Positions 1 through 20,500 of a stretch of DNA of 20,500 nucleotides are shown here, in pieces. How positions within the stretch are numbered: position 1 is the first letter of the stretch; every line of letters begins with the position of its first letter. Under the pieces are notes generated by a model, which did no database searches, had not been told where the DNA came from, and saw only the letters and a program-made list of their open reading frames with translations. Source of the DNA: a virus (Duplodnaviria; Heunggongvirae; Uroviricota; Caudoviricetes); the IMG/VR virus record IMGVR_UViG_2778261532_000014. The stretch is one strand, 5' to 3'. Both the position numbers and the translations under genes were made by a program.

Positions 1-1224
1 ATGGCGCTGTCTGATGCGTGGTTGCGTTCAGTCGTTGGAAAGGAACGTGATAAGGTTTTGGTTAAATCCGATCGTGATGGTCTGTCTGTCAGAGTATCAC
101 CGAAAGGTCGCGTAGTGTTCCAATATCGTTATCAATGGGCAGGGAAAGGTGAGCGTCTTGATATCGGAACTTACCCGGCAACTGGATTAAAAGAGGCCAG
201 AGAAGAAGTTATCCGTCTCCGTGGTGAACTCGAGTCAAACCGTAATCCACGATTGGTCAAGCAGGCTGAAAAACGAAAAGCTACTGAAGCCATGACGGTA
301 GAGTCTGTGATCCGTGCCTGGTATGAAGCATATTGTGTAAAAAATAAAAAAGGCTCTGAACAGATACTCCGCTCGTTTGAGCTGCACCTGTTCTCTAAAA
401 TCGGAAATATCCCTCACGATGCAGCTACATTGCATGATTGGTTAGAAGTCCTGGAGCCTCTTAGCACCAAGACTCCAGCAATAGCAGACCGATTGCTAAT
501 TAACGCAAAGCAGGCCCATGTCTGGGCGTATAAGAGAAAGCTCATTGAAACTCGCCCGCTGTCGGATATCACGGGTAAAGATATGGATATCCGTAAAGGT
601 CAGAAGAAACGGTTTCTGACACATGATGAAATTAAAATCCTTTATGCTGCGATCGATGGTTCTCGAATGGTTCCTAAATACCGGGCCTTCATTAAACTAT
701 TGCTGCATTTTGGCTGCCGTAGTTCAGAGCTAATTACCGCCAGGGTGGACGATTTTGATTTCATTAATAAAGTATGGACTGTACCACCAGAACGACATAA
801 GATTGGGGAGATAACGGGCGAACCGCTAAAGCGGCCCATTATTGAACCGGTTGAAGAGCTTATAAAGTACGCTATTTCTATGAACAATGGTTCCGATATG
901 CTTTTTACTAAGGAAGGAAGCAGGGAACCCGTTGGTCGGACATCATTGCAGTCGCTGCCTTACAATTTAATGCAGTACGCATGGCGGCGTTTGGGGTATC
1001 AATTCCCTCATTGGTCTCTTCATGATTTGAGGCGAACAGCACGAACAAACTTTTCTGATCTTACTGCGCCTCATATTGCAGAAATAATGCTAGGTCATAA
1101 ACTGCCAGGGGTATGGCAAGTTTATGACAAGAGCGATTATCTAGAAGAACAGCGTAAAGCCTACCAGGCATGGTGGGAGAGGGTTGAATTGATAGTTGCT
1201 TGTATTAGCTCAGACCCCAACTGA
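1..1224 (+). CDS. Phage tyrosine integrase (P4/IntA-like site-specific recombinase)
   Basis: 407-aa ORF beginning at window position 1; N-terminal arm-binding-like region; C-terminal catalytic signatures (GCRSSEL Arg box, HDLRRT His-x-x-Arg box, Tyr near C-terminus). May lack a few N-terminal codons if the true start lies upstream of the window. Confidence 0.9.
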   Translation: MALSDAWLRSVVGKERDKVLVKSDRDGLSVRVSPKGRVVFQYRYQWAGKGERLDIGTYPATGLKEAREEVIRLRGELESNRNPRLVKQAEKRKATEAMTVESVIRAWYEAYCVKNKKGSEQILRSFELHLFSKIGNIPHDAATLHDWLEVLEPLSTKTPAIADRLLINAKQAHVWAYKRKLIETRPLSDITGKDMDIRKGQKKRFLTHDEIKILYAAIDGSRMVPKYRAFIKLLLHFGCRSSELITARVDDFDFINKVWTVPPERHKIGEITGEPLKRPIIEPVEELIKYAISMNNGSDMLFTKEGSREPVGRTSLQSLPYNLMQYAWRRLGYQFPHWSLHDLRRTARTNFSDLTAPHIAEIMLGHKLPGVWQVYDKSDYLEEQRKAYQAWWERVELIVACISSDPN

Positions 1225-1492
1225 CCGTTTGCATAGCTAGAACGAAATAAAATCTGACAGTCCGCTTTGAGCGACAACTAGACCTCAAAATATCTGTTGG
1301 ATAATGGGGACAAAATACAATTTAAAAAACATATGCTTAATAAGCAACTTATTTTGTTTAAATTTATGAAACACTCTCTAAATTATCTCTTATGATTTAA
1401 CATTCTTTCTCTATCACATGTGTAAAAATATGGTTAAAAATGTTAACCAAGATGCATTATTAATGTGTTGATTTTTAAGGTTGTTTTTGTTT

Positions 1493-1520
1493 GCGCCTTG
1501 AATGCAAGGCGCTATTTATC
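1493..1520 (+). terminator. Possible hairpin terminator downstream of int
   Basis: 8-bp stem gcgccttg/caaggcgc with 4-nt loop followed by TATTTAT; weak U-tract, abuts the stop of the minus-strand gene at 1519. Confidence 0.3.
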
Positions 1521-2013
1521 AAGATAGTCTATTCAGATCAGTATTAGGTGTGTTTCTTTTTGATGCAAAGATGGATTTGAATCTTTTTGAGTAACTATCA
1601 AAAAACCATTTTGTATAATTACCTTCAATTTCCTCTAATATTGAATACTTCATCTCATGAAGTTCATTTTTATAATCACACTTTTTGCTTAACAAGTCTA
1701 AAGGTGTTGATCTGATAGATGACAACTGTTCATCACATAATAATTTCTTACCAATCCTTTGTGATAAATGAGACAGCTGCATTTCAATTAATGAGACACT
1801 GGAGGCTAAAAAATTATCCAACTCTAATTCTTTAGTATCTCTAGAAGAGAGCTTATCTAAAACATTATCAAAAAGAGATTCTATTTGCTGACAGATTTTA
1901 TCCTTTTGCCTTGAAATATCATTTCGCTTGAATGCTCTATTGTTGAAATAAGACGCAACAAGCCAACCAATTATAGCAATTACAATACTTGTATAATTAA
2001 CCTCTTCCTGCAT
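1519..2013 (-). CDS. Hypothetical protein with one N-terminal transmembrane helix (third gene of cargo operon)
   Basis: ORF in frame; ATG at 2013 (GTG at 2016 also possible); hydrophobic segment YTSIVIAIIGWLVASYF then charged coiled-coil-like region; overlaps upstream gene by 17 nt, suggesting translational coupling; AT-rich codon usage unlike flanking phage genes. Confidence 0.6.
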   Translation of the reverse strand: MQEEVNYTSIVIAIIGWLVASYFNNRAFKRNDISRQKDKICQQIESLFDNVLDKLSSRDTKELELDNFLASSVSLIEMQLSHLSQRIGKKLLCDEQLSSIRSTPLDLLSKKCDYKNELHEMKYSILEEIEGNYTKWFFDSYSKRFKSIFASKRNTPNTDLNRLS

Positions 2014-2329
2014 CACTCTCTGCCTTATTCAATCGTTCATCAATCAAGGTCTCAATACTCTTAATATCTTTATGAGTATAAGTTAGTTTTTTCTTAAGTT
2101 CGCTTAATGTGTAGCCTTCTACTCGGATCAAGCCACCAAACGCTTCATCAATAAATGAACGCCCATAACGGTTATATCCAGTCAACTCAACATGAACTAA
2201 ATCATACTCTTTGAGAAAGCCTGCCAGATATTTGCGAAAGTTTTCCCCACAGCCTGCCCCATCGTCTGGATAGCGCCCGTAAGGCTTACTGTTGAAGTCT
2301 TTGATAACATTGATATTTTTAGTCTTCAT
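1997..2329 (-). CDS. STAS-like (DUF4325-type, anti-sigma-factor-antagonist-like) small protein
   Basis: 110-aa ORF; AAGG RBS upstream of ATG at 2329; overlaps upstream ATPase gene by 11 nt; sequence pattern (YGRYPDDG...SFIDEAFGGL) recalled as typical of DUF4325/STAS-like proteins that pair with GHKL ATPases. Family assignment from memory, not a search. Confidence 0.6.
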   Translation of the reverse strand: MKTKNINVIKDFNSKPYGRYPDDGAGCGENFRKYLAGFLKEYDLVHVELTGYNRYGRSFIDEAFGGLIRVEGYTLSELKKKLTYTHKDIKSIETLIDERLNKAESDAGRG

Positions 2330-3428
2330 AGCTGACCTTGATGTTCCACTGAATTAAAGTACCTGGTACTTTATGAGTTAACTCATTAATTTTATCACCT
2401 TTCTTATTAGAAAGCTTGAACATACCTAAATTACTGTAAATCCAAAGATTTCCATGTTCATTATTTAGTACTAGAGCTTTAATACTCTTACTTCCTTGAC
2501 CATGTTTATCATTGGCTGTACCGGTTACGTCTCCAATCATAGAAATTGCTATTTTTACTGCATCAGAAACAATACCTACTTTTACTTTAGAGCGCTCTTT
2601 ATAACCTAAACCTATTCTCTCAAGTTCTTCGTTAACCGCAACCTTTAGATCTGGATATTTTGATTTGAGCGTACTCATAAACCATGTCTTTTGCATTACA
2701 GTTTCAGGTATACCAACACCTTCATCATATATAGCAAGATAAAGCTGGTCATGAATTACGTGACATGCAAGCCACCATCGTTTCTCATCATTATTTTTAT
2801 GCGGATAGGCGTGTAAACCAACATTATTTATTGCTTCCTGAACAGCATCTGCATATGTATGTTCTGTTTCAGGTTTCATCTTGTTTTTATAAATTTCTTT
2901 CTGGATGAAATCTATAATCTCATCTCTATATTCTCCTCCTACCCCGCTAATAATGGGCAAGTTTTCAACGTTTTCGAAGACAGGTTTTAATTTTTCGCCC
3001 CGACATAAGGCGACAAGACCTGAGTCTCTTAAAAGCTGATTAACTTTAAAATCTGTTGAAAATAATAATCTGTACGATAAACCTTTACGAATTGAAGTTT
3101 CAACACTGGCATAAAGTATTACTAATGCTGCCATTTTTATTGTTTTTGTATTTGTAAAATCTAAATATAATCTCTCATCAGGATTATATTTTATATTCCT
3201 GACGTGATTTATCGAGTGTAGAGAGTGCGCAAAAAAATTAGGCTTATCTGGTGAATATATTGAAAACTCAGATGGAAACCGAATAAAGGTATTATCTTTT
3301 TTCTTTTGAGATTTTTTTTGTTGACGAAACTGCGAATACTCTTTCCCTTGACGGGAAACACTTCGCTGCCATCTTTTAAAAGCCAGCCTAATTCTTACAC
3401 TTTTTTCCTTATTGGCCTTGTTTTCCAT
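2319..3428 (-). CDS. GHKL-superfamily ATPase / anti-sigma-factor-type Ser kinase-like protein with ~180-aa unknown N-terminal domain
   Basis: 369-aa ORF; AGGGGA RBS; Bergerat-fold motifs: N-box EAINNVGLHAY (SpoIIAB/RsbW-like E-x-x-N-x-x-x-H), G1 box DEGVGIP, G2-like GQGSKS; AT-rich. Confidence 0.8.
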   Translation of the reverse strand: MENKANKEKSVRIRLAFKRWQRSVSRQGKEYSQFRQQKKSQKKKDNTFIRFPSEFSIYSPDKPNFFAHSLHSINHVRNIKYNPDERLYLDFTNTKTIKMAALVILYASVETSIRKGLSYRLLFSTDFKVNQLLRDSGLVALCRGEKLKPVFENVENLPIISGVGGEYRDEIIDFIQKEIYKNKMKPETEHTYADAVQEAINNVGLHAYPHKNNDEKRWWLACHVIHDQLYLAIYDEGVGIPETVMQKTWFMSTLKSKYPDLKVAVNEELERIGLGYKERSKVKVGIVSDAVKIAISMIGDVTGTANDKHGQGSKSIKALVLNNEHGNLWIYSNLGMFKLSNKKGDKINELTHKVPGTLIQWNIKVSYED

Positions 3429-4206
3429 GTGTCCCCTATCAATATGCTGTTCTTTTCATACTACGAATGATAGTACAATTAAACCAAGATTGGTATACAG
3501 ACCACCCGTCGTCCAGCACAAAAATTTTGTTGGTGGTGAGGTTGAAAAACGCAGTTAAATCATATAGATATGGTTTCTTGAGTATAAAAATACCGTTCTT
3601 AGCCATGCTCAAGAACGGCTTGGTTTTGTTGTTGATAAAAATACTAAAGCTTTAACGAGTCTTAAATCAATATTGAAATAACAAAATCAAATTAATTAAC
3701 AAGAGGTTTATCATTGAAAAAATATAACCCAAGAAAAATCATTAATTTTGAGTTCCAATTAATACAAAATACAACTTAATAATGCTCATGAATATATTAA
3801 ATCATTAATGCAGATAGTATTATTACCGAATAGGAACACAGCAACTTAGCTTATTCTGCCCTATTTATACCACTGCTCCTGACCTTGTGTGGTAGCAGGA
3901 GCATCAGACCAGTCACGATTCTTGGGTTGCTGACTTGGGGCACGATCATTACTTGATACATTCTACTTTTCTTCCTTGAGAACCTTAATATTTCCATATG
4001 TCGCTACTTTACACTCCTGCTTTCAGGCCTACATTCATACGGGGTTCAGCGTGCTTTAAACTATACTTCGCTTACCATTAAAATATTGTATTTCTTAGTA
4101 TCAGCCGATGACTTTACCCTTTTGGGGCTCGGGACATTTTCTCTTGTATATTTCAGGAAAATATTAAATAACCATTTATCCATATAGTGATGTCAACTAA
4201 TAGCTA

Positions 4207-4401
4207 CTACTCAATAATTCCAGCAAATCTGTATATCTTGTGTGATGCCCATTTATTTGGGCAGGATTTAATATCCGGATCTGGAAAGTCAGGCCTGTAT
4301 TTCTGGCCCGTTCTCCTGTTTACACTGTTCCAGCGAAGAACAGTCGATACTGAAACGCCACAGAATTCGGCAACTTGTTTTGTTGTCATTAAGTTGTTCA
4401 T
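4207..4401 (-). CDS. Excisionase-family HTH DNA-binding protein (Xis/AlpA-like)
   Basis: 64-aa ORF; strong AGGAGG RBS; MTTKQVAEFCGVSVSTVLRW helix-turn-helix typical of excisionase/AlpA-type regulators; last gene of leftward operon on the integrase side. Confidence 0.8.
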   Translation of the reverse strand: MNNLMTTKQVAEFCGVSVSTVLRWNSVNRRTGQKYRPDFPDPDIKSCPNKWASHKIYRFAGIIE

Positions 4402-5180
4402 TACTTCACCTCCTGCGGCGGCTCCGGTAGCGGTATCCAGTGGGTTACTTTCGATGCCGGTTCTTCCCCATCGTCAGTAACTGCCCACCATTTGTTTCTC
4501 GACCAATCGTAATACCCTTCGAAGGTATCGCACTCAGTCCAGCCGTAAGACTTCCCCCAACACCAAACATACTGTTTATCATTCGGCATTCGCTCACTAC
4601 AGCTTATCCAACCACCCGGACTTACCGGAGAGTTGCCAGACAGCGCGTTCTGCAGCCGTTCCAGCTTAACGTATTCCTGAACCCTGTTTCCGTCGCACAC
4701 CTGAAGCCATTGCGCAGCCTTTTGCGCATCAGTGTGAAAGGCACAAGTGCGACCGTCATCAAATTGCATTTCGTAGAGGTCAGCAACTTGTTCAAACTGC
4801 GTGTGTGGTGACTTGTAAGTTTGGTTTACAGGTTCGGCACCATGAAGCATGGCGGCGCGGCAGGCGTTCCAGCCTTCATCAAAACCGACTATGCCATTAT
4901 TTAAAGACGGACGAGCATCTGGCACTACCGGCACTGGCTTGGCTATATATAGCGGCTGAACATACCAGCTCTTTGATAACCAACTGTCAGCAATGTTTTT
5001 ACTCCTCGTTATTGCCGGAATACCTAAGCCATTTTCTGAATGCAGCCATGCCACCGGCTCCTCTTCTAGCGATGCCAGAGCAATTTCATAAGCACGGCGC
5101 TCAATATCGTCTCGAACCTCTAGGCTGCTGATTCGTTCTTTGATTTCTTTAATCAGTTCTTTGTCGGTAAACGTGATCAT
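4401..5180 (-). CDS. DUF551 domain phage protein (yfdT-like position)
   Basis: 259-aa ORF; GGAGG RBS; C-terminal W-rich DUF551-like segment (WISCSERMPNDKQ...THWIPLPEPP); stop overlaps next start. Confidence 0.75.
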   Translation of the reverse strand: MITFTDKELIKEIKERISSLEVRDDIERRAYEIALASLEEEPVAWLHSENGLGIPAITRSKNIADSWLSKSWYVQPLYIAKPVPVVPDARPSLNNGIVGFDEGWNACRAAMLHGAEPVNQTYKSPHTQFEQVADLYEMQFDDGRTCAFHTDAQKAAQWLQVCDGNRVQEYVKLERLQNALSGNSPVSPGGWISCSERMPNDKQYVWCWGKSYGWTECDTFEGYYDWSRNKWWAVTDDGEEPASKVTHWIPLPEPPQEVK

Positions 5181-5542
5181 TATGCTCCTGCCTCCGGTGC
5201 TTTCGGCATTACTGCCCAGTGAGTGATATTGACGTTTTCAAGGTCCCCGACCTGAAATGTCCACTGCCATTCTCCGGTTTCTTTTTGTCCCCAGGTGTAC
5301 CAGAGAGAACGCCAGCCAATTAGCCAGCCTTCTCCGTTAGCATCAAATAACAGAACACTTTCATTTGCTGGTGGCAGTTCAGCTGACACTGGTATTATTT
5401 TGTTTTCCAGTGCCGCACATTTAGCTTCAAGCGCATCGAATTTACGTACCAGGTACTCAGCATTTGTTTCGTTCACTTTCAGATCTCGCGGTACACATTT
5501 CCCGCGAAGAAACCCTTCCATTTCGAAAACATTCATGCGCAT
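5180..5542 (-). CDS. Hypothetical phage protein (yfdS-like, DUF551-related C-terminus)
   Basis: 120-aa ORF; alternative ATG at 5536 would give ATGA overlap with upstream stop; C-terminal ITHWAVMPKAPE resembles DUF551. Confidence 0.65.
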   Translation of the reverse strand: MRMNVFEMEGFLRGKCVPRDLKVNETNAEYLVRKFDALEAKCAALENKIIPVSAELPPANESVLLFDANGEGWLIGWRSLWYTWGQKETGEWQWTFQVGDLENVNITHWAVMPKAPEAGA

Positions 5543-6069
5543 TTGCGTAACTCCGATAACTCGTTAAAACGTTCCATAAACACCCCGTAGGCATGGCCTG
5601 GTGACAGTGGAATCACTTTGAACATCTCTGTTGCCGGGATGCCTTCCAGTACCGGCCAGAAAGAGCCATCATCAAGCCCGAGATCGCGGCGTTCGGTTGC
5701 CAGCATAATGAGATCGGCATATTTCACTGGCGTGCTCATAACAGGAGGTAACCCGTATTTCTCACGGATTACGGCGTCTATTTTTTCTTCCATCCGTTTA
5801 TAGTCAGGAAGAAGGCGTTTCAGTGGCGCGGGGATGTCCTGGCAATATGCTTCTGTTGCATCATGCATTAACGCTTCAAAAGCAAATTCCTGCGGCACCA
5901 GCTGGCTGCAAAGCACCGCATGTTGGGCGACACTGTAGAAGTGTGAAAGATGACCGGCAAAGCGACAGATATTTGAAAGGGAAACCGCGATATCGTTAAT
6001 CACGATGTCGTCTTTATTTATCCTGTCATAATAAAAATGCTTCCCGGAAAAAGTTTTAATAAATGACAT
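5533..6069 (-). CDS. yfdR: HD-domain phosphohydrolase (5'-deoxynucleotidase YfdR-like)
   Basis: HD motif (LMHDATEAY); start placed at internal ATG 6069 preceded by GGAG RBS, giving 178 aa, the size of K-12 YfdR; the ORF track extends to GTG at 6099. Confidence 0.8.
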   Translation of the reverse strand: MSFIKTFSGKHFYYDRINKDDIVINDIAVSLSNICRFAGHLSHFYSVAQHAVLCSQLVPQEFAFEALMHDATEAYCQDIPAPLKRLLPDYKRMEEKIDAVIREKYGLPPVMSTPVKYADLIMLATERRDLGLDDGSFWPVLEGIPATEMFKVIPLSPGHAYGVFMERFNELSELRKCA

Positions 6070-6196
6070 TTTGTTCTCCGCGTATATGTGCTGCACCACG
6101 CTGAATTCTGGTAAAAGGAAGCCCTCACCATCCGGCGATTATTGAGTCAATTACGTTTCCATAAATGCCCCCGCAGGGGCATTTGCAGTAATGAAA

Positions 6197-7021
6197 TCAG
6201 GCGGTGAAAGTACCAATAAAGGTTTCTACTTTGCTGTCTTTGAATTTCTCAACAAGCAGATCACGAAATTCGTTAGCCATTTCTTCCTGCACCGCCTCCA
6301 GCTGAATAATGCGCAGAACCAGTACAGGACGATCGCCAGTGATAATGCTGAGGCGTAATTTAAATGGACGTTCTTTCAGACCTTCAAACGGAACGCATTT
6401 AAATTCAAATGCCACTGGCATAATATCTTTGGTTTTCGCTTCGACAGACTCCATCAGGGAGCGTTTGCCGCTGAAGTCATTATCTTCAAAATCAGCGGTC
6501 TGGTTTGCTTCAATCGTGATTTTACGGACAGCCGCAGCCGCTTTTGTTGCCTGAATAGCGTCACCATTAGCATCAAAGCCCACAAGGTAGTCGGCCCAGT
6601 CTTCAATCCATTCTGCCAGTGACTTCTGGGAATGACGCTCGCTATTAACAGACAACAGAGCAGAGAACGGTGCTGTCTTTTTCAGTTTGAGAGTGGCGGT
6701 GTTATCTGCGTGACCTGGTTCATCAATAGTACCCAGGTTAAGCACACTGACGGCTCGCATATTATCGGCATCGATAAAGCAGCGGGTGCCTTCATCTGCA
6801 AGATCTTTAGAATAACGGGTAAAGTCATCGATGCTGGCAGTGGAAAGCGCACCACGGAAACGGAAGCGATTTAAATTAAATTTTTCCAGATCATGAATGC
6901 GGAAATTCTCAGGCAATGCCACAGCATCGGCACCAATCTTACTGATAATTTCATTAACACCCTGAGCAGAAATAAGAGCATGGATTTGATTAATTGCGGT
7001 TGCGTCTAAGTTCTGAGACAT
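6197..7021 (-). CDS. yfdQ: YfdQ family protein (DUF2303), prophage early protein
   Basis: 274-aa ORF, same length and operon position as CPS-53 YfdQ; GAGGA RBS; coherent codon usage. Confidence 0.75.
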
Positions 7022-7086
7022 AATAAGTCCTCACTATATAAAGATATTCAGTGATGAGATAAATAATCAGTTAATTAAGAACGATA

Positions 7087-7449
7087 TTAATGACCTGCTG
7101 CGCGAAGTTTTCCGTCAGGTTCACCGGCAAGAGTCAGTAATTGTCCCTGGTCTTCCTGCAGAATAGTCAGGCGCCCACCGCGATTGACATACATCGGCGT
7201 TTCGGTGGTGTCTTCTTCAGAAATTTTCCCGCGGTTAGTCGGGCGAACATATGAGAGTTTGTGTTTGATTTTCACACGGTTCTCATCAAACGGTTCGATT
7301 TCCAGGTTGAGCGAGACCTTACCTTTGGTTTTCGTGTTCATCACACCGGAAGCGACTTCACTGAGAACAGCGCCGATTTTGGTTTCAAATACGCCGCCGT
7401 CCAGCTCCCCGATAAATGCCTGCACATCAGTACTGCGTTCGCTAGCCAT
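7087..7449 (-). CDS. Hypothetical phage protein (yfdP-like position), 120 aa
   Basis: Start placed at ATG 7449 preceded by GGAGCAGGAAA RBS; the 197-aa upstream extension in the ORF track is Arg/Ser/Cys/Pro-rich and crosses a long inverted repeat, so judged non-coding. Confidence 0.7.
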   Translation of the reverse strand: MASERSTDVQAFIGELDGGVFETKIGAVLSEVASGVMNTKTKGKVSLNLEIEPFDENRVKIKHKLSYVRPTNRGKISEEDTTETPMYVNRGGRLTILQEDQGQLLTLAGEPDGKLRAAGH

Positions 7450-7497
7450 TTTCCTGCTCCTCATCATATCGACCCTGCAAGGCCGATTAGTTTCTCC

Positions 7498-7586
7498 ACA
7501 AAACAGAGAAGAACACCTGCGGTGACTGCCGCCCGGATGGATTGGGTTATGAGCCCGTCGTCCGGTGATGCTCTTCTCTGTTTTGT
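7498..7586. repeat. Long inverted repeat (15-bp perfect arms, 59-nt spacer)
   Basis: acaaaacagagaaga (7498-7512) pairs with tcttctctgttttgt (7572-7586); lies in the non-coding tract between the leftward operon and cI. Confidence 0.5.
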
Positions 7587-8045
7587 AAAAAGAGCGGTAC
7601 CAGCTGGAAGCAAGGGTACAAACTGGTACCGCCAAAGCAGTGGCTGTTGTGGTGGGGTTGTCACTCAGGCGTATGGTCAACCTGACAATCCGGTGTCCTC
7701 AACGGGGAAAGAGTAACCCCGCCATACTTACCGCCGCGCCATTTCGCGGATTACCACAACGCTGAGAGCACTTAGCCAGTTACGGCACCACACTTTGTCG
7801 CGGCTCCATAAATGCCCTCATCGTTGCACCCTGGTCTCTTCCCAGGCGTCAAACCGAATCGCCACGCTGGTTAGGCGTCTTATCAGCATCATCATTGACT
7901 TGCACATTCCGGCTACCTGGTTTGTTTGCCCGAGCAAGGAGTGGATTGTCCCCTTTAACGTCACCAGACCGCTAACGACGCATGTGCCATACGCCGTGTT
8001 ACAACCAAATTTTGTTTTAATCTTGCCTGTGTCATGTTTCTTTTG

Positions 8046-8060
8046 GATACATTATGTATC
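8046..8060. promoter_or_regulatory. Candidate left operator (OL-like) palindrome
   Basis: GATACAttaTGTATC palindrome followed by GGGTACATTGTCAAG; shares TACA/TGTA and GGTACA half-sites with the cI-cro intergenic palindrome. Confidence 0.4.
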
Positions 8061-8081
8061 TCATGGGTACATTGTCAAGCA

Positions 8082-8105
8082 TAAAAAAACCTGCCGAAGC
8101 AGGTT
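8082..8105 (-). terminator. Rho-independent terminator downstream of cI
   Basis: On minus strand: 6-bp stem (acctgc/gcaggt) with cgaa loop followed by TTTTTTT (plus-strand A-run 8083-8089); 13 nt after the cI stop. Confidence 0.65.
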
Positions 8106-8117
8106 CATAAATATTGA

Positions 8118-8792
8118 TTAGGCCTTTATTGTGTATCTTCTTGGTTTTCCCGAGAAAATCACTGTACCAATTATAGAGCAATTACCGTTAATCTTAATGT
8201 AAGGCTCAGGCCAGTTTGGGTTTAATGCTTTGAGATAACGCTGTGTTCCATCTTCTATCAACCGCTTGAAGGTGGTTTCGCCTGAATCGTGCATCAATGC
8301 AATAACGTCGTCACCGTGGCAGGCAGGGACTTCAGGATCTACAAAAATCATGTCTCCCGGGCGGTACTCATCAATCATTGAATCACCAATCACCCGCAAG
8401 ATATAAGTCATTTCGCCACAGGGTACAGGGCAGGGATAAGTTTCTGCTGTGCTCAAATCAACCTCAGAATAGCCAACTTCTTTCCATGCTCCGGCCTGTA
8501 CCCATGATATGACAGGGACTAACGTTATTTGTTTGTTAGTAATTGAAACATCAGGTTTTTTTGTGATGTTTGTTGTCTGGTGTTCTTGATCAAGCCATCC
8601 GACAGGCAGGTCGAAACATTTTTCGATGTGCCGTGCCATGCTGTCACCGATATTTTTAGTAGCACCATCTCCCATAAACCTGCTGGTCTGGGTTGGCTCG
8701 CGATCAATCATGGTGGCAAAGGAAGAATTCCCGCCAACACCATCTCTCAGTTTTCTGGCGTTAGACCGCCGGATGTCATGGACTGTTTTCAT
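8118..8792 (-). CDS. CI-like phage repressor (N-terminal HTH, C-terminal S24 LexA-like autopeptidase domain)
   Basis: 224-aa ORF; C-terminal GDSM (Ser nucleophile) and downstream Lys typical of S24 peptidases; divergent from cro. Confidence 0.9.
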   Translation of the reverse strand: MKTVHDIRRSNARKLRDGVGGNSSFATMIDREPTQTSRFMGDGATKNIGDSMARHIEKCFDLPVGWLDQEHQTTNITKKPDVSITNKQITLVPVISWVQAGAWKEVGYSEVDLSTAETYPCPVPCGEMTYILRVIGDSMIDEYRPGDMIFVDPEVPACHGDDVIALMHDSGETTFKRLIEDGTQRYLKALNPNWPEPYIKINGNCSIIGTVIFSGKPRRYTIKA

Positions 8793-8882
8793 AACGAAAT
8801 TAAAACCTTTGTACCGATAGGGTACAAGTATCTTGAAGGTTCATCTCAATCATGTAATATGTATATCGGAGGTACATATTGT
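8793..8882. promoter_or_regulatory. Divergent cI/cro promoter-operator region (OR-like)
   Basis: 90-bp intergenic between divergent starts; palindrome TTGTACC-gatag-GGTACAA at 8809-8827 and related TACAtatTGTA element abutting the cro start. Confidence 0.6.
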
Positions 8883-9083
8883 ATGAAAGCGTATTGGGAC
8901 TCTTTAACCAAAGAACAGCAGGGCGAGTTGGCCGTAAAAGTTGGCTCAACACCAGGCTACTTACGGCTGGTTTTCAATGGTTATAAAAAAGCCAGTTTTG
9001 TGCTGGCTAAAAAACTTGAGCAATGCACGTCAGGTGCAATTACGAAATCTGACTTAAGACCGGATATCTATCCGAAAGATTAA
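8883..9083 (+). CDS. Cro-like HTH regulator
   Basis: 66-aa ORF from ATG 8883 preceded by GGAGG; the 167-aa ORF in the track is an upstream extension antisense to cI. Confidence 0.75.
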   Translation: MKAYWDSLTKEQQGELAVKVGSTPGYLRLVFNGYKKASFVLAKKLEQCTSGAITKSDLRPDIYPKD

Positions 9084-9114
9084 CAGAACACCTTCAATTT
9101 TTAACCACAGAACG

Positions 9115-9678
9115 ATGAGGCTAACCGTGGGTAAGCATCACTGGAAAGTAGAAAAACAGCCTGAGTGGTACGTGAAAGCTGTCAGAAAAACTATCGCGGC
9201 GTTGCCGGGAGGTTACGCTGAAGCTGCTGAGTGGCTGGATGTAACAGAGAACGCTTTATTCAACCGCCTTCGTGCAGATGGCGATCAGATTTTCCCGCTG
9301 GGATGGGCAATGATTTTACAGCGCGCGGCTGGCACTCACTACATTGCGGATGCTGTCGCACAGTCTGCTGATGGGGTGTTTGTATCGCTTCCTGAACTTG
9401 AGGAAGTAGAGAACGCCGATATAAACCAGCGCCTGCTGGAAGTCATCGAACAGATCGGGAGTTACTCAAAGCAGATTCGTTCGGCAATCGAAGATGGGGT
9501 AGTGGAGCCACACGAGCAGACAGCAATTAATGATGAGTTGTATCTGTCAATTTCGAAGCTCCAGGAGCATGCAGCACTGGTCTACAAAATCTTTTGCGCT
9601 CCAGAAAAGAGTGACGCCCGCGAGTGTGCAGCTCCGGGCGTCGTGGCGTTTTGTGTCTGTGGAGAAACTAACGCATGA
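9115..9678 (+). CDS. CII-like phage regulatory protein (CP76/YdaT-like)
   Basis: 187-aa ORF directly after cro; N-terminal region resembles CII-family proteins by recollection; weak RBS; start uncertain. Confidence 0.55.
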   Translation: MRLTVGKHHWKVEKQPEWYVKAVRKTIAALPGGYAEAAEWLDVTENALFNRLRADGDQIFPLGWAMILQRAAGTHYIADAVAQSADGVFVSLPELEEVENADINQRLLEVIEQIGSYSKQIRSAIEDGVVEPHEQTAINDELYLSISKLQEHAALVYKIFCAPEKSDARECAAPGVVAFCVCGETNA

Positions 9679-10511
9679 ACAGTTTAACGGCAAATAACCG
9701 TTTGTCGCAACAGCTGGTGGTCAGTGTCGCTGAACACCTGTTGTTACGGCATGAATGCAGATTACCAAATCACCTGGCTGTAAGTAACCACAGAGAACTT
9801 TACCTGACTGTGGGGGGCGAGTTGTGCAGGAACTTAACCGCTGGTTTCGTGACGGAAGAGGGCTTTATGTCCATGTTATTCGTTGGGAGCCAGAAACACA
9901 GCGCGTTATCTATCTTCGCAAAGACTACCCGCATGAGTGCTTTAGTCCTTTGTGGAAATTCAGGCGTGATTTTGTTGAGTGTGAAGGACCACCAGCACAT
10001 TGATTCTGCCATTCCGGGACGTTACACTGTTCAGGCACCTTATAAAGCGGGTGCCGGGATTGGCGTCCTGGAAATGTTATCGGCGATATATGACGCGCCA
10101 GCGTCTTTTTTATCGTCTGCGTCTGCGCACCCCCAAATTATGGTGGGCTGGACGGGGGCACCGAAAGGTGCGCCGGTTTCCGATAACGCCGGTTACGCCA
10201 ACCCCGTTCAGTTCACCACCAGCGAAATTGGCGTTTCCGGTGGTGAAGGTAATTCACTGTTATCGGAGGCTGTCATCATGGCTACTGTCCCAGCCCTCAC
10301 TCGTCTGAATGATGAAGACTTACATAAACTCAGTTATGTAACAACTGCACTACGTGCTCTGCGCAAGGTAACTCTTTCGGATCCGCAGGCGCATCAGGTT
10401 CTGGTAGAAACCCTTCTTAACTTGCAGGCTGAACGTATTCGTCTGGCGGATAAGGCTAATTTTCATATTCACCGTCTCCTGAATATCAGCGGAGGGCATC
10501 GTCATGCTTAA
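9675..10511 (+). CDS. Hypothetical protein(s); reading frame ambiguous in the first third
   Basis: 278-aa open frame with ATGA and ATGCTTAA overlaps at both ends; region 10010-10511 has clear coding periodicity; a protein-like alternative frame exists at 9788-10003 next to a G6 run (see findings). Confidence 0.45.
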   Translation: MNSLTANNRLSQQLVVSVAEHLLLRHECRLPNHLAVSNHRELYLTVGGELCRNLTAGFVTEEGFMSMLFVGSQKHSALSIFAKTTRMSALVLCGNSGVILLSVKDHQHIDSAIPGRYTVQAPYKAGAGIGVLEMLSAIYDAPASFLSSASAHPQIMVGWTGAPKGAPVSDNAGYANPVQFTTSEIGVSGGEGNSLLSEAVIMATVPALTRLNDEDLHKLSYVTTALRALRKVTLSDPQAHQVLVETLLNLQAERIRLADKANFHIHRLLNISGGHRHA

Positions 10512-10740
10512 TCCGTTGATCCTCAATATTTGCCGTTTGCTTCAGCGTAAAAAAACATCAATTCCTACAGTTGGGCAGTGGTACACCACGCCTGCAGGGC
10601 ATGTTCTACGTGTTAGCCTGGTTGACCGTGAATGCCAGAAGGTGATTTGTGAACCGCTGGGCCGTAATTACCGCGTCATTATGCCGCTTATAGCCTTTCG
10701 CTCCGGAAAAAACATGAAGCATCTCGGAGGTGCAGCATGA
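10504..10740 (+). CDS. Hypothetical small phage protein
   Basis: 78-aa ORF; GGAGGG RBS 7 nt upstream; start/stop overlaps with both neighbours. Confidence 0.55.
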   Translation: MLNPLILNICRLLQRKKTSIPTVGQWYTTPAGHVLRVSLVDRECQKVICEPLGRNYRVIMPLIAFRSGKNMKHLGGAA

Positions 10741-11555
10741 GTATGGAGCTGATGGTTAAAGCGATGAAAATTAGAGTGGGTAATCCATTGCGAAAACTGG
10801 TTCTGATCAAGCTGGCTGATAATGCCAGCGATAAGGGTGAGTGCTGGCCCAGCTACCAGCATATTGCTGACCAGTGCGAGATTAGCAAACGTTCTGTGAT
10901 GAATCATATTGCGGCCCTTTGTGAGTCCGGGCTGGTAAAAAAAGTCACCCGGAAAGGTGAAAAAGGTAACTCAAGTAATATCTATCTCCTTCATCTTGAT
11001 GGTGCAGGAGATTCACTAGGGGGTAGTGCAAATGATTCACTATCTGGTGCAGCAAATTCACCAGGTAGTGCAGGAGTTGCACTTGGGGGTAGTGCAGGAG
11101 ATTCACCCAGAACCAGTCACTCTTTTGAACCAGTCAAAGAACCAGTCAATGAACCAATAGCTGTTGGTGAATCTGCTGATGAGTCTGTGCGAGTTCGTTC
11201 AAACCGACCGGAATACTCTCCGGAGTTTGAGCAGGCATGGCTGGCATACCCCAAACGTGCTGGTGGCAATTCAAAATCTGCAGCCTTCAAAGCCTGGAAA
11301 GCCCGTTTGAATGAGGGGGTAAAACCCGAAACCATGCTGGAAGGTGTGAAACGCTACGCGGGCTGGGTATCTGCGATGGGTAACAGCGGCACACAATTTG
11401 TGAAACAGGCTGTCACGTTCTTTGGTCCGGATCGTCATTTCGAAGAATCCTGGGAAGTTCCTGCGGTATCTGCAGCCAGACGCGAGGACCCGTACTTCAA
11501 AGCCAGTTACGACAACGTGGACTACAGCCAGATCCCGGCAGGATTCAGGGGGTGA
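10737..11555 (+). CDS. Phage replication initiation protein (O-like replisome organizer with N-terminal winged helix)
   Basis: 272-aa ORF; GGAGG RBS; N-terminal HTH segment typical of phage replication initiators; internal DNA iterons consistent with an ori embedded in the initiator gene, as in lambda O. Confidence 0.75.
   Translation: MSMELMVKAMKIRVGNPLRKLVLIKLADNASDKGECWPSYQHIADQCEISKRSVMNHIAALCESGLVKKVTRKGEKGNSSNIYLLHLDGAGDSLGGSANDSLSGAANSPGSAGVALGGSAGDSPRTSHSFEPVKEPVNEPIAVGESADESVRVRSNRPEYSPEFEQAWLAYPKRAGGNSKSAAFKAWKARLNEGVKPETMLEGVKRYAGWVSAMGNSGTQFVKQAVTFFGPDRHFEESWEVPAVSAARREDPYFKASYDNVDYSQIPAGFRG
11001..11160. repeat. Iteron-like direct repeats inside replication gene (putative ori)
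   Basis: About five ~21-bp units with core TGCA-N3-4-ATTCAC (11001-11107) followed by three GAACCAGTCA repeats (11109-11160). Confidence 0.6.
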
Positions 11556-11557
11556 TT

Positions 11558-12046
11558 ATGAGTCTTTTGAATGAAGTTCAGAAATTCATTGAAGCCCATC
11601 CGGGGTGTACTTCCGGAGACATTGCGGATGCTTTTGCTGGTTACTCACGGCAGCGCGTTCTGCAGTCAGCAAGCAAGTTACGTCAGAGTGGGCGTGTGGC
11701 TCACCGTTGTGAAGGAGATACACGCAGACATTTCCCGCGCCTGACTGAGAGAGCGCAGGAGCCGGAACCACAATCTGTTCGTGAAACCAGACCTGTGCGC
11801 AATTTCTATGTCGGCACTAACGATCCCCGTGTGATTTTGTGCCTGACCCGCCAGGCTGAAGAACTGGAGTCCAGGGGCTTATACCGTCGTGCTGCAACGG
11901 TGTGGATGGCGGCATTCCGTGAAAGCCACTCCCAGCCAGAACGAAACAATTTTCTGGCGCGTCGTGAGCAGTGTTTACGGAAAAGCAGCAAGCGCGCTGT
12001 ATCGGGTGATGAGTGGTATCTGTCAGGGAATTACGTGGGGGCTTAA
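11558..12046 (+). CDS. PerC-family transcriptional regulator-like protein
   Basis: ATG 11558 with AGGGGG RBS 6 nt upstream (track starts at GTG 11552); motif LESRGLYRRAATVWMAAF...FLARREQCLRK matches the PerC/Pch signature as I recall it. Confidence 0.65.
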   Translation: MSLLNEVQKFIEAHPGCTSGDIADAFAGYSRQRVLQSASKLRQSGRVAHRCEGDTRRHFPRLTERAQEPEPQSVRETRPVRNFYVGTNDPRVILCLTRQAEELESRGLYRRAATVWMAAFRESHSQPERNNFLARREQCLRKSSKRAVSGDEWYLSGNYVGA

Positions 12047-12372
12047 TGACGACGTTAACTCAATGCCAGCAGCAGGTGCTGGATATGCTGATTTCTTATC
12101 AGAAAGAACGTGGTTTCCCGCCAACCAATCAGGAGGTGGCAGCCATGCTGGGATACCGTTCGGTGAATGCAGCGGTGGAGCATCTTCGCGCACTGGAGAA
12201 AAAAGGCGTCATCACGATAAAGCGTGGCGTGGCCCGGGGTATCACGCTTCATACCACAGTGAAGGACGACGACAGCGAGGCAGCCGGGATTATCCGCGCA
12301 CTGCTTGCCGGTGAGGAAAACGCCAGACTGCGTGCAGCCCACTGGTTACATGAGAGGGGCCTGAAAGTATGA
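12046..12372 (+). CDS. LexA N-terminal DNA-binding-domain protein lacking the S24 peptidase domain
   Basis: 108 aa from ATG 12046 (TAATG overlap); MTTLTQCQQQVLDMLISYQKERGFPPTNQEVAAMLGYRSVNAAVEHLRALEKKGVITIKRGVARGITL aligns closely with the LexA winged-helix domain; no cleavage-site or Ser/Lys domain follows. Confidence 0.8.
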   Translation: MTTLTQCQQQVLDMLISYQKERGFPPTNQEVAAMLGYRSVNAAVEHLRALEKKGVITIKRGVARGITLHTTVKDDDSEAAGIIRALLAGEENARLRAAHWLHERGLKV

Positions 12373-12758
12373 AGCTGATCCTGCCTTTCCCGCCCAGCGT
12401 GAACACGTACTGGCGACACCCCAACAAAGGGGCGTTTGCTGGTAAGAGTCTGATAAGCGCAGCGGGGCGCAAATTCCAGAGCGCGGCATGCGCAGCAATA
12501 GTTGAGCAGTTACGTCGTCTGCCGAAACCAACGTCGGCACCTGCTTCAGTGGAGATCGTGTTGTTTCCTCCGGATAACCGGATCCGCGATCTGGACAACT
12601 ATAACAAGGCGCTGTTTGACGCCCTGACCCACGCGGGTGTGTGGGAAGACGACAGACAGGTGAAAAGAATGCTGGTGGAGTGGGGACCGGTTATCCCGAA
12701 AGGGAAGGTCGAGATCACTATCAGTAAGTATGAGAAACCGGCGGGTGCAGCCGCCTGA
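12369..12758 (+). CDS. rusA: RusA-family Holliday junction resolvase
   Basis: 129-aa ORF; ATGA overlap with upstream gene; conserved RusA features (PPSVNTYWRH, DLDNYNKALFDALT). Confidence 0.9.
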   Translation: MKLILPFPPSVNTYWRHPNKGAFAGKSLISAAGRKFQSAACAAIVEQLRRLPKPTSAPASVEIVLFPPDNRIRDLDNYNKALFDALTHAGVWEDDRQVKRMLVEWGPVIPKGKVEITISKYEKPAGAAA

Positions 12759-12777
12759 TTAAGAGGAGAAACGAAGT

Positions 12778-13575
12778 ATGAATAATCTGATGGTTATTGA
12801 TGGTATTGAAGTTCGTCGTGATGCTTATGGGCGTTACAGCCTGAACGATCTGCACAGGGCTGCTGGTTCTCTGGATAAGCATAAGCCTGCATTCTGGCTC
12901 CGCAATGAGCAAACTGAGCGTTTAATAAGCGAGTTGCAGATTTGCAACTCGGTCAATATAGAGCCAGTTAACGTTATTCGTGGCGGAAATAACCAGGGGA
13001 CGTATGTCTGCAAAGAACTGGTGTATGCCTATGCAATGTGGATCAGCCCGTCATTCCATCTGAAGGTGATCCGTACTTTCGACATGGTAACCAGCGCACC
13101 GGAAAAATTATCCGGACAGGCTGCTGACAAGATGCAGGCTGGTGTGATCCTGCTGGACTTTATGCGCCGGGAATTAAACCTGTCTAACTCATCAGTGCTT
13201 GGAGCCTGTCAGAAGCTTCAGGAGGCTGTTGGCTTACCGAATCTGGCACCGCGCTATGCCATTGATGCTCCTGCTGACGCGCCTGATGGCTCAAGCCGCC
13301 CCACGCTGTCACTGAGTGCACTGCTGAAGCAGTATGGTATCCGCCTGACAGCTAATCAGGCATATCACCAGATGGTGAAGCTGGGGATCGTCGAGCAGCG
13401 CGAACGATACAGCCGTACCGCGATTAACAACATCAAAAAATTCTGGTCGCTGACAGCGAAAGGCTGCATGTTCGGCAAGAATATCACCAGTCCCGCAAAT
13501 CCGCGCGAGACGCAGCCGCATTTCTTCGAATCCCGATTCCCTGAGCTGTTAAAGCTGCTCGATACCGTTCATTGA
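12778..13575 (+). CDS. KilA-N domain protein (antirepressor-like)
   Basis: 265-aa ORF; GAGGAG RBS; N-terminal KilA-N-like region. Confidence 0.75.
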   Translation: MNNLMVIDGIEVRRDAYGRYSLNDLHRAAGSLDKHKPAFWLRNEQTERLISELQICNSVNIEPVNVIRGGNNQGTYVCKELVYAYAMWISPSFHLKVIRTFDMVTSAPEKLSGQAADKMQAGVILLDFMRRELNLSNSSVLGACQKLQEAVGLPNLAPRYAIDAPADAPDGSSRPTLSLSALLKQYGIRLTANQAYHQMVKLGIVEQRERYSRTAINNIKKFWSLTAKGCMFGKNITSPANPRETQPHFFESRFPELLKLLDTVH

Positions 13576-13576
13576 G

Positions 13577-14572
13577 GTGACCGTGAGAGCACTACTGACC
13601 CCTGAAATTGCCCCGCGTATGGGGATCGTATTGTTCAGGCCAGGTTCAGAGTTGATGCCCCTGTTTATGCAGGGGCGTGTCCTGCTGGAGCCTGAGCCGG
13701 AACGTTATTCATCTTTCGCCAGTGGTGCCGTTCCGGCGGCATCACAACCGCTGGCGGATGATCCTGCCGTTCGGGCCGTGTTCCGCAATGAGGCAGTGAT
13801 CCGTCGTGCTGGTGGCGTGGAATGTCTTGAAAGCTGGTTACTTCGTGAAAAAGGCTGCCAGTGGCCTCATTCCGACTGGCACAGCGAGAACATGACCACA
13901 ATGCGACACGCTCCGGGCGCAATCCGTCTGTGCTGGCACTGCGATAACCAGCTGCGCGATCAGTTCACGGAACGGCTGGAATCAATGGCAACGGATAACT
14001 GTGCCCGCTGGGTGTTGTCTGTTGTGCGTCGGGATCTCGGTTTTGATGACAGTCACGTTGTGACAATGCCGGAACTGTGCTGGTGGCTGATTCGTAATGA
14101 TCTGGCGGATGCCTTACCGGAAAGTGCAGCCCGTAAGGCACTGAGATTACCGAAGCCTGTTGTGCCGTCTGTCACCCGGGAAAGTGACCTTGTGCCTTCG
14201 GTTCCTGCCACCAGCATCATCCAGGATAAAGCGAAAAAGGTGCTGGCGCTGAAAGTGGATCCGGAGTCGCCGGAGTCTTTTATGTTACGCCCAAAACGTC
14301 GCCGCTGGGTTAATGAAAAGTACACGCGCTGGGTTAAGACACAGCCGTGTGCATGTTGTGGAAAGCCCGCTGATGATCCCCACCACCTGATAGGCCACGG
14401 TCAGTGTGGAATGGGTACAAAAGCGCATGACCTTTTTGTGTTGCCTTTGTGCAGAAAGCATCACGACGAGCTGCATGCGGATACCGTGGCATTTGAAGAG
14501 AGGTATGGCTCCCAGCTGGAGCTGATATTTCGTTTTATCGATCGTGCGCTGGCAATTGGCGTGCTGGCCTGA
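13577..14572 (+). CDS. DUF968 domain protein (HNH/zinc-finger-like C-terminus)
   Basis: 331-aa ORF; C-terminal CACCGKP...HHLIGHG...CRKHHDELH motif typical of DUF968; start codon uncertain (GTG 13577 or downstream). Confidence 0.75.
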   Translation: MTVRALLTPEIAPRMGIVLFRPGSELMPLFMQGRVLLEPEPERYSSFASGAVPAASQPLADDPAVRAVFRNEAVIRRAGGVECLESWLLREKGCQWPHSDWHSENMTTMRHAPGAIRLCWHCDNQLRDQFTERLESMATDNCARWVLSVVRRDLGFDDSHVVTMPELCWWLIRNDLADALPESAARKALRLPKPVVPSVTRESDLVPSVPATSIIQDKAKKVLALKVDPESPESFMLRPKRRRWVNEKYTRWVKTQPCACCGKPADDPHHLIGHGQCGMGTKAHDLFVLPLCRKHHDELHADTVAFEERYGSQLELIFRFIDRALAIGVLA

Positions 14573-14589
14573 TTTTGTGGAGAAAGTTG

Positions 14590-14952
14590 ATGCGTGATAT
14601 TCAAATGGTTCTGGATCGTTGGGGAGCATGGGCGGCGAGTGATAGTTCAGGAGTAGACTATTCTCCTATAGCTGCTGGGTTTAAAGGGCTTCTTCCCTAT
14701 ACAAGCAAAACACGTCAGGCTTGTTCAGATAGTGATGCATTAATTATTGAAGGTTGTCTTGCTCTTCTTAAAAAGCGAAAACCGTACGAGCATTCTTTGA
14801 TTGTGGCCCATTACCTGTATGGCATCTCGAAAAGAAAGCTTGCAAGAGCTCGCAAAAAAGATGAGAAATTGATACGTATAGAGATACAGATGGCTGAAGG
14901 GTTTATTGATGGATGCCTTTCAATGCTGGATGTTAAACTTGAAATGGAGTAG
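14590..14952 (+). CDS. Late-gene antitermination protein Q (QuuD/Q82-like family)
   Basis: 120 aa from ATG 14590 with GGAG RBS; MRDIQMVLDRWGAWAA N-terminus and overall pattern match DLP12 QuuD-type Q proteins as recalled. Confidence 0.85.
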   Translation: MRDIQMVLDRWGAWAASDSSGVDYSPIAAGFKGLLPYTSKTRQACSDSDALIIEGCLALLKKRKPYEHSLIVAHYLYGISKRKLARARKKDEKLIRIEIQMAEGFIDGCLSMLDVKLEME

Positions 14953-14980
14953 AAAAAAGGGCATTTCTGCCCTTTTTAAA
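14953..14980. terminator. Bidirectional Rho-independent terminator between Q and the convergent cassette
   Basis: Hairpin gggca-tttc-tgccc flanked by A6 upstream and T5 downstream; serves the stop of Q (14952) and the stop of the minus-strand gene (14976). Confidence 0.7.
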
Positions 14981-15419
14981 TGTGGGGGAGTATCCAGTTT
15001 ACTTTTCTCCATGTAAAGGCAAAAGTTATTACTGAAATGATAAGAAGAGATAAAGATTCGATAATTAAAATAAATTCTATTTTTTCTCCATGTAACAATG
15101 TCTTTTCATTGGCAAACATTGCTATCAAAGCAATAACGCATGCCGTAATTAAAGATGCACCTGCGGTTAATAGATTTACAATAATAACTTGAAGTATGTT
15201 GTTGTTTTTTAATGCTTTTATTATTCCATTTGAGTTTTCGCTAGCAGCACTAAAAATTGATTTTGTGGCTAAAATAAAACCAAATAAAATACCGGATACA
15301 GTTGAAATAACCCCGGAGGCTGTAAGTATGTCAGCATGCCCCATCTGAGGGATATACCTCAGTAGGAACAAGGTGCAAAAAACACTTACAATCAGGTTTC
15401 TTAAGTATTTCAATAACAT
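14976..15419 (-). CDS. Four-TM small membrane protein (RexB-like candidate effector)
   Basis: 147-aa ORF with four predicted hydrophobic helices; 3-nt gap to upstream gene; very AT-rich. Confidence 0.7.
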   Translation of the reverse strand: MLLKYLRNLIVSVFCTLFLLRYIPQMGHADILTASGVISTVSGILFGFILATKSIFSAASENSNGIIKALKNNNILQVIIVNLLTAGASLITACVIALIAMFANEKTLLHGEKIEFILIIESLSLLIISVITFAFTWRKVNWILPHI

Positions 15420-15422
15420 ATC

Positions 15423-16364
15423 CTATACCTTCTTTTTGCTGATATCGTATTGCTTAAGGTATTCATTGTTATCAATTTTAGCAGAAATCATGGCTTGCAG
15501 AACATCACTATCAGTGCCATAACCATTAACGGTATATATGTTTTTTTCTGAAATGAGTACCTGATCAAGAAGACTTTGTTCAACGGTATTTTTGGGCTGT
15601 GTTACTGCCGCTTTTTTTACAATTCCCGGCATTTTTTCAAGGAGTTCTTTAATACCATCCTTAACGAGATCTGATAAATAACCTTTGACTTTTACTCTCC
15701 CTGATGCACGTCCCCTTAGATTTAACTTGAGACGTGTTCCACCCAGCCCTACCATCATATTTACCAGTTCCTTAGAAAATGAACTATTTAGCTGGTAATT
15801 TGTTGCATCAAAGTTCCTGGGAGCAGCCAGGACAATATCACAACTTCTCAAAGTACTTCCTGTTTCAAGTAGCTCTTTGACGCTCTCTTTTTTCCAGATG
15901 GCTTGGAATGAAAAGTTATTTCCAGGATTACCACTCTGGCTGTAAAGCAGATAAGCTAAATCCGATTCTTTCGGCCCAAGATGATTTTGAGTTAATATTA
16001 AAATATCACTATCGTAATAATATAAAAAATAGGTTCTTTCGACTATGTATTTTTTATCATCTAGTGGTATGTTGTGCTCATTCCAGTGTTCATCACCAAT
16101 ATAAGGAAGGAGATACTCTTCTCGTGAGCATGACATGTAGCCGAAGAAATATTTAGCTTTTGTATCTTTATTTATAAAAGCTATTTTTAACTTTTTATTT
16201 CTATAGATGGTATCAAAATGATTATTCGTAACGGTTACGCAAGTATTATACAGATTTTCAATTGCTTGCTTAGCAACTGAATGGCTGCGGATAGTCCCAG
16301 AACTGCTGGTGTAAAAACCAATTTTAAGTTTTTTTTGTTTCTTTGATTGCGCAATAGTAGCCAT
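15423..16364 (-). CDS. Hypothetical 313-aa cytoplasmic protein (candidate sensor partner of the 4-TM protein)
   Basis: AAGG RBS 7 nt upstream of ATG at 16364; Lys/Asn/Tyr-rich AT-rich composition; no motif I can assign. Confidence 0.7.
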   Translation of the reverse strand: MATIAQSKKQKKLKIGFYTSSSGTIRSHSVAKQAIENLYNTCVTVTNNHFDTIYRNKKLKIAFINKDTKAKYFFGYMSCSREEYLLPYIGDEHWNEHNIPLDDKKYIVERTYFLYYYDSDILILTQNHLGPKESDLAYLLYSQSGNPGNNFSFQAIWKKESVKELLETGSTLRSCDIVLAAPRNFDATNYQLNSSFSKELVNMMVGLGGTRLKLNLRGRASGRVKVKGYLSDLVKDGIKELLEKMPGIVKKAAVTQPKNTVEQSLLDQVLISEKNIYTVNGYGTDSDVLQAMISAKIDNNEYLKQYDISKKKV

Positions 16365-16497
16365 GTTAAACCTTAGTATACTAATAATTTCTTATGGATC
16401 TTATTTTTTATATGGCTTTAATTTAGCAAAAAAAAATTACCGCGGTCCGCAAATTTTATCTTAATCTGTTAAGAGTGGTTACTTCGCCACACAGCTT

Positions 16498-16521
16498 AAA
16501 CCCGCCGTCGAGCGGTTTTTT
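16498..16521 (+). terminator. Possible plus-strand terminator-like hairpin
   Basis: acccgc-cgtcga-gcggtt stem-loop followed by TTTTTT; no annotated plus-strand gene ends here, so the terminated transcript is unknown. Confidence 0.35.
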
Positions 16522-16619
16522 GTACCTGTAAACCTGGTGCAGTACAGTAAACACGCTGGTGGTCGTGAATACTGACTTTTTATCTTGCTGGCTTTTTAGA
16601 CAAGAGTTATTGGTATGTC

Positions 16620-16847
16620 ATGTTAACCAGAAGGGAAAAAGACATGCTAAAACAGCAAGATATGACAGAAACCGCCGCCGCAGTCCTTCATTTCTTACCT
16701 GCTGACAAGTGGGTAACGCCACGCATGATGACGAGAACTACCGGAGTAAGCGAAGCCCAGTGCCAGTTAATACTGACTCAGTTAGTTCTGGCGGGTCTGG
16801 CGAAGGATAACGGCGGGTACGGGAATAAATTCAGACGCTGCCAGTAA
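16620..16847 (+). CDS. Hypothetical small protein upstream of methyltransferase
   Basis: 75-aa ORF; start ambiguous (ATG 16620 or 16644); weak RBS. Confidence 0.45.
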   Translation: MLTRREKDMLKQQDMTETAAAVLHFLPADKWVTPRMMTRTTGVSEAQCQLILTQLVLAGLAKDNGGYGNKFRRCQ

Positions 16848-16997
16848 TGGCGGTTTCCTGCTGTGAAAATGGGCGGCTGGTGGGTGTTGGTAGCACCTGC
16901 CAGCCATTCGCTCATGCTTACTGGTCACAAGCGAACCACGGCCCACTGCTTTAGCGCAAAAGCAGAGTGAGCCTACCAGAGTTACGCTTACTGATCC

Positions 16998-18056
16998 ATG
17001 AAAAATACTGTAAAAATAAACAGTGTTGATTTGATCAACGCTGATTGCCTGCATTTTATTCAGTCCCTGCCTGATGATTCCATTGACCTGATTGTTACCG
17101 ATCCGCCGTACTTCAAGGTGAAACCCAACGGCTGGGACAATCAGTGGAAAGGGGACGAAGGTTACCTTAAGTGGCTGGACCACTGTCTGGCCCAGTTCTG
17201 GCGGGTGTTGAAACCTGCCGGAAGCCTTTACCTGTTCTGTGGACATCGCCTGGCATCTGATATTGAGATCATGATGCGTGAACGTTTCAACGTGCTTAAC
17301 CATATCATCTGGGCGAAGCCGTCCGGACGTTGGAACGGGTGCAACAAGGAAAGCCTGCGGGCGTATTTTCCGGCAACAGAGCGCATTCTGTTTGCCGGAC
17401 ATTATCAGGGGCCATATCAGCTAAAAAATGATGGCTATGCGGCAAAGGGCAGGGCTCTGAAACAGCATGTGATGGCCCCGCTGATTTCTTACTTTTGTGA
17501 TGCGCGTGCGGCCCTGGGGATTACGGCAAAACAGATTGTGGATGCTACAGGAAAGAAAAACATGGTGTCGCACTGGTTCAGTGCCAGTCAGTGGCAGCTA
17601 CCGAATGAAAGCGATTATCTGAAATTACAGGCACTGTTTGCCCGAGTGGCAGAAGAGAAGCACCAGTGCGGAGAACTGGAAAAGCCACATTACCAACTGG
17701 TCAGCACATACAGTGAACTGAACCGGCAGTATACGGAACTGCTGAGTGAATATAAAAATTTGCGGCGGTATTTCGGTGTGACTGTGCAGGTGCCGTACAC
17801 CGATGTGTGGACGCATAAACCGGTGCAGTACTATCCCGGGAAGCACCCGTGCGAAAAACCGGCAGAAATGTTGCAGCAGATAATCAGCGCAAGCAGCCGT
17901 CCGGGAGACCTGGTTGCAGATTTCTTCATGGGGTCAGGTTCGACAGTCAAAGCAGCGATGGCGCAGGGACGTCGTGTGATTGGTGTTGAGCTGGAGACTG
18001 AGCGTTTTGAGCAGACGGTCAGGGAAGTACAGGATTTAGTCAGTCAGAACGGATGA
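16998..18056 (+). CDS. Orphan N6-adenine DNA methyltransferase (beta-class, DPPY motif)
   Basis: 352-aa ORF; motif IV TDPPYF near N-terminus and motif I FFMGSGST near C-terminus; no adjacent restriction endonuclease gene. Confidence 0.9.
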   Translation: MKNTVKINSVDLINADCLHFIQSLPDDSIDLIVTDPPYFKVKPNGWDNQWKGDEGYLKWLDHCLAQFWRVLKPAGSLYLFCGHRLASDIEIMMRERFNVLNHIIWAKPSGRWNGCNKESLRAYFPATERILFAGHYQGPYQLKNDGYAAKGRALKQHVMAPLISYFCDARAALGITAKQIVDATGKKNMVSHWFSASQWQLPNESDYLKLQALFARVAEEKHQCGELEKPHYQLVSTYSELNRQYTELLSEYKNLRRYFGVTVQVPYTDVWTHKPVQYYPGKHPCEKPAEMLQQIISASSRPGDLVADFFMGSGSTVKAAMAQGRRVIGVELETERFEQTVREVQDLVSQNG

Positions 18057-18096
18057 ACTTGCAGAATTAGTTACGTACCGTTATTATCCTGCGCCC

Positions 18097-18172
18097 GGCC
18101 CTTTAGCTCAGTGGTTAGAGCGAGCGACTCATAATCGCCAGGTCGCTGGTTCAAATCCAGCAAGGGCCACCA
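18097..18172 (+). tRNA. tRNA-Ile2 (anticodon CAU; ileX/ileZ-like; Met not excluded)
   Basis: 76 nt; perfect 7-bp acceptor stem, D-arm GCTC/GAGC, anticodon loop CTCATAA, T-arm GCTGG-TTCAAAT-CCAGC, encoded CCA; close to E. coli ileX as recalled. Confidence 0.85.
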
Positions 18173-18174
18173 TT

Positions 18175-18251
18175 CCGCCACCAGCTCATCTGGATAGAGC
18201 ATCAGCCTTCTAAGTTGATTGTGCGAGGTTCGAGCACCCGGTGGCGGACCA
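18175..18251 (+). tRNA. tRNA-Arg (anticodon UCU, AGA-decoding) with imperfect T-stem
   Basis: 77 nt; perfect acceptor stem CCGCCAC/GTGGCGG, canonical D-arm, anticodon loop CTTCTAA, encoded CCA; T-stem has two mismatches including position 53-61. Confidence 0.6.
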
Positions 18252-18790
18252 TTCCATGCAAGTTTAGCTGGCAGCGCTATTAGCTCGGCGTAATTGGGAT
18301 ATTCGTCAGGCTCTGTTAGTTCACCATATTGCGTCATAGATTTTCTATCAACGATACAATTAACGTTAAATGTTGCAAAAACTCCTGCTGATGTAAGTCT
18401 TGCGATCTGTTATTCCCGGAGTGTTTCCTGTTATTTATTGCGACAACTGAATCAGTGTGTTCCCAAATCGTTTATATTTGTGTTAGTTTTTACGCAATCT
18501 CCTGTGCGAAATCAGAATTCTGGATGGAATAACATAAACTGTATGTAATTGATACAGATTTATACATATTTTTAAATCTGAAAACTAATTAGTTTTTGAT
18601 GTCATATGAATTATCGGTAATATTACTCCCGACCCGGAAGACAGCAAGTTTATGTTCACAGCGGTGTTCCCCGCTGTCTTGCGGTTCATTGTAGGCTTCC
18701 GTTCAATCATATTGAAGGTCTGTTATCAGTATCATTATTGTGGTTACGGAGGCCTGCTCTTTATTCAGGTATCGTATAGTAGCTATTACC

Positions 18791-18836
18791 GCAGCCTTCT
18801 GGGTTGGCGATGCAGGTTCGATTCCTGTTCTCCACA
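18791..18836 (+). other. tRNA-like 3' fragment (anticodon-arm-like plus T-arm with B-box)
   Basis: GCAGG-TTCGATT-CCTGT T-arm (B-box GGTTCGATTCC at 18815-18825) preceded by a loop CTTCTGG with UCU; no matching 5' acceptor strand or D-arm found. Confidence 0.35.
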
Positions 18837-18992
18837 ACTTCATTGTTTTATTTCTGACGGACTTTTACAGCACTGGCGGTTTTCCGAGTTGAATAATAGT
18901 TCAGGTTTTTTATTGTTCTCCATTCTGCAATAGCGGATACAGTGCTGTTCTTTTTTTTGTTCATGAAGTTGCGTTATTGGAAAAAAGTCGTT

Positions 18993-19068
18993 GCCAGAAT
19001 GAGTCGTTGCCTGTTTTGGTGCCTGCGATTTGCCAGAATTGCGTTGCAATCTGACGACTCATTCTGGC
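18993..19068. repeat. 15-bp perfect inverted repeat with 46-nt spacer
   Basis: gccagaatgagtcgt (18993-19007) and acgactcattctggc (19054-19068); the spacer contains a third gccagaat copy. Confidence 0.5.
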
Positions 19069-19122
19069 GGCGACCATACTTAAAATAAACGCTGTTCCAC
19101 TCTTACATGTTGAATGTGTTAG

Positions 19123-19147
19123 CCCGTCTCCGGACGGGTATTTTTTT
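19123..19147 (+). terminator. Rho-independent terminator
   Basis: cccgtc-tccg-gacggg hairpin followed by TA + T7. Confidence 0.65.
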
Positions 19148-19320
19148 GCCTGTAGCCAGGCCCGCTACTGCGAGCTTTTTTCATATCCGCGCCACGTCCG
19201 GTGCACATCAAAAACCACAGAGCCTTTCAGGGGGGGGGAGCTTACGGGATGGTCGGTGTGACTTTCTCTGTGGGCTGCTCATCCCGGGGCGAGGCTCTCC
19301 CACTAAAAGGAAACGTCACG

Positions 19321-19746
19321 ATGTTTGGTATTTTCAAAAAGAAAACCTGCAAGGCGATTGTTGAGGTGAAGAAGATGGAAAATCGCGATGCGGTGGAAGC
19401 GACCGTCTGGGGCGCATATTCCATTGCATATGCTGACGGTACCTGCGACGCGAAAGAAATCGCAGTGCTGGAGAAAACCATTGCAGCACTTCCGGCCTTT
19501 GCGCTGTTCTCAGGTGAGATTGCCCAGATGAGCGCCAATATCCGCGCCCGTTATGAAGCATCCCCGCGTTCTGCCAATGCTGAAGCCCTCCGTCAGCTGG
19601 CTGACGTGGCAGGGACAACAGAGGCGGTTGACGTACTGTGCCTCTGTCTGGATATCGCTGACCAGGATAGCATTAGTCCGGATGAAGAAGCGCAGCTCAA
19701 GAAAATTGCACAGGCGCTTCAGTTACCACTGGAGCAGTATCTGTGA
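19321..19746 (+). CDS. TerB-like (tellurite-resistance TerB family) protein
   Basis: 141 aa from ATG 19321 with AAGGA RBS; paired-helix pattern with conserved acidic positions resembles the TerB fold; the longer ORF from 19201 lacks an RBS. Confidence 0.7.
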   Translation: MFGIFKKKTCKAIVEVKKMENRDAVEATVWGAYSIAYADGTCDAKEIAVLEKTIAALPAFALFSGEIAQMSANIRARYEASPRSANAEALRQLADVAGTTEAVDVLCLCLDIADQDSISPDEEAQLKKIAQALQLPLEQYL

Positions 19747-19992
19747 AAAGTGCACGTCTTGTGCTGGCTGCCATCCTGCTGTTTCTGGTAGTGGCAGTAG
19801 ATTTTGCCGGACGGCTGATGTCGGTTCTGGCTGATGGCGTGCTGGTAGCGATGGTGATGGTTGTTCTCTGGCCTTTACTGCGCAAATCTGAATAACACCA
19901 CACAAAAGGCATCTGTGGGTGCAGGTGTCTTTGACGGGGTGTTTTTTGGTGGGCCGCTGGTGGCTCTTTTTTATTTACAGGAGAAAAAAGGT

Positions 19993-20382
19993 ATGTCTGA
20001 ACCCTTGTCCGGTTCCGGTACGGCCGCGGCGCTCGGCGGGGCGACGGTATTCGGGCTGTTCACCGGAACGGATTTCGGGATTGTGTTTGGTGCCTTTGCC
20101 GGTGCGCTGTTTGTGGCAACAATGCCGCAGACGCTTTCAGCCTGGCGTGTGGCTGCACATTTCCTGGTGTCCTTTATTGTTGGTGTTCTTGGGGCCCGTG
20201 GTGTGGCGGGGTATATGGCGGAGCGTATTGGGTTTGACAGCGCTTCCGTTGATGCGTTGTGTGCAGTACTGGTGTCGGTGGTTTCAGTAAAGGTCCTGTC
20301 ATTCATCCATCAGCAGGATATTACATCGCTGGTATCCGGTCTGTTCTCCCGTCAACGGGGAGGTGGTGGTAATGGCAAATAA
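19993..20382 (+). CDS. Gly/Ala-rich multi-TM membrane protein (possible holin-like protein)
   Basis: 129 aa from ATG 19993 with AGGAG RBS; glycine-zipper-like hydrophobic segments; the ORF-track start at 19861 lacks an RBS. Confidence 0.55.
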   Translation: MSEPLSGSGTAAALGGATVFGLFTGTDFGIVFGAFAGALFVATMPQTLSAWRVAAHFLVSFIVGVLGARGVAGYMAERIGFDSASVDALCAVLVSVVSVKVLSFIHQQDITSLVSGLFSRQRGGGGNGK

Positions 20383-20500
20383 TCTTCCCGGATTGCTGAA
20401 TGTGGCGTTGTGTACGGTTATCGTGCTGACGCTTTTTTTCTACCGCAGAAAAGCGTCCCGACACAAACCGCTGATATCGTGGTGTGCCTGGTGTCTGATG
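20372..20500 (+). CDS. Partial ORF (5' end only) encoding small membrane protein
   Basis: ATG 20372 overlapping the upstream stop; hydrophobic N-terminus LLNVALCTVIVLTLFF then basic stretch; runs off window end. Confidence 0.3.
   Translation, partial: MANNLPGLLNVALCTVIVLTLFFYRRKASRHKPLISWCAWCLM

Follow-up and report, generated by a model that had tools for sequence, protein, structure and literature searches.

A three-gene cassette beside the integrase of a lambdoid-type prophage is probably a variant of the VapK/VapS phage-defence switch, in which a small membrane protein replaces the nuclease toxin. The three overlapping ORFs, here called A, B and C, fill positions 1519-3428 on the minus strand of the window (the whole 20,500-nt stretch of DNA analysed, with its ORF listing). 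By analogy with studied relatives, the cassette would be a self-contained mobile module of the CapK/VapK family, consisting of a kinase, a STAS adaptor and an effector, and carried as lysogen-expressed cargo (a moron). A probability of about 0.5 is assigned to this reading.

The cassette is sited between the integrase and the leftward early genes (Table 1), which beyond the Xis/AlpA-like gene include DUF551 and yfdR/Q/P. An earlier note had described three overlapping minus-strand genes in this place, and the ORFs and their overlaps agree with it. The stop of A and the start of B share 11 nt (ATGAAGACTAA), and B overlaps C by 17 nt when C is read from its ATG, or by 20 nt when it is read from an alternative GTG (1519-2016, 165 aa); the ATG at 2013 is preferred, on the strength of RefSeq and an SD-like GAGAG. 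The GC content is 0.30-0.385 over positions 1200-4200, whereas the integrase has 0.44-0.47 and the early genes 0.46-0.52; the cassette lies about 12-20 points under its flanks. The same bias is found in 97/97 related loci, with a mean gap of 11 points, in line with the proposal that these genes are low-GC cargo.

Table 1. Features of the cassette and its surroundings (window coordinates).
Feature	Position	Strand	Basis or remark
Gene A	2319..3428	-	ORF, 369 aa
A residues 1-45, strongly basic helix, 16 K/R, pI 11	3294..3428	-	AF2 helix 2-26
A residues 46-184, STAS domain	2877..3293	-	
A residues 185-369, RsbW/SpoIIAB-type GHKL ATP-binding kinase domain	2322..2876	-	
Gene B	1997..2329	-	ORF, 110 aa
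B Ser58 codon	2156..2158	-	serine in LxG-x6-S-F-x-D-E-A-F-G-G-L core
Gene C	1519..2013	-	ATG start at 2013, 164 aa
C residues about 8-24, transmembrane helix ending in invariant Trp17	1942..1992	-	hydropathy and alignments
Terminator-like hairpin, 10-bp stem then T-run	3592..3619	-	consensus scan
Sigma-70 promoter-like site TTTATA-18-TATGAT	3559..3588	-	9/12 consensus matches
Perfectly palindromic GC-rich hairpin GCGCCTTGAATGCAAGGCGC	1493..1512	.	sequence scan
Integrase, P4-type tyrosine (context, outside the system)	1..1224	+	Pfam Arm-DNA-bind_3 / Phage_int_M / Phage_integrase
Xis/AlpA-like HTH	4207-4401	leftward	early gene on far side of cassette

Several candidate signals frame the three genes. 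The promoter-like site precedes the A start codon by about 130 nt and is a candidate for the cassette's own promoter, being a consensus match and not functional evidence. The hairpin at 3592..3619, a candidate terminator, would shield the cassette from read-through of the leftward early operon; it is suggestive by position only, since such sites in the region are not above shuffle expectation. The palindromic hairpin on the other side begins 7 nt past the C stop codon and is a candidate bidirectional terminator separating the cassette from the convergent integrase gene. No RNA family of Rfam was found within or beside the cassette.

The product of gene A begins with a basic helix, followed by a STAS domain and a GHKL kinase domain of RsbW/SpoIIAB type, as judged from an AF2 model (pLDDT 79, pTM 0.76) and structure comparison. 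The first ~180 aa, which the earlier note had left unassigned, are thus the basic helix plus a second STAS domain. The N-terminus carries 11-18 K/R in every family member; residues 1-45, a single basic helix in the AF2 model, match no HTH of Pfam and occupy the place held by the HTH domain in CapK. The STAS domain has Ala, Val or Met (Ala in the window protein) where SpoIIAA has its phospho-serine. Its Y58 is invariant and an aromatic residue (F/Y) at 66 is conserved; a WW pair is also invariant in A. The kinase residues are E198 and N202, D235xGxG239, H309GQGSKS and G356T357. An anti-sigma-kinase-type N-box with G1 and G2 boxes had been recognised before, and the boxes EAINNVGLHAY (E198, N202), YDEGVGIP (D235, G237, G239) and KHGQGSKS (H309-S315) proved invariant in 22 homologues. 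By these motifs the N, G1 and G2 boxes are intact and the ATP site is complete.

The HMM support for the kinase is weak: the HATPase_c hit that the earlier note had looked to did not appear above threshold, A scoring 16.1 and 14.6 bits against Pfam HATPase_c and HATPase_c_2 (gathering thresholds 27.4 and 26.4; E 0.011 for HATPase_c_2), and the NCBIfam models RsbW (2e-6) and SpoIIAB (5e-5) did match, both over aa 195-246 only. The assignment of the GHKL fold rests on structure and motifs instead. The best structural matches are SpoIIAB, RsbW and UsfX, together with the fold of the partners SpoIIAA and RsbV, and a PDB sequence search with the A profile returned the N/G1 segment of SpoIIAB only. 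A matches phrog_3364 at 1.4e-55. Its family comprises 2469 cluster representatives (50% identity) at E<=1e-3, all of about 330-390 aa, and 1482 at E<=1e-10.

Such matches raise the reading that the cassette manipulates the host by classical partner switching, in which A would be an anti-sigma factor that sequesters a sigma factor of host or phage, and B would antagonise A. A is indeed a GHKL serine kinase type with N, G1 and G2 boxes, like SpoIIAB and RsbW, and both its closest structures and its NCBIfam models come from that group. Unlike SpoIIAB-SpoIIAA, RsbW-RsbV and the fused multidomain Rv1364c, however, the STAS domain of A precedes the kinase and has no phospho-serine, a DUF4325 protein serves as partner, and the cassette is mobile-element cargo of Gammaproteobacteria. 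Neither a sigma factor nor a PP2C phosphatase is encoded, as it is in those systems, within the cassette or among its window neighbours, and no such gene is a recurrent neighbour across the Pfam-annotated loci, the other loci having been surveyed for A, B and C only. The sole Sigma70-family match is the chromosomal rpoS, which in four mutS-side loci of P. aeruginosa (L023, L025, L027 and L028) lies 3.6 kb upstream. The host taxa are not known to have SigB/SigF-type regulons, and the studied homologues VapKSC and CapK/CapS do not act on sigma factors. Sigma-factor switching is therefore rated very unlikely; of the partner-switching pair proposed earlier, the kinase and its STAS-like partner stand and the classical sigma-factor part does not.

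Gene B passes Pfam PF14213 (DUF4325) with 28.8 bits vs a gathering threshold of 23, and all 24 members of its family match DUF4325 (best 9.4e-17), in agreement with the earlier description of the second product as DUF4325/STAS-like. Among the three genes it shows the highest conservation, with 45-65% identity across orders. The mean column identity is 55% for B vs 23% for C, a contrast not expected of a simple toxin-antitoxin pair that co-evolves. A PDB sequence search with the B profile found no relative. When compared with SpoIIAA and RsbV by hhalign, B aligned over alpha1-beta3 only (E 0.07). No similarity between the A STAS domain and B was found by hhalign, so the two are not close paralogues.

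Ser58 of B is invariant in 24/24 sequences. In alignments to the B HMM, which are statistically weak, it falls exactly on CapS S54 and one residue after VapS S48, and it is a candidate phospho-acceptor. An alignment by eye had pointed to E62/A63 as the phospho-site; this was dropped, as the HMM alignments to CapS and VapS put S58 there. The short C-terminal helix of B is also conserved (H86, S91, R99, A103).

Gene C encodes a single N-terminal TM helix and a predicted cytoplasmic four-helix bundle, from hydropathy and an AF2 model (pLDDT 80) built on a 5-sequence alignment; the one hydrophobic helix near aa 8-24 upholds the description of the third product as a single-pass membrane protein. 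A basic juxtamembrane motif, R-x-x-R-x-[ED]-x-S-[KR]-x-K-D, is conserved after the TM helix. Ahead of the helix, 7 residues include 2 acidic and 0 basic ones; the 20 residues that come after it include 6 basic ones, a charge distribution that points to an N-out/C-in topology. A fold search with the C model returned generic helical bundles only. C has no PIN match in Pfam and no HMM similarity to VapC. In a comparison with holins, C matched phrog_4237 (E 7e-4) over residues 6-40 only, and the gene lies outside the lysis region. C is the candidate effector of the cassette.

The closest named relative is VapKSC, a toxin-antitoxin and anti-phage system (Chambers, Rani, Min, Villa & Corbett, EMBO J 2026; PMC13373217). 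In this system the kinase is the sensor and the third gene the effector; VapS is the antitoxin of VapC, and a phosphomimetic S48E change frees the toxin (PMC13373217). The vapKSC operon gives about 100-fold protection against phage Bas42, and it is mobile and often close to defence genes, with 289 loci reported (PMC13373217). Like VapKSC, the cassette is a three-gene operon that opens with the kinase, followed by the small STAS protein and then a third gene. A shares with VapK the STAS plus GHKL architecture without HTH and the same PHROG, VapK matching phrog_3364 at 4.9e-33; the A family and VapK are colinear over 264 columns by hhalign (E 0.0024), and the A profile gives VapK 8.7 bits, short of database-scale significance. 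B resembles VapS in being a DUF4325 protein of about 110-116 aa (VapS scores 62.7 bits, 2.7e-17, against PF14213) with a short C-terminal helix, and in having an absolutely conserved Ser at the start of STAS helix 2, offset by one residue; hhalign gives 82 colinear columns between the B family and VapS (E 0.01). By these profile comparisons, which for A are colinear over the full length of VapK and CapK, A is a homologue of both kinases, and B of VapS.

VapKSC and the cassette also differ. Where VapKSC has the PIN nuclease VapC, the third gene here encodes a 164-aa protein with a single-pass TM helix and a four-helix bundle; A exceeds VapK by about 70 aa and bears the basic N-terminal helix; and the A subfamily is separate and apparently larger, with 1482 cluster representatives (E<=1e-10) vs 289 vapKSC loci. 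Without the defining PIN toxin, the cassette is a variant of VapKSC and not a member. The earlier note could not match it to a named defence system; a named relative does exist. PADLOC-DB v2.0.0, including 3HP and the PDC candidates, has no model for the cassette: A and B gave no match, C gave only a spurious LeoBC match (E 0.014), and no PADLOC model recurs among 22 A homologues. The cassette was also considered as 3HP and rejected, 3HP being a P2-hotspot system without predicted domains (Rousset 2022) whose models give no match. The literature searched contained no experiment on the membrane-protein variant. The DefensePredictor unit "VPUS", a related set of three genes whose middle one is STAS-like, gave no protection against 24 phages. 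At 1871 bp it fits VapK, VapS and VapC (296 + 116 + 200 aa) better than A-B-C (1910 bp), and is kept as weak, indirect evidence and not as a negative test of the A-B-C family.

The second studied relative is CapK/CapS, which regulates CBASS, Bub, Thoeris and other operons, the capKS pairs controlling adjacent operons (PMC13373217). CapK is activated by ssDNA, and S54 of CapS is an experimentally proven phospho-site (PMC13373217). The A family aligns with CapK over 278 columns (hhalign, E 7e-4), colinear with CapK residues 48-362, and the two pairs share a STAS-GHKL kinase with a STAS substrate in which CapS S54 aligns with B S58. On a CapK/CapS-type model B would repress a promoter, A would relieve the repression after DNA damage, and neighbouring prophage genes would be regulated. 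The slightly better alignment of A to CapK than to VapK (E 7e-4 vs 0.0024) and the habit of capKS pairs of regulating adjacent operons speak for it. B, however, is 110 aa of DUF4325 only and lacks the C-terminal wHTH of CapS, a transcriptional repressor of 181 aa, and A lacks the N-terminal HTH of CapK. Furthermore, capKS lies upstream of an immune operon whereas the A-B-C cassette ends at a putative terminator; downstream of B there is only C, then the hairpin and the convergent integrase, and no regulable gene. Transcriptional control is accordingly rated very unlikely.

The cue sensed by the kinase may not be conserved. Activation by ssDNA involves a conserved aromatic residue between STAS and GHKL, W68 in CapK and F54 in VapK (PMC13373217). 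By hhalign, CapK W68 falls in an insertion relative to A, with the invariant Y58 and the conserved F/Y66 as candidates, and neither K237 nor K239 of the basic CapK hairpin is conserved in A. The equation of A Y58 with CapK W68 is unsupported by the profile alignment and was set aside. As no residues of A could be matched to the ssDNA contacts W68, K237 and K239 of CapK, its trigger may be another one. The kinase of this branch, which has a basic N-terminal helix where CapK has its HTH, the invariant WW pair and the invariant Y58, may read a cue other than ssDNA.

Across many Gammaproteobacteria, A, B and C travel as one translationally coupled unit, in prophages, P4 satellites and islands alike. 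Of the genome loci, 21/21 show the A-B-C order with junctions that overlap or abut, and about 62/64 viral contigs have the same order, which answers the question of three-gene co-conservation raised earlier. In 61 of the 64 contigs A is directly upstream of B, and nearly all have a C-like TM protein after B. The cassette sits at the edge of integrative elements, beside integrases. In Marinobacter phage AS1 it lies in the immunity region, downstream of a repressor-side gene, and in Francisella phage KIRK between cI and int. A DNA-level search of an isolated-phage collection did not find the cassette, and in a tblastn search phage AS1 was the only carrier. The window's integrase is present in 700/5426 complete E. 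coli genomes (about 13%) and the cassette in only 6. The integrase-adjacent slot is variable among E. coli genomes, holding a dCTP deaminase, an AIPR gene or a large HNH protein. Sister E. coli prophages thus carry known defence genes (anti-phage dCTP deaminase, AIPR) there, in accord with the idea of a prophage cargo slot.

A homologous triad occurs between int and psu of P4-like satellites in E. coli, a validated defence hotspot (Rousset 2022). Entry 69 of Table S1B, "HATPase_c | DUF4325", is this triad at P4 int-psu, catalogued but not among the systems cloned and tested, and DUF4325-containing gene sets are also listed in the P2 hotspot table (Rousset 2022). Entry 69 (WP_016234813/14/15) is of the same family as the window cassette, with three genes of 368 + 112 + 166 aa and identities of about 47-49% in A and 61% in B; it differs in residing in a P4-like satellite. 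The P. aeruginosa mutS-cinA site was considered as a core defence hotspot and dropped, being absent from those named in Johnson 2023.

The same distribution could suit a stress-responsive addiction module of toxin-antitoxin type, which would stabilise the prophage or island or modulate its induction following DNA damage, and have no dedicated anti-phage role. The cassette is always at the edge of an integrative element beside integrases, the related unit VPUS had no defence phenotype in one screen, and the paradigm kinase answers DNA damage generally, the VapKSC authors regarding the boundary between immunity and stress response as blurred (PMC13373217). This alternative is considered unlikely: bona fide defence genes (dCTP deaminase, AIPR) take the cassette's slot in other prophages, the cassette also sits in the P4 hotspot, vapKSC protects against a phage, and defence and addiction can coexist.

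The mobile kinase-adaptor-effector reading leads to the following model. In the resting lysogen, B would bind C through its STAS face and conserved C-terminal helix and keep it inactive. A cue from infection or DNA damage, ssDNA in the case of CapK and VapK, would switch on kinase A, whose basic N-terminal helix is a candidate nucleic-acid-binding element and whose STAS domain, with Ala at the phospho-site, would form the sensor's ligand-binding or autoinhibitory half rather than a substrate. A would then phosphorylate B at Ser58, and phospho-B would release C. The freed C would damage the inner membrane or stop growth, aborting the infection and protecting clonal lysogens. A kinase with a STAS partner acting as an anti-phage switch has experimental precedent in the homologues VapKSC and CapK/CapS, and anti-phage activity of the A-B-C variant is proposed on this analogy. 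A positional and functional analogue only is lambda RexAB, which is lysogen-expressed, lies beside the repressor or integrase, and pairs a cytoplasmic sensor with an inner-membrane protein. RexAB probably aborts infection via membrane depolarisation. It differs from the cassette in having no sequence or fold kinship with it, four TM helices in RexB and no kinase/STAS chemistry.

C might instead be no toxin but work at the membrane, blocking DNA entry (superinfection exclusion) or sensing membrane perturbation, with A and B tuning its activity or relaying its signal. C is membrane-anchored, and its predicted bundle resembles sensor or transducer bundles; the repressor-adjacent position in phages AS1 and KIRK is typical of sie and rex genes; and the far greater conservation of B than of C would be expected if C co-evolves with variable external partners. 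With C as the sensor, however, the cassette would be left without an output domain, as B has only a STAS fold and a short helix, and in the homologous VapKSC it is the kinase that senses and the third gene that acts. This scheme is regarded as improbable.

The cassette possibly represents, with somewhat less confidence than the module reading itself, a large unnamed branch of CapK/VapK-type phospho-signalling whose output is a small inner-membrane protein, and the first phosphorylation-gated membrane effector in defence or toxin-antitoxin systems. By cluster counts this branch may be commoner than VapKSC. If the proposed reading is true, the kinase-STAS switch of CapK and VapK would be a modular sensor open to coupling with unrelated outputs (a transcription factor, a PIN nuclease or a membrane protein), and the cassette would offer a genetically simple handle on the gating of a membrane effector by a STAS adaptor through phosphorylation. 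DUF4325 genes and the genes next to them, at present generically annotated ("ATP-binding protein", "hypothetical protein") in prophages of E. coli, Klebsiella, Pseudomonas, Vibrio, Haemophilus and other hosts, would gain a function, and defence-annotation tools a missing model. The integrase-adjacent slot of the yjjG-side E. coli prophage family, found in about 13% of complete genomes, would then be a small defence hotspot.

The cassette flagged in the earlier note is real, and its reading as a kinase, a STAS adaptor and a membrane protein was essentially right. The window, 100% identical to the E. coli EC416 chromosome (NZ_AP027404.1), starts with the integrase of a prophage of lambdoid type that sits next to yjjG. 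As that note described, three overlapping minus-strand genes (A, B and C) lie beside the integrase: 11 nt, ATGAAGACTAA, are common to the A stop and the B start, and B and C overlap by 17 nt. An alternative GTG start at 2016 would give C one codon more. These junctions, together with a purine-rich stretch 5' of each start codon, suggest that the three genes are translationally coupled. The low GC noticed for the cassette was borne out, at 0.30-0.385 across 1200-4200 vs 0.44-0.52 in both flanks. Terminator- and promoter-like sites are no more numerous than shuffling predicts, so only the positions of the flanking signals suggest an insulated "moron".

An AT-rich stretch of ~780 bp (3429-4206), containing the terminator-like hairpin and the promoter-like site, separates A from an Xis/AlpA-like gene. 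RefSeq places no gene there and Rfam finds no match; the only ORFs, of 40-97 aa, are mechanical and unannotated. The stretch is probably a recombination scar left by cargo exchange. At 4401-5180 (minus strand), the ORF scan gives a single intact ORF of 259 aa whose C terminus is DUF551-like, and RefSeq annotates two partial DUF551 pseudogene fragments in EC416 (4401-4640 and 5055-5180); either the gene is chimeric or this is an artefact of annotation. A second low-GC block (0.31-0.39) lies at about 14800-16600, just downstream of the Q antiterminator gene. Its two genes, neither matching PADLOC v2, may be a second moron or a candidate defence pair. The isrK and C4 RNAs form a P1/P7-type antisense immunity element (10035-10223) within the lambdoid-type prophage.

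Features of the window
Feature	Position	Strand	Remarks
Integrase	1-1224	plus	bounds A-B-C on one side, leftward early genes on the other
Perfect palindromic GC hairpin	1493-1512		7 bases past the C stop
C	1519-2013	minus	ORF, 164 aa from ATG, the RefSeq start
B	1997-2329	minus	ORF, 110 aa
A	2319-3428	minus	ORF, 369 aa
Promoter-like site	3588-3559		between the terminator-like hairpin and A
Terminator-like hairpin	3619-3592		upstream of A
isrK Hfq-binding RNA	10035-10111	plus	Rfam, 63.7 bits
C4 antisense RNA	10136-10223	plus	directly after isrK; Rfam, 82.8 bits
147-aa protein without family	14976-15419	minus	
313-aa DUF6731 protein	15423-16364	minus	Pfam 1.7e-10
Two adjacent phage-borne tRNA genes	18097-18248	plus	late region; Rfam, 72.7 and 32.3 bits, the second barely above threshold

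Protein A gave only sub-threshold matches to Pfam HATPase and short matches, at residues 195-246, to NCBIfam RsbW/SpoIIAB. With its family profile, residues 193-245 align to the SpoIIAB segment that holds the N and G1 boxes (residues 40-90). The anti-sigma-kinase-type N box and G1/G2 boxes claimed for A hold up: E198, N202, D235-x-G-x-G239, H309-G-Q-G-S-K-S and G356-T357 are invariant in 22 homologues covering Enterobacterales, Vibrionales, Pseudomonadales and Alteromonadales, and by these residues the ATP site is intact. The N-terminal domain reported with them is present but no longer unassigned; it is a STAS domain. The 45-residue helix in front of it is strongly basic family-wide (11-18 K/R). 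The position of the SpoIIAA phospho-serine is Ala/Val/Met in the A-family STAS, in a colinear but non-significant alignment, so this internal STAS would not be a canonical substrate. Also invariant in A are Y58 and the pair W218-W219, and position 66 keeps an aromatic residue. The family comprises 2469 representatives of 50%-identity clusters at E<=1e-3 (1482 at E<=1e-10), and the best 150 are all about 330-390 aa, without fusions.

The resemblance of B to STAS/DUF4325 proteins and the single-pass nature of C, both proposed earlier, were upheld. B and 24/24 homologues examined exceed the Pfam DUF4325 ("STAS-like") threshold, with a near-invariant core (L49-x-G-Y-N-R-Y-G-R-S58-F-x-D-E-A-F-G-G-L-x-R69) and a conserved C-terminal helix. 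C has one hydrophobic helix, at about residues 8-24, with an invariant W17 at its end; two acidic residues before it and a conserved basic juxtamembrane motif after it predict an N-out/C-in topology. Many non-enterobacterial C homologues have a second TM helix at the C terminus, and C has no recognisable toxic domain. Across orders, B is the most conserved (45-65% identity vs 33-51% for A and 18-48% for C). B is far more conserved than C, a poor fit to a simple toxin-antitoxin pair whose members co-evolve.

The three genes are co-conserved. In a degenerate-pattern scan with one genome per species, A was followed by B and then by a C-like protein in 21/21 loci, with overlapping or abutting junctions, in genera including Yersinia, Edwardsiella, Hafnia, Pseudomonas, Shewanella, Haemophilus, Aggregatibacter, Vibrio and Methylophaga. 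B occurs in 64 IMG/VR viral contigs, with A directly upstream in 61; of the remaining three, two are truncated by the contig end. In all but two contigs the product of the gene after B is 150-220 aa long and has an N-terminal TM helix and the basic juxtamembrane motif, even if its sequence no longer resembles C. Cassette GC is below that of the flanks in 97/97 loci, by a mean of 11 points. In Avibacterium gallinarum (L018, 7339-7883) a frameshift splits the C homologue into ORFs 7339-7590 and 7587-7883 beside intact A and B, which points to decay of this copy or to a sequencing error. In two IMG/VR loci, L094 (5980-7576) and L086 (515-1521), B-like DUF4325 genes with the same SFLDEAFGGL core lack an A-type kinase upstream and precede a 321-aa two-TM protein and a 199-aa Cys-rich protein, respectively, a hint of further partners for the STAS adaptor. 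B also matches the last 100 residues of the 441-residue profile phrog_5816 (5.2e-13), to which A has no match; since the match is confined to this C-terminal part, some phage proteins appear to carry DUF4325 fused behind a ~340-residue N-terminal part.

Full-text search for DUF4325, or for STAS in defence, gave almost nothing. One study describes both CapK/CapS and VapKSC (Chambers et al., EMBO J 2026; PMC13373217). CapK is an HTH-STAS-GHKL kinase that is activated by ssDNA and phosphorylates the repressor CapS at Ser54, on helix 2 of its STAS domain (PMC13373217). In the three-gene vapKSC operon, VapK, a STAS-GHKL protein without HTH, is the proposed kinase for VapS, a 116-aa STAS antitoxin against VapC, a PIN nuclease; VapC is set free by the phosphomimetic VapS S48E, and the operon protects about 100-fold against phage Bas42, an effect lost in kinase-site, serine and toxin mutants (PMC13373217). 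These sequences were taken from Appendix Table S2 of that paper by machine reading, with small errors possible. VapS matches DUF4325 at 2.7e-17, the same Pfam family as B, and phrog_3364 matches both VapK (4.9e-33) and A (1.4e-55). Both VapK (A 47-369 to VapK 8-286, 264 columns, 24% identity, E 0.0024) and CapK (A 43-368 to CapK 48-362, 278 columns, E 7e-4) give colinear alignments with the A-family profile, and VapS aligns with the B-family profile over 82 columns (E 0.01). In the B HMM, the invariant S58 falls exactly at CapS S54 and one residue after VapS S48. Counterparts in A of the CapK ssDNA-contact residues W68, K237 and K239 are not assignable; what A has instead are its basic N-terminal helix, Y58, the aromatic at 66 and W218-W219. 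By these alignments, A and B are homologues of the VapK/VapS family with a probability of about 0.9.

The third gene differs. C has no similarity to VapC, so the cassette joins the sensor kinase and STAS adaptor common to VapKSC with a membrane protein in place of the PIN toxin. It is not a VapKSC member, because the PIN toxin is absent, nor a CapKS regulator, because both DNA-binding domains are missing. CapKS-like transcriptional control by A and B is likewise unlikely, since B lacks a DNA-binding domain and no gene lies downstream to regulate. The cassette is an uncharacterised, though catalogued and widespread, variant of the VapKSC/CapKS kind, whose output is presumably the membrane protein. 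PADLOC v2 has no model for A, B or C, and in the literature searched no experiment on the version with a membrane protein came up. An E. coli three-gene unit, "VPUS" ("hypothetical, STAS-like domain-containing, hypothetical"; log-odds score 5.75), cloned in the DefensePredictor study, gave no protection against 24 phages; its proteins are WP_000060412.1, WP_001244589.1 and WP_000154254.1. Judged from its length (1871 bp), much closer to VapK + VapS + VapC (1845 bp coding) than to A-B-C (1910 bp), "VPUS" is probably a vapKSC operon.

The cassette recurs as cargo. P4-like satellites of other E. coli strains carry, in their int-psu interval, a triad 47-61% identical (WP_016234813/14/15); this interval is a hotspot and a reservoir of defence systems (Rousset et al. 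2022). This gene set is entry 69 of their Table S1B ("HATPase_c" with "DUF4325", 9 occurrences); their P2-hotspot table also has DUF4325-containing sets, and the entry-69 set is absent from the systems they tested. The P. aeruginosa copies of the triad stand either at a prophage end or next to an integrase fragment in the mutS-cinA interval. Marinobacter phage AS1, the sole isolated phage with the triad by tblastn, carries it in the immunity region, after the repressor-side gene and in divergent orientation to cro. In Francisella phage KIRK the genes between cI and int include those for a 293-aa protein, a DUF4325 protein and a TM protein. Classical sigma-factor partner switching is unlikely, because no sigma factor or PP2C gene lies beside the cassette in the contexts surveyed, except chromosomal rpoS at one P. 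aeruginosa site. Among complete E. coli genomes the window's integrase is present at the yjjG site in 700/5426, the cassette in only 6. Six sister prophages (L113-L118) have other genes between the integrase and the DUF551/yfdR early genes, differing among strains: one has an anti-phage dCTP deaminase, one an abortive-infection gene of the AIPR type accompanied by an IS element (ISVsa5), one an HNH protein of 868 aa, and the remaining three unrelated hypothetical proteins of 239-413 aa. With such genes alternating in it, the integrase-adjacent slot (1225-4200) looks like a small, undescribed defence hotspot. The cassette probably serves phage or mobile-element conflict.

The likeliest mechanism, proposed by analogy with VapKSC and rated somewhat below even odds, would have B keep C inactive at rest. 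An infection or DNA-damage cue would turn on A, which would phosphorylate Ser58 of B; phospho-B would then free C to damage the membrane or stop growth, aborting the infection. Established for this scheme are the homology of A and B, the intact ATP site of A and the B serine at or next to the phospho-site; a membrane protein is the constant third gene, in a cargo and hotspot context. C could instead possibly perform membrane-level exclusion or sensing, a reading that leaves the system without an output domain. A stress-responsive addiction module of A, B and C is compatible with every observation and would still leave room for defence. The kinase-STAS paradigm is already known; a phosphorylation-gated membrane effector would be new and directly testable.

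Follow-up and report, generated by a model that had tools for sequence, protein, structure and literature searches.

The 670-bp gap that adjoins the repressor gene of this prophage (positions 7450 to 8117 of the window, by which we mean the whole 20,500-nucleotide stretch that was analyzed) probably comprises a promoter with its operators, confined to about 60 bp, and for the most part a chain of conserved, folded noncoding RNAs, as predicted here. We likewise think it probable that the pL operon of a lambdoid E. coli prophage of the SfV/cdtI/Stx2c type has its untranslated leader here, and the reading that fits it best, again a probable one, is a leader of the dicF type whose transcript is processed into noncoding RNAs. 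A sequence-only reading had described the tract as a noncoding immunity-left region with operator-like palindromes and a long inverted repeat. This was partly right: OL and pL take up only 8034-8078, and the rest consists of RNA modules. The features are listed in Table 1; the annotations of cdtI, SfV, and mEp460 agree on the CDS start of the first early-left ORF, where the leader ends.

Table 1. Predicted features of the tract, in the order in which they lie on the minus strand
Feature	Position	Strand	Parts	Basis
Intrinsic terminator of the cI-like repressor gene	8080..8106	-	stem 8106..8087, then T-run	terminator scan
Promoter pL	8051..8078	-	TTGACA (8078-8073), 16-nt spacer, CATAAT (8056-8051)	promoter scan
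Two tandem 19-bp operator-like sites	8054-8072; 8034-8052		ATGTATC-N5-GGTACAT; ATGTTTC-N5-GATACAT	direct repeat D2
Module C, structured RNA of ~255 nt	7757..8010	-	H1 7996-7988/7984-7976; H2 7972-7964/7920-7912 (closes variable domain); V2b 7878-7875/7867-7864; pseudoknot of V2b loop 7872-7869 with 7855-7852; H3 7846-7842/7834-7830; long 3' stem H4 7826-7813/7770-7757	conservation, covariation
Module B, pseudoknotted domain upstream of dicF	7643..7764	-	P0 7760-7754/7652-7646; P1 7749-7745/7738-7734; Pc 7721-7717/7707-7703; pseudoknot a:a' 7732-7722/7676-7668 crossed by b:b' 7691-7683/7663-7655	homology, covariation
DicF-position hairpin	7587..7636	-	UUUGGCGGUACCAG, 19-nt loop, CUGGUACCGC, UCUUUUU; arms 7632-7623 and 7603-7594; U-tract 7593-7587	inverted repeat I4, fold
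Long dsRNA stem	7498..7586	-	21 consecutive pairs, 39-nt branched apex	inverted repeat, fold
RBS and start codon of the first early-left ORF (orf32/sb37-like, PHROG 204)	7462-7457; 7449-7447	-	GAGGAG; ATG	read from sequence

The coding potential of the tract is low. The ORFs that overlap it are all short or start-poor, which agrees with the earlier statement that no convincing ORF lies here, and no reading frame stays open across the homologues of module C, whose cores are between 151 and 178 nt long, their lengths leaving every possible remainder on division by 3. Module B has one frame that is open in most copies and broken in P1. No small ORF is conserved among the homologues of either module, and the "hypothetical protein" calls over the tract (cdtI orf40, mEp460_036/037, and Ayreon 0036/0037) are almost certainly spurious. 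The suggestion that a small gene for an N-like antiterminator might be hidden here found no support either: the first two leftward ORFs match PHROGs 204 and 210, whose functions are unknown, and an antiterminator label is absent from all five early-left ORFs scanned. Neither ARAGORN nor the Rfam tRNA model found a tRNA or tmRNA in 7450-8117, the tRNAs of the window being located at 18097-18251 and 19752-19843. Modules B and C had no Rfam match, with the whole window searched at the gathering score and 7000-8900 at E values up to 5; the sole match in the tract was a weak one to STnc50 over the cI terminator, at 25.6 bits against a threshold of 55. Some part of the tract is present in 4,795 of 5,426 complete E. 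coli genomes, and among the records listed for these genomes there is no annotation over it; E. coli EC416 carries the tract at 100% identity.

The expectation of OL and pL in this tract was borne out at its repressor-proximal end. The minus-strand promoter in Table 1 matches 11 of the 12 consensus positions, is the best promoter-like site in 7000-9000, and points away from the repressor gene, just past its 3' end. The cI ORF occupies 8118-8792, and its terminator begins 12 nt past the stop codon; phage Ayreon has both an annotated promoter and an annotated terminator at the equivalent places. The two operator-like sites lie 20 bp apart, are 80% identical, and span pL from its spacer through the -10 hexamer to the predicted start site. 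A palindrome that had been reported at 8046-8060, GATACAttaTGTATC, is present, and we take it to be the abutting halves of the two predicted 19-mers and no separate element. The site at 8054-8072 has three mismatches to the perfect cI-cro palindrome TTGTACC-N5-GGTACAA (8809-8827). That pattern occurs three times in the window when up to three mismatches are allowed, compared to 0.65 expected, and 5 of 100 shuffles also reach three. This statistic is modest; it is their location, over pL and within the cI-cro spacer, that makes the predicted operators credible.

The change of immunity is visible in the alignments. The segment 7400-8016 aligns with the heteroimmune phage mEp460 at 88.9% identity, and the alignment ends at 8016, leaving 8017-8117 outside it; in SfV, where cI is similar, the match to 8021-8200 is at 91.7%. 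An OL/pL-like region is recognized only at 8034-8078, where a promoter, repeated predicted operators, and an immunity-specific change of sequence coincide. The remaining 570 of the 670 bp (7450-8016), leftward of this region, are common to the heteroimmune phage and form a mosaic of RNA modules. These modules are found separately in different phages, being shared with Qin (the dicF locus), P1, SfV, and epsilon15-like phages, and the junctions of the mosaic coincide with short shared strings such as GUUGUGG. The fold of the whole leader has a z-score of -5.7 on the minus strand compared to -3.6 on the plus strand. The small RNAs and leftward terminators that had been anticipated here are represented by predicted structured modules and a hairpin terminator.

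Module C occurs once in the window, as judged from its 16-mer, and begins about 35 nt from the start expected for pL. Its conservation drops at both ends among 104 distinct flanked copies. In an alignment of 25 sequences, 96.6% of the cells assigned to its helices pair, compared to 33 to 47% when the 3' partners are slid, and 62 cells carry double changes, compared to 23.8 in shuffles, 0 of 500 of which reach 62. The pseudoknot is paired throughout, with C:G in 17 sequences and A:U in 8. These counts were made on a MAFFT alignment without a covariance model and rest on three or four clades, and the pairing of H4 was read by eye from the alignment, outside the tool counts. The sequences of the modules were gathered by exact 16-mers, which biases the sample toward conserved copies.

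The neighbors of module C are of a particular kind. In P1 it lies between trnI and ban, directly after the CCA end of trnI, and in Uetakeviruses (epsilon15-like) it lies directly 5' of tRNA-Arg; in all 123 copies its strand is that of the adjacent tRNAs. Downstream of it we found module B in 23 distinct flanks, tRNA-Arg(UCU) in 23, and module E in 13, the last being a second closed domain seen in SfV and ST64B in the position of module B. That position is thus filled elsewhere either by a tRNA-Arg gene or by a domain closed by the same 7-bp helix. In phiV10, a terminator of the form GGCGG...CCGCC-CUUUUUAC lies 43 nt past the tRNA.

Module B connects the tract to the dicF locus. It is 89% identical to K-12 Qin over 123 nt, and the Qin segment stops 8 nt before dicF; a weaker match in the P1 ban leader (75% over 97 nt, E value of 1.6e-10) overlaps an annotated "dicF-like region." In alignment A3, 93.4% of the helix cells pair, compared to 35 to 55% when slid, and there are 23 double-change cells, a number reached in 0 of 500 shuffles. 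The covariation rests on few independent lineages, namely, the P1 lineage, in which both pseudoknot helices carry compensatory changes. The minus strand is indicated by the G:U pairs of the helices, since the opposite strand would have A-C mismatches at these positions. Folded alone, as a nested structure without the pseudoknot, the minus strand of module B is no better than shuffles (z = -1.16). The model built for it (R1) finds one copy in the 20.5-kb window at 144 bits, with the next-best hit at 7.5 bits, and so no second copy or pR-side twin in the window. A tRNA-like cloverleaf was considered for this module and rejected: its closing stem of 7 bp and a hairpin similar to a D-arm would fit, but the would-be T-arm is a strand of the pseudoknot and does not directly adjoin the closing stem.

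Module B is consistently paired with a terminator. Of 87 distinct downstream flanks, 86 carry an intrinsic terminator; the hairpins have at least 10 different sequences, and the spacer before them varies in sequence and in length (about 20 to 60 nt). Many unrelated E. coli phages have the module, which stands before quite different terminators in P1, a Rac-like phage, and SfV-type phages. DicF itself is less well conserved than the sequence directly upstream of it. In the records examined, module B has no RNA annotation and is unannotated, covered by a "hypothetical protein" ORF, or, in P1, part of the "dicF-like region." The literature that we searched offered no role for the sequence upstream of dicF, no full-text match to core 16-mers of modules B and C, and nothing specific on these modules under DicF processing, antiterminator RNAs, or ST64B small RNAs.

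The hairpin that follows module B here has the position of DicF, in that it lies just 3' of the conserved domain, ends as a Rho-independent terminator, and is followed by a long stem. Its arms are complementary at 10 of 10 positions, and its fold (-21.3 kcal/mol) has a z-score of -5.87. The string UUUGGCGGUAYCAGUUU is common to this hairpin and K-12 DicF, and the Rfam DicF model (RF00039) did not match it at the gathering score, at E values up to 5 in 7000-8900, or at E values up to 10 in 7560-7700. The RNAduplex energies of the hairpin with ftsZ equal those of shuffles, as do those of authentic DicF, which makes this measure uninformative. By eye, only AGUUU of the hairpin is contiguously complementary to ftsZ, compared to 11 perfect pairs in the variant at locus L158. 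The hairpin may be only a terminator.

The 15-bp perfect inverted repeat that had been noted, ACAAAACAGAGAAGA (7498-7512) and TCTTCTCTGTTTTGT (7572-7586) separated by 59 nt, is present and extends to 25-nt arms that are 84% complementary. In the minus-strand RNA it gives 21 consecutive pairs, because G:U pairs are allowed there. The stable stem-loop that had been proposed for it was confirmed by folding: the minus strand reaches -47.5 kcal/mol, with a z-score of -8.15 (0 of 200 shuffles as good), compared to a z-score of -6.08 for the plus strand. ST64B and phiNP keep the stem with compensatory changes, as read by eye from the sequences. The counterpart in Qin is a stem of about 21 bp that runs from just after the DicF terminator to just before dicB. 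By analogy with that region, we predict that the long stem is an RNase III processing site. According to the account in PMC5069750, which cites Faubladier 1990, RNase III processing in the dicF-dicB region gives the 72-nt DicF and RNase E makes its 5' end in the dicBF operon.

The dicBF operon of Qin (ydfC-dicF-dicB) is the closest of the systems with which the tract can be compared. Both have a folded domain, a hairpin terminator (in Qin from UUUGGCGG to CUUUUU), a stem of about 21 bp after the U-tract, and then the RBS of the next gene, and in both, transcription runs in the direction of the adjacent repressor gene from a promoter equivalent to pL. The 12-nt 5' tail of DicF is missing from the hairpin here, and by eye so is the loop complementary to ftsZ; the sequence of the long stem is unrelated; and where Qin has the small ORFs ydfABC and another noncoding stretch before module B, the tract has module C and no ORF. 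The ban operon of P1 has both modules B and C, on the transcribed strand. Its module B lies about 36 nt past the predicted P1ban start, with a strong terminator behind it, and its module C starts 1 nt after the CCA end of tRNA-Ile and stops about 100 nt before ban. In contrast to the tract, the P1 operon has 2.3 kb, including tRNAs and the tci genes, between the modules; its module C lacks the 3' stem H4; its terminator (GCCCAUCUUCGGGUGGGC) has no similarity to DicF; and there is no long stem of the RNase III type.

Long, near-perfect dsRNA stems serve as processing sites in the RNase III site of the lambda N leader and in the T7-type stems. The stem described here is similar to them in being long, nearly perfect, and placed in an early leader just before the first RBS; it differs in that no nutL or N accompanies it, there is no sequence similarity, and its cleavage is a prediction. 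The C4 antisense RNA of P1 and P7 (Rfam RF01695) is matured by RNase P, and the window contains a genuine copy of it at 10136-10223. Like C4, modules B and C are phage-borne folded RNAs closed by a terminal helix and, as we predict, end-processed from a longer transcript; unlike C4, they have no similarity to it in sequence or in model score.

In the dicF-type leader that we favor, the cI-like repressor would shut off pL in the lysogen through the two tandem operator-like sites. On induction, polymerase would start near 8044, a position taken from promoter spacing only, and would transcribe module C, module B, the terminator at the DicF position, the 21-bp stem, and the RBS of the first ORF, in that order. 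To the extent that it stops at the terminator, the product would be a noncoding precursor of about 455 nt, from which processing of the kind seen in the dicBF operon would yield stable folded RNAs and a 3' fragment resembling DicF. In read-through transcripts, RNase III would cleave the long stem, splitting the array of noncoding RNAs from the downstream mRNA. Release of modules B and C as stable RNAs is suggested because the slot of module B is taken elsewhere by tRNA-Arg or by a domain with the same helix and because module C is immediately adjacent to tRNA genes in both P1 and the epsilon15-like phages; RNase P is a hypothetical processing enzyme for both because of the interchangeability with a tRNA gene. 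The array would thus resemble the string of end-processed RNAs of a tRNA operon, which suggests that modules B and C probably act in trans after their release. A role in cis of B or C, on the transcribing polymerase, may also exist.

Such a role is the essence of RNA-only processive antitermination of the put type known from HK022, in which module B, module C, or both would stay on the polymerase, replace N, and let it read through the DicF-position terminator and later ones. We consider this explanation unlikely. Read-through at put depends on the RNA and on the zinc-binding domain of the beta' subunit, and rpoC mutations in that domain block it. HK022 is an N-less lambdoid phage with a structured nascent RNA just past pL and terminators to pass (PMC9378689), and here, too, the early-left ORFs scanned include no N-like gene. 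The modules are promoter-proximal, both in the tract and in P1, and module B always comes before the terminator that must be passed for dicB, kil, ban, or orf32 to be expressed, while the sequence of that terminator varies freely. The minus-strand RNA of 7700-8000 is G-rich, C-poor, and folded and should be a poor substrate for Rho, which is compatible with the same idea. However, put elements are about 70 nt long, with two stem-loops, and come as a left and right pair, putL and putR (PMC9378689), whereas the modules here are 120 and 255 nt long, pseudoknotted, and present in single copy in the window. They have no significant sequence similarity to put: when putL was located in HK022 and compared by eye, only two 9-mers were shared, the chance of one exact 9-mer being about 0.15 by our estimate. 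The modules also lie beside tRNA genes outside early operons, module C in the small noncoding RNA and tRNA loci of Uetakeviruses and, in P1, immediately past a tRNA, and the fact that a tRNA gene can fill the slot of module B fits released RNAs better than a polymerase-bound leader. The arrangement of a conserved pseudoknotted domain just before a variable terminator is also the usual layout of aptamer and expression platform, so that module B might sense a ligand or condition and the terminator might attenuate the early-left genes. We regard a riboswitch of this kind as improbable, as no alternative, antiterminating pairing of module B with the arms of the terminator is held, by eye, across the versions in the window, Qin, the Rac-like phage, and P1; the spacer is variable; Rfam gave no riboswitch match; and module E or a tRNA can replace module B before the same kind of terminator.

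The strongly mosaic character of the tract might be taken to mean nonfunctional debris, that is, recombination scars and decayed gene fragments hitchhiking between phages, with junctions at short shared strings. This is highly improbable, because the module boundaries are those of closed RNA domains, helices are kept by compensatory base changes, identities of 75 to 89% persist between P1, epsilon15-like, and lambdoid phages that otherwise have no DNA in common, and the orientation with respect to tRNAs, promoters, and terminators never varies. Control at the level of DNA, by GGTACC/GGTACA operators and nut sites across the whole tract and/or by a small N-like gene, we find scarcely credible, and for 7450-8016 it is largely refuted. 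What speaks for it is the resemblance of the sites at 8034-8072 to the cI-cro palindrome. The GGTACC/GGTACA motifs that had been read as echoes of that palindrome are indeed present at 7597-7602, 7615-7620, 7624-7629, and 8067-8072, but they are operator-like only within 8034-8072. Those at 7594-7632 form the arms of a hairpin followed by UCUUUUU, a minus-strand intrinsic terminator that lies in the block shared with mEp460, and GGUACC arms recur in the leaders of SfV and phiNP. The one string resembling boxA, CGCUCUUUUUA (7595-7585), is the tail of this terminator and reads CGCCCUUUUUA or CGUCCUUUUUA in homologues; no conserved nut site, boxA, or boxB was found in the tract and its homologues. 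The lack of a conserved ORF, with indels that are not multiples of 3, argues against the small gene.

A broader possibility, which we hold only tentatively and think somewhat doubtful, is that modules C, B, and E represent undescribed families of structured phage RNAs. Terminal helices would close them, and in noncoding RNA arrays they could change places with tRNA genes; they would be end-processed in the manner of tRNAs and, once released, active in early infection or induction, either in trans (for instance, as tRNA or protein decoys against host defense or RNases) or as a new RNA-only antitermination device. DicF is among the oldest known bacterial small RNAs. If the reading proposed here is true, module B would be the functional core of the widespread enterobacterial "dicF-like" sequences and DicF one of many interchangeable 3' hairpins. 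The larger module C is common to three phage groups that are not related in other respects, and its neighbors are always tRNA genes or promoters. Should these RNAs be processed and act in trans, or modify RNA polymerase, they would constitute a missing layer of early control in the many lambdoid phages that lack N.

The window is a lambdoid prophage of Escherichia coli, of the SfV/cdtI/Stx2c-phage type. In its architecture, homologies, strand and folds, the tract that fills the 668-bp gap between the cI-like gene and the first early-left open reading frame (ORF) is an OL/pL region followed by a dicF-type leader of conserved structured RNAs. Stx2c phages, phage 2H10, cdtI, and Ayreon match the segment 7400-8200 at 97.5 to 98.4% identity. 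Strain EC416 carries a chromosomal segment that matches 7450-8020 at 100%, and of 5426 complete E. coli genomes, 4795 have part of the tract. A sequence-only reading had described noncoding immunity-left DNA with operator-like palindromes and an inverted repeat. That observation is confirmed, and its interpretation is supported in part: OL/pL is present, but no N-like gene was found among the early-left ORFs scanned, and the conserved boxA/boxB of the nut-like sites it expected are absent.

Features of the tract, its flanking genes, and the blocks shared with other phages
Feature	Position	Strand	Remarks
First early-left ORF	7087-7449	-	orf32/sb37-like; function unassigned
Long stem	7586-7498	-	Begins directly after U-tract of terminator
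Hairpin terminator	7636-7587	-	UUUGGCGGUACCAG-(19 nt)-CUGGUACCGC-UCUUUUU; directly 3' of module B
Module B	7764-7643	-	Folded RNA domain
Module C	8010-7757	-	Folded RNA domain
Operator-like site, 19 bp	8034-8052		ATGTTTC-N5-GATACAT
Operator-like site, 19 bp	8054-8072		ATGTATC-N5-GGTACAT
pL promoter	8078..8051	-	TTGACA-16-CATAAT; 11/12 consensus positions
Intrinsic terminator	8106..8087 (stem) + T-run	-	Starts 12 nt past cI stop codon
cI-like S24 repressor	8118-8792	-	
Cro-like protein	8883-9083	+	
Block	7450-7635		SfV, SfII, SfIV; parts in ST64B, phiNP
Block	7638-7760		PPompW-type and Rac-like phage; weaker (75-81%, 7654-7749) in P1/P7
Block	7754-7997		Epsilon15-like Uetakeviruses (phiV10, TL-2011b; 83%)
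Block	7833-8010		P1-like phages (~80%)

The claim that the tract has no convincing ORF was upheld: no reading frame is kept among the homologues, whose lengths differ by non-multiples of three. Plus-strand ORFs at 7261-7716, 7640-7765, and 7795-8121 have counterparts in relatives that carry the annotation “hypothetical protein” (cdtI orf40, mEp460_036/037, Ayreon 0036). These ORFs run over RNA modules or over the antisense of orf32 and span mosaic boundaries, none is conserved, and the annotations are probably spurious. The frame of the first early-left ORF is open for 77 codons 5' of the annotated ATG (ORF 7087-7680, TTG start), an extension that crosses the long stem and the terminator (7450-7680, minus strand); the ATG at 7449 is favored over the TTG as the likely true start, both by the strong ribosome-binding site (7462-7457) and by the way related phages are annotated.

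The immunity-specific end of the tract (8017-8117) carries OL/pL. A minus-strand promoter search placed pL within it, overlapped by the operator-like sites, and this is the top promoter-like site within 7000-9000; in the phage Ayreon record, both a terminator and a promoter are marked at the equivalent places. The two operator-like sites are 20 bp apart and span the promoter spacer, the -10 hexamer, and the inferred start near 8044, and the repressor would be predicted to bind there. The palindrome GATACAttaTGTATC, noted earlier and present at 8046-8060, arises where the two sites meet, and the site at 8054-8072 has three mismatches to the perfect palindrome of the cI-cro spacer, TTGTACC-N5-GGTACAA (8809-8827). 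The GGTACC/GGTACA motifs taken as operator-like are present at 7597-7602, 7615-7620, 7624-7629, and 8067-8072; that description suits the GGTACAT half of the 8054-8072 site, but the GGTACC motifs are arms of the terminator hairpin. The mEp460 alignment does not reach 8017-8117, which is matched by SfV, whose cI is similar, as expected of OL/pL.

Scanning viral contigs for an exact 16-mer yielded 123 copies of module C; across this set the module extends over ~255 nt, with conservation falling at both ends. It occurs in the pL leader of lambdoid phages; in P1-like phages, 1 nt past the CCA end of tRNA-Ile(CAU) and ~100 nt before ban; and directly 5' of tRNA-Arg(UCU) in Uetakeviruses of E. coli, Salmonella, Klebsiella, and Enterobacter. 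Rfam 15 gave no match to it at E up to 5. Counted on a 25-sequence alignment that includes these diverged copies, its five helices are 96.6% paired, compared to 33 to 47% with the 3' partners slid, with 62 double-change cells versus 23.8 in shuffles (0/500) and a covariation score of 0.273 versus 0.130. The conserved loop YUMACCA joins a downstream GGUKU in a 4-bp pseudoknot that is 100% paired (C:G, n=17; A:U, n=8). The pairing of the long 3' stem, CAACGAUGAGRGCA...UGCUCUCAGCGUUG, was judged by eye, and the apex that it closes is exchanged wholesale between phages. An alternative apex of ~100 nt, found in a compared locus (L097, ~10583, minus strand), SPN9TCW (L234), and phiNP (L243), has two T-arm-like hairpins, CUGG-UUCAAUU-CCAG and GUCCG-UUCGAUU-CGGAC, that resemble 3' halves of tRNAs or remnants of att sites. 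The GUUG at 7757-7760 provides both the last four bases of the module C 3' stem and the first four of the module B GUUGUGG helix, so that the two are never both complete in one transcript, and it may be an alternative-pairing or processing point.

Module B is 89% identical over 123 nt to the K-12 Qin sequence that ends 8 nt before dicF; a weaker match to the P1 ban leader (75% over 97 nt) overlaps the annotated “dicF-like region.” Our model has a closing helix, GUUGUGG:CCACAAC, then a small hairpin; helix a:a' (GUAUGG:CCAUAC plus two pairs) encloses a variable hairpin and is crossed by helix b:b' (GGRUUGUCA:UGACAACCC). On 40 sequences the model is 93.4% paired, compared to 35 to 55% when slid, with 23 double-change cells (0/500 shuffles). 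In the P1 lineage, each of the two pseudoknot helices carries compensatory changes (GCAUGG:CCAUGC and GUUGCCA:UGGCAAC), and the covariation support for the fold is real but stems from few independent events. The strand is fixed by G:U pairs that the closing helix has in Qin-type copies; read from the opposite strand, they would be A-C mismatches. In the window a covariance model found a single copy, scoring 144 bits; the next match scored 7.5 bits.

Leftward terminators or small RNAs had been expected here, and the tract has both a minus-strand terminator and the structured modules. Across all module B copies collected, an intrinsic terminator lies within ~45 to 95 nt downstream in 86 of 87 distinct flanks, with at least ten unrelated hairpin sequences; module B and terminator therefore form a unit whose hairpin sequence is free to vary. 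The window hairpin (-21.3 kcal/mol, z = -5.9) has UUUGGCGGUAYCAGUUU in common with DicF but lacks its 5' tail and, by eye, its ftsZ-complementary loop, and it fails the Rfam DicF model; in ftsZ duplex computation even authentic DicF was indistinguishable from shuffles. By eye, the loop CAGUUUCUCUCC of the terminator variant 3' of module B in a viral contig (L158) is a perfect 11-nt antisense match to the ftsZ start region GGAGAGAAACU, better than that of K-12 DicF. The 3' hairpins may be exchangeable carriers of seed sequences.

The 15-bp perfect inverted repeat (7498-7512/7572-7586) extends to 25-nt arms, and folding bore out the stable stem proposed for it, with 21 consecutive pairs on the minus strand (-47.5 kcal/mol, z = -8.15; plus strand, z = -6.08). 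By eye, the stem is retained in ST64B and phiNP with compensatory changes. In Qin, a ~21-bp stem, GUGAAUUUUGUGAUGUGGUG...CACUGCAUCACAAAAUUCAU, begins 9 nt past DicF and runs to just short of the dicB ribosome-binding site. A 72-nt DicF is reported to arise when RNase III processes the read-through dicBF transcript, with RNase E making the DicF 5' end (PMC5069750, citing Faubladier et al. 1990); by our own placement, the 53-nt DicF plus 19 nt would end in the 5' arm of the Qin stem.

A sensitive search divided 7450-8016 into blocks that each occur separately in different phages. In every context examined, the element strand is the equivalent of the window minus strand: downstream of P1ban, beside tRNA genes of the same orientation, and ahead of minus-strand terminators. 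Folding of the whole leader gave z = -5.7 for the minus-strand RNA versus -3.6 for the plus strand.

Three alternatives follow the end of module C (...CAGCGUUGUGG) at distinct loci: module B (23 distinct flanks); module E, a domain closed by the same GUUGUGG:CCACAAC helix (SfV, ST64B, and Tyrion; 13 flanks); and tRNA-Arg(UCU), with an acceptor stem starting at that GUGG (23 flanks). The short common string GUUGUGG looks like a recombination joint between cassettes. In phiV10, GGCGGUGAUGG...CUAUCACCGCC-CUUUUUAC, 43 nt past the tRNA, has the head and tail of DicF-type terminators, and in P1, modules B and C are in one operon with three tRNA genes. Module E (GUUGUGGUGAAUGCGGCUCAGCGCACGCGG...GGAGGCACCCGGCACCACAAC) lies in the SfV locus L006 (~2690-2830, minus strand), L242 (ST64B), and L235 (Tyrion), and its ends are similar to the interior of the RNase III stem domain that follows DicF in Qin.

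Neither a tRNA nor an Rfam riboswitch was found in the tract, and a put element was rejected by sequence, size, and copy number. A put-like function of the modules, though less likely, would suit the absence of N from the phage, their promoter-proximal position, and the terminator that must be passed. We prefer released stable RNAs to a purely cis-acting leader, mainly by analogy, because the module slot is interchangeable with a tRNA gene, whose product is end-processed and trans-acting; the leader would then be processed, and the released RNAs might act in trans.

The window has plus-strand tRNAs at 18097-18172 (CAU anticodon, Met or Ile2 type), 18175-18251 (Arg-UCU), and 19752-19843 (a 92-nt Arg-UCU call), the types found beside module C in P1 and Uetakeviruses, here 10 kb off in the late region. 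It also has back-to-back Rfam matches on the plus strand to the isrK Hfq-binding RNA (10035-10111, 63.7 bits) and the C4 antisense RNA (10136-10223, 82.8 bits), inside ORF 9675-10511, annotated “immunity region” in SfV and “antirepressor” in cdtI; this locus resembles an antirepressor control module of the P1 immI type within the pR operon.

We class the tract with the dicBF-type early leaders; it holds two RNA domains that are without RNA annotation in the records compared. The minus-strand pL leaders of ST64B (L242, 640-1500) and phiNP (L243, 570-1500) are ~800 to 900 nt long, apparently noncoding, and highly structured, and because they carry further modules absent from the window, they suggest that cassette-built early leaders form a wider family.

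Follow-up and report, generated by a model that had tools for sequence, protein, structure and literature searches.

A 278-codon open reading frame in a lambdoid prophage is probably a composite of a leader, an embedded gene, an RNA switch and a separate downstream gene

In the window, that is, the whole stretch of 20,500 nucleotides of phage DNA that was analysed, an open reading frame of 278 codons extends on the plus strand from an ATG at 9675 to position 10511. This frame is probably (we put the likelihood at about 80%) not a frameshifted or broken gene, but an in-frame chain of smaller units: a composite of a leader, an embedded gene, an RNA switch and a separate downstream gene. The constituent parts are known already; their conserved overlap is undescribed.

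In the arrangement we propose, four units would be strung together in the early-right operon of an e14/SfV-like lambdoid prophage. The ATG at 9675 would open a YmfM-like leader ORF, which an ATGA overlap would couple to ymfL. An independent DUF4222 gene of 59 residues would lie in the −1 frame, starting at GTG 9824 and using a run of six guanines (G6) as its Shine-Dalgarno element. The segment annotated as 'Ash' would be an RNA switch of the P1 immI or Gifsy-1 isrK type, an isrK-like RNA with its terminator followed by a C4 RNA, and the C4 loops would pair with two targets, a2 and b2, where a separate gene starting at ATG 10278 has its ribosome-binding site. Ribosomes loaded at 9675 on operon transcripts would read through the embedded elements. 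The start sites, the isrK promoter and the repression by C4 are proposed from sequence and homology, as is the purpose suggested below for the read-through translation.

Layout of the locus

Upstream of the long frame lies ymfL (9115–9678, plus strand), which encodes a CII/CP76-like regulator (Pfam Phage_CP76, E = 8.8e-15; NCBIfam phage_reg_YmfL, E = 3e-49). Its TGA stop codon (9676–9678) overlaps the ATG at 9675, forming an ATGA of the kind expected for coupling, as read from the sequence. The 278-residue ORF, which is present from this ATG as the preliminary description had it, corresponds to orf37 of SfV, labelled 'immunity region', and is named 'ash family protein' in many PGAP records. 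In 80/80 IMG/VR relatives no stop interrupts it across the segments with DUF4222 and the RNAs, and 11 diverged alleles contain no stop either. An NCBIfam profile search gave no match for the 278-residue ORF, DUF4222, YmfM of K-12 or the 77-residue ORF at the downstream end, and we found no paper discussing the locus in the literature on SfV orf37, 'ash family protein' and DUF4222.

AGA and AGG codons had been pointed out in both candidate frames, together with the phage tRNA-Arg that would decode them. They are indeed there, three in the long ORF and two in the 59-residue ORF, and the window contains two tRNA-Arg(tct) genes (18175–18251 and 19752–19843). The argument is true but cannot discriminate between the frames.

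The embedded DUF4222 gene

From 9788, a second frame (VQELNRWF...PPAH) stays open as far as a TGA at 10001–10003 and contains a GTG at 9824. Between these codons, out of frame (−1) inside the long ORF and on the same strand, lies the DUF4222 gene (9824–10003). Its 59-residue product matches Pfam DUF4222 (PF13973; E = 9.5e-14, 51.1 bits, cut-off 27), with residues 3–52 on profile positions 4–51 of 53, and it matches phrog_1343 from end to end (1–59 of 59, E = 1.1e-36). Both matches are beyond chance, so the alternative-frame peptide noticed earlier is the product of a real gene, which PGAP also annotates. Over the overlap, pN/pS is 0.25 in the DUF4222 frame, against 1.30 in the long frame and 1.56. 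An AlphaFold model of the DUF4222 protein has a pLDDT of 85 and shows an SH3/Tudor-like barrel, while the long-frame translation of the same DNA reaches only 26–46.

The start of the gene is equally well marked. Homologues of 59 residues from many enterobacterial genera all begin at one methionine column, and 32 species-level loci have an ATG, GTG or TTG there, with GGAGGG, AAGGAG or GAAGGGG in front of it where the window has its guanine run. In the window, the G6 run occupies 9812–9817, six nucleotides before GTG 9824; it aligns with the AAGGAG or GGAGGG located 5′ of the DUF4222 start in relatives, and its calculated pairing with the anti-Shine-Dalgarno sequence is −9.3 kcal/mol, while 4.2% of positions reach −8 or better. 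On this evidence DUF4222 is an independent gene, with predicted initiation at GTG 9824 and the G6 run as its probable Shine-Dalgarno element. The doubt raised earlier that the region encodes one conventional 278-residue protein is thus upheld, but not the suggested fusion of two genes, because the 59-residue gene starts alone at GTG 9824. The comparison with homologues gave a split answer: the long frame is consistently open in them, yet the alternative-frame peptide has many homologues of its own.

The YmfM-like leader

The first part of the long frame (9675–9823, plus strand) is a YmfM-like leader of about 49 codons, beginning 'MNSLT...' and sharing its ATGA start with ymfM of K-12. It can be aligned with the N-terminal domain of ORFs of the YmfM type, and the frame as a whole has the YmfM arrangement, an ORF that starts at an ATGA overlap with ymfL and runs over DUF4222 in the +1 frame. 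Residues 48–98 match positions 58–108 of the YmfM/SfiC profile phrog_1170 (E = 1.9e-9). No PHROG family matches the N-terminal 49 residues, for which a pLDDT of 26–40 was obtained.

In relatives of type B, the N-terminal domain has a pN/pS of 0.37, against 1.07 and 1.40, indicating purifying selection in that frame. For the window-type N-terminus the estimate comes from three sequences only and gives no clear signal; the 48-codon segment of the window has lost the conserved PVPG/W motifs of the other YmfM types, and it may be only a coupling leader. At its other end, the YmfM-like part continues in the window without a stop. A stop is present at +157 to +159 in 33/33 sequences that are not of the window type. 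In the window the YmfM-type stop (TAG or TAA in e14-type relatives), 20 nucleotides before the DUF4222 stop, is absent and codon 9981–9983 is GTG. This codon marks the junction between a YmfM-like part of 102 codons and an 'Ash' part of 176 codons.

Selection on the long frame

Since the third codon positions of DUF4222 are the second positions of the long frame, the pN/pS of the long frame is uninformative over the overlap, and stop avoidance was used in its place. Synonymous recoding of DUF4222 leaves the long frame open in 2%–16% of trials, whereas it is open in 31/31 distinct sequences observed. At the leucine, valine and isoleucine codons at risk of creating a stop, unsafe synonyms account for 0 of 172 codons, although GTG, CTG and ATA are common at sites without this risk; at column 46, CTG would be safe, yet it is unused. 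Stop avoidance was counted on related sequences, and a conservative parsimony count reduces it to 13 changes, all between T and C. With a pS of 0.61, DUF4222 is close to saturation at its synonymous sites, yet a stop in the long frame occurs in 0 of 31–38 distinct sequences. In e14-type relatives a rare ATA, TTA or CTA codon sets the long-frame stop at +157 (33/33), and distant stand-alone DUF4222 genes have three to eight stops in the corresponding frame. Selection therefore keeps the long frame stop-free across the DUF4222 gene.

Apparently, selection keeps it stop-free across the RNA cassette too. The 11 alleles of the RNA module contain no stops and differ in length only by multiples of three, the conservation in the isrK part being that of few effectively independent alleles. 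Alleles with seven or five guanines (G7, G5), in which the long frame is broken, do occur in nature, and its continuity is therefore not indispensable for carriage of the prophage.

Another explanation is that the frame is open by inheritance or chance only, with DUF4222, the RNAs and the gene at 10278 being functional and 9675–9823 an untranslated or irrelevant spacer. We regard this as unlikely. Such a spacer would fit the unconstrained long-frame residues over the overlap, the degenerate N-terminus of the window type, the survival of frame-breaking alleles and the absence of any PGAP annotation in 9679–9823, but it would leave unexplained how a gene with nearly saturated synonymous sites never presents a stop to the other frame, with a completely biased choice of at-risk codons and, where a stop does occur, a position fixed by rare codons. 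The open frame is missing in distant DUF4222 genes, and the purifying selection on the type-B N-terminal domain also argues against a mere spacer.

The overlap may be compared with Rz/Rz1 of phage lambda, in which a small gene with its own start and Shine-Dalgarno sequence lies within a longer ORF in another frame, both frames being maintained. Here, the embedded frame bears the amino-acid constraint and the enclosing frame only stop avoidance, and no functional link between the two products is known.

The isrK and C4 RNA module

Downstream of DUF4222, on the plus strand, an isrK/SeqA-like small RNA (10035–10111) matches Rfam RF01394 over its full length (63.7 bits, gathering threshold 50). 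A terminator scan and folding agree that it ends in an intrinsic terminator, with a hairpin at 10092–10105 followed by T6 at 10106–10111. From reading the sequence we infer a putative promoter at 10000–10028, composed of a −35 element TTGATT (10000–10005), a 17-nucleotide spacer and a −10 element TACACT (10023–10028), with a predicted start at about 10035. It agrees with the consensus at 8 of 12 positions, below the threshold of the scanner, which reported no promoter at that threshold in 9000–11000; the segment is nearly invariant in the 11 alleles.

The isrK-like RNA is followed on the same strand by a C4 antisense RNA (10136–10223; Rfam RF01695) of the type of P1/P7 c4, P4 CI and Salmonella STnc1160, which matches the covariance model over positions 1–87 of 87 with 82.8 bits against 45. 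Across the alleles, all 297 of 297 cells of the fold are paired and eight pairs show compensatory changes; in slid controls, 33%–50% are paired. The loops b′ (10179–10187) and a′ (10195–10201) are complementary, through perfect matches of 7–9 nucleotides, to two pairs of targets. The first pair lies within isrK (a1, 10060–10066; b1, 10076–10083). The second lies between C4 and the next gene (10228–10269, plus strand; a2, 10228–10234; b2, 10259–10267), where b2 overlaps the Shine-Dalgarno sequence GGAGG (10265–10269). Three-way covariation was observed in the 11 alleles, both between loop, b1 and b2 and between a′, a1 and a2. The Rfam model for a1b1 (RF03163) scored 21.4, below its gathering threshold of 46.7. 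C4, which as an RNA of this class would be processed from a precursor by RNase P, presumably represses the gene at 10278 in the lysogen. The two RNA genes within the ORF are absent from the preliminary description.

Over the C4 RNA runs an orf45-like leader ORF of 46 codons (10140–10277, plus strand); from its start at ATG 10140 it leads in frame, and with no stop, into the gene that follows. Its initiator, Met156 of the long product, is invariant among Ash-family proteins, and phrog_4908 begins at this ATG. The orf45-like frame is also open 5′ of icd in a P1-like phage.

The gene at ATG 10278

The downstream start suspected earlier, GGAGG followed by ATG 10278–10280, is real: it is a C4 target and aligns with the start of icd. 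Pairing of the Shine-Dalgarno sequence for this ATG is calculated at −9.5 kcal/mol. The gene, at the icd position (10278–10511, plus strand), encodes 77 residues with two predicted helices (pLDDT 64–83). Over its ATG and first nine codons it can be aligned with icd of 673R5, a P1-like phage, while the remainder is unrelated; when the 77-residue product was considered as a P1-type Icd protein, no similarity was found. The gene stands alone in one locus (L124), and in relatives a Rha/Ant antirepressor is attached at this position.

The 'Ash' assignment

Residues 117–210 of the long product (10023–10304) match Pfam Phage_ASH (PF10554; E = 8e-18, 65.3 bits against 26), and the matched segment covers exactly the isrK and C4 RNAs and their targets. 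With 38 aligned sequences, it is predicted with a pLDDT of only 32–51. The 176-residue family phrog_3960 matches residues 103–278, and stand-alone Ash-family proteins start at about residues 98–104 of the query; a Shine-Dalgarno sequence was sought before the candidate starts at 9933, 9966 and 9981, and none was found. The model does not suggest a folded protein domain, but the frame is kept open and the segment may still be translated.

That the locus encodes one conventional 278-residue 'Ash family' protein, with the alternative-frame ORF as a by-product, is decidedly improbable. The frame is open in all relatives, SfV has a single orf37 and the Pfam match is strong; hundreds to about 1000 contigs carry an 'ash family protein' of identical length, 278 residues. 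A single protein is, however, difficult to reconcile with purifying selection acting over 9824–10003 in the other frame, and with DUF4222 also being a stand-alone gene whose product folds confidently. Furthermore, residues 1–207 of the long product have a pLDDT of 26–51, even with 38 aligned sequences, the 'Ash' segment corresponds to two structured RNAs and a terminator, and inside the long ORF a strong Shine-Dalgarno sequence stands before ATG 10278, which is homologous to the icd start.

The G6 run

The G6 run is present at 9812–9817 as described before, and one extra guanine would put the second frame in line with the first 48 codons. The resulting 109-residue product exists as a rare natural allele: a protein family of 19 member sequences from 44 contigs (P0001) represents it with 99% identity and 100% coverage, and G7 was confirmed in three loci (L123–L125). 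One G7 locus also has a deletion of 216 nucleotides, a sign of decay. The G6 allele is found in 82/82 close relatives, and IMG/VR contigs have G6 in at least 120 cases, G7 in three and G5 in one, so that G7 and G5 combined make up about 3% or fewer. The earlier interpretation of the run as a frameshift, pseudogene or sequencing error is contradicted by G6 being the fixed allele. Database proteins in which the N-terminus is fused to DUF4222 were considered as support for frameshifting and rejected; they are minority alleles and their frame switches are scattered, pointing to sporadic indels.

The sequence G GGG GGC at 9812–9818 fits the X XXY YYZ pattern of a slippery heptamer in the zero frame, and the DUF4222 frame is open from 9788. 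Programmed −1 frameshifting or transcriptional slippage might thus yield some N-terminus and DUF4222 fusion beside the long product, and the rare alleles with one guanine more or less show that the run slips at the DNA level. We consider this very unlikely. The heptamer is not conserved: the nearest diverged relatives (L085 and L117) have GGGGGAT and an immediate stop in the DUF4222 frame, a TGA or TAA directly before the GTG that makes fusion impossible there, and types A–C have no comparable heptamer. Folding of the region downstream of the run, in search of a stimulatory structure, gave −15.3 kcal/mol (z = +0.54), revealing none. The proposal of a conserved slippage-prone site is contradicted by these observations, and a conserved start codon and Shine-Dalgarno sequence make a frameshift unnecessary. 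That the true gene is the 109-residue fusion and the window carries a pseudogene or homopolymer error is hardly credible, since the G7 alleles that encode exactly this protein are outnumbered in IMG/VR and absent from the 82 close relatives, fusion is impossible in L085 and L117, all 32 species-level loci have two ORFs in different frames with a separate DUF4222 start, and the other fusions and the deleted G7 locus have the marks of indels and decay.

Comparison with known systems

Returning to the composite reading, the RNA switch has one of its closest counterparts in immI of phages P1 and P7 (c4-icd-ant). Both have a full-length C4 fold and the same order of elements on one strand: the targets a1/b1 lie upstream, and a2/b2 lie where the following gene has its ribosome-binding site. 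The DNA aligns colinearly with immI of a P1-like phage, in an alignment that spans 87% of the query at 70.6% identity. In contrast to P1 and P7, the module of the window belongs to the early-right operon of a lambdoid prophage, where it immediately follows the DUF4222 gene, and the cassette is wholly in frame with the upstream ORF, without a stop. The product of the last gene is unrelated to Icd past codon 9, and no Ant follows in the window; relatives have Rha/Ant.

Translation of orf45 and its coupling to the gene that follows have been described for Gifsy-1 (Hershko-Shalev et al. 2016, PMC4825925). The isrK-orf45-anrP locus described there shares with the window an isrK small RNA with a read-through terminator and a short ORF, conserved in its nucleotides and variable in its amino acids, that overlies a C4-like RNA (the processed STnc1160 in Gifsy-1). 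Translation of its downstream regulator depends on the orf45 leader, which we count as a likeness. At its end, orf45 of Gifsy-1 overlaps anrP in an AUGA, whereas the orf45-like frame of the window runs stop-free into the gene after it; it also extends upstream through isrK. The isrK RNA of the Gifsy-1 locus has, in addition, an activating role in trans.

The third comparison is with ymfM (sfiC) of the e14 element in E. coli K-12, an SOS-inducible inhibitor of cell division whose expression blocks formation of the FtsZ ring (Ansari et al., bioRxiv 10.1101/2020.11.19.390815). It occupies the same place after ymfL, has the same ATGA start and 'MNSLT' beginning, is in the same frame as the 278-residue ORF and likewise encloses the DUF4222 gene in the other frame. 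The e14 frame stops 20 nucleotides before the DUF4222 stop and a replication gene comes next, whereas the window has GTG there and runs on; the N-terminal 48 residues of the window do not match the YmfM profile.

It is possible, and we suggest it only tentatively, that in one enterobacterial clade of lambdoid prophages selection holds the ymfM/sfiC frame open across DUF4222, and in SfV/Stx-type phages also across the isrK/C4 cassette into the regulated gene. If true, the active product of the e14 'YmfM' division inhibitor may be the 59-residue DUF4222 protein; ymfM (sfiC) of K-12, the object of a 35-year search for a division inhibitor linked to SOS, is a dual-coding locus, and the ymfM clones published for expression contain both frames. 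Ribosomes reading through on transcripts of the operon promoter could also unfold the isrK terminator and escape the C4 block at the Shine-Dalgarno sequence beyond it; during induction, the gene in the antirepressor position would then have a route of expression that is insensitive to immunity. That an RNA immunity switch of the P1 type is embedded in frame in a translated operon frame suggests that translation and antisense control may influence each other.

Public databases give this DNA at least three different annotations: a 278-residue 'ash family protein'; DUF4222 plus a 192-residue Ash protein; and 'Rha', 'peptidase' or 'antirepressor'. Among the records listed of the 115 encoding DUF4222, only one phage record annotates it as such. 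At this locus, the Pfam Ash family coincides with RNA genes.

Genomic context and the DUF4222 gene

Positions 9600-10600 of the window are 100% identical to a prophage of E. coli EC416, and phages 2H10, SfV, Ayreon and the Stx2c phages match this stretch at 92%-99% identity. Gene order identifies the early-right operon of a lambdoid prophage of the e14/SfV type. A LexA-family cI-like repressor is on the minus strand (8118-8792); on the plus strand, a cro/ymfT-like gene lies between it and ymfL (9115-9678; Pfam CP76, NCBIfam YmfL), followed by the 278-aa open reading frame in question (9675-10511, the long frame), a 78-aa frame (10504-10740) and an HTH_36/DnaD-type replication gene (10737-11555). 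Elsewhere in the window, ARAGORN calls a second tRNA-Arg(tct) at 19752-19843, of an unusual length of 92 nt and without a report from the Rfam tRNA model at its gathering threshold; a normal pair of tRNA-Met and tRNA-Arg lies at 18097-18251.

The features named in the preliminary description are present in the sequence: the 278-codon ATG frame, a second frame that is open between 9788 and a TGA at 10001-10003, a G6 run at 9812-9817, and a GGAGG (10265-10269) followed by ATG 10278. The second frame also contains a GTG at 9824. The second frame is a DUF4222 gene. Its 59-residue product (9824-10003) matches Pfam DUF4222 (E = 9.5e-14) and, end to end, phrog_1343; in Escherichia, Salmonella, Citrobacter, Kosakonia and other genera, every 59-aa homologue begins at one shared Met column, and PGAP annotates the gene in the identical EC416 sequence. 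Across 32 species-level loci the start codon is ATG, GTG or TTG, preceded at 6-10 nt by GGAGGG, AAGGAG or GAAGGGG, the element with which the G6 of the window aligns. Pairing of the G-run with the anti-Shine-Dalgarno sequence amounts to -9.3 kcal/mol; only 4.2% of positions between 9000 and 11000 reach -8. For codons 2-37 of 31 distinct sequences, pN/pS is 0.25 in the DUF4222 frame (pS 0.61) and 1.30 and 1.56 in the other two. The AlphaFold model from 17 sequences (pLDDT 85) predicts a small SH3/Tudor-like barrel. In Phytobacter sp. V91 (L097, 1501-1521), DUF4222 codon 7 is a premature stop, and the overlapping long frame is open over its full 115 codons.

The G-run

The G6 run had been proposed to mark a frameshift, a pseudogene or a slippage site, or else two genes. 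A frameshift is rejected by its constancy: exactly six G are present in all 82 close relatives carrying the flanks, and exact-pattern scans of IMG/VR found G6 on at least 120 contigs, G7 on three and G5 on one. The predicted extra-G fusion of about 108 aa does exist as a rare natural allele, the 109-aa database protein P0001, and G7 was verified in loci L123-L125, but it is a minority form. In the nearest diverged relatives, Citrobacter braakii (L085) and Salmonella phage sal3 (L117), the run reads GGGGGA and a second-frame TGA or TAA directly precedes the GTG, making upstream fusion impossible. Other database proteins joining both frames are singletons that switch frame at scattered positions, and folding the sequence that follows the run revealed no structure (z = +0.54). 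The G-run is not an error, and it is not a hot spot either. The reading as several genes holds and can be extended to a DUF4222 gene, an RNA switch and a gene starting at ATG 10278. In L124 (1496-2135), the G7 allele is accompanied by a 216-nt deletion between CACTGTT repeats that takes out isrK and C4 and leaves the Shine-Dalgarno sequence and the 77-aa gene standing alone.

Conservation of the overlapping long frame

In all 32 species-level loci and six further phages, a frame starting MNSLT from the ATGA overlap with the ymfL homologue spans the DUF4222 gene in the +1 frame; outside the type of the window it stops at +157 to +159, 20 nt before the DUF4222 stop. K-12 ymfM is annotated in this same frame. 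When each DUF4222 sequence was recoded synonymously with E. coli codon usage, the long frame stayed open in only 2%-16% of trials; it is open in all 31 distinct sequences, despite near-saturated synonymous sites. At Leu, Val or Ile codons with a synonym that would make a long-frame stop, that synonym is used in none of 172 observations, while GTG, CTG and ATA are common at harmless sites (CTG in 23 of 36 sequences at Leu31, ATA in 9 of 38 at Ile29). DUF4222 codon 53 is a rare ATA, TTA or CTA in 33 of 33 sequences, a choice that generates the fixed long-frame TAG or TAA. A conservative parsimony count is small: at at-risk four-fold sites it yields 13 third-position changes, each of them between T and C. 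Distant DUF4222 genes that stand alone, in phages phiNP, EKP1, LMessi and IME1369_02, served as a control and hold three to eight stops in that frame. Recoding, codon bias at the at-risk sites and the codon 53 stop argue, at the level of sequence, that the openness is not passive.

Upstream of the overlap, the N-terminal domain of the best-sampled type shows purifying selection when read in the MNSLT frame (pN/pS 0.37 versus 1.07 and 1.40; 20 sequences); the N-terminus of the window's own type is degenerate. The first 39 nt or so of the long frame (ATGAACAGTTTAAC..., 9675-9713, and homologous positions in e14 of K-12, L004, and in L085-L117) are much better conserved as DNA than the next segment, across all N-terminal types; that next segment is hypervariable, with indels.

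An RNA switch within the long frame

The Pfam Ash match of the long product (residues 117-210, 10023-10304) spans just two RNAs, both plus-strand and full-length in Rfam: isrK (10035-10111; 63.7 bits, gathering threshold 50), ending in a terminator hairpin with T6 (10092-10111), and the C4 antisense RNA (10136-10223; 82.8 bits, threshold 45). Two sites are complementary to the C4 loop UCCGAUAAC (10179-10187): GTTATCGG in isrK (10076-10083) and GTTATCGGA (10259-10267), the latter overlapping the GGAGG of ATG 10278. ACGCCAA of C4 (10195-10201) likewise has two complementary sites, TTGGCGT occurring at 10060-10066 and again at 10228-10234. The target sites of the antisense elements a' and b' are thus arranged a1 b1 - c4 - a2 b2, as in immI of P1/P7. 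The loop and its two targets vary in concert over 11 diverged alleles (b' loop, b1 and b2 being CCUUGAUCA, TTGATCAAGG and GATCAAGGAGG in the SfV type and CAUGUGCGA, TTCGCACATG and TTCGCACATGAGG in L085), and the a elements likewise co-vary. The C4 fold is 100% paired over 297 cells, with eight pairs altered on both sides; with partners slid by 1-3 columns, 33%-50% of cells pair.

The "Ash" segment is an RNA switch. Because isrK and C4 sit exactly under the match, the Phage_ASH family looks to be largely a translation of the P1-immI/P4-type RNA immunity cassette. Annotated "Ash" starts lack a Shine-Dalgarno sequence (-0.9, -3.3 and -2.5 kcal/mol), and AlphaFold models the long product with pLDDT 26-51 as far as residue 207; two helices in the final 77 residues reach 64-83. 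Further complementarities of 7-9 nt join C4 10165-10171 to the isrK 5' end (10035-10041) and the 3' strand of the C4 outer stem (10212-10220) to GGTGGTGAA (10239-10247); they may represent alternative pairings, comparable to structures A and B at the Gifsy-1 locus.

The gene at ATG 10278 and a possible mechanism

ATG 10278 has a Shine-Dalgarno pairing of -9.5 kcal/mol. The region aligns colinearly with immI of a P1-like phage, placing ATG 10278 on the icd ATG; the eight codons that follow are conserved and the proteins are unrelated beyond, which fits a mosaic breakpoint around 10295 in BLAST. Many BLAST matches terminate at this junction (about 10295-10300 in the window; also L085, L117-L119 and L005-L084), 6-9 codons into the gene, where a 77-aa helical tail or Rha/Ant antirepressor modules follow on from a conserved MAT(V/I)P... 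beginning.

Both halves of the RNA module are free of long-frame stops in 11 of 11 diverged alleles, whose length differences are multiples of three; other frames contain zero to four stops per half. In the P1-like phage this holds for the orf45-like part, which is open in the same frame as icd; it does not hold for the isrK part. The isrK-orf45-anrP locus of Gifsy-1 has the same layout as the RNA module of the window; its orf45 covers the C4-like STnc1160 and undergoes translation, with coupling to the antirepressor (PMC4825925).

As sequence, homology and covariation show, the region holds three initiation contexts, at 9675 (coupled to ymfL), at 9824 (via the G-run) and at 10278, together with two structured RNAs with a terminator, C4 being complementary to the 10278 ribosome-binding site. 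By analogy with P1 and Gifsy-1, transcripts from a putative promoter at 10000-10028 would in the lysogen give isrK and, by read-through, C4, which would cover the 10278 Shine-Dalgarno sequence and keep the icd-position/antirepressor gene off. On operon transcripts, conservation of the open frame suggests that ribosomes from 9675 would translate straight across DUF4222 and the RNA cassette; more speculatively, their passage could both suppress termination at the internal terminator and circumvent the block by C4.

Comparison with e14 and Stx phages

DUF4222, Ash, C4, isrK and YmfM are all catalogued already; what is new is that the dual coding is conserved and that the RNA switch is embedded in frame. 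No description of the ymfM/DUF4222 overlap was found in the literature searched. For curated K-12 ymfM ("cell division inhibitor", sfiC; L004, 3323-3661) the annotation follows the frame showing only stop avoidance, and the strongly conserved DUF4222 gene in the other frame (AAGGAG-N8-TTG start) is unannotated. Studies of ymfM cloned the whole annotated frame or larger fragments, including the embedded DUF4222 gene and its AAGGAG-N8-TTG start; the published expression clones hold both frames, and the studies did not separate them.

At the stop position of e14-type YmfM the window has a GTG (9981-9983), and the long frame therefore runs on, its 278 codons being 102 + 176. Stand-alone Ash-family proteins and phrog_3960 begin at the same place (query residues 98-104, approximately). 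No stop interrupts the long frame along DUF4222 and the RNA module in 80 of 80 IMG/VR relatives; it ends after the 77-aa tail (33 loci) or after a Rha/Ant-type domain, the latter versions being frames of 382-387 aa apart from two shorter ones. The Stx1a/Stx2a phages (L118 and L119; 1483-1680) differ in lacking the YmfM N-terminus and in their upstream gene; their annotated Ant/Rha frame starts with a Shine-Dalgarno sequence and an ATG 18 nt before the DUF4222 ATG, so that DUF4222 is fully nested in its 5' part.

Follow-up and report, generated by a model that had tools for sequence, protein, structure and literature searches.

The question raised by this locus is whether a cluster of short repeats lying inside a phage replication initiator gene acts as an origin of replication. 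The window, that is, the whole stretch of 20,500 nucleotides of Caudoviricetes DNA analysed here, carries this cluster at 11002–11155. We consider it probable, at roughly 0.7 and judging from sequence comparisons, that this segment is the vegetative replication origin of a lambdoid prophage, situated inside its own initiator gene. The best reading would be an embedded origin of the lambda type, composed of iterons and a conserved core for unwinding or loading.

The gene concerned (10737–11555, plus strand), taken from the ORF list and its translation, specifies a 272-residue protein of the "solo" type. Residues 3–271 match the PHROG profile for replication initiation proteins [phrog_270, 8e-88], and residues 17–67 match Pfam HTH_36 [PF13730; 44.4 bits, cut-off 25, 1.4e-11]; the only other match in the Pfam scan was to DnaD_N, below threshold. 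Genes with 97–99% identity occur in phages SfV, cdtI, mEp460 and 1720a-02 and in Stx2c/Stx2a phages, while that of ST64B is 88% identical. The gene lies 3' of CI/Cro/CII-like genes and 5' of RusA and Q, which is the canonical lambdoid position. Profile, domain and position together bear out the initial annotation, which had called the gene a replication initiator; it is a lambdoid initiator of the SfV/ST64B/cdtI/Stx2c type. In some phage records the protein is labelled "primosomal protein I", and a PDB sequence search with it returned nothing. The downstream genes are PerC-like, repressor-like, RusA, a regulator, HNH-type and Q. None of these downstream genes of the window is a helicase or loader gene, and the pairing seen with O and P, where the loader is encoded next to the initiator, was not encountered in the window. 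The literature searched contained no binding, unwinding or replication experiment on this initiator family, and the paper of Llarena (2021) on the Stx replication region makes no mention of iterons.

The iteron array (11002–11106, unstranded) was delineated by motif and repeat searches. It begins at codon 89, directly after the winged helix, and comprises five 15-bp dyads of the form GTGCA-N5-T(T/G)CAC. In order these read GTGCAGGAGATTCAC (11002–11016), GTGCAAATGATTCAC (11026–11040), GTGCAGCAAATTCAC (11047–11061), GTGCAGGAGTTGCAC (11068–11082) and again GTGCAGGAGATTCAC (11092–11106), with start-to-start spacings of 24, 21, 21 and 24. Each unit has 5-bp arms about a 5-bp centre and is followed by a spacer of 6–9 bp. 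The array had been described as about five direct repeats of about 21 bp; the number is right, whereas the unit is better taken as the 15-bp dyad plus its spacer. A repeat-finder check gave the same limits (Tandem Repeats Finder, 4.7 copies at 11002–11106) and no other array of similar quality in the window. With up to one mismatch allowed, the pattern GTGCANNNNRTTCAC occurs six times in the window, where 0.91 occurrences would be expected; none of 100 shuffles reaches six, and all four exact matches fall within the array.

Next to the array lies a family-invariant block (11109–11155, unstranded), defined by comparison of loci and consisting of AGAACCAGTCACTCTTTTGAACCAGTCA, then AAGAACCAGTCA, then ATGAACC. 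It holds three exact GAACCAGTCA decamers (11110–11119, 11127–11136 and 11139–11148), which are absent elsewhere in the window, and a half copy, GAACC, at 11151–11155. A count of three could by itself arise by chance, since it is equalled in 13 of 100 shuffles; the significance of the decamers lies in their clustering and in the comparative data rather than in the bare count. The initial annotation had correctly placed both the units and the three decamers (11001–11160), all of them within the ORF, and had treated the decamers as part of the iteron array. This last point has to be given up, since they form a separate block which does not differ between the iteron-specificity classes and whose position matches that of the AT-rich region of lambda. 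The Gly/Ser/Ala-rich linker ascribed to the repeats is likewise encoded by the dyads (GAGDSLGGSANDSLSGAANSPGSAGVALGGSAGDSP) but not by the decamers, which encode RTSHSFEPVKEPVNEP. Decamer 1 is read in one frame (A/GAA CCA GTC AC, giving R T S H) and decamers 2 and 3 in another (GAA CCA GTC, giving E P V), so that this is a repeat of DNA and not of peptide.

Several other signals were sought around the array. The motif TTWTNCACA for DnaA boxes occurs in the window at 334 and 1419 only, which is a chance-level count, and not near 10700–11600. An Rfam scan of 10400–12100 gave one chance miRNA-like match far below threshold, a promoter scan gave none, and a terminator scan gave two terminator-like sites at chance level. 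The predicted single-strand DNA folding of 10990–11180 was no better than that of shuffled sequences (z −1.1), and no fit to the IHF or Fis consensus was seen, this being judged by eye only. A literature search for the decamer string found miR-134 primers only, while a plasmid search with the block yielded only records of phage size, about 40 kb, or chromosomes filed in error, and no characterised replicon. The stretch CACTCTTTT was considered as a boxA (NusB/E site), a reading we dropped because no other part of the block varies as much. The "GAACC" repeats of phiP27 L17 were also rejected as an instance of the block; they belong to that gene's own palindromic iterons, TCAGAWTCTGA.

A repeat that matters only as peptide would be conserved as protein, and comparison with relatives found the opposite. 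The comparison set comprised about 200 related loci, which are not phylogenetically independent; a first scan of viral contigs had produced near-identical copies only, and in a protein search with the N-terminal 89 residues the database entries were mostly truncated. Across 61 loci the array motif is GTGMA-N5-TKCAC, with 3–7 units per locus at spacings of 21–24. Information content is 1.65 and 1.60 bits at arm positions 5 and 11, which are third codon positions outside the search pattern, against 0.27–0.83 bits for the centre; among 149 distinct units from these loci the two positions are nearly invariant (A in 141, T in 139). Forty of 278 units are translated in a different frame, as VVQQIH and not GAADS. 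Copy number ranges from about 1 to 9 and changes by whole units (cdtI has 8), with protein lengths across these variants of 242–302 residues. Selection at the DNA level is thus directly observed for the iterons, and on this comparative evidence their arms are constrained as DNA and not as peptide.

The same is observed for the block. Among 80 loci, retrieved through their N-terminal peptides only, it is present with at most three mismatches in 68. Nine of the other ten keep the decamers, re-spaced or re-framed, and the tenth, that of Shewanella profunda (L157), has a variant decamer, GAATCTATCA, in both copies. The decamer consensus is GAAYCAGTMA. In 72 loci the fraction of synonymous differences is 0.08 in the block against 0.56 in the N-terminal domain, while the non-synonymous fractions are 0.26 and 0.16, respectively. 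Arginine in the block is always AGA and serine always AGT or TCT, Pseudomonas and Stenotrophomonas included. The tolerated C/T falls at decamer position 4 in both copies, which is codon position 2 in one and 1 in the other, and in Shewanella loci decamer 1 is read EPVT, not RTSH. The sequence comparison indicates that the block is constrained as DNA, with amino-acid changes tolerated; the repeats withstood the test of whether only their peptide is conserved. Loci with the block span many bacterial orders and more than 12 genera from distantly related gammaproteobacterial groups, in which it is conserved almost letter for letter. At least 120 viral contigs carry it, always within this initiator family; 113 of 120 viral loci with the block have the N-terminal motif and the other seven are truncated copies of the same gene. 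The junction of iterons and block is also fixed, the distance from the start of the last iteron to that of the block being 17 nt in 60 of 61 arrays. Of the 20-nt stretches within ±450 nt none is less stable than the block, but in absolute terms it is only moderately A+T-rich (mean z for duplex stability +1.1 to +1.5, GC 0.37–0.42 in 71 loci), and a second low-stability dip occurs just 5' of the iterons. The conservation of the block exceeds what a passive unwinding element would need, so that its true role may differ.

Several parts can be told apart in the protein. The N-terminal winged-helix DNA-binding domain (residues 1–88, 10737–11000, plus strand) is supported by HTH_36 and by the AlphaFold2 model, in which residues 1–90 have pLDDT values of 73–93 and the element order H-H-H-H-E-E; Foldseek relates the model to generic winged helices, including that of DnaD-N [2v79, E about 0.02]. 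Residues 91–157 (11007–11207, plus strand; pLDDT below 50) form a predicted disordered linker, whose coding DNA runs through the iterons and the block and some 50 nt beyond. Since the linker is predicted to be disordered, protein-level constraint there should be weak, and its peptide is in fact freely variable between homologues. A C-terminal helical domain follows at about residues 160–236 (11214–11444, plus strand; AlphaFold2 helices at 162–236, pLDDT 57–79). Foldseek gave no informative match for this domain. Its PHROG matches are phrog_26426, phrog_1701 ("DnaD-like helicase loader") and phrog_9327 ("primosomal protein"), and presumably it is a module for recruiting a helicase or the primosome.

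Within the N-terminal domain, residues 1–48 are nearly invariant across the family and the recognition helix and wing (about residues 49–85) are variable (alignment A1). We observe an almost one-to-one match between recognition-helix class and iteron class: helix xRSVMxH pairs with GTGMA-N5-TKCAC in 119 of 123 cases, and the pairings for the other classes hold for KSAVRxH in 18 of 23, RSTVRKH in 8 of 9 and KRTAMRH in 5 of 5. Part of this match could stem from the tight linkage of the two elements, which are about 150 bp apart, and not from co-evolution. The block is identical across all these specificity classes.

On its other side the block adjoins parts that are exchanged as modules. Within the family at least seven unrelated C-terminal domains follow it; the partner gene goes with the domain and is DnaC-like, DnaB-like, phrog_6028, a primase-helicase, or absent. 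The identity profiles between relatives break at the block. There are also natural chimeras which are identical to the window from 11118 on and less than 60% identical before, although these come from short metagenome contigs and are possibly assembly artefacts.

The window's own protein ends in SQIPAGFRG (11526–11552, plus strand), a nonapeptide that agrees at eight positions with the one closing E. coli DnaT (SQIPPGFRG). In a BLASTP comparison with MG1655 DnaT these terminal nine residues alone align (E 0.009, a single comparison) and no homology to the DnaT domains beyond the tail was found. All 33 window-type initiators without a DnaC-like loader gene behind them end in the GFRG tail, and 32 of these have a PerC-like gene directly next. 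The tail is missing from the 64 other initiators with the window's type of C-terminal domain, 30 of which precede a DnaC-like loader gene. DnaT is thought to recruit DnaB–DnaC (PMC5778457), and the literature searched gave no established function for its tail. The notion of a DnaT-like tail, drawn from nine residues and one correlation, is speculative.

Could the block and the repeats be explained in another way? One suggestion refines the origin reading and is no alternative to it: the block may act as a sequence-specific binding site instead of unwinding passively. Its binding partner would be either the initiator, whose invariant residues 1–48 would contact the duplex or a single melted strand, or a host factor conserved throughout the Gammaproteobacteria. 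We regard this as a serious possibility, though held at less than even confidence. Conservation follows the decamer letters GAAYCAGTMA and not base composition, the block occurs only together with the N-terminal family (the 113 of 120 loci and seven truncated copies given above) and is missing from phiP27 L17, an HTH_36 initiator that shares the C-terminal domain, and both decamers of L157 share the one variant. On the other hand no known consensus fits, neither a DnaA box nor an Rfam or promoter match being present; co-variation was not seen, the first 48 residues of L157 being not visibly different; and co-occurrence with the N-terminal family may be simple linkage. That the block is kept solely as a homologous "linker" for module exchange, a recombination joint between origin-binding and helicase-recruiting modules with no part in initiation, seems unlikely. 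It would account for similarity breaking exactly at the block in both directions, for the seven or more unrelated C-terminal domains joined there and for the chimeras, if these are not assembly artefacts. Second-order selection is nevertheless an improbable means of freezing about 30 synonymous and non-synonymous sites between saturated flanks, it leaves the fixed 17-nt register and the low duplex stability unexplained, and the precedent of lambda shows that an origin element with a function of its own can become a mosaic joint incidentally.

Two further explanations concern the block and the repeats in turn. A signal acting on RNA or translation is very improbable: examples would be a pause at the rare codon AGA, during which the newly made N-terminal domain could bind in cis to the DNA encoding it, or recoding that yields a truncated N-terminal protein. 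Frozen synonymous sites are typical of such signals, the distance of about 36 codons from folded domain to block is close to what the ribosome exit tunnel spans, and on reading the sequence both alternative frames reach stops in or just after the block. Yet in Shewanella the decamer is conserved in the other frame, where there is no AGA codon; 17 of 72 loci have ACC-AGA or CAT-AGA in place of CCC-AGA; within the block nothing varies more than the T-run; and neither an Rfam match nor significant structure was found. Hardly credible is the idea that the repeats are merely slippage-expanded coding DNA for a low-complexity flexible linker, the origin lying elsewhere in the phage. The segment does encode a predicted disordered Gly/Ser/Ala/Pro-rich linker, and its unit number varies as slippage would have it; against this stand the conservation of DNA and not peptide, with one DNA unit translated in two frames, the fixed third codon positions in arms that are dyad-symmetric, and the absence of a comparable second array from the window.

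Returning to the embedded origin, we would picture initiation in three steps. Dimers of the N-terminal winged helix would bind the five dyads, which are spaced by about two helical turns, and form an O-some-like nucleoprotein complex, for which the comparative data argue strongly. Stress from this complex would then open the adjoining block (11109–11155), a step for which the data argue moderately; the GAAYCAGTMA decamers are probably read sequence-specifically as well, either by the initiator, whose invariant part would recognise them in double- or single-stranded form, or by a host factor that is itself conserved. The analogy here is with iteron plasmids, where Rep proteins bind one strand of the repeats of the unwinding element sequence-specifically, a plausible model for the decamers. 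Finally, and speculatively, the C-terminal domain and tail, tethered by a disordered linker that the origin itself encodes, would bring in the host helicase; as the phage has no helicase or loader, we propose that the DnaT-like SQIPAGFRG tail engages the host DnaB–DnaC/primosome pathway. The most far-reaching version, in which the GAAYCAGTMA block is a universal origin core as well as a plug-and-play joint and the solo initiator mimics the DnaT tail to hijack DnaB–DnaC loading, is tentative and as a whole rather doubtful.

How does this arrangement compare with known systems? In lambda four iterons and an AT-rich region lie within gene O, and the likeness extends to a DNA-binding domain, dyad iterons, a region that would melt easily and a C-terminal recruitment domain, in the same order and in one gene of the early right operon. 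The lambda iterons are 18 bp, with start spacings of 20, 24 and 23 from codon 117, whereas those of the window are 15 bp, spaced by 24, 21, 21 and 24 from codon 89. Unlike lambda, the window has beside its iterons a 40%-GC block of GAACCAGTCA decamers with no A/T run, and the phage is without a P-like loader gene. The lambda O/ori style proposed in the initial annotation thus applies to the architecture but not to ancestry: lambda O itself matches Phage_rep_O [PF04492, 5.7e-36], which the Pfam scan did not find in the window's initiator, and BLASTP of the two proteins gave spurious short segments only. In both families the segment adjoining the iterons is a mosaic joint. Some lambda O matches cover only nt 434–900 of O and others only nt 54–471, the joints flanking the AT-rich region beside the iterons. 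Lambda-type Stx phages also have variants in iteron number, six against four (PMC7466680).

Among lambdoid phages it is a general rule that distantly related or unrelated origin-binding proteins carry their own iterons in mid-gene (Casjens and co-workers, PMC8022706). Gene 18 of P22 and of phage L are initiators with this property, but there a DnaB-type helicase gene (gene 12) is next, the repeats differ from those of the window (in L they are 11-bp TGTCCAACGGA repeats), and no family-wide invariant block has been described. Iteron plasmids (RK2 TrfA, F RepE, R6K pi) likewise combine winged-helix initiators with direct repeats beside a repeat-bearing unwinding element; their origins, however, are intergenic and usually have DnaA boxes, and their proteins are of the Rep_3 type, for which the window has no Pfam match. 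A replication module with a single O-like gene is found in 34 of 314 Enterobacterales lambdoid phages, for example phage LLS, a class experimentally unstudied and with no origin described (PMC12315714). The window has the gene organisation of this class, in that neither a helicase nor a loader gene follows the origin-binding gene. With E. coli DnaT the initiator has in common the C-terminal nonapeptide, and no similarity outside the tail.

On these comparisons the locus probably represents a lambda-style origin in an initiator family distinct from that of lambda O. The organisation mapped here would also be the cause of the frequent assembly breaks in the initiator gene. It offers a clean natural case of overlapping DNA-level and protein-level coding, in which the two functions are separable, so that each step can be tested by synonymous recoding. 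If the block is an origin core, it would serve a very large initiator family in phages of the Gammaproteobacteria and be recognised sequence-specifically, either by the 48 invariant N-terminal residues or by some conserved factor of the host. If it is a joint, iteron specificity would be swapped on one side of it and helicase-recruitment modules on the other, and DnaT mimicry, if true, would reveal a role for the tail of DnaT. For the class with an O-like gene only, the analysis supplies an origin map with iterons, an invariant core, a predicted disordered tether, swappable recruitment domains and a candidate host-hijacking tail. Among the phages that use this initiator are Stx2a/Stx2c, cdt-I and serotype-converting prophages of E. 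coli, Shigella and Salmonella, and in Stx phages toxin output is driven by replication (PMC7466680).

The ORF at 10737–11555 (+ strand), identified from the ORF list and its translation, specifies a replication initiator of 272 aa which has a Pfam HTH_36 match at residues 17–67 and matches PHROG phrog_270, "replication initiation protein" (E 8e-88). It sits where lambdoid prophages keep their replication genes. The gene annotation of the window places an integrase at 1–1224 and, upstream of the initiator, a CI-type repressor (8118–8792, − strand), Cro-like and CII-like genes and a regulator of the Ash family; the initiator is followed by a PerC-like gene (11552–12046), a repressor-like gene (12013–12372), RusA (12369–12758), a regulator gene (12778–13575), an HNH-type gene (13577–14572) and the Q antiterminator (14575–14952). 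Helicase, loader and primase genes are all absent from the initiator-to-Q interval (11552–14952), and since no helicase or loader gene follows the initiator the module is of the "initiator-only" ("O-only") lambdoid type, which a 2025 survey found in 34 of 314 lambdoid phages and labelled experimentally unstudied (PMC12315714). Genes 97–99% identical are present in phages SfV, cdtI, mEp460, 1720a-02, Ayreon and many Stx2a/Stx2c phages, and the ST64B counterpart is 88% identical.

Within this gene the initial annotation had described five direct repeats and three shorter ones at 11001–11160 as a putative phage origin, and both the coordinates and the description were correct. Repeat-finding tools recovered five 15-bp dyads, GTGCA-N5-T(T/G)CAC, starting at 11002, 11026, 11047, 11068 and 11092 (spacing 24, 21, 21 and 24), followed by three exact GAACCAGTCA decamers at 11110, 11127 and 11139 which occur nowhere else in the window. 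Allowing one mismatch, the iteron pattern matches six times in the window against 0.91 expected; the four exact matches all lie within the array. The sequence GGTGAATCTGCTG (11166–11178), 18 nt past the decamer block, corresponds to most of an iteron (CAGCAGATTCACC) in reverse complement; it has no second arm, and ST64B does not share it. This half-site is probably chance or a relic. Far to the left, at 3664–3702, a very A+T-rich two-copy tandem repeat of ~18–20 bp (AAATCAATATTGAAATAACA) sits in an apparently non-coding early-left stretch.

AlphaFold2 predicts a confident winged helix for aa 1–88, disorder for aa 91–157, that is, the iterons, the block and ~50 more nucleotides (11007–11207), and then a helical C-terminal domain and a disordered tail. 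Many database entries for the initiator (P0001–P0120) are "partial", 73–156 aa long, and end in or just past the repeat region; evidently, assemblies of short reads are interrupted at the iterons or block, probably because several prophages of one genome have these in common. Two frameshifted copies, from Pseudomonas bharatica (L110) and Erwinia tracheiphila (L138), stop inside the block (…HPEPVTLLNQ*). Both alternative frames meet stop codons within or just past the block, so that any frameshift in the repeat array gives a protein consisting of the N-terminal domain only.

For comparison, 80 loci were collected from bacterial assemblies (one genome per species) by two N-terminal peptide patterns only, KLVL[IL]KLAD and NA[NS]DxGECW, and the set is therefore unbiased as to repeats. 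It includes Enterobacter, Proteus, Rahnella, Xenorhabdus, Providencia, Erwinia, Pseudomonas, Aeromonas, Shewanella, Marinomonas, Aliivibrio, Halomonadaceae, Marinobacter, Microbulbifer and one Cardiobacteriaceae genome. To these were added annotated phages of Pseudomonas, Vibrio and Stenotrophomonas, Stx phage 24B, and at least 120 viral contigs retrieved via the block itself. Since the loci are phylogenetically non-independent, all counts are descriptive.

Selection acts on the iterons as DNA. The initial annotation had allowed that only the protein linker might be conserved among homologs; it is the DNA which is conserved and the peptide which is not. The linker of 61 loci carries 3–7 units of GTGMA-N5-TKCAC spaced 21–24 bp apart. 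Arm positions 5 and 11 are third codon positions that were not used in the search; among 149 distinct units the former is A in 141 and the latter T in 139, and the five central positions are nearly free. Forty of 278 units are read in a different frame, as in a Pseudomonas example (GTA GTG CAG CAG ATT CAC, V-V-Q-Q-I-H; the usual frame gives G-A-A-D-S). Near-identical genes differ by whole units, the usual number being five and that of cdtI eight, and the lengths of the database proteins span 242–302 aa, in increments of 7–8 residues.

The block (11109–11155) is an element separate from the iterons, and it too is under selection at the DNA level. Decamer 1 is read R-T-S-H (A|GAA CCA GTC AC) and decamers 2 and 3 E-P-V, so that what is repeated here is DNA and not peptide. 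The 28-mer AGAACCAGTCACTCTTTTGAACCAGTCA was found with up to three mismatches in 68 of the 80 unbiased loci. Of the ten loci failing this search, nine keep the decamers but space or frame them differently; the tenth, from Shewanella profunda (L157, locus nt ~1560–1600), has the variant decamer GAATCTATCA twice, which suggests a concerted change of two copies, and no matching change was seen in the N-terminal 48 residues of its initiator. In phage 24B the first decamer is GAACCTATCA. Among 72 distinct loci, synonymous codons differ in a fraction of 0.08 of same-amino-acid pairs in the block (13 codons; 0.00–0.15 over its first ten) versus 0.56 in the N-terminal domain (42 codons), while non-synonymous differences are commoner in the block (fraction 0.26 versus 0.16). 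Arg is AGA in 69/69 loci and Ser is AGT in 72/72 and TCT in 70/70, even in the copies from phages of Pseudomonas and Stenotrophomonas; in other parts of these genes, Arg and Ser are each encoded by four or more codons. Variation follows decamer rather than codon coordinates: a C/T alternative occurs at decamer position 4 of both copies, which is the second position of a codon in copy 1 (ACC/ATC) and the first in copy 2 (CCA/TCA). Three Shewanella loci have decamer 1 in the other frame (CAC CCA GAA CCA GTC ACT TTA GAA CCA GTC, HPEPVTLEPV), and their copies are 15 nt apart rather than 17. The register is fixed: in 60 of 61 arrays the block starts 17 nt past the point where the last iteron begins. 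In the at least 120 viral contigs it always lies inside this initiator gene family. The least stable duplex within ±450 bp is the 50 bp from the block start (mean of 71 loci; z +1.1 to +1.5, GC 0.37–0.42), with a second, weaker dip immediately upstream of the iterons in the 71-locus average.

The compared loci fall into specificity classes in which repeat type tracks recognition-helix type almost one to one: xRSVMxH with GTGMA-N5-TKCAC (119/123), KSAVRxH with ATGCCGCCAGAAAGCA-like units (18/23), RSTVRKH with GTAGGCCCAGAAAGCAC (8/9), KRTAMRH with GTGAY-N5-RTCAC (5/5), and RSTVKxH (24B type) with GGGGCAGGAGCTGCC. Linkage contributes to this concordance, as only ~150 bp separate helix and repeats. 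Divergence is concentrated in these two places; the first 48 residues are constant, and the block is identical across all classes. This is what a changing protein–DNA specificity would look like.

The block is, in addition, a mosaic joint. BLAST matches to the initiator gene span either nt 1–407 or nt 425–720, and modular exchange has placed at least seven unrelated C-terminal domains downstream of the block, each with its own partner (DnaC-like loader, DnaB-like helicase, phrog_6028, the 24B primase-helicase "P") or none. In two chimeric relatives, both from short metagenome contigs and to be read with caution, identity leaps from <60% to 100% at 11110–11118. The last nine residues of the initiator, SQIPAGFRG (11526–11552), match eight of nine at the end of E. 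coli DnaT (SQIPPGFRG), with no similarity between the two proteins beyond them. Of the initiators with the window-type C-terminal domain, 33/33 without a loader gene carry the GFRG tail and none of the other 64 does; in 30 of these 64 a DnaC-like gene comes next. A second C-terminal domain, unrelated to the first, pairs the tail with a DnaC-like gene. DnaT is thought to deliver DnaB-DnaC to the primosome (PMC5778457). The tail may imitate a short linear motif of the host. Other C-terminal types carry conserved short tails of their own, e.g. ...RNEYL, ...EGWKDFI, ...DDSTPL, ...CNW and ...NLNF (L086–L165 and viral loci), several being acidic or aromatic and reminiscent of SSB-type tails; each might serve to dock a different partner, of host or phage origin. 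The L17 gene of phiP27 (L167, locus nt 975–1901) encodes an HTH_36 initiator with the window-type C-terminal domain and another N-terminal domain. This gene has no copy of the conserved block; it contains palindromic repeats of its own, TCAGAWTCTGA (encoding SDSEPSKSEPSESE), and DnaC-like and DnaB-like genes come after it.

The initial annotation compared the arrangement to lambda O/ori. The architecture bears this out: lambda has four 18-bp iterons from codon 117 of O, an AT-rich region and a P-binding C-terminal domain, and iterons within the initiator gene are general for lambda, P22 and L (Casjens and colleagues, PMC8022706). Membership of the O family does not hold, as the initiator has neither a PF04492 match nor pairwise similarity to O. 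With no DnaA boxes found near the initiator gene and no P-like partner in the window, the element would work like lambda O/ori from outside that family. Some BLAST matches to lambda O (L291, lambda 38500–40400) cover only nt 434–900 and others only nt 54–471; nt 434 is the left edge of the AT-rich region and nt 471 the right, by the misc_recomb marks at 39157 and 39165 of the lambda record. Coverage thus breaks at one edge or the other, so the AT-rich origin segment of lambda is also a mosaic joint. It sets a direct precedent for an origin element that is functional and at the same time a joint for recombination.

We propose that the initiator binds as dimers to the dyads, which lie about two helical turns from one another, probably forming a complex like the lambda O-some. 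This complex may then open the adjoining block, a function suggested by position and analogy. That the repeats merely encode a protein linker is the least probable reading we considered, being contradicted by the frame and codon evidence. Scarcely more credible is a translational pause or recoding signal, given that the block is conserved in another frame, that its CCC and T-run are variable and that neither an RNA family nor a structure was found at the locus. A role as recombination linker only, although it accounts for the mosaic joint, is unlikely, for it leaves the frozen sites, the fixed register and the low stability unexplained.

A refinement of the origin model, in which the block is a sequence-specific binding site and not a passive unwinding element, is a tentative but serious possibility; letter-by-letter conservation suggests that the block is read sequence-specifically too. 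The reader could be a host factor, or else the invariant portion of the initiator, which might act on single strands as plasmid Rep proteins do on DUE repeats. More speculatively, the helicase might be recruited in this loader-less phage via the C-terminal tail of the initiator.

Judged from the sequence, the proposal of an origin in the initiator gene was real and its interpretation essentially right. A literature search found no description of the origin of this initiator family, and the element appears to be a new, uncharacterised example of a well-known kind of origin. The nucleotide-level conservation of its core block in loci of >12 genera across the Gammaproteobacteria is worth an experiment, as is the DnaT-like tail on an initiator without a loader.

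Follow-up and report, generated by a model that had tools for sequence, protein, structure and literature searches.

The only phage homologue of the LexA N-terminal domain (NTD) that has been characterised is gp6 of GIL01/Bam35, and it is the closest characterised analogue of the protein described here. This truncated LexA homologue of a Bacillus tectivirus shares 44% identity with the NTD of the host LexA, binds a palindrome of its own, GaCACAC/GTGTGaC, and switches on transcription from the late promoter P3 (PMC6182141). A second system that invites comparison is NinH of phage lambda, a mimic of Fis that has been shown to be a homodimer and to bind DNA (PMC7166090). In LexA itself, the residues that contact DNA are Ser39, Asn41, Ala42, Glu44, and Glu45 (PMC3091678).

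Here we describe a gene for a truncated LexA protein found in a 20,500-nt stretch of viral DNA (IMGVR_UViG_2778261532_000014), all of which was analysed and is referred to below as the window. Like gp6, the window protein has the DNA-binding domain of LexA but no cleavage domain, comes from a temperate, SOS-induced phage, and belongs to the early lytic genes. The two differ in that gp6 is a tailless protein of 66 aa from a Gram-positive tectivirus, whereas the window protein has 108 aa, including a tail, and comes from an enterobacterial lambdoid siphovirus. Comparison of the window protein with GIL01 ORF6 (66 aa) by BLASTP gave no alignment at E≤100, and orthology with gp6 was rejected for this reason. 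The window protein derives from a separate capture event, that of a gammaproteobacterial LexA head, and has only the fold in common with gp6. NinH may be regarded, by analogy, as a conceptual parallel to it. Both are small phage copies of the binding part of a global DNA-binding protein of the host, and both are encoded in ninR, between the replication genes and Q and beside recombination genes. NinH, however, mimics Fis rather than LexA and has a different fold.

The open reading frame of 108 codons proposed in the first-pass annotation is intact, with an ATG start at 12046, preceded 5–9 nt upstream by a Shine-Dalgarno-like GGGGG run, and a TGA stop at 12370–12372. A longer form starting from a GTG at 12013 is possible, but the start at 12046 is favoured by the family alignment and by the N-terminal MTTLT, which matches MKALT of LexA. 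The gene overlaps both of its neighbours, its start lying within TAATG at the end of yfdN and its stop within ATGA at the beginning of rusA, which places it inside an operon and indicates translational coupling to both neighbours. The features of the window are collected in Table 1.

Table 1. Features of the window, with coordinates counted from its first nucleotide.
Feature	Coordinates	Strand	Basis or remark
CI-like repressor (ymfK type) with S24 peptidase domain	8118–8792	-	Pfam Peptidase_S24 E=2e-26; annotation
yfdN, PerC-family protein, upstream operon partner	11552–12046	+	Stop overlaps start of truncated-LexA gene
Truncated-LexA gene, CDS	12046–12372	+	108 aa; PHROG 362; WP_000210132.1; ORF, profile matches, RefSeq annotation of 100% identical locus
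Residues 1–68, LexA-type winged helix-turn-helix	12046–12249	+	PF01726, LexA identity, AF2 model, Foldseek
Recognition helix, residues 40–52, VNAAVEHLRALEK, with S39 just before	12163–12201	+	LexA alignment, family table
Residues 69–75, acidic linker HTTVKDD, low confidence	12250–12270	+	pLDDT <50 for residues 71–75
Residues 74–103, family-specific two-helix tail	12265–12354	+	AF2 model (helices 74–87 and 93–103); conservation
RusA Holliday-junction resolvase, downstream operon partner	12369–12758	+	Start overlaps stop of truncated-LexA gene
DUF968 protein (Orf/NinB-like N-terminus + HNH)	13577–14572	+	Pfam E=7e-80; most constant family neighbour
Q-type antiterminator, end of rightward gene run	14575–14952	+	PHROG 79; RefSeq annotation
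SOS-box-like site, TACTGTAAAAATAAACAGTG	17006–17025		Strong; over codons 3–10 of DNA methyltransferase gene

The prophage is lambdoid and adjoins yjjG, and a 1.3-kb query from it is 100% identical in E. coli EC416. Its leftward part contains an integrase, the CI-like repressor, Cro-like and CII-like genes, an Ash-like ORF carrying matches to isrK and C4 RNA, and an O/DnaD-like replication gene. These are followed, in order, by yfdN, the truncated-LexA gene, rusA, a KilA-N gene, the DUF968 gene, and Q, and beyond Q by a reverse-strand gene pair, a methyltransferase gene, tRNAs, and lysis genes. The truncated-LexA gene is part of the early-right (pR-type) operon; it comes after the replication genes and before Q, in a region with almost no intergenic space. 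A scan from position 10105 to the gene revealed neither a plus-strand terminator nor a plus-strand promoter-like match, so that the gene should be transcribed with the early-right operon after cleavage of CI. The CI-like repressor, with its S24 domain, is the RecA-responsive switch that releases this operon. Neither the truncated-LexA gene nor the nearby reverse-strand genes gave a meaningful match with PADLOC, and membership of the gene in a defence system was rejected on that outcome.

The first ~70 residues of the protein had been proposed to align with the winged helix of LexA, and the resemblance is far above chance. The Pfam family LexA_DNA_bind (PF01726) matches residues 1–65 with E=3.4e-19 and a score of 68.8 bits (cut-off 23.7), and all 65 positions of the model are covered. 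BLASTP against E. coli LexA returns a gap-free alignment with 35 of 68 residues identical (51%, E=2e-21), in which Ser39, Asn41, Ala42, Glu45, His46, and Arg64-Gly65-Ile66 are common to both proteins. The head is closest to enterobacterial LexA, and the top sequence matches in the PDB are the LexA NTD (1lea) and full-length LexA (1jhh and 3jso). The AlphaFold model, calculated for a single chain, has a mean pLDDT of 78; in the head it consists of helices 6–22, 28–35, and 40–52 and a beta wing at 56–68, and Foldseek superposes it on DNA-bound LexA (3jso) with an rmsd of 1.0 Å over 67 residues. Residues 1–68 are a true LexA winged-helix domain. Profile, alignment, and model together bear out the structural part of the first-pass annotation, namely that this prophage encodes the DNA-binding domain of LexA but not its autoprotease.

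The S24 Ser/Lys domain is indeed missing. The Pfam scan found no Peptidase_S24 in the 108-aa protein, and there is no space for such a domain since the protein stops at residue 108, with rusA directly after. The lexA equivalog model TIGR00498 matches over its positions 1–91 only and scores 67.6 bits, short of its cut-off of 110.95, which is what a protein lacking the C-terminal half should give. The Ala-Gly cleavage site had also been described as lacking. Taken literally this was incorrect, as the dipeptide Ala88-Gly89 (nt 12307–12312) is present and is paired by HMMER with Ala84-Gly85 of LexA; what is absent is a credible cleavage site. The two positions are AN or VG in near relatives and EG, SG, DD, or AC in other subfamilies, and in the AF2 model they lie where helix 74–87 ends and turns into the second helix. 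A vestigial cleavage site at Ala88-Gly89 was rejected as unconserved and predicted to be helical. Since it lacks a catalytic domain and has no site at which it could be cleaved, the 108-aa protein should not be switchable by RecA*.

The LexA fragment 1–84, which likewise consists of the LexA head and lacks the protease domain that mediates dimerisation, retains residual binding to operators and has to be removed by ClpXP; it ends in VAA, which acts as a degradation signal. Both ClpXP and Lon have been found to degrade the cleavage products of LexA (PMC3159453). The window protein ends in GLKV instead. It also differs from LexA in being encoded by a phage, in an early lytic operon, in having no S24 domain, no functional Ala-Gly pair, and neither Arg28 nor Glu44, and in possessing a two-helix tail that LexA lacks.

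This tail of ~35 residues stands where LexA has its S24 protease domain. A search of 1.84 billion representative proteins returned full-length relatives at 39–50% identity with the same architecture and the same tail pattern, hhxxhh-turn-ARxRAxxxL, and both the length of the tail and its hydrophobic pattern are kept down to 39% identity. Relatives of the tail itself were sought by a profile search of the PDB and a scan of Pfam, and none was significant. With Foldseek, strong matches are confined to the head, and the weak whole-length fold matches are to MepR, ArsR, and MntR, winged-helix (wHTH) repressors that dimerise through helices outside the wHTH. The model thus suggests that the tail may serve as a dimerisation or partner-binding module in place of the C-terminal domain of LexA. 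Neither the tail nor the synteny with RusA and DUF968 had figured in the first-pass annotation.

For the family as a whole we collected 270 loci, corresponding to 97 non-redundant loci, and aligned 151 unique proteins of ~105–135 aa, which fall into the window's own subfamily (WIN), P0122, P0126, P0149/165, and N-terminally extended (N-extended) clades. Of the five LexA residues that contact DNA, the window protein keeps four (Ser39, Asn41, Ala42, and Glu45), the fifth, Glu44, being replaced by Val; the wing residues Arg64-Gly65-Ile66 are kept as well. Ser39, Asn41, and Ala42 are invariant or nearly so in every subfamily, and the family table lists His46 and Arg64-Gly65-Ile66 as invariant among the 151 proteins. 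Arg28 and Glu44, on the other hand, are missing from all 151, whereas full-length LexAs from the same hit list have Arg28 in 9 of 11 cases and Glu44 in 8 of 11. Position 45 is Glu, Asp, Ala, or Leu depending on the subfamily, and positions 43–47 of helix 3 read AVEHL, ATDML, AAEHV, or VLLHL. The family head is therefore clearly LexA-like, yet systematically altered, and the window's subfamily, in which Glu45 is retained, is the most LexA-like. The hosts of these subfamilies, where identified, are all Enterobacteriaceae. Such diversity of helix 3 within shared hosts would be expected of diverging specificities and suggests that the family does not have one fixed SOS target.

Two exact CTGT-N8-ACAG cores occur in the window, at 9778 and 17006. 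In the search for SOS boxes that had been proposed, the box at 17006 is strong, the core at 9778 is probably due to chance, and none precedes the gene. The 9778 core (GGCTGTAAGTAACCACAGAG) falls within coding sequence and has poor flanks and a GC-rich spacer. In homologues from phages of Citrobacter, Morganella, and Providencia, the CTGT and ACAG of the 17006 box are kept while the spacer and the encoded residues differ. This box is a candidate target of the host LexA and possibly of the truncated-LexA protein. All of the listed E. coli and Shigella phages that have the methylase with this box also have the truncated-LexA gene, with many exceptions in the converse direction; the co-occurrence was set aside as evidence, these phages being close mosaics. 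Upstream of the window's own gene, and in the same place at all six loci of its subfamily (0/6), no SOS box is found, and an SOS box driving the window's gene was rejected accordingly. A search of the window from 8000 to 17200 for short-range inverted repeats yielded nothing operator-like except the SOS box.

Across the family the picture is different from that upstream of the window's gene. When CTGT-Nx-ACAG was counted with x from 2 to 14 at the 97 non-redundant loci, x=8 gave 53 cores and the other spacings 3–15. The slight excess at a spacing of 6 (15 cores) comes mostly from one repeated sequence common to P0126-type loci, ~0.9–1.9 kb upstream of the gene. The enrichment is at x=8 only, and an operator with another half-site spacing was rejected on this basis. 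Nineteen cores lie within 500 nt upstream of the family gene, all of them in the N-extended clade, which is hosted by Klebsiella, Enterobacter, and Buttiauxella. In this sister clade a near-consensus box is found 420–500 nt upstream in 19 of 22 non-redundant loci (e.g., TACTGTTTATTTATACAGTA and TACTGTATATATATACAGTA), and a conserved small ORF, phrog_1813, lies between box and family gene. At the two N-extended loci inspected, the box is preceded by a terminator-like hairpin, and at locus L009 it begins directly after a sigma-70-like promoter match. What is more, an S24-type repressor within 5 kb upstream was found at none of 20 N-extended loci, as against 49 of 66 in the clades without boxes. 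With SOS boxes in one clade and S24 repressors in the others, every lineage is wired for expression when RecA* is active. As judged from the sequences, the gene of the N-extended clade is under direct LexA control. This arrangement ties the family to the SOS circuit, although the phage protein itself may not bind the boxes, which are perfect sites for the host LexA.

These observations are best accommodated, with a probability of roughly 0.4, by a RecA-insensitive, LexA-derived DNA binder that is dimerised by its tail and, while the phage grows lytically in a cell depleted of LexA, acts on operators of the CTGT type. Inactivation of the S24-type CI repressor would lead to transcription of the early-right operon and synthesis of the truncated-LexA protein, in which the tail would substitute for the C-terminal domain of LexA in dimerisation. 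The dimer would then bind CTGT-type (SOS-like) operators, with the host SOS boxes and the phage box at 17006 as candidates, just after the LexA of the cell has been destroyed. As an uncleavable surrogate, it would re-impose or retune control over LexA-regulated promoters during lytic growth, and RecA* would be unable to switch it off. Such a role is supported by the genuine LexA head, which keeps Ser39, Asn41, Ala42, and the wing, as well as Glu45 in the window's subfamily, and by a conserved tail whose weak fold matches are to dimeric wHTH repressors. The enrichment of cores at a spacing of 8, the upstream boxes at 19 of 22 loci, and the wiring linked to RecA* point in the same direction, as does the strong box at 17006 in the window itself. 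On the other side, Arg28 and Glu44 are lost in 151 of 151 proteins, helix 3 varies, upstream boxes occur at 0 of 6 loci of the window's subfamily, and those of the sister clade can be explained by the host LexA. Moreover, a different dimerisation module could set a different half-site spacing, the dimer being one that we infer from a monomer model, and GIL01 gp6 provides a precedent for a private target. The functional part of the first-pass annotation, in which the protein would occupy SOS boxes beyond the reach of RecA* and tune the host SOS response or prophage induction, is plausible on this evidence, so that its interpretation as a whole is partly supported.

If SOS boxes are bound, a gene present in many E. 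coli, including lysogens of Shiga-toxin phages, could override the DNA-damage circuit after induction, with possible effects on mutagenesis, on the output of toxin phages, and on competition among co-resident prophages. A specific form of this action, which we put forward only tentatively, is that the protein serves as a RecA-proof stand-in for LexA that re-occupies SOS boxes during phage replication. It would thereby silence host SOS functions, SOS-linked toxins or defences, and the antirepressors that LexA controls in rival prophages. If true, the three-gene block present in ~40–50% of complete E. coli genomes and in Stx2 phages would bring with it a common, phage-encoded brake on SOS, on mutagenesis, and on the induction of other prophages in the same cell. 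A variant in which the winged helix also steers the DUF968 HNH protein to SOS boxes is hinted at by natural fusions of a LexA NTD to DUF968.

Nearly as likely as an SOS-box surrogate, though doubtful in its own right, is a phage-specific regulator of the gp6 kind, in which the LexA fold has been re-targeted to a non-SOS operator of its own and acts on a phage promoter, for example one for late or moron genes. This would follow the precedent of GIL01 gp6, which binds its own site and activates P3 (PMC6182141), and would fit the absence of Arg28 and Glu44 from the family, the variability of helix 3 between subfamilies, and the label 'transcriptional repressor' attached to PHROG 362. Against it, no candidate operator was found, and the genes from the replication gene onwards are packed with almost no gaps as far as Q; the inverted repeats between 8000 and 17200 are not operator-like apart from the SOS box, and spacings other than 8 are not in excess except for the slight one at 6, with its mostly P0126-type repeat. 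Furthermore, the late genes are already served by the Q antiterminator, and Ser39, Asn41, and Ala42 are fixed across all subfamilies. Should the protein nevertheless have its own operator, it would be the second private phage regulator to have evolved independently from a LexA head, after GIL01 gp6.

The next possibility, which we consider unlikely, is that of a DNA-binding accessory of the ninR-type recombination module, which would use its winged helix and tail to recruit DUF968, RusA, or both on DNA or to regulate them there. DUF968, a protein with an Orf-like part and an HNH part that is reported to be fused to several recombination proteins (PMC4118853), is encoded ≤3.5 kb downstream at 87 of 89 non-redundant loci and RusA ≤1 kb at 74 of 89, the truncated-LexA gene is translationally coupled to rusA, and the synteny persists despite variable replication and immunity modules and inserted genes. 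However, synteny in the lambdoid nin region may reflect no more than inheritance of the module. DUF968 occurs in 175 phage records compared with 61 for the LexA-NTD protein, ~3 times as many, and therefore does not need the latter; a dependence, if real, would be one-way. Three diverged clusters (79–80% identical) in which a LexA NTD is fused to the C-terminal domain of DUF968 would also favour a functional connection, but DUF968 fusions with Dam, HTH_36, and KilA-N in degraded prophages resemble deletion artefacts, and the LexA-NTD::DUF968 fusions have no tail and are thus uninformative about its partner. These fusions occupy the slot just before Q, and one of them lies beside a phage recA.

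It is very improbable that the tail mimics the cleavage-site region of LexA and docks on RecA*, or in the catalytic cleft of either LexA or CI, so as to block or divert autocleavage. The idea draws on the HMMER alignment of IIRALLAGE with LVGRVAAGE of LexA, including the Ala-Gly pair, and on a related Klebsiella phage that carries SOS modulators such as dinI in the corresponding region. The segment is, however, predicted to be a helix rather than a strand, Ala-Gly and its surroundings are not conserved across subfamilies, and what the two segments share is a handful of hydrophobic positions. Least credible of all is a decaying remnant of a captured lexA without present function: frameshifted or truncated copies do exist in some genomes, but relatives in many genera, with identities between 96% and 39%, have an intact length and tail, a pattern of conservation that contradicts decay, the coupling is preserved, and the gene is present in the active phages mEp460, SfV, cdtI, and Stx2 and on more than 595 IMG/VR contigs.

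As a nin-region gene it is ordinary and already annotated, and its family, which is common, has entries in existing catalogues. The window protein matches PHROG 362 with E=3.5e-58, residues 1–108 aligning with positions 1–106 of the 106 in the profile, and it is 93–100% identical to the products of genes in SfV, SfII, SfIV, cdtI, mEp460, 2H10, and the Stx2a and Stx2c phages. PHROG 362, the 'LexA family protein' of NCBI, orf42 of SfV, and the 'LexA DNA binding domain protein' of mEp460 are all the window protein's own family, with no difference between them. The labels in use, 'transcriptional repressor' for the PHROG and 'LexA repressor' or 'LexA family protein' in RefSeq, are annotations by similarity. 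The 1.3-kb block consisting of yfdN, the truncated-LexA gene, and rusA was detected in 2703 of 5426 complete E. coli genomes, with a coverage of at least 80% in 2169, which corresponds to a prevalence of ~40–50%; SfV, mEp460, cdtI, and Stx2 phages have the block as well. Among phages, the protein is matched in 61 records, the match covering 80% or more of its length in 54, and the carriers include SfV (orf42), SfII, SfIV, cdtI, mEp460, 2H10, Ayreon, and Stx2a, Stx2c, and Stx2k phages. The small size of the gene and its presence in the culturable phages mEp460, SfV, and 2H10 make it tractable. A search of the available full-text literature found no experimental characterisation of the enterobacterial truncated-LexA protein. 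One carrier of the gene, phage 1720a-02, shows an interference phenotype that a preprint attributes to Cro.

Some relatives of the 108-aa LexA-NTD protein carry an N-terminal extension. Members of this sister clade, to which the window protein does not belong, reside in prophages of Klebsiella, Enterobacter and Buttiauxella. In their loci a small phrog_1813 ORF, the LexA-NTD gene, in some cases rusA, the DUF968 gene and Q form a run that has a near-consensus SOS box and a terminator-like hairpin in front of it. Besides the two loci listed in the table, L009 and L014, the same kind of arrangement was found in 17 further IMG/VR loci (e.g. L022-L043, L192-L196), and L009 additionally contains a sigma-70-like promoter match. 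This layout implies that in this clade the operon, Q included, would be under direct control of host LexA. No S24 repressor was found within 5 kb upstream in these phages.

Features of the window and of related loci (window coordinates unless a locus is named)
Feature	Position	Strand	Details
LexA NTD + DUF968 HNH C-terminal domain, natural fusion (P0147)	L008 5576-8117		ENA contig NODE_2_length_401712
Terminator-like hairpin / near-consensus SOS box regions	L009 5531-5579; L014 5561-5580		
Three genes adjoining integrase	1519-3428	-	hypothetical; STAS-like domain protein; 369-aa hypothetical
isrK match (RF01394)	10035-10111	+	Rfam, 63.7 bits, gathering-level
C4 antisense RNA match (RF01695)	10136-10223	+	Rfam, 82.8 bits, gathering-level
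yfdN	11552-12046	+	164-aa product; Pfam PerC E=1e-9
Two genes	14976-15419 and 15423-16364	-	hypothetical; DUF6731 protein
Non-coding stretch ahead of methyltransferase gene	~16862-16975	+	~110 nt
N6/N4 DNA methyltransferase gene	16998-18056		
Near-consensus SOS box TACTGTAAAAATAAACAGTG	17006-17025		codons 3-10 of methyltransferase gene
tRNA-Ile and tRNA-Arg genes	18097-18248	+	downstream of methyltransferase gene

The window has a near-consensus SOS box of its own, located inside the methyltransferase gene. Its CTGT and ACAG are kept in the methyltransferase homologues of Citrobacter phiNP and of Morganella and Providencia phages, and have been lost from the Klebsiella Kp4866-6 homologue. Loci from several subfamilies (L014, L045, L195, L263) have a box of this type downstream of the family gene, a few kb away. 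The non-coding stretch ahead of the methyltransferase gene, whose conservation also reaches Morganella and Providencia phages, contains a 14-bp hairpin (GGCUGGUGGGUGUU...AGCACCUGCCAGCC) and folds better than its shuffles (z=-2.6). It has no match in Rfam and may be part of a late-operon leader.

The domain itself occurs in other architectures. The fusion P0147, which has 79-80% identity to its relatives P0252 and P0253, is encoded directly before Q in a Rac-like prophage, downstream of a phrog_1813 ORF and of a phage recA whose RecA_N and RecA_C parts appear to lie on separate ORFs. Several other proteins (P0127, P0129, P0134, P0137, P0139, P0144 and others) carry two tandem LexA DNA-binding domains per chain and no S24 domain; they could act as single-chain pseudo-dimers.

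Upstream in the window, yfdN is translationally coupled with the LexA-NTD gene. The PerC/ANR-like region of its product is at the C-terminal end, a winged helix is possible at the N-terminus, and many family loci have PerC-like genes on their upstream side. An ORF annotated as 'Ash family' (9675-10511) encloses both the isrK and the C4 antisense RNA matches, which suggests that an RNA module of the P1/P7 immI-like or Gifsy-1 isrK type lies downstream of the CII-like gene.

Two groups of reverse-strand genes gave no match in PADLOC. The three genes adjoining the integrase look like cargo. The pair inserted between Q and the late region, with terminator-like hairpins on its flanks, is moron-like in layout. 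The two tRNA genes occupy the position where Stx phages have tRNAs and stx.

Follow-up and report, generated by a model that had tools for sequence, protein, structure and literature searches.

A Candidate RexAB-Type Abortive-Infection Cassette of the DUF6731 Lineage at a Post-Q Cargo Site of an Escherichia coli Lambdoid Prophage

Introduction

In lambda RexAB, Sbash gp30/gp31, Pseudomonas putida RexABpp and Sucellos, both genes of the pair are needed for exclusion, which proceeds by sensor-triggered membrane damage or growth arrest. The systems of the mycobacteriophage Sbash (gp30/gp31) and of CarolAnn, a phage of Gordonia (gp44/gp43), combine a Rex-like sensor with a four-transmembrane (TM) effector and have a proven defence function, and Sbash gp31 depends critically on its central cytoplasmic loop for function. 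In P. putida (PP_5643/PP_5644), RexBpp causes membrane damage without detectable depolarisation, and an interaction between RexA and RexB was not seen in two-hybrid assays (PMC12894663). Sucellos (SclA/SclB), from the Vibrio cholerae superintegron, is a two-gene system of RexAB-like structure that the Rex Pfam models do not match; both of its genes are required, SclB is a predicted membrane pore, the phenotype is abortive, the system has its own promoter, and its homologues are found preferentially in prophages (bioRxiv 10.1101/2024.07.02.601686). Divergent systems of RexAB-like type that go undetected by the Rex models of Pfam, namely Sucellos, RexABpp and the actinophage systems, are already published and experimentally validated.

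The present study concerns a two-gene cassette in a lambdoid prophage. The whole stretch of DNA analysed, hereafter the window, is 20,500 nucleotides long (IMG/VR record IMGVR_UViG_2778261532_000014) and is 100% identical to E. coli EC416 over the regions compared, from the integrase on. A first-pass annotation, made from the letters of the window, had likened the cassette to lambda RexA and RexB.

Results

Organization of the Cassette

The cassette is encoded on the minus strand and consists of gene A (15423–16364), for a soluble basic protein of 313 aa with the Pfam domain DUF6731 and a RexA fold, and gene B (14976–15419), for a four-helix inner-membrane protein of 147 aa; the first is a candidate sensor and the second a candidate RexB-like effector. 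The opposite-strand pair with a 3-nt gap that had been described at first was recovered exactly, since the junction reads TAG-GAT-ATG in the sequence. The Shine-Dalgarno motif of gene B (GAAGG, 15428–15432, minus strand) lies within the 3' end of gene A, and the distance of 3 nt between stop and start is consistent with translational coupling of the two genes. The cassette is also more AT-rich than its surroundings, as had been noted, with a GC content of 0.340 against 0.515 in the left flank and 0.501 in the right flank. Against a copy with 82% (gene A) and 70% (gene B) identity, pN/pS was 0.14 for gene A and 0.27 for gene B, with no indels and with saturated synonymous sites. The two genes are genuine and evolve under purifying selection, and spurious ORFs were considered and rejected.

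The Q-proximal end of the cassette carries a bidirectional intrinsic terminator (14954–14977), in line with the earlier description of such an element at the end of the pair. It is a perfect 10-nt inverted repeat, AAAAAGGGCA-TTTC-TGCCCTTTTT, with a 4-nt loop, an A-run on one side and a T-run on the other, and it overlaps the stop codon of gene B; the consensus scanner did not flag it. The terminator lies inside cassette-specific DNA, because the homology of the flank ends at 14948. At the other end, a cassette-specific upstream leader of 64 bp (16365–16428, minus strand) presumably holds the promoter. An AAGG ribosome-binding site is located at 16374–16371, 6 nt ahead of the gene A ATG, whereas the promoter scan found no consensus sigma-70 site on the minus strand of the leader and a search by hand gave poor candidates only. 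Just beyond the right boundary, in the conserved flank, the consensus scan showed a weak terminator-like hairpin with a T-run (16440–16452, minus strand), which could insulate the cassette from leftward read-through.

On the left, the cassette is convergent with the antiterminator gene Q (14575–14952, plus strand; PF06530, E = 5.2e-52), whose product is named 'antiterminator Q family protein' in RefSeq. Of the placement given by the first-pass annotation, directly after Q where late genes normally begin, the neighbourhood of Q was upheld, but the cassette stands ahead of a conserved late-region flank, with Q on its other side, and is no part of the late operon.

Gene A and RexA

The domain DUF6731 (PF20505) was detected in gene A with 41.4 bits against a gathering cutoff of 27 (E = 1.7e-10), RefSeq names the product 'DUF6731 family protein', and the calculated pI is 9.25. 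The AF2 model built with 36 homologues reached a pLDDT of 80, and its best structural match is RexA, with the two-domain fold of the RexA/RdgC type. Identity to lambda RexA/RexB is about 13–15%. No match to PF15969 (RexA) was obtained for gene A and 36 family members at E <= 10. Neither gene A nor gene B matched NCBIfam or, at E <= 1, PADLOC, whose library covers defence systems both known and candidate, and the PDB sequence search gave no match. As positive controls, lambda RexA and RexB matched their PADLOC models, PDLC02339 and PDLC02340, with E-values of 9e-110 and 8.6e-61, respectively.

The exhaustive HMM search for DUF6731 relatives yielded 230 cluster representatives; the lineage comprises about 230 clusters at 50% identity, mostly from Gammaproteobacteria. 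A scan of genome contigs gave 3 loci. A deep alignment of gene A, with 177 sequences drawn from the cluster representatives and closer homologues (Neff 6.5), was compared with only 4 RexA sequences, and the two were collinear over nearly their whole length (14–307 vs 2–270 of 279), with E = 9.4e-5 and a probability of 59% in local mode, and E = 1e-6 and 83% in global mode; with a shallow gene A alignment the probability was 0.7%. The invariant motif NHLGPKxxDLA of the gene A family aligns with RexA FGPTTSDLTDFL. Mapping of RexA R219/K221 onto gene A was dropped, as the alignment is not residue-accurate there. We conclude that gene A is a distant structural relative of RexA and probably a divergent homologue of it, outside the Pfam RexA family. 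By analogy, its product is most likely a DNA-binding dimer that serves as an infection sensor.

Papers on DUF6731 were absent from the literature searched. In the Escherichia phages vB_EcoS-733R5 (ON470608.1, 30253–31191) and vB_EcoS-716R3 (ON470622.1, 15461–16399), an 87%-identical DUF6731 gene is labelled 'portal (connector) protein', apparently in error.

Gene B and RexB

Gene B was assigned to phrog_8552 (E = 1.6e-62) and has no Pfam family. The topology check agreed with the four-helix membrane protein proposed at first: the AF2 model (pLDDT 83) has four long helices, at residues 2–22, 28–62, 75–102 and 114–146, and hydropathy also gives four, with a spacing very like that of RexB. Positive charges cluster at the N-terminus, in the central loop and at the C-terminus, and therefore an in–in topology is predicted, as described for RexB and Sbash gp31. 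Throughout the gene B family, H28, LFGF, G87, C94 and W137 are invariant down to 24% identity.

The relationship to RexB was examined by several sequence methods. PF15968 (RexB) had no match in 14 gene B partner proteins at E <= 10, the first profile test of gene B against the RexB family gave a probability of 0.7%, and the HMM-versus-sequence test of gene B against RexB was not significant. The RexB motif that the first-pass annotation had quoted proved real, as ...YLLFRHYIPGV... of lambda RexB aligns with ...TLFLLRYIPQM... of gene B. BLASTP of RexB against gene B aligned 46 aa at 33% identity, with an E-value of 0.021 when one comparison is reckoned. When distant partners were added, hhalign scored 25.2 (E = 0.0019, probability 14%; gene B 15–79 vs RexB 20–83), above 80 of 80 block-shuffled controls (maximum 22.0). 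The RexB HMM also matched the partners from the Pseudomonas phage AUS531phi (E = 1.5e-5) and from a metagenomic locus, L025 (1.6e-4), and BLASTP of RexB matched the Aeromonas partner (7e-4). These matches suggest homology to RexB weakly but repeatedly, always in the stretch that runs from the end of TM1 through TM2 into the central loop. A full-length RexB match of 87.7%, obtained by hhalign without composition correction, was rejected because shuffled controls came close to its score (40.5 vs 40.7).

In a Foldseek search of gene B against the BFVD viral models, rank 2 was a 165-aa Sbash protein (probability 1.00; TM-score 0.55/0.50), and of the 77 Sbash genes that lie within the first 50 kb, gp31 is the sole CDS of 165 aa. 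Lambda RexB was absent from the BFVD top 50.

Separately, many PF15968 RexB homologues (P0070, P0077, P0088–P0099) are named 'biopolymer transporter ExbB' by NCBI. Pfam MotA_ExbB matched 2 of the 14 gene B partner proteins weakly (E = 0.024), with no structural support found. A link between RexB-type effectors and the MotA/ExbB/TolQ proton channels is possible.

Pairing in Other Genomes

The pairing was obligate in the sample: a gene B homologue follows the DUF6731 gene in 12 of 12 distinct loci examined, which derive from E. coli, Xenorhabdus, Vibrio, Pseudoalteromonas, Aeromonas, Thiococcus, a metagenome, a Pseudomonas phage and a tectivirus-like element of Vibrio. In the window, the membrane protein has 147 aa and four long helices and its gene comes 3 nt after gene A, as expected of a RexB-type partner, and the same arrangement was seen at all 12. 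In an Aeromonas prophage and in AUS531phi, a cI-type repressor gene, A and B follow one another on a single strand, and a cro-like gene points away from them; this is the layout of lambda cI-rexA-rexB. The pair also occurs beside integrases and in non-lambdoid islands.

As for canonical rexA-rexB, loci beyond obvious cI contexts were seen in Xenorhabdus (L019), Pantoea (L021) and Dryocola (L022), beside DinI or a tail-fibre fragment. A Sodalis locus (L020) has a RexB homologue without a called RexA gene upstream.

The Post-Q Cargo Site

In BLASTN against related prophages, the homology of the flanks reached as far as 14948, where Q ends, and set in again at 16425–16436, with the same limits whether the comparison locus holds other cargo or none. 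By these boundaries the cassette spans about 14949–16428 of the window, and the site is limited by the Q stop codon on the left and on the right by an A-run/hairpin that is conserved. The site is empty in an Stx2a phage, whose two flanks are only 17 nt apart. Related prophages carry, on the opposite strand, a KAP-family NTPase of 443 aa (L016, 4885–6216) or a 339-aa protein with no Pfam domain (L015, 4883–5902); the slot of L013 (1460–2855, likewise on the opposite strand) holds an overlapping pair of 286 and 182 aa, with no Pfam domain and unrelated to the cassette. One related slot carries a 44%-identical version of the cassette. The post-Q site takes up cargo between Q and the late region within limits set by recombination, and its other occupants are candidate unknown systems.

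The cassette is present in 25 of 5,426 complete E. coli genomes, many of the carriers being pig enterotoxigenic (ETEC) strains, and in phage cdtI (orf53/orf54), whereas most of the Q module is common to about 600 E. coli genomes and the right flank to about 2,970. Since the contents of the slot vary or are absent and the cassette is rare, it is accessory cargo (a moron) at a sharply delimited post-Q site. The first-pass annotation had proposed a comparison of related prophages for variability, and the differing or missing slot contents are the outcome of it; a constant core of the phage family, named there as evidence against a defence role, does not agree with a cassette carried by so few genomes.

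Between the right edge of the site and the DNA methylase gene lies a conserved ORF of 75 aa (16620–16847, plus strand; phrog_331), of which RefSeq calls a 67-aa version. It has a faint match to a Ren-like exclusion protein (E = 0.019), and most related prophages carry it, among them the Stx2a phage with the empty site.

Other Features of the Window

A second AT-rich island (1519–3428, minus strand; GC 0.30–0.36) adjoins the integrase and contains an abutting trio of minus-strand genes: 369 aa (2319–3428), 110 aa with a DUF4325/STAS-like domain (1997–2329) and 165 aa (1519–2016). PADLOC found no match in the island, which resembles a further moron of uncharacterised function or a candidate operon for defence. 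In the early region, Rfam detected the Hfq-binding RNA isrK (10035–10111, plus strand; 63.7 bits) and, directly after it, the C4 antisense RNA (10136–10223, plus strand; 82.8 bits), which points to an antirepressor controlled by antisense RNA, as in P1/P7, in this lambdoid prophage. A tRNA pair (18097–18251, plus strand) downstream of the DNA methylase gene comprises a tRNA with a CAT anticodon, Met according to ARAGORN and Ile according to RefSeq, and an Arg-TCT tRNA. A third ARAGORN call, a 92-nt tRNA-Arg(TCT) at 19752–19843 (plus strand), had no Rfam support at the gathering threshold and may be degenerate or false.

Discussion

The cassette is probably a self-contained moron that encodes a divergent two-component abortive-infection or exclusion system of the RexAB type. 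The RexA fold of gene A together with the four-helix membrane partner supports the RexA/RexB-like architecture that the first-pass annotation had read from gene order and size. By analogy with lambda RexAB, Sbash gp30/31, P. putida RexABpp and Sucellos, the gene A product would form a dimer, bind DNA non-specifically and sense infection, and the gene B product is most likely an oligomer in the inner membrane. On infection, A would trigger B, and the membrane would be compromised by ion leak, depolarisation or permeabilisation; the infected cell would then stop growing and the superinfecting phage would be blocked. The cassette would be expressed from the prophage in the lysogen as a single operon whose genes are coupled in translation, and it would use an upstream region and a terminator of its own.

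The orientation of the cassette invites a further suggestion. As a speculation, convergence with Q might lower its expression during the lytic growth of its own prophage, and such transcriptional interference could give self-immunity. A comparable lowered expression in the lytic growth of the prophage has been reported for the opposite-strand Tai gene of phi80 (PMC11364771).

A wider reading, which we put forward only tentatively, is that the DUF6731 protein with its four-TM partner represents an old sister lineage of RexAB, captured repeatedly at various prophage positions (the lambda-like slot adjacent to cI, slots adjacent to integrases and the bounded post-Q site), and that the post-Q site is an undescribed defence hotspot of lambdoid phages. 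If it is such a hotspot, the 339-aa protein, the 286- and 182-aa pair and the KAP NTPase would be candidate new systems. The precisely bounded site is a simple handle for mining more prophage-borne systems.

Among the alternatives to a RexAB-type defence system, it is unlikely that a Rex-related pair serves mainly the prophage cycle, with A modulating the lysogeny–lysis decision or the Q/late promoter and B acting as an accessory membrane factor. Lambda RexA works independently of RexB on the bistable switch, biasing it to lytic growth (PMC11077077), and the present cassette runs towards Q and borders on the late-region flank, while the pair stands next to cI in the immunity region of two phages. 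However, closely related phages hold unrelated cargo or nothing at the site, and the cassette is therefore dispensable for the phage cycle; the pair's integrase-adjacent and non-lambdoid locations also speak against this role, and an obligate membrane partner and rarity among genomes fit accessory defence. Defence and switch roles are, moreover, compatible with each other in lambda.

Less probable still is a function that works unlike Rex, such as a membrane-based pair for superinfection exclusion or of toxin–antitoxin-like type, or a recombination regulator akin to RdgC that has its membrane neighbour by chance. In its favour, the RexA fold is common to RdgC, IML3, CHL4 and CENP-N, none of which is a defence protein, and the homology of gene B to RexB is putative. 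A holin or lysis function of the pair was considered as well and rejected. Kiwa (KwaA with four TM helices and KwaB), which the first-pass annotation had offered as an alternative, or another catalogued two-gene membrane-effector system is highly improbable: a small four-TM protein does adjoin a soluble protein of about 300 aa, but PADLOC (v2.0.0, which may or may not include Kiwa models) gave no match at E <= 1, Pfam gives DUF6731 alone above threshold with DUF4868, the domain of KwaB, unmatched, and Kiwa is effectively refuted by the DUF6731 domain, the reversed gene order and the RexA fold as the best structural match of gene A.

The assignment of the cassette to the RexAB type would provide a functional hypothesis for the uncharacterised Pfam family DUF6731 and account for two 'hypothetical' genes in phage cdtI and in about 25 sequenced E. 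coli prophages. The cI-adjacent relatives in Aeromonas and Pseudomonas phages tie the DUF6731 lineage to classic rexAB biology. As the Rex models of PADLOC (v2.0.0) and Pfam miss this lineage, Rex-type systems are under-counted by tools that depend on those models. To our knowledge, the mechanism of lambda Rex is unresolved after 70 years, and a second, divergent pair native to E. coli would for this reason be a useful comparative tool.

Comparison with Known Rex-like Systems

Compared with lambda RexA/RexB (PF15969/PF15968; PDB 8TWQ), the cassette is missed by both the Pfam and the PADLOC Rex models, and its gene A falls in the separate family DUF6731. Lambda rexAB belongs to the cI operon, whereas the cassette of the window is located after Q and convergent with it, with its own leader and terminator. 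Sbash gp30 has a RexA/DUF4747 domain and is longer (372 aa), and the hosts of this system are Actinobacteria. In shallow profile comparisons, sequence similarity was detected neither between gene A and Sbash gp30 nor between gene B and gp31 (probabilities <1%); the conserved K-rich loop of gene B is in the same place as the central loop of gp31. P. putida RexABpp, compared here by description only, belongs to another host and lineage. As described in the literature, Sucellos is a close fit to the cassette, and members of the DUF6731 family occur in Vibrio, although Sucellos is an integron cassette and the cassette of the window is prophage cargo. The kind of the cassette is known whether or not it is a member of Sucellos or RexABpp, both compared by description. 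Most probably, the cassette is an abortive-infection defence system of the known RexAB type that had gone unannotated, and no new kind of system.

Follow-up and report, generated by a model that had tools for sequence, protein, structure and literature searches.

According to textbook and structural descriptions, the late promoter pR' lies directly after the Q gene, and old genetics attributed a preferential cis action to lambda Q and P22 gp23. Phage 21 (6P18, 6JNX) has a compact promoter and a terminated leader of ~50 nt after Q, without cargo: the -35 lies 7 nt past the Q stop codon and, in the phage 21 record, the -35, the QBE (between -35 and -10), the -10, the TSS, the SDPE and the terminator are found within ~90 nt. 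In phages 933W and Sp5, likewise free of cargo, the promoter and the 3' end of the Q gene overlap. For Sp5, pR' was mapped by dRNA-seq as a primary TSS, 258 nt upstream of a mapped 3' end, and the published tR' is the second terminator, at +258, which yields the StxS sRNA (PMC7547250).

The window analysed here is a stretch of 20,500 nt from a lambdoid prophage, with 100% identity to E. coli EC416 and 99.7% to phage cdtI. In this prophage, the Q-dependent late module (pR' with a candidate Q-binding palindrome, then a short leader and tR') appears to be displaced 1.47 kb from the Q gene, and the gap is now filled by a self-contained, AT-rich, antisense two-gene cassette. The account as a whole, comprising the displaced late module, an insulated RexAB-type cassette and a recurrent cargo site, is considered highly probable.

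The Q gene (14590..14952, plus strand) encodes a late antiterminator of the Q21/Q933/QuuD family (Pfam PF06530). The ORF is open from TTG 14575 to 14952, and the start is likely ATG 14590, which is preceded by a GGAG ribosome-binding site. The protein matched Phage_antitermQ (PF06530) over its full length with E = 5e-52 and 175 bits (cut-off 26). Identity was 47% to 933W Q and 49% to K-12 QuuD, whereas Q21, for which structures are solved (6P18/6JNX), was only distantly similar (E = 0.002). The cognate promoter, Q-binding and terminator module that accompanies PF06530 members downstream was found at 16428-16521.

The first-pass annotation had placed a bidirectional terminator at once after Q, and this held: a hairpin (A6-GGGCA-TTTC-TGCCC-T5, 14954..14977, both strands) begins 2 nt past the Q stop codon. 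The folding energy is -13.0 kcal/mol (z = -3.2 relative to shuffled sequences) for the plus strand and -13.4 kcal/mol (z = -4.0) for the minus strand, and the hairpin was therefore assigned as a bidirectional intrinsic terminator. The pattern scan for sigma-70 promoters and terminators did not call this element, and folding was used instead. The terminator is missing in relatives with other cargo, and therefore it belongs to the cassette and not to Q.

The convergent AT-rich cargo expected after Q was also found. Two minus-strand ORFs fill 14976-16364 in a cassette of about 1.5 kb, and the GC content is 0.29-0.40 across 14850-16500 versus 0.47-0.59 on either side. One gene (15423..16364) encodes a 313-aa DUF6731 protein with a predicted RexA/RdgC fold, a candidate RexA-like sensor or DNA-binding component. 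The other (14976..15419) encodes a 147-aa protein which, from hydropathy and pairing, is a candidate RexB-like membrane effector; a simple Kyte–Doolittle scan gave four hydrophobic 19-residue peaks. The two genes are co-directional with a 3-nt intergenic gap. The 147-aa gene is always paired with the DUF6731 gene, and the pair is found at the same site in other E. coli prophages and also in Vibrio. The AT-rich divergent intergenic region at 16365..16427 would hold the leftward (minus-strand) cassette promoter, judging from the gene layout, and a consensus scan of it returned no convincing sigma-70 site.

RexAB-type systems (lambda, RexABpp of P. putida and the rex-like genes of actinophages Sbash and CarolAnn) are the closest counterparts of this pair. 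They are also prophage-encoded two-gene operons, in which a cytoplasmic RexA/RdgC-fold protein of ~300 aa is followed by a four-TM protein of ~145 aa (144 aa for lambda RexB against 147 aa here), and the position of the cassette, like theirs, would permit expression in the lysogen. In contrast, sequence homology is not detectable, the Pfam family of the cassette being DUF6731, and the location differs: lambda RexAB lies downstream of cI in the pRM operon, whereas the cassette is antisense between Q and pR'. A Foldseek search with the DUF6731 protein retrieved RexA at E = 1.9e-7, with low TM-scores of 0.35-0.39, and by two methods RexA was the clear best match of the predicted structure. The Pfam profiles of RexA (PF15969) and RexB (PF15968) did not match the cassette proteins even at E <= 10, hhalign to the Rex profiles gave a probability of 0.8%, below 1%, and BLASTP between the membrane proteins (cassette versus RexB) gave E = 0.02. 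PADLOC has no model for either cassette protein, the 147-aa protein has no Pfam or PADLOC match, and no report on DUF6731 was found in the literature searched. The cassette is not located in the immunity region, lying ~6 kb from the repressor-like genes.

On the basis of the structural predictions, the cassette is most likely a RexAB-type exclusion or abortive-infection system, where the DUF6731 protein, with its predicted RexA fold, would act as the sensor in the cytoplasm and the 147-aa protein, with four predicted membrane helices, as the effector. That it is some other moron instead of a RexAB-type defence is unlikely, although not negligibly so. The RexA fold is common to RdgC and to kinetochore proteins with other roles, but RexA itself was the clear best match by both methods. 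Significant sequence similarity to RexA/RexB and a PADLOC match are both missing, yet the partner protein resembles RexB in size and four-helix topology, and the two genes are strictly co-inherited. Lambda RexA acts on the bistable switch independently of RexB (PMC11077077), and the cassette, unlike lambda rex, is not beside the repressor gene; against this, candidate defence families are present among the cargoes at the same site. Other morons to be considered are a membrane protein for superinfection exclusion together with its chaperone, a toxin–antitoxin pair, or an RdgC-like regulator with a membrane partner, the last being a DNA-binding regulator of recombination or of the lysis–lysogeny switch. 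With the RexAB-type reading preferred, DUF6731 gains a testable function as a candidate RexA-like protein.

Alignment to cassette-free relatives defined the borders of the cargo. The left junction coincides with the Q stop codon and the right one with the A-tract of the conserved block that carries pR' (16428-16523), which places the cargo exactly between Q and its promoter, as had been proposed. In the empty site of E. coli UTAK-18, only 7 nt separate the Q stop codon from the start of the block, and in the cargo-free 933W and phage 21 the module starts at the stop codon or within ~25 nt of it. Very close Q alleles (>90%) were found with different cargo or none. As to an insertion of the cassette, the precise position was borne out, while transposition into a virgin site was not. 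No target-site duplication flanks the cassette, and neither terminal inverted repeats nor a transposase were found. The short direct repeats anticipated around 14976-16400 did not materialize: the sole flanking repeat is the 9-mer ATGTTAAAC at 14930 and 16363, off the junctions and likely due to chance. Since a target-site duplication is missing and many different cargoes occupy the site in relatives, recombinational exchange within the conserved flanks of a hotspot is a likelier origin of the cassette than transposition into a previously empty site.

The recurrence of cargo was surveyed in 80 independent, species-representative Enterobacterales loci. In 76 of the 80, the block followed Q in the same orientation; it was adjacent to or overlapped the end of Q in about 19, while about 60 had cargo in a gap of 345-2876 nt. 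The cargo is AT-rich, and all called genes were antisense in 56 of the 60 cargo-bearing loci. It comprises 57 protein clusters, or at least 35 unrelated gene sets, among which are the candidate defence families PDC-M53A, PDC-M68A and PDC-S20/PifA-like KAP NTPase. Profile–profile comparison of six soluble and six membrane cargo families detected no relationship, and therefore a Rex-like nature cannot be claimed for all the soluble plus membrane pairs. Since about three quarters of the sampled relatives carry other cargo, the site is recurrent and not a one-off accident: in the Q933/QuuD branch of the Q21 family, the interval from the Q stop codon to pR' is a hotspot for cargo. No description of a Q/pR' hotspot was found in the literature searched.

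The possibility that the order Q–cargo–promoter is ancestral, the cassette having always been there and cargo-free loci being secondary deletions, is improbable. Cargo-bearing loci are the majority (about 60/80), the old cryptic prophage DLP12 shows the same layout, and E. coli and Xenorhabdus have DUF6731 cassettes with 44-46% protein identity at the same site, beside Q genes that have diverged. Nevertheless, cargoes of different loci are unrelated even at the profile level and uniformly AT-richer than their flanks, the junctions are precise, at the Q stop codon and the A-tract, and Q alleles more than 90% alike differ in their cargo or lack it. Farther off in the family, 933W and phage 21, whose promoters are characterized, are empty. 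The relatives thus do not share one ancestral gene order, and recurrent acquisition at a cargo site is preferred.

The K-12 prophage DLP12 (quuD-nmpC-essD) is a close parallel, with the same Q family (49%) and a convergent moron between Q and the pR' block. The block comes after nmpC, 2.85 kb from quuD and immediately upstream of the lysis genes (115 nt from essD). It differs in the cargo, which is a porin gene broken by IS5 and not a Rex-like pair, and in the palindrome, ACGTACGT. Neither the K-12 annotation nor the literature searched contained a statement on the position of the late promoter relative to nmpC. The lc porin moron of phage PA-2 is presumably comparable to the nmpC region of DLP12. 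In addition, the P2/P4 hotspots (Rousset 2022) and the lambdoid moron loci have conserved flanks and variable AT-rich cargo, often related to defence. The Q/pR' site differs because its flanks are a regulator gene and its cis site, and because its cargo is almost always antisense, a feature that was not found reported for the P2/P4 hotspots in the literature searched.

In the Q branch to which the Shiga-toxin-phage Q belongs, the adjacency of Q and pR' is broken by 0.35-2.9 kb of antisense cargo in most of the sampled prophages. The 3' end of Q and the ~95-nt pR' block bracket a variable site rich in uncharacterized gene pairs, some with matches to candidate defence families, which can be mined for new anti-phage systems, and the cargo-bearing prophages are natural constructs for testing whether cis preference matters. 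Tentatively, and with somewhat less than even confidence, the gap can be regarded as a dedicated, orientation-constrained defence hotspot across those Enterobacterales prophages that have a Q of the Q933/QuuD family, with the DUF6731 pair as a functional, sequence-orphan RexAB-type abortive-infection system. This hotspot would be anchored by conserved sequence on both sides, the 3' end of Q on one and the pR' block on the other, and would contain mostly uncharacterized pairs of a soluble and a small multi-pass membrane protein. If true, the Q933/QuuD family could do without the cis preference reported for lambda Q and P22 gp23, and its Q proteins would recognize a clade-specific palindrome and not the direct repeat of Q21, implying a different loading geometry.

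The AT-rich stretch upstream of the plus-strand hairpin had been suggested to be the displaced late promoter, and homology agrees with this. Homology to the late-promoter region annotated as pR'/qut/terminator in 933W and Sp5 extends over 16428-16526 of the window, with 80% identity over 55 nt, and the profile of the 16428-16523 block gave E = 1e-27 in the window, where it is present in a single copy. The putative displaced pR' (16428..16473, plus strand), set by homology to the annotated 933W pR', comprises an A-tract at 16428-16436 (-46..-38), the palindrome GCGGTCCGC at 16442-16450, clade-specific and a candidate Q-binding element upstream of the -10, and the -10 TAATCT at 16462-16467, in register with the aligned relatives. 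The mapped Sp5 start coincides with the invariant motif TAAGAGTGG, whose counterpart in the window is at 16473/16474, and from this alignment late transcription would start at A16474. The leader would then be ~48 nt (16474..16521, plus strand), with the conserved initial transcribed sequence AGTGGTTACTTCGCCACA. An extended -10, TGnTAAGAG, with a start near 16482 was also considered, and it was ruled out by the Sp5 dRNA-seq start and the 258-nt distance, which place +1 on TAAGAGTGG. Positions 1, 2 and 6 of the -10 (T, A, T) were invariant in a six-locus alignment and recurrent across the family; throughout the located loci, TAnnnT followed by G-N-TAAGAGTGG keeps the same register.

The window thus resembles 933W and Sp5 in a homologous Q, the -10 position, the TAAGAGTGG start motif and a first GC hairpin with a U-tract. 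The -35 is poor: the best candidate is TTACCG at a spacing of 19 bp, outside the 16-18 bp of sigma-70 promoters, compared with TTTACG at 16 bp in 933W, and the sigma-70 consensus scan of the window called no promoter at 16437-16467. Phage 21, in the same Pfam family, has a consensus -35 and the pause element TAAGCTG at +2..+8, neither of which could be assigned in the window. As for a sigma-dependent pause element, no A2/T6 hexamer is conserved past +3, and AAGAGT spans the start at -3..+3.

The binding element of Q21 is a TGAGCA direct repeat, while a palindrome is found in the Q family of the window. Upstream of the -10, this palindrome is ACGATCGT in 933W and Sp5 as opposed to GCGGTCCGC here, and GCGTACGC is another type in the family, with its cognate Q. 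The type tracks the Q clade, with the nearest neighbour being of the same type in 78 of 81 cases, a value reached in 0 of 1000 permutations. This could reflect plain linkage instead of recognition specificity.

The plus-strand hairpin and T-tract noted at 16498-16521 are present and correspond to tR', with a stem of 16502-16505 and 16512-16515 followed by T6 (U6 in the transcript) at 16516-16521. The hairpin and U6 would span +29..+48. The stem is weak in the window (four GC pairs, -5.7 kcal/mol), whereas 54 of 82 loci have a predicted leader hairpin of -8 kcal/mol or below; the stem sequences differ among these loci, most of which have a GC hairpin and U-tract that ends between about +45 and +60. 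With the Sp5 leader, the window has no more than the first 54 nt in common; the StxS part and the second terminator at +258 (PMC7547250) are missing in the window. A 5' leader hairpin (GTGGT...GCCAC) showed 85% pairing, with no double-sided changes and no clear covariation. RNAalifold gave no consensus for the leader, as indels misalign the terminator. A search of 14900-17000 against Rfam at a permissive threshold returned nothing relevant, StxS being absent from Rfam or unmatched.

The late switch is proposed to operate in trans. Q would be translated from the early-right transcript, which would end at the bidirectional terminator just after Q, and the protein would act on RNA polymerase starting at pR' (~16474), letting it pass tR' (16502-16521) and transcribe the genes for the methylase, the tRNAs, lysis and packaging. 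The putative first Q-dependent genes past tR' (16620..18251, plus strand) are a small RefSeq ORF (16644-16847), a DNA N6/N4 methyltransferase (16998-18056) and the tRNAs (18097-18172 and 18175-18251); holins, endolysin and terminase come after the tRNAs. The cassette would be transcribed leftward from its own promoter in 16365-16427 and end at the same bidirectional terminator. With its own promoter and a shared terminator, it would be insulated from early and late phage transcription and could be expressed in the lysogen.

Despite the poor -35, the missing promoter call and the unannotated, AT-rich DNA (~1 kb) that separates the tRNAs from the TerB-like gene, it is very improbable that 16428-16521 is just a terminator or a small-RNA gene with the true late promoter elsewhere, for example beyond the tRNAs by the holins, since the homologous position in Sp5 is the mapped primary TSS of pR' (PMC7547250), the block follows Q on the same strand in 76/80 loci, it abuts Q exactly like phage 21 pR' when cargo is missing, it lies 115 nt upstream of the holin gene essD in DLP12, and the window has no second copy. 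The displaced pR' is therefore retained. The core of this block matches 3,306 of 5,426 complete E. coli genomes and is unannotated among the matches listed, K-12 DLP12 included, so that the block fills an annotation gap in these genomes.

That the arrangement arose by decay of a defective prophage and that Q controls nothing any more is hardly credible even though the cryptic state is common among E. coli prophages and DLP12, with the same layout, is defective, because this prophage retains Q, the block and the complete lysis and packaging genes in intact form, phage cdtI (99.7% identity) has a complete 47-kb genome and is inducible according to the title of Asakura 2007, and the phage-collection record PhiR40_1 has cargo in the same gap. 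Phage cdtI has the same arrangement as the window, and PhiR40_1 and PhiR55_1 match the window in the same two-piece pattern, which makes the displaced arrangement compatible with a working phage. In the PhiR40_1 annotation, the gap holds one convergent gene, and the hosts recorded for PhiR40_1 and PhiR55_1 are ECOR13 and E. coli C.

The Q gene (Pfam PF06530, E = 5e-52) is on the plus strand, with the frame open from TTG 14575, ending at 14952 and most likely starting at ATG 14590. Two nucleotides past the stop codon there is a bidirectional intrinsic terminator (14954-14977, A6-GGGCA-TTTC-TGCCC-T5), whose hairpin has a folding energy of -13.0 kcal/mol (z = -3.2) on the plus strand and -13.4 kcal/mol (z = -4.0) on the minus strand. 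Its position directly behind Q agrees with the first-pass annotation, as does the ~1.4 kb of convergent AT-rich cargo: ORF calling gave two minus-strand frames, of 147 and 313 aa, filling 14976-16364, with a GC content of 0.29-0.40 vs about 0.5 in both flanks. The plus-strand hairpin and T-tract claimed at 16498-16521 were found at 16502-16521 by pattern scan and folding. Upstream of Q, RusA, KilA-N and DUF968 follow an order typical of the nin region. Positions 14400-17100 are 100% identical to a prophage of the pig E. coli EC416 and share 99.7% identity with phage cdtI (NC_009514), a Cdt-I converting lambdoid phage called "inducible" in the title of its description.

In E. coli relatives of the same Q allele group, the sequence common to the window comprises the 3' end of Q and a block starting at about 16428. 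In UTAK-18, a relative without the cassette, this block begins 7 nt past the Q stop, which represents the empty site, while four other relatives carry a different gene or gene set in the gap: DUF6602 on the plus strand, or proteins of 248, 339 and 148 aa on the minus strand. In SfV and Ayreon, with an unrelated 250-aa Q, homology to the window begins only at the 16499 hairpin and runs to the right, and the 70 nt at 16428-16498 are thus specific to the window's Q family. The cassette junctions are the Q stop codon on the left and the A-tract of the block on the right, so that the cargo lies exactly between Q and the putative promoter, as had been suspected.

The 933W Q is 47% identical to that of the window, and the 933W region annotated as pR', qut and terminator reads ...TTTACGATCGTAAAAATCTGCATATCATGATAAGAGTGGTTACATTGCCAC...CCCGCCGATGCGCGGGTTTTTTTGTACC, plainly the same block as judged by sequence. 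In the Stx2 phage of E. coli Sakai, the primary pR' start was mapped by dRNA-seq 258 nt upstream of a Term-seq 3' end (Sy et al., PMC7547250). Counting back from the terminator U-tract, this +1 is the G/A of TAAGAGTGG, 7 nt past the -10 TATCAT; the equivalent start in the window would be 16473/16474, with a predicted -10 TAATCT at 16462-16467. In the annotated record of phage 21, the -35 sits 7 nt past the Q stop, followed by the Q-binding element, the -10, the start and a pause element at +2..+8, and the late transcript is ended by a terminator at about +50, similar to the leader of ~48 nt deduced for the window. This shared layout identifies the 16502-16521 hairpin as the predicted tR' and the AT-rich stretch before it as the predicted pR', in line with the displaced late promoter originally proposed there.

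Comparison of the block across the located loci defined the family-conserved elements of the module. On the plus strand, an A-rich run at 16428-16436 (-46..-38), the place expected for a proximal UP-element subsite, is followed by a short palindrome at 16442-16450 (-32..-24), ~11 variable bases, TAnnnT, G-N-TAAGAGTGG, the leader, and a GC hairpin with U-tract. The position of the palindrome is conserved and its sequence type varies: the window's clade has GCGGTCCGC, the largest clade GCGTACGC, Photorhabdus/Xenorhabdus TCGTWACGA, 933W ACGATCGT and DLP12 ACGTACGT. The type is identical to that of the nearest Q neighbour in 78 of 81 cases, a value reached by none of 1000 label permutations. Since it tracks the Q clade and lies at -32..-24, the palindrome is a candidate Q-binding element, a tentative assignment because plain linkage of neighbouring DNA would yield the same statistic. 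The Q21 element, in contrast, is a direct repeat at -27..-12. The window's -35 is poor (TTACCG, 19-bp spacing), no sigma-dependent pause element could be assigned in its module, and a 5' leader hairpin showed no convincing covariation among the family loci. At -5.7 kcal/mol, the window's tR' stem is weak and less stable than that of 933W or locus L006. In the leader of Sp5, the Sakai Stx2 phage (L091:746-1003), only the first 54 nt of the 258-nt precursor of the sRNA StxS are common to the window (16474-16526), which, unlike Sp5, has neither the functional 74-nt StxS part nor a second terminator. The first Sp5 hairpin, the homologue of the window's tR', evidently lets polymerase past often enough for the 258-nt RNA to be made. 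In Enterobacter sp. BIGb0383 (L018:6380-6760), three tandem pR'-like modules follow Q, each with TAACGCGGTCCGC, TAnnnT and a leader, and the first and third have a clear GC hairpin and T-run behind them; this may be a late leader with several promoters or terminators.

A census of one genome per species gave 80 loci with Q relatives at 50-90% identity, and a profile of the block placed it behind Q, in the same orientation, in 76 of them. The block overlaps Q or begins within 24 nt of the Q stop in ~19 loci; the gap is ~100 nt in two and 345-2876 nt in ~60. The cargo (GC 0.28-0.47 vs 0.42-0.59 for the upstream phage genes) falls into 57 protein clusters, and in 56 of 60 loci every cargo gene called is antisense to Q. 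Thin profiles did not relate the main cargo families to one another. Some cargo matches candidate defence families (PDC-M53A, the PDC-M68A HNH effector, and a PDC-S20/PifA-like KAP NTPase), and one pair includes an NA37 nucleoid-associated-type protein. In K-12 DLP12 (L094:5181-5284), the block lies behind the convergent, IS5-disrupted nmpC, with the quuD stop 2.85 kb away and essD 115 nt further downstream; the annotated region lists no feature at the block. Among 5,426 complete E. coli genomes, 3,306 match the block core, which is unannotated in the matches listed. The distances, the variety of cargo and these occurrences thus establish the Q-pR' gap as a recurrent cargo hotspot, of which the window is one instance.

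Many unrelated cargo pairs (L035, L053, L057, L074, L087 and several more) share one architecture, a soluble protein of ~270-380 aa and then a hydrophobic, apparently membrane-spanning one of ~150-200 aa, or ~400 aa in the five named loci, whose soluble protein matches NA37.

Regarding the arrival of the cassette, neither a target-site duplication, for which a search for short flanking direct repeats had been suggested, nor a terminal inverted repeat or transposase was found at the window cassette. In E. coli genomes with the exact cassette, homology stops at 16526 or 16570 in some and runs into the methylase in others, and a DUF6731 pair at 44% identity occupies the same site with a holin or a methylase module behind it. 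This junction pattern is the usual lambdoid mosaic, and recombinational exchange within the conserved flanking sequence is more probable than transposition.

The 313-aa protein is a member of DUF6731, with 45 homologues, mostly in Enterobacterales, and the literature searched held no paper on the family. An AlphaFold2 model built from 35 homologue sequences (pLDDT 81) matched RexA (E = 1.9e-7) and RdgC (E = 1.6e-4) in Foldseek, with low TM-scores, as expected because the protein is a hinged two-domain one. The product of the downstream gene (147 aa) has four hydrophobic segments, resembling lambda RexB, 144 aa and described as a four-helix membrane protein. The two genes are inherited together in every case examined, including in Vibrio outside any Q context, where two contigs (L099 and L100) carry a 341-aa DUF6731-like gene and a 150-aa partner amid chromosomal metabolic genes, with no Q nearby; therefore, the pair is a mobile unit independent of the Q hotspot. 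Sequence methods gave no link from the cassette proteins to RexA or RexB. The predicted fold match, the four-segment partner of RexB size and the co-inheritance make RexAB-type exclusion the most likely function, a reading held with somewhat better than even confidence.

In a lysogen, leftward transcription of the cassette would start at a promoter of its own within 16365-16427 and end at the bidirectional terminator. Like its counterparts in lambda and the Stx phages, pR' would be constitutive, with its transcript ending at tR'. Once the prophage is induced, early-right transcription would reach Q and halt at the same bidirectional terminator; Q would then diffuse 1.5 kb to pR' and turn polymerase terminator-resistant, allowing expression of the methylase, tRNAs, lysis and packaging genes. 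With a cargo promoter upstream of pR'-tR' pointing the same way, the lysis genes might be transcribed without Q, and cargo genes in that orientation would be active in lytic growth only, so avoidance of both is a plausible reason for the antisense bias.

The promoter module (933W/Sp5), Rex-type systems and the morons stx and nmpC between Q and the lysis genes are already known; lc is a further moron there. The literature searched held no statement that cargo sits upstream of pR', between the Q regulator gene and its cis site, that such separation occurs in about three quarters of the sampled loci of the window's Q family, that cargo in this gap is almost uniformly antisense, or that DUF6731 has a RexA fold. 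Since preferential cis action is reported for lambda Q and P22 gp23, routine separation of Q from pR' is mildly surprising, and testable.

Further right, ARAGORN called a 92-nt tRNA-Arg(tct) at 19752-19843, inside a CDS that is annotated as DUF3927 in the identical EC416 prophage, where no tRNA is annotated; it is therefore probably a false positive. RefSeq lists the tRNA-Met(cat) at 18097-18172 as tRNA-Ile (ileZ-like). Within the late operon, ~1 kb of AT-rich sequence (18300-19300, GC 0.33-0.46) without an annotated gene, between the tRNAs and a TerB-family gene, may be further cargo or a remnant site.

Follow-up and report, generated by a model that had tools for sequence, protein, structure and literature searches.

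A tRNA cluster in the late region of a lambdoid prophage

The window, by which we mean the whole 20,500-nt stretch of DNA analysed here, carries two tRNA genes, referred to below as tRNA1 and tRNA2, that lie 2 nt apart and each encode their own CCA end (Table 1). ARAGORN placed this tRNA(CAU) and tRNA-Arg(UCU) at 18097-18251, the same coordinates as those given in the initial annotation of this DNA, and Rfam called both genes as well; identical sequences are annotated as tRNA-Ile and tRNA-Arg in complete genomes by RefSeq/PGAP. The position of the pair 3' of an antitermination gene Q and a methyltransferase gene, also proposed at the outset, was confirmed by Pfam. Together, Pfam and PGAP give the gene order Q, DNA methylase, tRNAs, TerB, DUF3927, two holins and endolysin, in which the TerB and DUF3927 genes stand 3' of the tRNA region and 5' of the holins, and the Q homologue in a sister copy of the prophage was named 'antiterminator Q family protein' by PGAP. 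The methylase gene ends 40 nt before the start of tRNA1, and a terminator scan of the interval from methylase to tRNA1 (18056-18097) predicted none. The locus is the known tRNA cluster of Shiga-toxin (Stx)-type lambdoid E. coli prophages, situated between the Q antiterminator and the lysis genes, and it comprises three elements: an intact tRNA-Ile(CAU), a damaged tRNA-Arg(UCU) and the dead remnant of a tRNA-Gly. As this type of cluster is well known in Stx-type lambdoid prophages, its presence here is ordinary.

Over segment 18050-19900 the window shares 100% identity with E. coli NZ_OZ282453 and 99.9% with strain EC416, and the arrangement found in the window occurs in only 8 of 5,426 complete E. 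coli genomes, most of which are porcine ETEC. The sister prophage copy spans from an integrase adjoining yjjG to the tail-fibre genes, with the tRNAs mid-way. At 74-4724 of NZ_OZ282453 (L129), the tail-fibre gene of this copy is truncated and its recombinase gene frameshifted, beside a TIR-domain anti-phage reverse transcriptase; the two pseudogenes fit a degrading prophage, and the sister copy is probably defective.

Table 1. Features of the tRNA region and its landmarks in the window
Feature	Coordinates	Strand	Evidence and remarks
Integrase	1-1224		~17 kb from the tRNAs
Antitermination protein Q, 125 aa	14575-14952	+	Pfam PF06530 Phage_antitermQ, 175 bits; upstream landmark of the late region
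N6/N4 DNA methyltransferase, 352 aa	16998-18056	+	Pfam PF01555, 149 bits; annotated DNA-methyltransferase
tRNA1, ileZ-type tRNA-Ile2, anticodon CAU, CCA encoded, intact	18097-18172	+	ARAGORN; Rfam RF00005 72.7 bits, E 1.8e-14
tRNA2, argN-family tRNA-Arg, anticodon UCU, CCA encoded	18175-18251	+	ARAGORN; Rfam RF00005 32.3 bits, E 0.0024, gathering score 29
AT-rich non-coding spacer	18252-18764	+	3' part (from ~18550) homologous to the leader of prophage tRNA-Gly genes
Full-length tRNA-Gly(UCC) relic	~18765-18836	+	Aligns end to end with intact prophage tRNA-Gly genes
Long imperfect hairpin, unannotated	18987-19074	+	Inverted repeat, 21-nt arms (18987-19007, 19054-19074), 90% complementary
Intrinsic-terminator-like hairpin	19122-19146 (stem 19122-19139 + T7)	+	Terminator scan; 7 pairs, 5 G-C, then ATTTTTTT
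Second terminator-like hairpin	19159-19181	+	Point where homology with the ileZ-argN-argO layout resumes
TerB-family gene	19321-19746	+	Pfam PF05099; PGAP
DUF3927 gene	19743-19895	+	Pfam PF13064, 57 bits; PGAP

Conservation of the ileZ-type gene and rare-codon usage

The isotype of tRNA1 was given as tRNA-Ile by PGAP, and its place in a lambdoid prophage, after Q/methylase and before the lysis genes, is the one expected for the ileZ type. It matches K-12 ileX at 69 of 76 positions (91%); the change at pair 6-67 is compensatory, and C4-G69 and C5-G68, which we take from published work to be determinants for TilS, are kept. Between the window and three sister lineages tRNA1 differs at 0-1 of 76 positions (0-1.3%), as against 13-15% divergence in the non-coding spacer beside it in the same lineages (Fisher p 7e-5 to 9e-4). 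These comparisons of sequence indicate that tRNA1 is an intact ileZ-type tRNA-Ile2 under purifying selection. We infer that it would be co-transcribed with the methylase and the late transcript and matured by host RNase P plus 3' processing and, from its family, that its C34 would be converted to lysidine by host TilS before charging with isoleucine, and that the lysidine-modified tRNA would then read the rare codon AUA.

The suggestion that the cluster supplies tRNAs for rare AUA and AGA/AGG codons was only modestly borne out. Counted in the sister prophage copy against a 20-kb K-12 sample as reference, AUA, AGA and AGG occur at 4.0, 3.2 and 3.3 per 1000 codons in late genes and at 3.6, 0.6 and 0.6 in the K-12 sample; early genes (8.7, 7.0 and 3.5) and the four prophage cargo genes (18.4, 7.7 and 8.2) are richer in each of these codons. 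A rare-codon rationale is plausible, and it has more force for early genes and cargo than for genes of structural proteins.

The second tRNA belongs to the argN family

The pair had been likened to the ileZ-argN-argO cluster of Stx phages, and the region from the methylase to tRNA2 is indeed homologous to it, with 87-88% nucleotide identity to many Stx2 phages in which ileZ and argN are annotated at this place; the likeness needs refining in that the Arg(UCU) gene is an argN-family member and argO is missing. tRNA2 starts 2 nt after the ileZ-type tRNA1, directly 3' of it as argN does. It is 81% identical to argN(UCG), 86% identical to alleles with a UUU anticodon and 92% identical to a sister UCU allele carried by strain VG48B2 and seven IMG/VR contigs, as against 64-65% identity to argO and 73% to K-12 argU. 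As its identities to the argN relatives and to the sister allele stand above all others, tRNA2 is assigned to the argN family as a gene with a UCU anticodon; identification as argO, to which it is 64% identical, was rejected. The UCU anticodon itself departs from the UCG of canonical argN; where the acceptor and anticodon stems differ from those of argN, the changes compensate for one another. ArgRS recognises A20 and C35, and reading of the sequence shows that tRNA2 has both of these arginine identity elements, A20 in the D loop (ATCTGGATA) and C35 in the anticodon TCT. We propose that the anticodon became UCU in this lineage and that tRNA2 would have read AGA, and AGG by wobble, taking the role of the missing argO.

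Damage to the T arm of tRNA2

Alignment to the Rfam model confirmed the two T-stem mismatches reported initially: tRNA2 has fully paired acceptor, D and anticodon stems and two non-standard pairs, A51.C63 and G53.A61, in a T stem of which three of five pairs remain. Position 8 is C. Elongator tRNAs almost always have U8 and C61. In its T loop, tRNA2 retains U54, U55, C56 and A58. By contrast with the window allele, the sister allele is a perfect cloverleaf with U8, C61 and a T stem of CGAGG/CCUCG, and the two differ at 6 of 77 positions: U8C, one D-loop base, A30G (which turns an A-U pair into G.U), U60C, C61A and U63C. Among these, C63, and hence A51.C63, is common to the UUU alleles and the window allele; C8 recurs only in a few UUU alleles; and C61A was found in the window allele only, among all alleles sampled. 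At 32.3 bits the window allele scores 25 bits under the sister allele (57.8 bits), canonical argN scoring 56-58 bits and the UUU allele 44 bits. When folded with ViennaRNA, the sister allele adopts the canonical cloverleaf in both the minimum-energy and the centroid structure, as against a fold of the window allele that lacks a canonical T arm and has a shifted four-pair GUGC/GCAC hairpin in the minimum-energy structure only.

The window allele is identical in all eight complete genomes and all three IMG/VR contigs that carry it, where the flanks are 96.5-100% identical, and it is confined to one prophage lineage. Haplotypes intermediate between the window and sister alleles were sought and none was found, and a scan of species-representative genomes for the T arm and 3' end of either allele gave no matches, a result that is uninformative beyond E. 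coli strains. Divergence between the window and sister tRNA2 amounts to 7.8%, which is not distinguishable from that of the spacer (p 0.11-0.20) and is higher than that of ileZ in just one of three comparisons, that with L134 (p 0.03; p 0.12 in the other two), the test having low power at 6 of 77 positions. By these sequence comparisons the T-stem defect is real and derived. The predicted fold and the bases lost suggest that tRNA2 is probably impaired or non-functional and at an early stage of decay: after the change of anticodon to UCU, bases at universally conserved positions would have been lost (U8 to C and C61 to A), which together with A51.C63 would leave a tRNA that functions poorly or not at all.

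A tRNA-Gly module in the position of argO

Alignment with the non-Stx relative L003 and with phiP27 indicated that homology with the canonical layout ends at the end of tRNA2 and resumes at the hairpin at 19159, such that a 907-nt segment occupies the position of argO. Local alignments in search of a relic of argO or of tRNA-Thr(UGU) within 18241-18800 scored within the range of shuffled controls. The first 633 nt of the segment share 85% identity with VG48B2 (L004 2501-3136), and from ~18550 the sequence shares 71% identity with a module in strain C5 upstream of its tRNA-Gly, where an AT-rich leader, a tRNA-Gly(UCC), a long hairpin and a terminator follow one another. The open reading frames in this part of the window (18294-18548, 18652-18933 and 18840-19049 on the minus strand) have no Pfam match and no PGAP annotation, and Rfam matches in the spacer to PhrS (21 bits) and Ysr49 (16.6 bits) fall far under the cut-offs and were taken as chance.

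A tRNA-like 3' fragment at 18791-18836 had been suggested to be a decayed third tRNA of the cluster. The fragment was confirmed and forms the 3' portion of a full-length relic, which stems from a tRNA-Gly(UCC) and not from an Arg tRNA. In this relic the D and T arms are recognisable, three of the seven base pairs of the acceptor stem are disrupted, and TCT stands in place of the anticodon. It could be aligned with five intact or relic copies from the D arm through the 3' acceptor strand, and its core shares 81% identity with genes annotated as tRNA-Gly in many genomes. Rfam gave a partial match without the acceptor stem (18771-18829; 23.1 bits, under the cut-off of 29), as compared with 31.8 bits for the VG48B2 homologue, the ARAGORN scan left 18765-18836 uncalled and the z-score of the fold is -0.55. 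As the relic has decayed in the sister lineages too, the Gly copy died before the damage to tRNA2. These comparisons suggest that a tRNA-Gly module consisting of leader, tRNA, long hairpin and terminator arrived and replaced argO, and that its tRNA-Gly(UCC) is now dead.

The long hairpin downstream of the relic matches no Rfam family. A consensus fold of seven copies kept six pairs through two-sided changes, and the terminator at 19122-19146 is conserved in seven of seven copies. This hairpin and terminator element (18987-19146) might act as a small RNA of the phage or as a site for processing of the RNase III type. Of 5,426 E. coli genomes, just 25 contain it; the inspected prophage copies are placed ~150-250 nt 3' of a tRNA-Gly or its relic and 5' of the holin, no tRNA-Gly is annotated with the copy in strain RM8082, and one copy is found on plasmid pGPT24-02-A, 130 nt after an IS200/IS605 tnpA. 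Further downstream, a 92-nt 'tRNA-Arg' called by ARAGORN at 19752-19843 was rejected as a false positive: its whole span falls within the DUF3927 gene, and Rfam gave no tRNA match for it at E values up to 10.

Comparison with related tRNA clusters

The ileZ-argN-argO cluster of Stx2 phages of the 933W/Sakai type and of their non-Stx relatives occupies the same slot, after Q and the methylase and before the toxin or cargo and lysis genes, its ileZ is nearly identical to tRNA1, and its argN is homologous to tRNA2 and likewise lies directly after ileZ. A typical non-Stx relative, L003, has the order methylase, ileZ, argN(TCG), argO(TCT), terminator, TerB, DUF3927 and holin. In contrast, the window has neither argO nor a toxin gene, the gap between ileZ and the next tRNA is 2 nt instead of the 7-9 nt of the canonical cluster, the T arm of its argN-family gene is damaged where that of canonical argN is not, and the remnant of the tRNA-Gly module stands at the argO site. 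The best phage match over the whole late region (methylase, ileZ and holins) is the Stx2e phage phiP27, which resembles the window in having a decayed gene directly after ileZ. However, the argN copy of phiP27 is rearranged beyond recognition and is followed by an intact argO and then stx2e, whereas in the window the argN-family copy can still be called and argO is gone.

The closest arrangement is that of VG48B2 and IMG/VR contigs L130-L138, which share with the window the same ileZ, the 2-nt gap, a tRNA-Arg(UCU), the spacer and the tRNA-Gly relic; the difference lies in the tRNA-Arg(UCU), a perfect cloverleaf there. VG48B2 has, in addition to the relic, a second tRNA-Gly that is intact. Arrays of the LT-II/Stx2f type (for example phage SerU-LTIIb) hold Arg or Thr tRNAs together with Gly tRNAs in the same late-region slot, and represent the type from which the relic tRNA-Gly(UCC) of the window derives; their tRNA-Gly is intact and stands beside tRNA-Thr or tRNA-Arg, whereas the relic is dead and lies 513 nt from tRNA2. 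The host genes ileX and argU have the same anticodons and presumed decoding roles as tRNA1 and tRNA2 but are located at other loci. Every stx region has a set of tRNAs between q and stx that varies with the toxin subtype, and an Stx2f phage is reported to carry Thr and Gly tRNAs (PMC7366253); PMC7366253 and PMC7946995 provide useful background. The related Stx-like prophages L014, L017, L018, L025, L028 and L034 have copies of the small RNA STnc100 3' of the tRNA cluster, at up to 175 bits, and L018 has AgvB there; Rfam detected no STnc100 or AgvB copies downstream of the cluster in the window.

Variation and decay of the gene after ileZ

A sample of 122 other ileZ-linked loci, chosen by an exact match to ileZ and phylogenetically non-independent, was scored for the gene that follows ileZ. 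The gene is intact in 39 loci, has one defect in nine and at least two defects in 35, and has suffered indels or rearrangements in the remaining 39, in 37 of which an argN-like 5' end is still visible. Decay at the position after ileZ is common. Its anticodon also varies: among 83 scorable members of the argN family elsewhere, 65 have TCG, 16 have TTT and two have TCT. ARAGORN calls at this position are UCG, UCU, UUU or no tRNA, and RefSeq labels for the family, of which 1,255 E. coli genomes have a member, range from tRNA-Arg and tRNA-Lys to no annotation, as compared with argO, which scores 68-70 bits in Rfam where present. ARAGORN found the array Met(CAT)-Arg(TCG)-Arg(TCT) most often, in 57 of the 114 loci with enough downstream sequence, followed by Met-Arg(TCT) in 30, including phiP27, whose post-ileZ gene goes uncalled, and Met-Lys(TTT)-Thr(TGT)-Gly(TCC) in 10.

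Individual alleles of the family show further departures. The IMG/VR contig L025 carries a hybrid with the 5' half of argN and the 3' half of argO, joined at the anticodon loop and apparently made by recombinational deletion there; L034, also from IMG/VR, carries a point-mutant argN with anticodon TCT. The alleles with a TTT anticodon have C at position 33, where U is expected.

Alternative readings of the cluster

Taken together, our analysis favours a cluster of the phiP27/Stx type with an intact ileZ-type tRNA1, a decaying argN-family tRNA2 and a dead tRNA-Gly module, an account to which we give a probability of about 0.75. We considered whether the genes might instead be host chromosomal tRNA genes that mark an attachment site or the end of the prophage. 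tRNA genes do serve many prophages as integration sites, and at first sight the tRNA-Gly relic looks like the duplicated 3' end of a tRNA. However, the relic is full-length and not a 3' half, the pair lies ~17 kb inside the prophage with a phage methylase on one side and holins on the other, and neither gene is identical to its host counterpart, tRNA1 differing from ileX at seven positions and tRNA2 being 73% identical to argU. As they lie among phage genes and 17 kb from the integrase, the tRNAs are internal phage cargo, as the initial annotation had held; genomic context and non-identity to ileX refute a prophage boundary, to which we attach virtually no credence.

A possibility that deserves more weight, though we consider it unlikely, is that tRNA2 still decodes AGA/AGG, its T arm being held together by an A+.C wobble pair, a sheared G.A pair and tertiary contacts, and that it has been under selection since argO was lost. 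The gene scores above the Rfam gathering threshold and is accepted by the tRNA caller of PGAP, three of its stems are perfect, and that its acceptor and anticodon stems differ from argN by compensatory changes also speaks for a working tRNA. Some mismatches are tolerated in natural tRNAs, and A51.C63 may be one of them, since it is present in the common and widespread UUU alleles that score 44 bits. As argO is absent, tRNA2 is the only phage UCU tRNA left, which argues for some residual selection on it, and AGA/AGG codons occur at 3-8 per 1000 in prophage genes versus 0.6 each in the K-12 sample. The allele is moreover invariant across 11 genomes and contigs, one background having flanks of only 96.5% identity; because all carriers belong to a single prophage lineage, this invariance may only mirror recent common descent. 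Against a working tRNA stand the loss of both near-universal bases, U8 and C61, in this lineage only, the score 25 bits under that of the sister allele and the predicted fold without a T arm. We retain early decay as the preferred state of tRNA2. More speculative still, and in our view improbable, is a role for the post-ileZ gene as an anti-defence cassette, in which tRNA nucleases of the host or of rival phages would drive the turnover of UCG, UCU and UUU anticodons and of stem sequences, the window allele being a casualty or a decoy. Phage tRNAs are reported to evade defence nucleases or to stand in for the tRNAs that these cleave (PMC10264068, PMC11555353), and P2-OLD cleaves tRNAs in which positions 28-30 and 40-42 carry paired CNG motifs, the cell being rescued by a phage tRNA-Thr(UGU) (PMC12445682). 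At 28-30/40-42 canonical argN has CAG and CTG; both are absent from the sister allele, and of the two only CAG is present in the window allele. Alternative arrays after ileZ carry Lys(UUU)-Thr(UGU)-Gly(UCC). However, this support is purely correlative, most of the variation looks more like loss of conserved bases and indels than like directed change, and a decoding tRNA would not be expected to escape a nuclease through a broken T arm. Were nuclease pressure the cause, the UCU sub-lineage, which lacks the paired CNG motif, would be an escape variant from P2-OLD-like, PrrC-like or colicin-D-like enzymes, with the window allele as a decaying descendant of that variant or a non-decoding decoy.

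Significance and other prophage cargo

The locus in the window is a new allele and arrangement of a known type of cluster, and is of little importance alone, as identical tRNA genes are already in RefSeq and the earliest Stx phage genomes already revealed clusters of this type. In the literature collection searched, no paper treats ileZ, argN and argO together. For annotation, the UCU tRNA here should be read as an argN-family gene with a switched anticodon and not as argO, and decoding of AGA/AGG should not be assumed from the Arg tRNA of this mainly porcine-ETEC prophage lineage. The gene after ileZ, intact in about a third of the sampled prophages and found with at least three anticodons while ileZ and argO stay conserved, offers a convenient natural series on the identity switching and death of phage tRNA genes.

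The prophage carries further cargo at other sites. By the integrase, three genes at 1519-3428 on the minus strand encode proteins of 165 aa, 110 aa (with a DUF4325 STAS-like domain) and 369 aa, the last without a Pfam match; in the sister prophage copy, the anti-phage sirtuin Dsr1 lies between the integrase and the early genes, and the integrase-adjacent region looks like a hotspot for defence genes. A DUF6731 gene (313 aa) and a gene for a 147-aa protein at 14976-16364, also on the minus strand, are inserted between Q and the late genes, an unusual site for cargo as it separates Q from its presumed target promoter. PADLOC gave no matches for the neighbouring cargo genes at 1519-3428 and 14976-16364. 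Rfam detected isrK (63.7 bits) followed by the C4 antisense RNA (82.8 bits) at 10035-10223 on the plus strand, a pair that constitutes a P1/P7-type c4-antirepressor immunity module inside a lambdoid prophage; the same isrK-C4 pair is present in three tandem copies in IMG/VR contig L034.

Follow-up and report, generated by a model that had tools for sequence, protein, structure and literature searches.

A probable non-coding mosaic with conserved RNA structures between the tRNA array and the tciA gene of a phiP27-like prophage

RESULTS

The tract extends the phage tRNA array up to the leader of tciA

We analysed a window of 20,500 nt from a lambdoid, phiP27-like and Stx2c-like prophage of porcine E. 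coli, and conclude, with a probability of about 0.6, that the tract between its tRNAs and the next gene (18252-19320) is non-coding composite DNA that extends the phage tRNA array to the leader of tciA. From left to right, a dead argO is followed by an AT-rich spacer, a tRNA-Gly(UCC) cassette in degenerate form, terminator 3 and the tciA leader (Table 1). This reading draws on homologies to other prophages, on the decay seen in both tRNAs, on the lack of any conserved ORF, and on the conservation of + strand helices with compensatory changes, as judged from sequence comparison with statistics computed from alignments for each segment. The mosaic DNA is ordinary, and it includes a few RNA structures that have not yet been described.

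The gene order in the prophage is Q, methylase, ileZ, argN, the tract, tciAB and holins, which places the tract in the late region, 3′ of the methylase and of the ileZ-argN tRNAs; a putative pR′/tR′ is present at about 16450-16522, and a minus-strand gene pair upstream had no match in a PADLOC scan. Of 5426 complete E. coli genomes, only 8 have a tract of the window type. A first-pass annotation had described the tract as structured, in agreement with the fold of an 899-nt stretch (z = -6.3) and with the hairpin described below.

Table 1. Positions in the window of the tRNAs, tract elements and following genes
Feature	Position	Strand	Basis
tRNA-Ile2 (CAU, ileZ), intact	18097-18172	+	ARAGORN; Rfam tRNA; RefSeq annotation in EC416
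tRNA-Arg (UCU, argN), intact	18175-18251	+	ARAGORN; Rfam tRNA; RefSeq annotation in EC416
Dead argO tRNA	18274-18336	+	Alignment to argO of phiP27 and PPompW
AT-rich spacer	18337-18529	none	GC about 0.32-0.37
Cassette upstream region with promoter-like site	18530-18629	+	Homology to conserved region 5′ of intact cassettes
Structured leader (5′ spacer) of cassette	18630-18764	+	Inverted repeat; RNAalifold
Dead tRNA-Gly	18765-18836	+	Rfam below threshold; alignment with intact tRNA-Gly(UCC) genes
3′ trailer of cassette	18837-18960	+	Closing stem 18869-18877 with 18940-18948, then T-run 18948-18958
Terminator 1 (candidate)	T-run 18948-18958	+	Closes long-range stem 18869-18877 / 18940-18948
Long RNA hairpin	18987-19074	+	Inverted repeat; fold; covariance model R1
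Linker, mostly single-stranded, partly conserved	19075-19121	+	Alignments; between hairpin and terminator 2
Terminator 2	19122-19147	+	Stem-loop 19122-19139, then T7
Terminator 3	19158-19183	+	Stem-loop 19158-19177 and T6; alignments
5′ leader of tciA, conserved	19184-19320	+	Conservation; RNAalifold; pair counts
tciA (TerB family)	19321-19746	+	Pfam and PHROG matches
tciB (DUF3927)	19743-19895	+	Pfam and PHROG matches

Coding potential and known RNA families

The tract has ORFs of 84, 93 and 85 aa, and none of six ORFs of 38-93 aa that were tested had a Pfam or PHROG match; RefSeq carries no annotation in the tract across eight near-identical genomes. Moreover, the two longest ORFs lack start codon and frame in an 85%-identical homologue, in which the ORF at 18294-18548 has its start replaced by TAG and carries a 1-nt indel, and the ORF at 18652-18933 has ATG changed to CTG together with a 6-nt insertion and a 2-nt deletion. 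Neither a conserved ORF nor a family match, as expected of a protein-coding gene, was found in these comparisons, in keeping with the earlier view that the tract is non-coding.

The Rfam structure search that the first-pass annotation had proposed returned a match to the tRNA family (RF00005) at 18771-18829, with 23.1 bits and E = 0.085 against a gathering score of 29, and no family match at E≤1 for the stretch from the hairpin to terminator 2. STnc100/PasD, AgvB, AsxR, Esr41 and IsrK in particular had no match at E≤1 in 17900-20000 or in 14400-17100. The only matches to other families, PhrS (21 bits against a 37-bit threshold) and Plastid-ycf2, which lies antisense to a tRNA, were judged to be chance or artefact.

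Decay of argO and of the tRNA-Gly gene

The intact ileZ and argN genes score 72.7 and 32.3 bits with the Rfam tRNA model. The dead argO aligns end to end with its phiP27 and PPompW counterparts, and it has lost 14 nt of the anticodon arm and gained many substitutions; neither ARAGORN nor Rfam calls it. The spacer that follows is present in just 16 of 5426 complete E. coli genomes, and its homologues in other strains are split by IS1A and by an IS21-family element. IS elements sit in homologous tracts, within both the spacer and the cassette leader, and judging by these genomes such insertions are tolerated. Alignment gave no convincing support for the spacer being a remnant of the methylase 3′-end. 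The dead argO, the tciA leader and the terminator-like sites other than terminator 2 are absent from the first-pass annotation.

The tRNA-like fragment noted earlier proved to be the remains of a tRNA-Gly gene, covered by the Rfam match above. Its D, anticodon and T arms are recognisable, three of seven acceptor pairs are left, and the anticodon reads UCU instead of UCC. ARAGORN called no tRNA anywhere in 18252-19320, and no sequence in the tract combines a score of 29 bits, a gene-finder call, a seven-pair acceptor stem and a complete anticodon arm, as a functional tRNA would be expected to do. The aligned intact tRNA-Gly(UCC) genes of other prophages, by comparison, are called by ARAGORN.

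A recurrent tRNA-Gly(UCC) cassette surrounds the dead tRNA

The dead tRNA-Gly belongs to a degenerate version (~18530-19150) of a cassette that recurs among prophages, and intact cassettes with an ARAGORN tRNA-Gly(UCC) were found at eleven loci. Cassettes of other E. coli prophages (for example strains C5, RM11911 and R1, and IMG/VR contigs) have homologues of the window's upstream region, leader helices, trailer stem with T-run, long hairpin and terminator, with order and strand unchanged; the hairpin module sits 125-150 nt 3′ of the tRNA-Gly in intact cassettes. In contrast to the other cassettes, the window lineage has an inactivated tRNA, an extra insertion of ~40 nt in leader helix B, and an outer hairpin stem of 21 bp rather than 17 bp.

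The conserved upstream region contains TTGATG (18596-18601) and TAATAT (18618-18623) separated by a 16-nt spacer, which together match the consensus at 8 of 12 positions and may function as the cassette promoter; the site was not listed by the promoter scan. A candidate LexA box in the same region (18541-18559, CTGT...ACAG) was ruled out, with a spacing of 11 nt and not 8. The leader forms helix A (18631-18645 with 18673-18687) and helix B (18691-18701 with 18747-18757), and RNAalifold on 10 copies gave 20 pairs, of which 7 had changed on both sides. The trailer is conserved in 11 copies, with three pairs changed on both sides. The T-run after its closing stem is the candidate terminator 1, and with a ‘loop’ of 62 nt it may be inefficient.

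The hairpin and terminator 2 are conserved as + strand RNA

The inverted repeat noted at first pass, with a perfect 15-bp inner part (18993-19007 / 19054-19068) and 46 nt between its arms, stands as described and is part of longer arms of 21 nt (18987-19007 / 19054-19074) that are 90% complementary, with two of the 21 outer-stem pairs being G.U. The third copy of the repeat core is likewise present, as TTGCCAGAAT at 19030-19039 in the apical hairpin (repeat family D7); the core GCCAGAAT occurs in two direct copies and one inverted copy, and CAGAAT is retained at all three places in other lineages. In the window copy, the inner extension of the hairpin has two broken pairs. Terminator 2, which had been called a strong intrinsic terminator, has a 7-bp stem with five G-C pairs, a 4-nt loop and T7, and all of its cells are paired across 19 copies; a G+C-rich stem-loop followed by a T-run is thus present in the tract, as an intrinsic terminator would predict.

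With a covariance model we collected 31 full-length + strand copies of the hairpin, of which 19 are distinct. In the 19 distinct copies, pairing in the hairpin and terminator was retained in 92.5% of cells, compared with 31-44% when the partners were slid. Both sides had changed in 8 pairs and 32 cells, a number equalled by 0 of 500 shuffles; the 19 copies all come from related E. coli prophages, with recombination break points inside the module, and these covariation counts are inflated by their shared ancestry. Mismatches are strongly biased, with 90 G.U against 16 A.C, and this excess points to the + strand RNA. The minimum free energy of the hairpin-terminator module was -72.1 kcal/mol on the + strand (z = -6.4) compared with -58.2 on the - strand. 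Moreover, the lineages diverge by ~25%, and over this distance the tRNA acceptor stem was destroyed while the hairpin kept pairing of about 91-100% through double and wobble changes.

The module invariably lies between the tRNA-Gly trailer on its 5′ side and terminator 2 on its 3′ side, and each of the 31 copies has this cassette setting, with the five places in C5 not individually inspected. Neither E2348/69 nor any of the other 5400 complete genomes has the module. A plasmid carries a decayed copy whose stem is broken, and there the neighbouring truncated IS200 is joined to the trailer and not to the repeat. The pattern AGAATGNGTCG...CGNCNCATTCT was productive for finding the hairpin in viral contigs, and its 63 matches in genome contigs came from unrelated phyla and were taken as chance. 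The linker between the hairpin and terminator 2 has no second copy in the window, and its complementarity to window transcripts was not above shuffled controls.

Terminator 3 and the folded leader of tciA

Terminator 3 directly follows argO in phiP27, Evi and PPompW, and three of its pairs have changed on both sides. Downstream of it, the tciA leader is conserved in E. coli and Klebsiella phages, with 96% of cells paired as against 36-46% when slid, and 8 pairs changed on both sides. In the predicted fold, CCUUUCA (19223-19229) pairs with the SD region UAAAAGG (19304-19310) and 19214-19222 pairs with the start-codon region 19319-19329. The helix enclosing the SD region is paired in 98% of cells and is nearly invariant; most of the covariation is in the terminator and in inner helix 6. 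The leader also has an alternative invariant stem, CCACAGAG/CTCTGTGG.

The toxin slot lies beside the tract

The left flank is 83-91% identical to the ileZ-argN-argO module upstream of stx in Stx phages (phiP27, Stx2a/Stx2c), and both have methylase, ileZ, argN/argO, terminator, cargo and holins in this order. In the window, however, argO is dead, recognisable as a pseudogene, ~820 bp are inserted between argO and its terminator, and the cargo is tciAB instead of stx. The inserted DNA (18337-19155) comprises the spacer and the degenerate cassette, and separates argO from the terminator closing the tRNA array.

In phiP27, the nearest deposited phage, stx2e lies between the tRNAs and the holins. 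This phage still has terminator 3, together with ~45 nt from the start of the tciA leader, the SD region of that leader and the final ~75 nt of tciB, which indicates that stx2e replaced roughly 19196-19810. The toxin genes hence stand where the window has tciA with its leader and the 5′ part of tciB, and adjoin the tract, with both junctions outside the inserted DNA. Alignment to related prophages, as had been suggested at first pass, showed that the equivalent place is occupied by stx2e in phiP27, by a RelE/HTH pair in PPyecE_EH1910 and by tRNAs in JLK-2012; by these alignments the region is a cargo-exchange hot spot. The earlier statement that Stx phages carry toxin genes at the equivalent position was therefore right as to a cargo-exchange region, but the slot lies beside the 1-kb tract and not within it. 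The accompanying suggestion of a scar of toxin loss finds no support, as no similarity to stxA or stxB was detectable in the tract in near or distant searches. A literature search on ileZ, argN and argO together with stx2e gave nothing useful.

DISCUSSION

Possible role of the tract in the late operon

We infer that the tract is likely to act in termination and processing, and to insulate the lysis genes from the tRNA region. The tract would sit inside the Q-dependent late operon, and in the lysogen, three successive terminators (near 18958, 19147 and 19183) would halt transcripts coming from the tRNA region and from the cassette promoter, a stop that would insulate tciAB and the lysis genes. 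After induction, the Q-modified polymerase would pass through these terminators. The hairpin of 21 or more bp would then probably be a processing or stabilising site for a double-strand-specific, RNase III-type enzyme, parting the tRNA-bearing RNA from the downstream mRNA, and its outer stem of 21 bp plus inner pairs has the length expected of an RNase III substrate (~20 bp or more of near-perfect dsRNA). The predicted fold of the tciA leader would probably hold its ribosome-binding site in a helix. Against this scheme stand the cassette promoter with its partial match to consensus, the two broken inner pairs of the hairpin and the long ‘loop’ of terminator 1. In E. coli, the 3′ ends of tRNAs usually arise through RNase E and exonucleases and therefore do not depend on an RNase III site.

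Other explanations of the conserved module

The hairpin and terminator 2 could instead be a stand-alone Hfq-type sRNA gene of about 170-180 nt, starting at about 18965-18985 and ending at terminator 2 (19147), with the linker as the trans-acting seed. The layout is suitable, as a structured 5′ hairpin is followed by a single-stranded A/U-containing stretch and a G+C-rich terminator with U7; moreover, + strand conservation extends over the 19 distinct copies, the module outlasts the death of the adjacent tRNA, and the prophage sRNAs PasA-D, STnc100 and EcOnc are known from the Q-to-holin region (PMC8550237; bioRxiv 10.64898/2026.05.13.724894). However, the sequence from the T-run to the hairpin varies among copies and lacks a conserved -35/-10, the best -10 candidate in the window being TGCCAG. 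Nor is there an Rfam family match or complementarity to window transcripts beyond controls, as reported above, and a perfect stem of >20 bp is unusual among Hfq-dependent sRNAs. The conserved + strand structure speaks for a functional RNA, but because the sequence just 5′ of the hairpin is variable and without a conserved promoter, the module more likely acts in cis within the tRNA-cassette or late transcript, and we regard an independent sRNA gene as unlikely.

A broader proposal is that the whole cassette is a multi-part phage RNA locus, in which the leader, trailer and hairpin-terminator would act as processed sRNAs or sponges, or as an RNase III-controlled switch between lysogenic and late transcripts, and would have been kept in the window lineage after the death of the tRNA. 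We consider this rather unlikely; if correct, these parts would form a new family of prophage RNAs linked to tRNAs and missing from Rfam.

At the other extreme, the whole tract including the hairpin may be neutral debris without present function, its conservation reflecting recent ancestry and recombination among a few prophages. Both tRNAs are dead, IS elements interrupt homologous tracts, the window-type tract is rare among complete genomes, inner hairpin pairs are broken in the window, and the plasmid copy has decayed. This explanation nevertheless fits poorly with the hairpin pairing that survived the divergence by which the tRNA acceptor stem was lost, with a G.U versus A.C asymmetry that is unexpected for drifting DNA palindromes, and with leader helices that covary too, and is in our judgement rather unlikely.

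It is very improbable that the inverted repeat acts at the DNA level, whether by binding a protein, by serving in recombination or by forming the ends of a miniature transposable element. The three core copies in two orientations, the CAGAAT kept at three places in other lineages, and the related copy beside a truncated IS200 would suit such an element; however, the module context is constant, the repeats were not seen in unrelated contexts or with target duplications as signs of independent mobility, the IS200 joins the trailer and not the repeat, and the bias of mismatches to G.U on one strand fits RNA rather than duplex DNA. Finally, a scar of stx loss or a cryptic small-protein gene is hardly credible, for the place of stx2e in phiP27 and the ORFs of the tract might suggest them, but neither stx similarity nor coinciding junctions were found, and the ORFs are without family match and disrupted in homologues.

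Significance and comparison with known systems

The reading of the tract as mosaic DNA accounts for the presence, in a phiP27-like prophage of pig-associated E. coli, of a 1-kb gap that was puzzling among the late genes, and fixes the point at which toxin genes are swapped in, directly 3′ of the terminator closing the tRNA array. It also documents a recurrent tRNA-Gly cassette whose flanking RNA structures, conserved with compensatory changes, are not in Rfam, as well as a widely conserved folded tciA leader. If the hairpin and terminators control read-through to the lysis genes, they would bear on how lambdoid and Stx-type late genes stay silent during tRNA expression; if not, the tract would be ordinary decaying mosaic DNA.

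The 3′ETS-leuZ of E. coli is reportedly a tRNA external transcribed spacer that acts as an RNA in its own right. The cassette resembles it in having a structured segment between the tRNA 3′ end and an intrinsic terminator, which would be co-transcribed with the tRNA, but the two sequences are not similar, the window's own tRNA is dead, and a sponge or regulatory role is here only a candidate. RNase III hairpins also occur in phage polycistronic transcripts, as in the sib retroregulator of lambda and the R sites of T7. The window hairpin shares with these a long, nearly perfect RNA stem beside a terminator in an antiterminated phage operon, but it is not homologous to them, it lies after tRNAs and not after int or between early genes, and its cleavage is hypothetical.

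The prophage sRNAs of the Q-to-holin region cited above (PasD/STnc100, PasA/PasC and EcOnc) have the same neighbourhood, with TerB/tciA, DUF3927 and holin genes, and are also terminator-ended structured RNAs; STnc100, like AgvB, AsxR, Esr41 and IsrK, differs in having no Rfam match in the window tract at E≤1. We also considered the hairpin module as a homologue of PasD/STnc100 or PasA, and found none in the window by comparison with the E2348/69 loci and Rfam. The sole resemblance of PasA to the intact cassette leader is over 24 nt. In RM11911 unit 1 and plasmid pGPT24-02-A, the corresponding place holds STnc100-like sequences.

Anatomy of the tract

The tract between the tRNA genes ileZ/argN and tciA (18252–19320) is largely explained. 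It prolongs the phage tRNA array with non-coding, partly decayed sequence, behind which come stacked terminators and the leader of tciA; only its conserved RNA structures, which fall outside any curated family, are new here. The window is a lambdoid prophage, and the tract is 100% identical to E. coli chromosome NZ_OZ282453 and 99–99.9% identical to seven further complete genomes, the host being pig wherever it is stated. In the RefSeq annotation of EC416 the order is antiterminator Q, two minus-strand genes, a small ORF, a DNA methyltransferase, tRNA-Ile, tRNA-Arg, 1069 bp without features, a TerB-family gene, a DUF3927 gene, two holins and an endolysin. Because the terminator-like site upstream of the tRNAs fits a pR'/tR' pair, the tract would, by analogy with lambda, lie inside the Q-dependent late operon. 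Between Q and this putative pair, an AT-rich minus-strand gene pair (14976–16364, GC about 0.3), encoding a DUF6731-family protein and a hypothetical protein, looks like a moron or defence insertion; a PADLOC scan gave no match for it.

All elements described by the first-pass annotation were found in the tract, namely the inverted repeat with a third copy of its core, the strong terminator and a tRNA-like fragment (18771–18829, Rfam tRNA score 23.1 bits, under the 29-bit threshold). The tract is also structured as described, folding far better than shuffled sequence (z = −6.3).

Features of the tract and its surroundings (window positions)
Feature	Position	Description
Putative tR'	16504–16522	Terminator-like site 3′ of AT-rich promoter-like stretch
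tRNA-Ile (ileZ)	18097–18172	Anticodon CAU; ARAGORN and Rfam
tRNA-Arg (argN)	18175–18251	Anticodon UCU; ARAGORN and Rfam
argO remnant	18274–18336	63 nt
Spacer	18337–18529	AT-rich, ~190 bp
Leader helix 1	18631–18645/18673–18687
Leader helix 2	18691–18701/18747–18757
tRNA-Gly remnant	18765–18836
Terminator 1	18948–18958	T-run
Hairpin arms	18987–19007/19054–19074	21-nt arms (90% complementary), perfect over the inner 15 nt and 46 nt apart
Third core copy	19030–19039	TTGCCAGAAT
Terminator 2	19122–19147	Stem-loop 19122–19139, then T7
Terminator 3	19158–19183	11–14 nt after argO in phiP27, Evi and PPompW
tciA leader	19184–19320
tciA, tciB	3′ of tract	TerB and DUF3927; Pfam and PHROGs
Holin leader	19896–19993	Terminator-like hairpins 19909–19922 and 19951–19966, T-run

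A dead argO and a decayed tRNA-Gly cassette

The argO remnant can be aligned over its full length to the argO genes of phiP27 and a PPompW phage, with many substitutions and 14 nt of the anticodon arm missing, and therefore the array is ileZ, argN and argO as in Stx phages, except that argO is dead in the window. Since terminator 3 directly follows argO in phiP27, Evi and PPompW, 18337–19155 represents an insertion between argO and the array-ending terminator. The spacer that begins this insertion is confined to 16 of the 5426 complete E. coli genomes, in two of which it is split by IS1A or an IS21-family element; a derivation from a methylase 3′ end was not supported, no convincing alignment being obtained. 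In other strains, IS1A, IS21-family ISSso4 and IS110-family ISEc20 were observed in homologous tracts or in the tciA leader (homologous loci L108 2688–3385; L109 94–2401; L004 3072–4530).

From ~18530 the tract is homologous to a unit that is intact in other E. coli prophages (C5, RM11911, R1, F2_407_2_2 and several IMG/VR contigs), directly 3′ of the methylase or of a tRNA-Thr. This intact cassette consists of a conserved upstream stretch that is AT-rich and holds the promoter-like TTGATG-N16/17-TAGTAT, a ~190-nt leader, a tRNA-Gly(UCC) called by ARAGORN, a trailer closed by the stem CAGCACTG/CAGTGCTG plus a T-run, a long hairpin, a ~45-nt linker and a strong terminator. The tRNA-Gly part of the window is ~28% diverged, retains 3 of 7 acceptor pairs and now has the anticodon UCU; the same pseudogene in RM11911 unit 1 and in homologous locus L030 retains 5 of 7 and has a 2-nt deletion in the anticodon loop, and such differing lesions are as expected of a pseudogene. 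Its anticodon arm (18792–18806, UCU) matches that of the neighbouring tRNA-Arg (18203–18217) at 13 of 15 positions, and because of this resemblance it was first taken for an Arg-tRNA fragment.

In two intact cassettes (L008 2404–2481, L009 2277–2354) the phage tRNA-Gly(UCC) gene does not encode CCA in register (...CCCGC-T-CTCCA), a difference from the chromosomal tRNA genes of E. coli, and maturation would thus need trimming and CCA addition. RM11911 carries two tandem cassettes (L003 4001–5720): in unit 1 the tRNA-Gly is dead and the place of the window's hairpin is taken by another inverted repeat, of 18 bp (GACACAGAAATGGCGCAT, 42-nt spacer), together with STnc100-like sequence; in unit 2 the tRNA-Gly is intact and the inverted repeat is a third one, unrelated to the others, so the architecture recurs while the sequences differ. 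A stretch of ~24 nt, CCACCG(G)AAAG.CAGTGCTGGCT, is common to the intact-cassette leader (L008 2340–2365) and the 3′ half of PasA, an sRNA of E2348/69 (L102 4916–5000, minus strand), which may be a recombination relic or chance.

Strand-specific conservation of RNA structure

A covariance model built from nine hairpin–terminator modules recovered 31 full-length copies (19 distinct), all on the strand of the adjoining tRNA and late genes. In the 19-copy alignment, standard pairs fill 92.5% of cells, compared with 31–44% when partners are slid by 1–3 columns. Changes on both sides occur at eight pairs (32 cells), a level reached by none of 500 shuffles, and such covariation counts exceed the independent events, given that the prophages carrying the copies are related and that recombination has break points within the module. 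The hairpin contains 90 G.U cells against 16 A.C cells, and 90.9% of its cells pair on the + strand versus 79.3% on the − strand; the window's module folds at −72.1 kcal/mol on the + strand (z = −6.4) and at −58.2 on the − strand. This strand-biased pairing and folding suggests a + strand RNA more than a DNA palindrome, making a DNA-level site less likely. The two leader helices are also conserved, with 7 of 20 pairs covarying among ten copies, as are the closing stem and two small internal helices of the trailer; pure debris is a less likely explanation of a tract with such structures. Two of the inner pairs in the hairpin extension do not form in the window copy. Plasmid pGPT24-02-A, from the same isolate as the 100%-matching chromosome, carries a decayed trailer and hairpin module with a broken stem (L007 1780–2785), adjoining a truncated IS200 (STnc490 match) and an STnc100-like element.

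Beyond the anatomy, homologies, tRNA decay and strand-specific structure that the analysis shows, we suggest that the cassette promoter and tRNA region would be active in lysogens, that the three terminators would stop this transcription before tciAB and the lysis genes, and that Q-modified polymerase would read through after induction. The hairpin, of at least 21 bp, may serve as a double-strand-specific processing or stabilising site. The leading alternative is a stand-alone sRNA that would span from just 5′ of the hairpin to 19147, the first-pass annotation having raised a small RNA that ends at the terminator; this alternative is weakened because no conserved promoter is present in the variable stretch between T-run and hairpin. 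Prophage sRNAs (PasA–D, STnc100 and EcOnc RNAs) do occur in the Q-to-holin region near TerB and DUF3927 genes (PMC8550237; bioRxiv 10.64898/2026.05.13.724894). In the E2348/69 loci PasD2 follows tciB and PasA precedes the holin, but neither is homologous to the window's module; RM11911 unit 1 and pGPT24-02-A do have STnc100-like sequences in the equivalent position. The module was found in 26 of 5426 complete genomes, E2348/69 not among them, and, at the sensitivity of blastn, in none of 50,697 phage records on deposit. Rfam (E≤1) returned only tRNAs on the tract, besides a sub-threshold PhrS match and an antisense-tRNA artefact.

The tciA leader and downstream sequence

The tciA leader is conserved at 78–89% in E. 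coli and Klebsiella phages and in one further record, labelled on deposition as an Actinobacillus phage. RNAalifold predicts a long-range fold that joins CCUUUCA (19223–19229) to the Shine-Dalgarno region (19304–19310), and 19214–19222 to the start-codon region. It pairs 96% of cells, versus 36–46% for slid partners, and covariation, seen at eight pairs, is concentrated in the terminator and inner helix, the predicted Shine-Dalgarno helix hardly varying. PPompW phages have IS110-family ISEc20 inserted in this leader, right after the G-run.

Within tciB, ARAGORN calls a 92-nt 'tRNA-Arg(tct)' (19752–19843; likewise in homologous loci L038 and L028), which is probably a false positive, since Rfam finds no tRNA there. 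The holin leader is conserved in phiP27, RM11911 and other prophages and matches no Rfam family; PasA and PasC occupy its position in EPEC prophages.

Relation to toxin genes and coding potential

The flank from pR' to argN is 83–91% identical to phiP27, Stx2c and Stx2a phages, and in phiP27, where argN is decayed, stxA2e and stxB2e lie 3′ of ileZ, argN and argO. That phage has kept terminator 3, the tciA leader's first ~45 nt and Shine-Dalgarno region, and the final ~75 nt of tciB (L005 3381–3470, 4960–5035). These ends indicate that stx2e and L27 replaced ~19196–19810 of the window arrangement, a segment reaching from mid-leader through tciA into the 5′ portion of tciB, with the exchange falling almost exactly at the start codon. 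Other phages have a RelE/HTH pair or other tRNAs in the region of the tract, and this varied cargo marks a genuine exchange hot spot. Hence the proposed toxin-equivalent position holds for the region, but the stx2e slot adjoins the tract; the tract as a scar of toxin loss is less likely, no stx-derived sequence being detectable in it.

A small-protein gene is likewise less likely, and the tract is non-coding as the earlier reading held: its ORFs of 38–93 aa have no Pfam or PHROG match, and two are broken in the 85% identical RM11911 locus, where the start codon of ORF 18294–18548 is TAG, with a 1-nt indel, and ORF 18652–18933, which spans the tRNA-like piece, has ATG changed to CTG, a 6-nt insertion and a 2-nt deletion.
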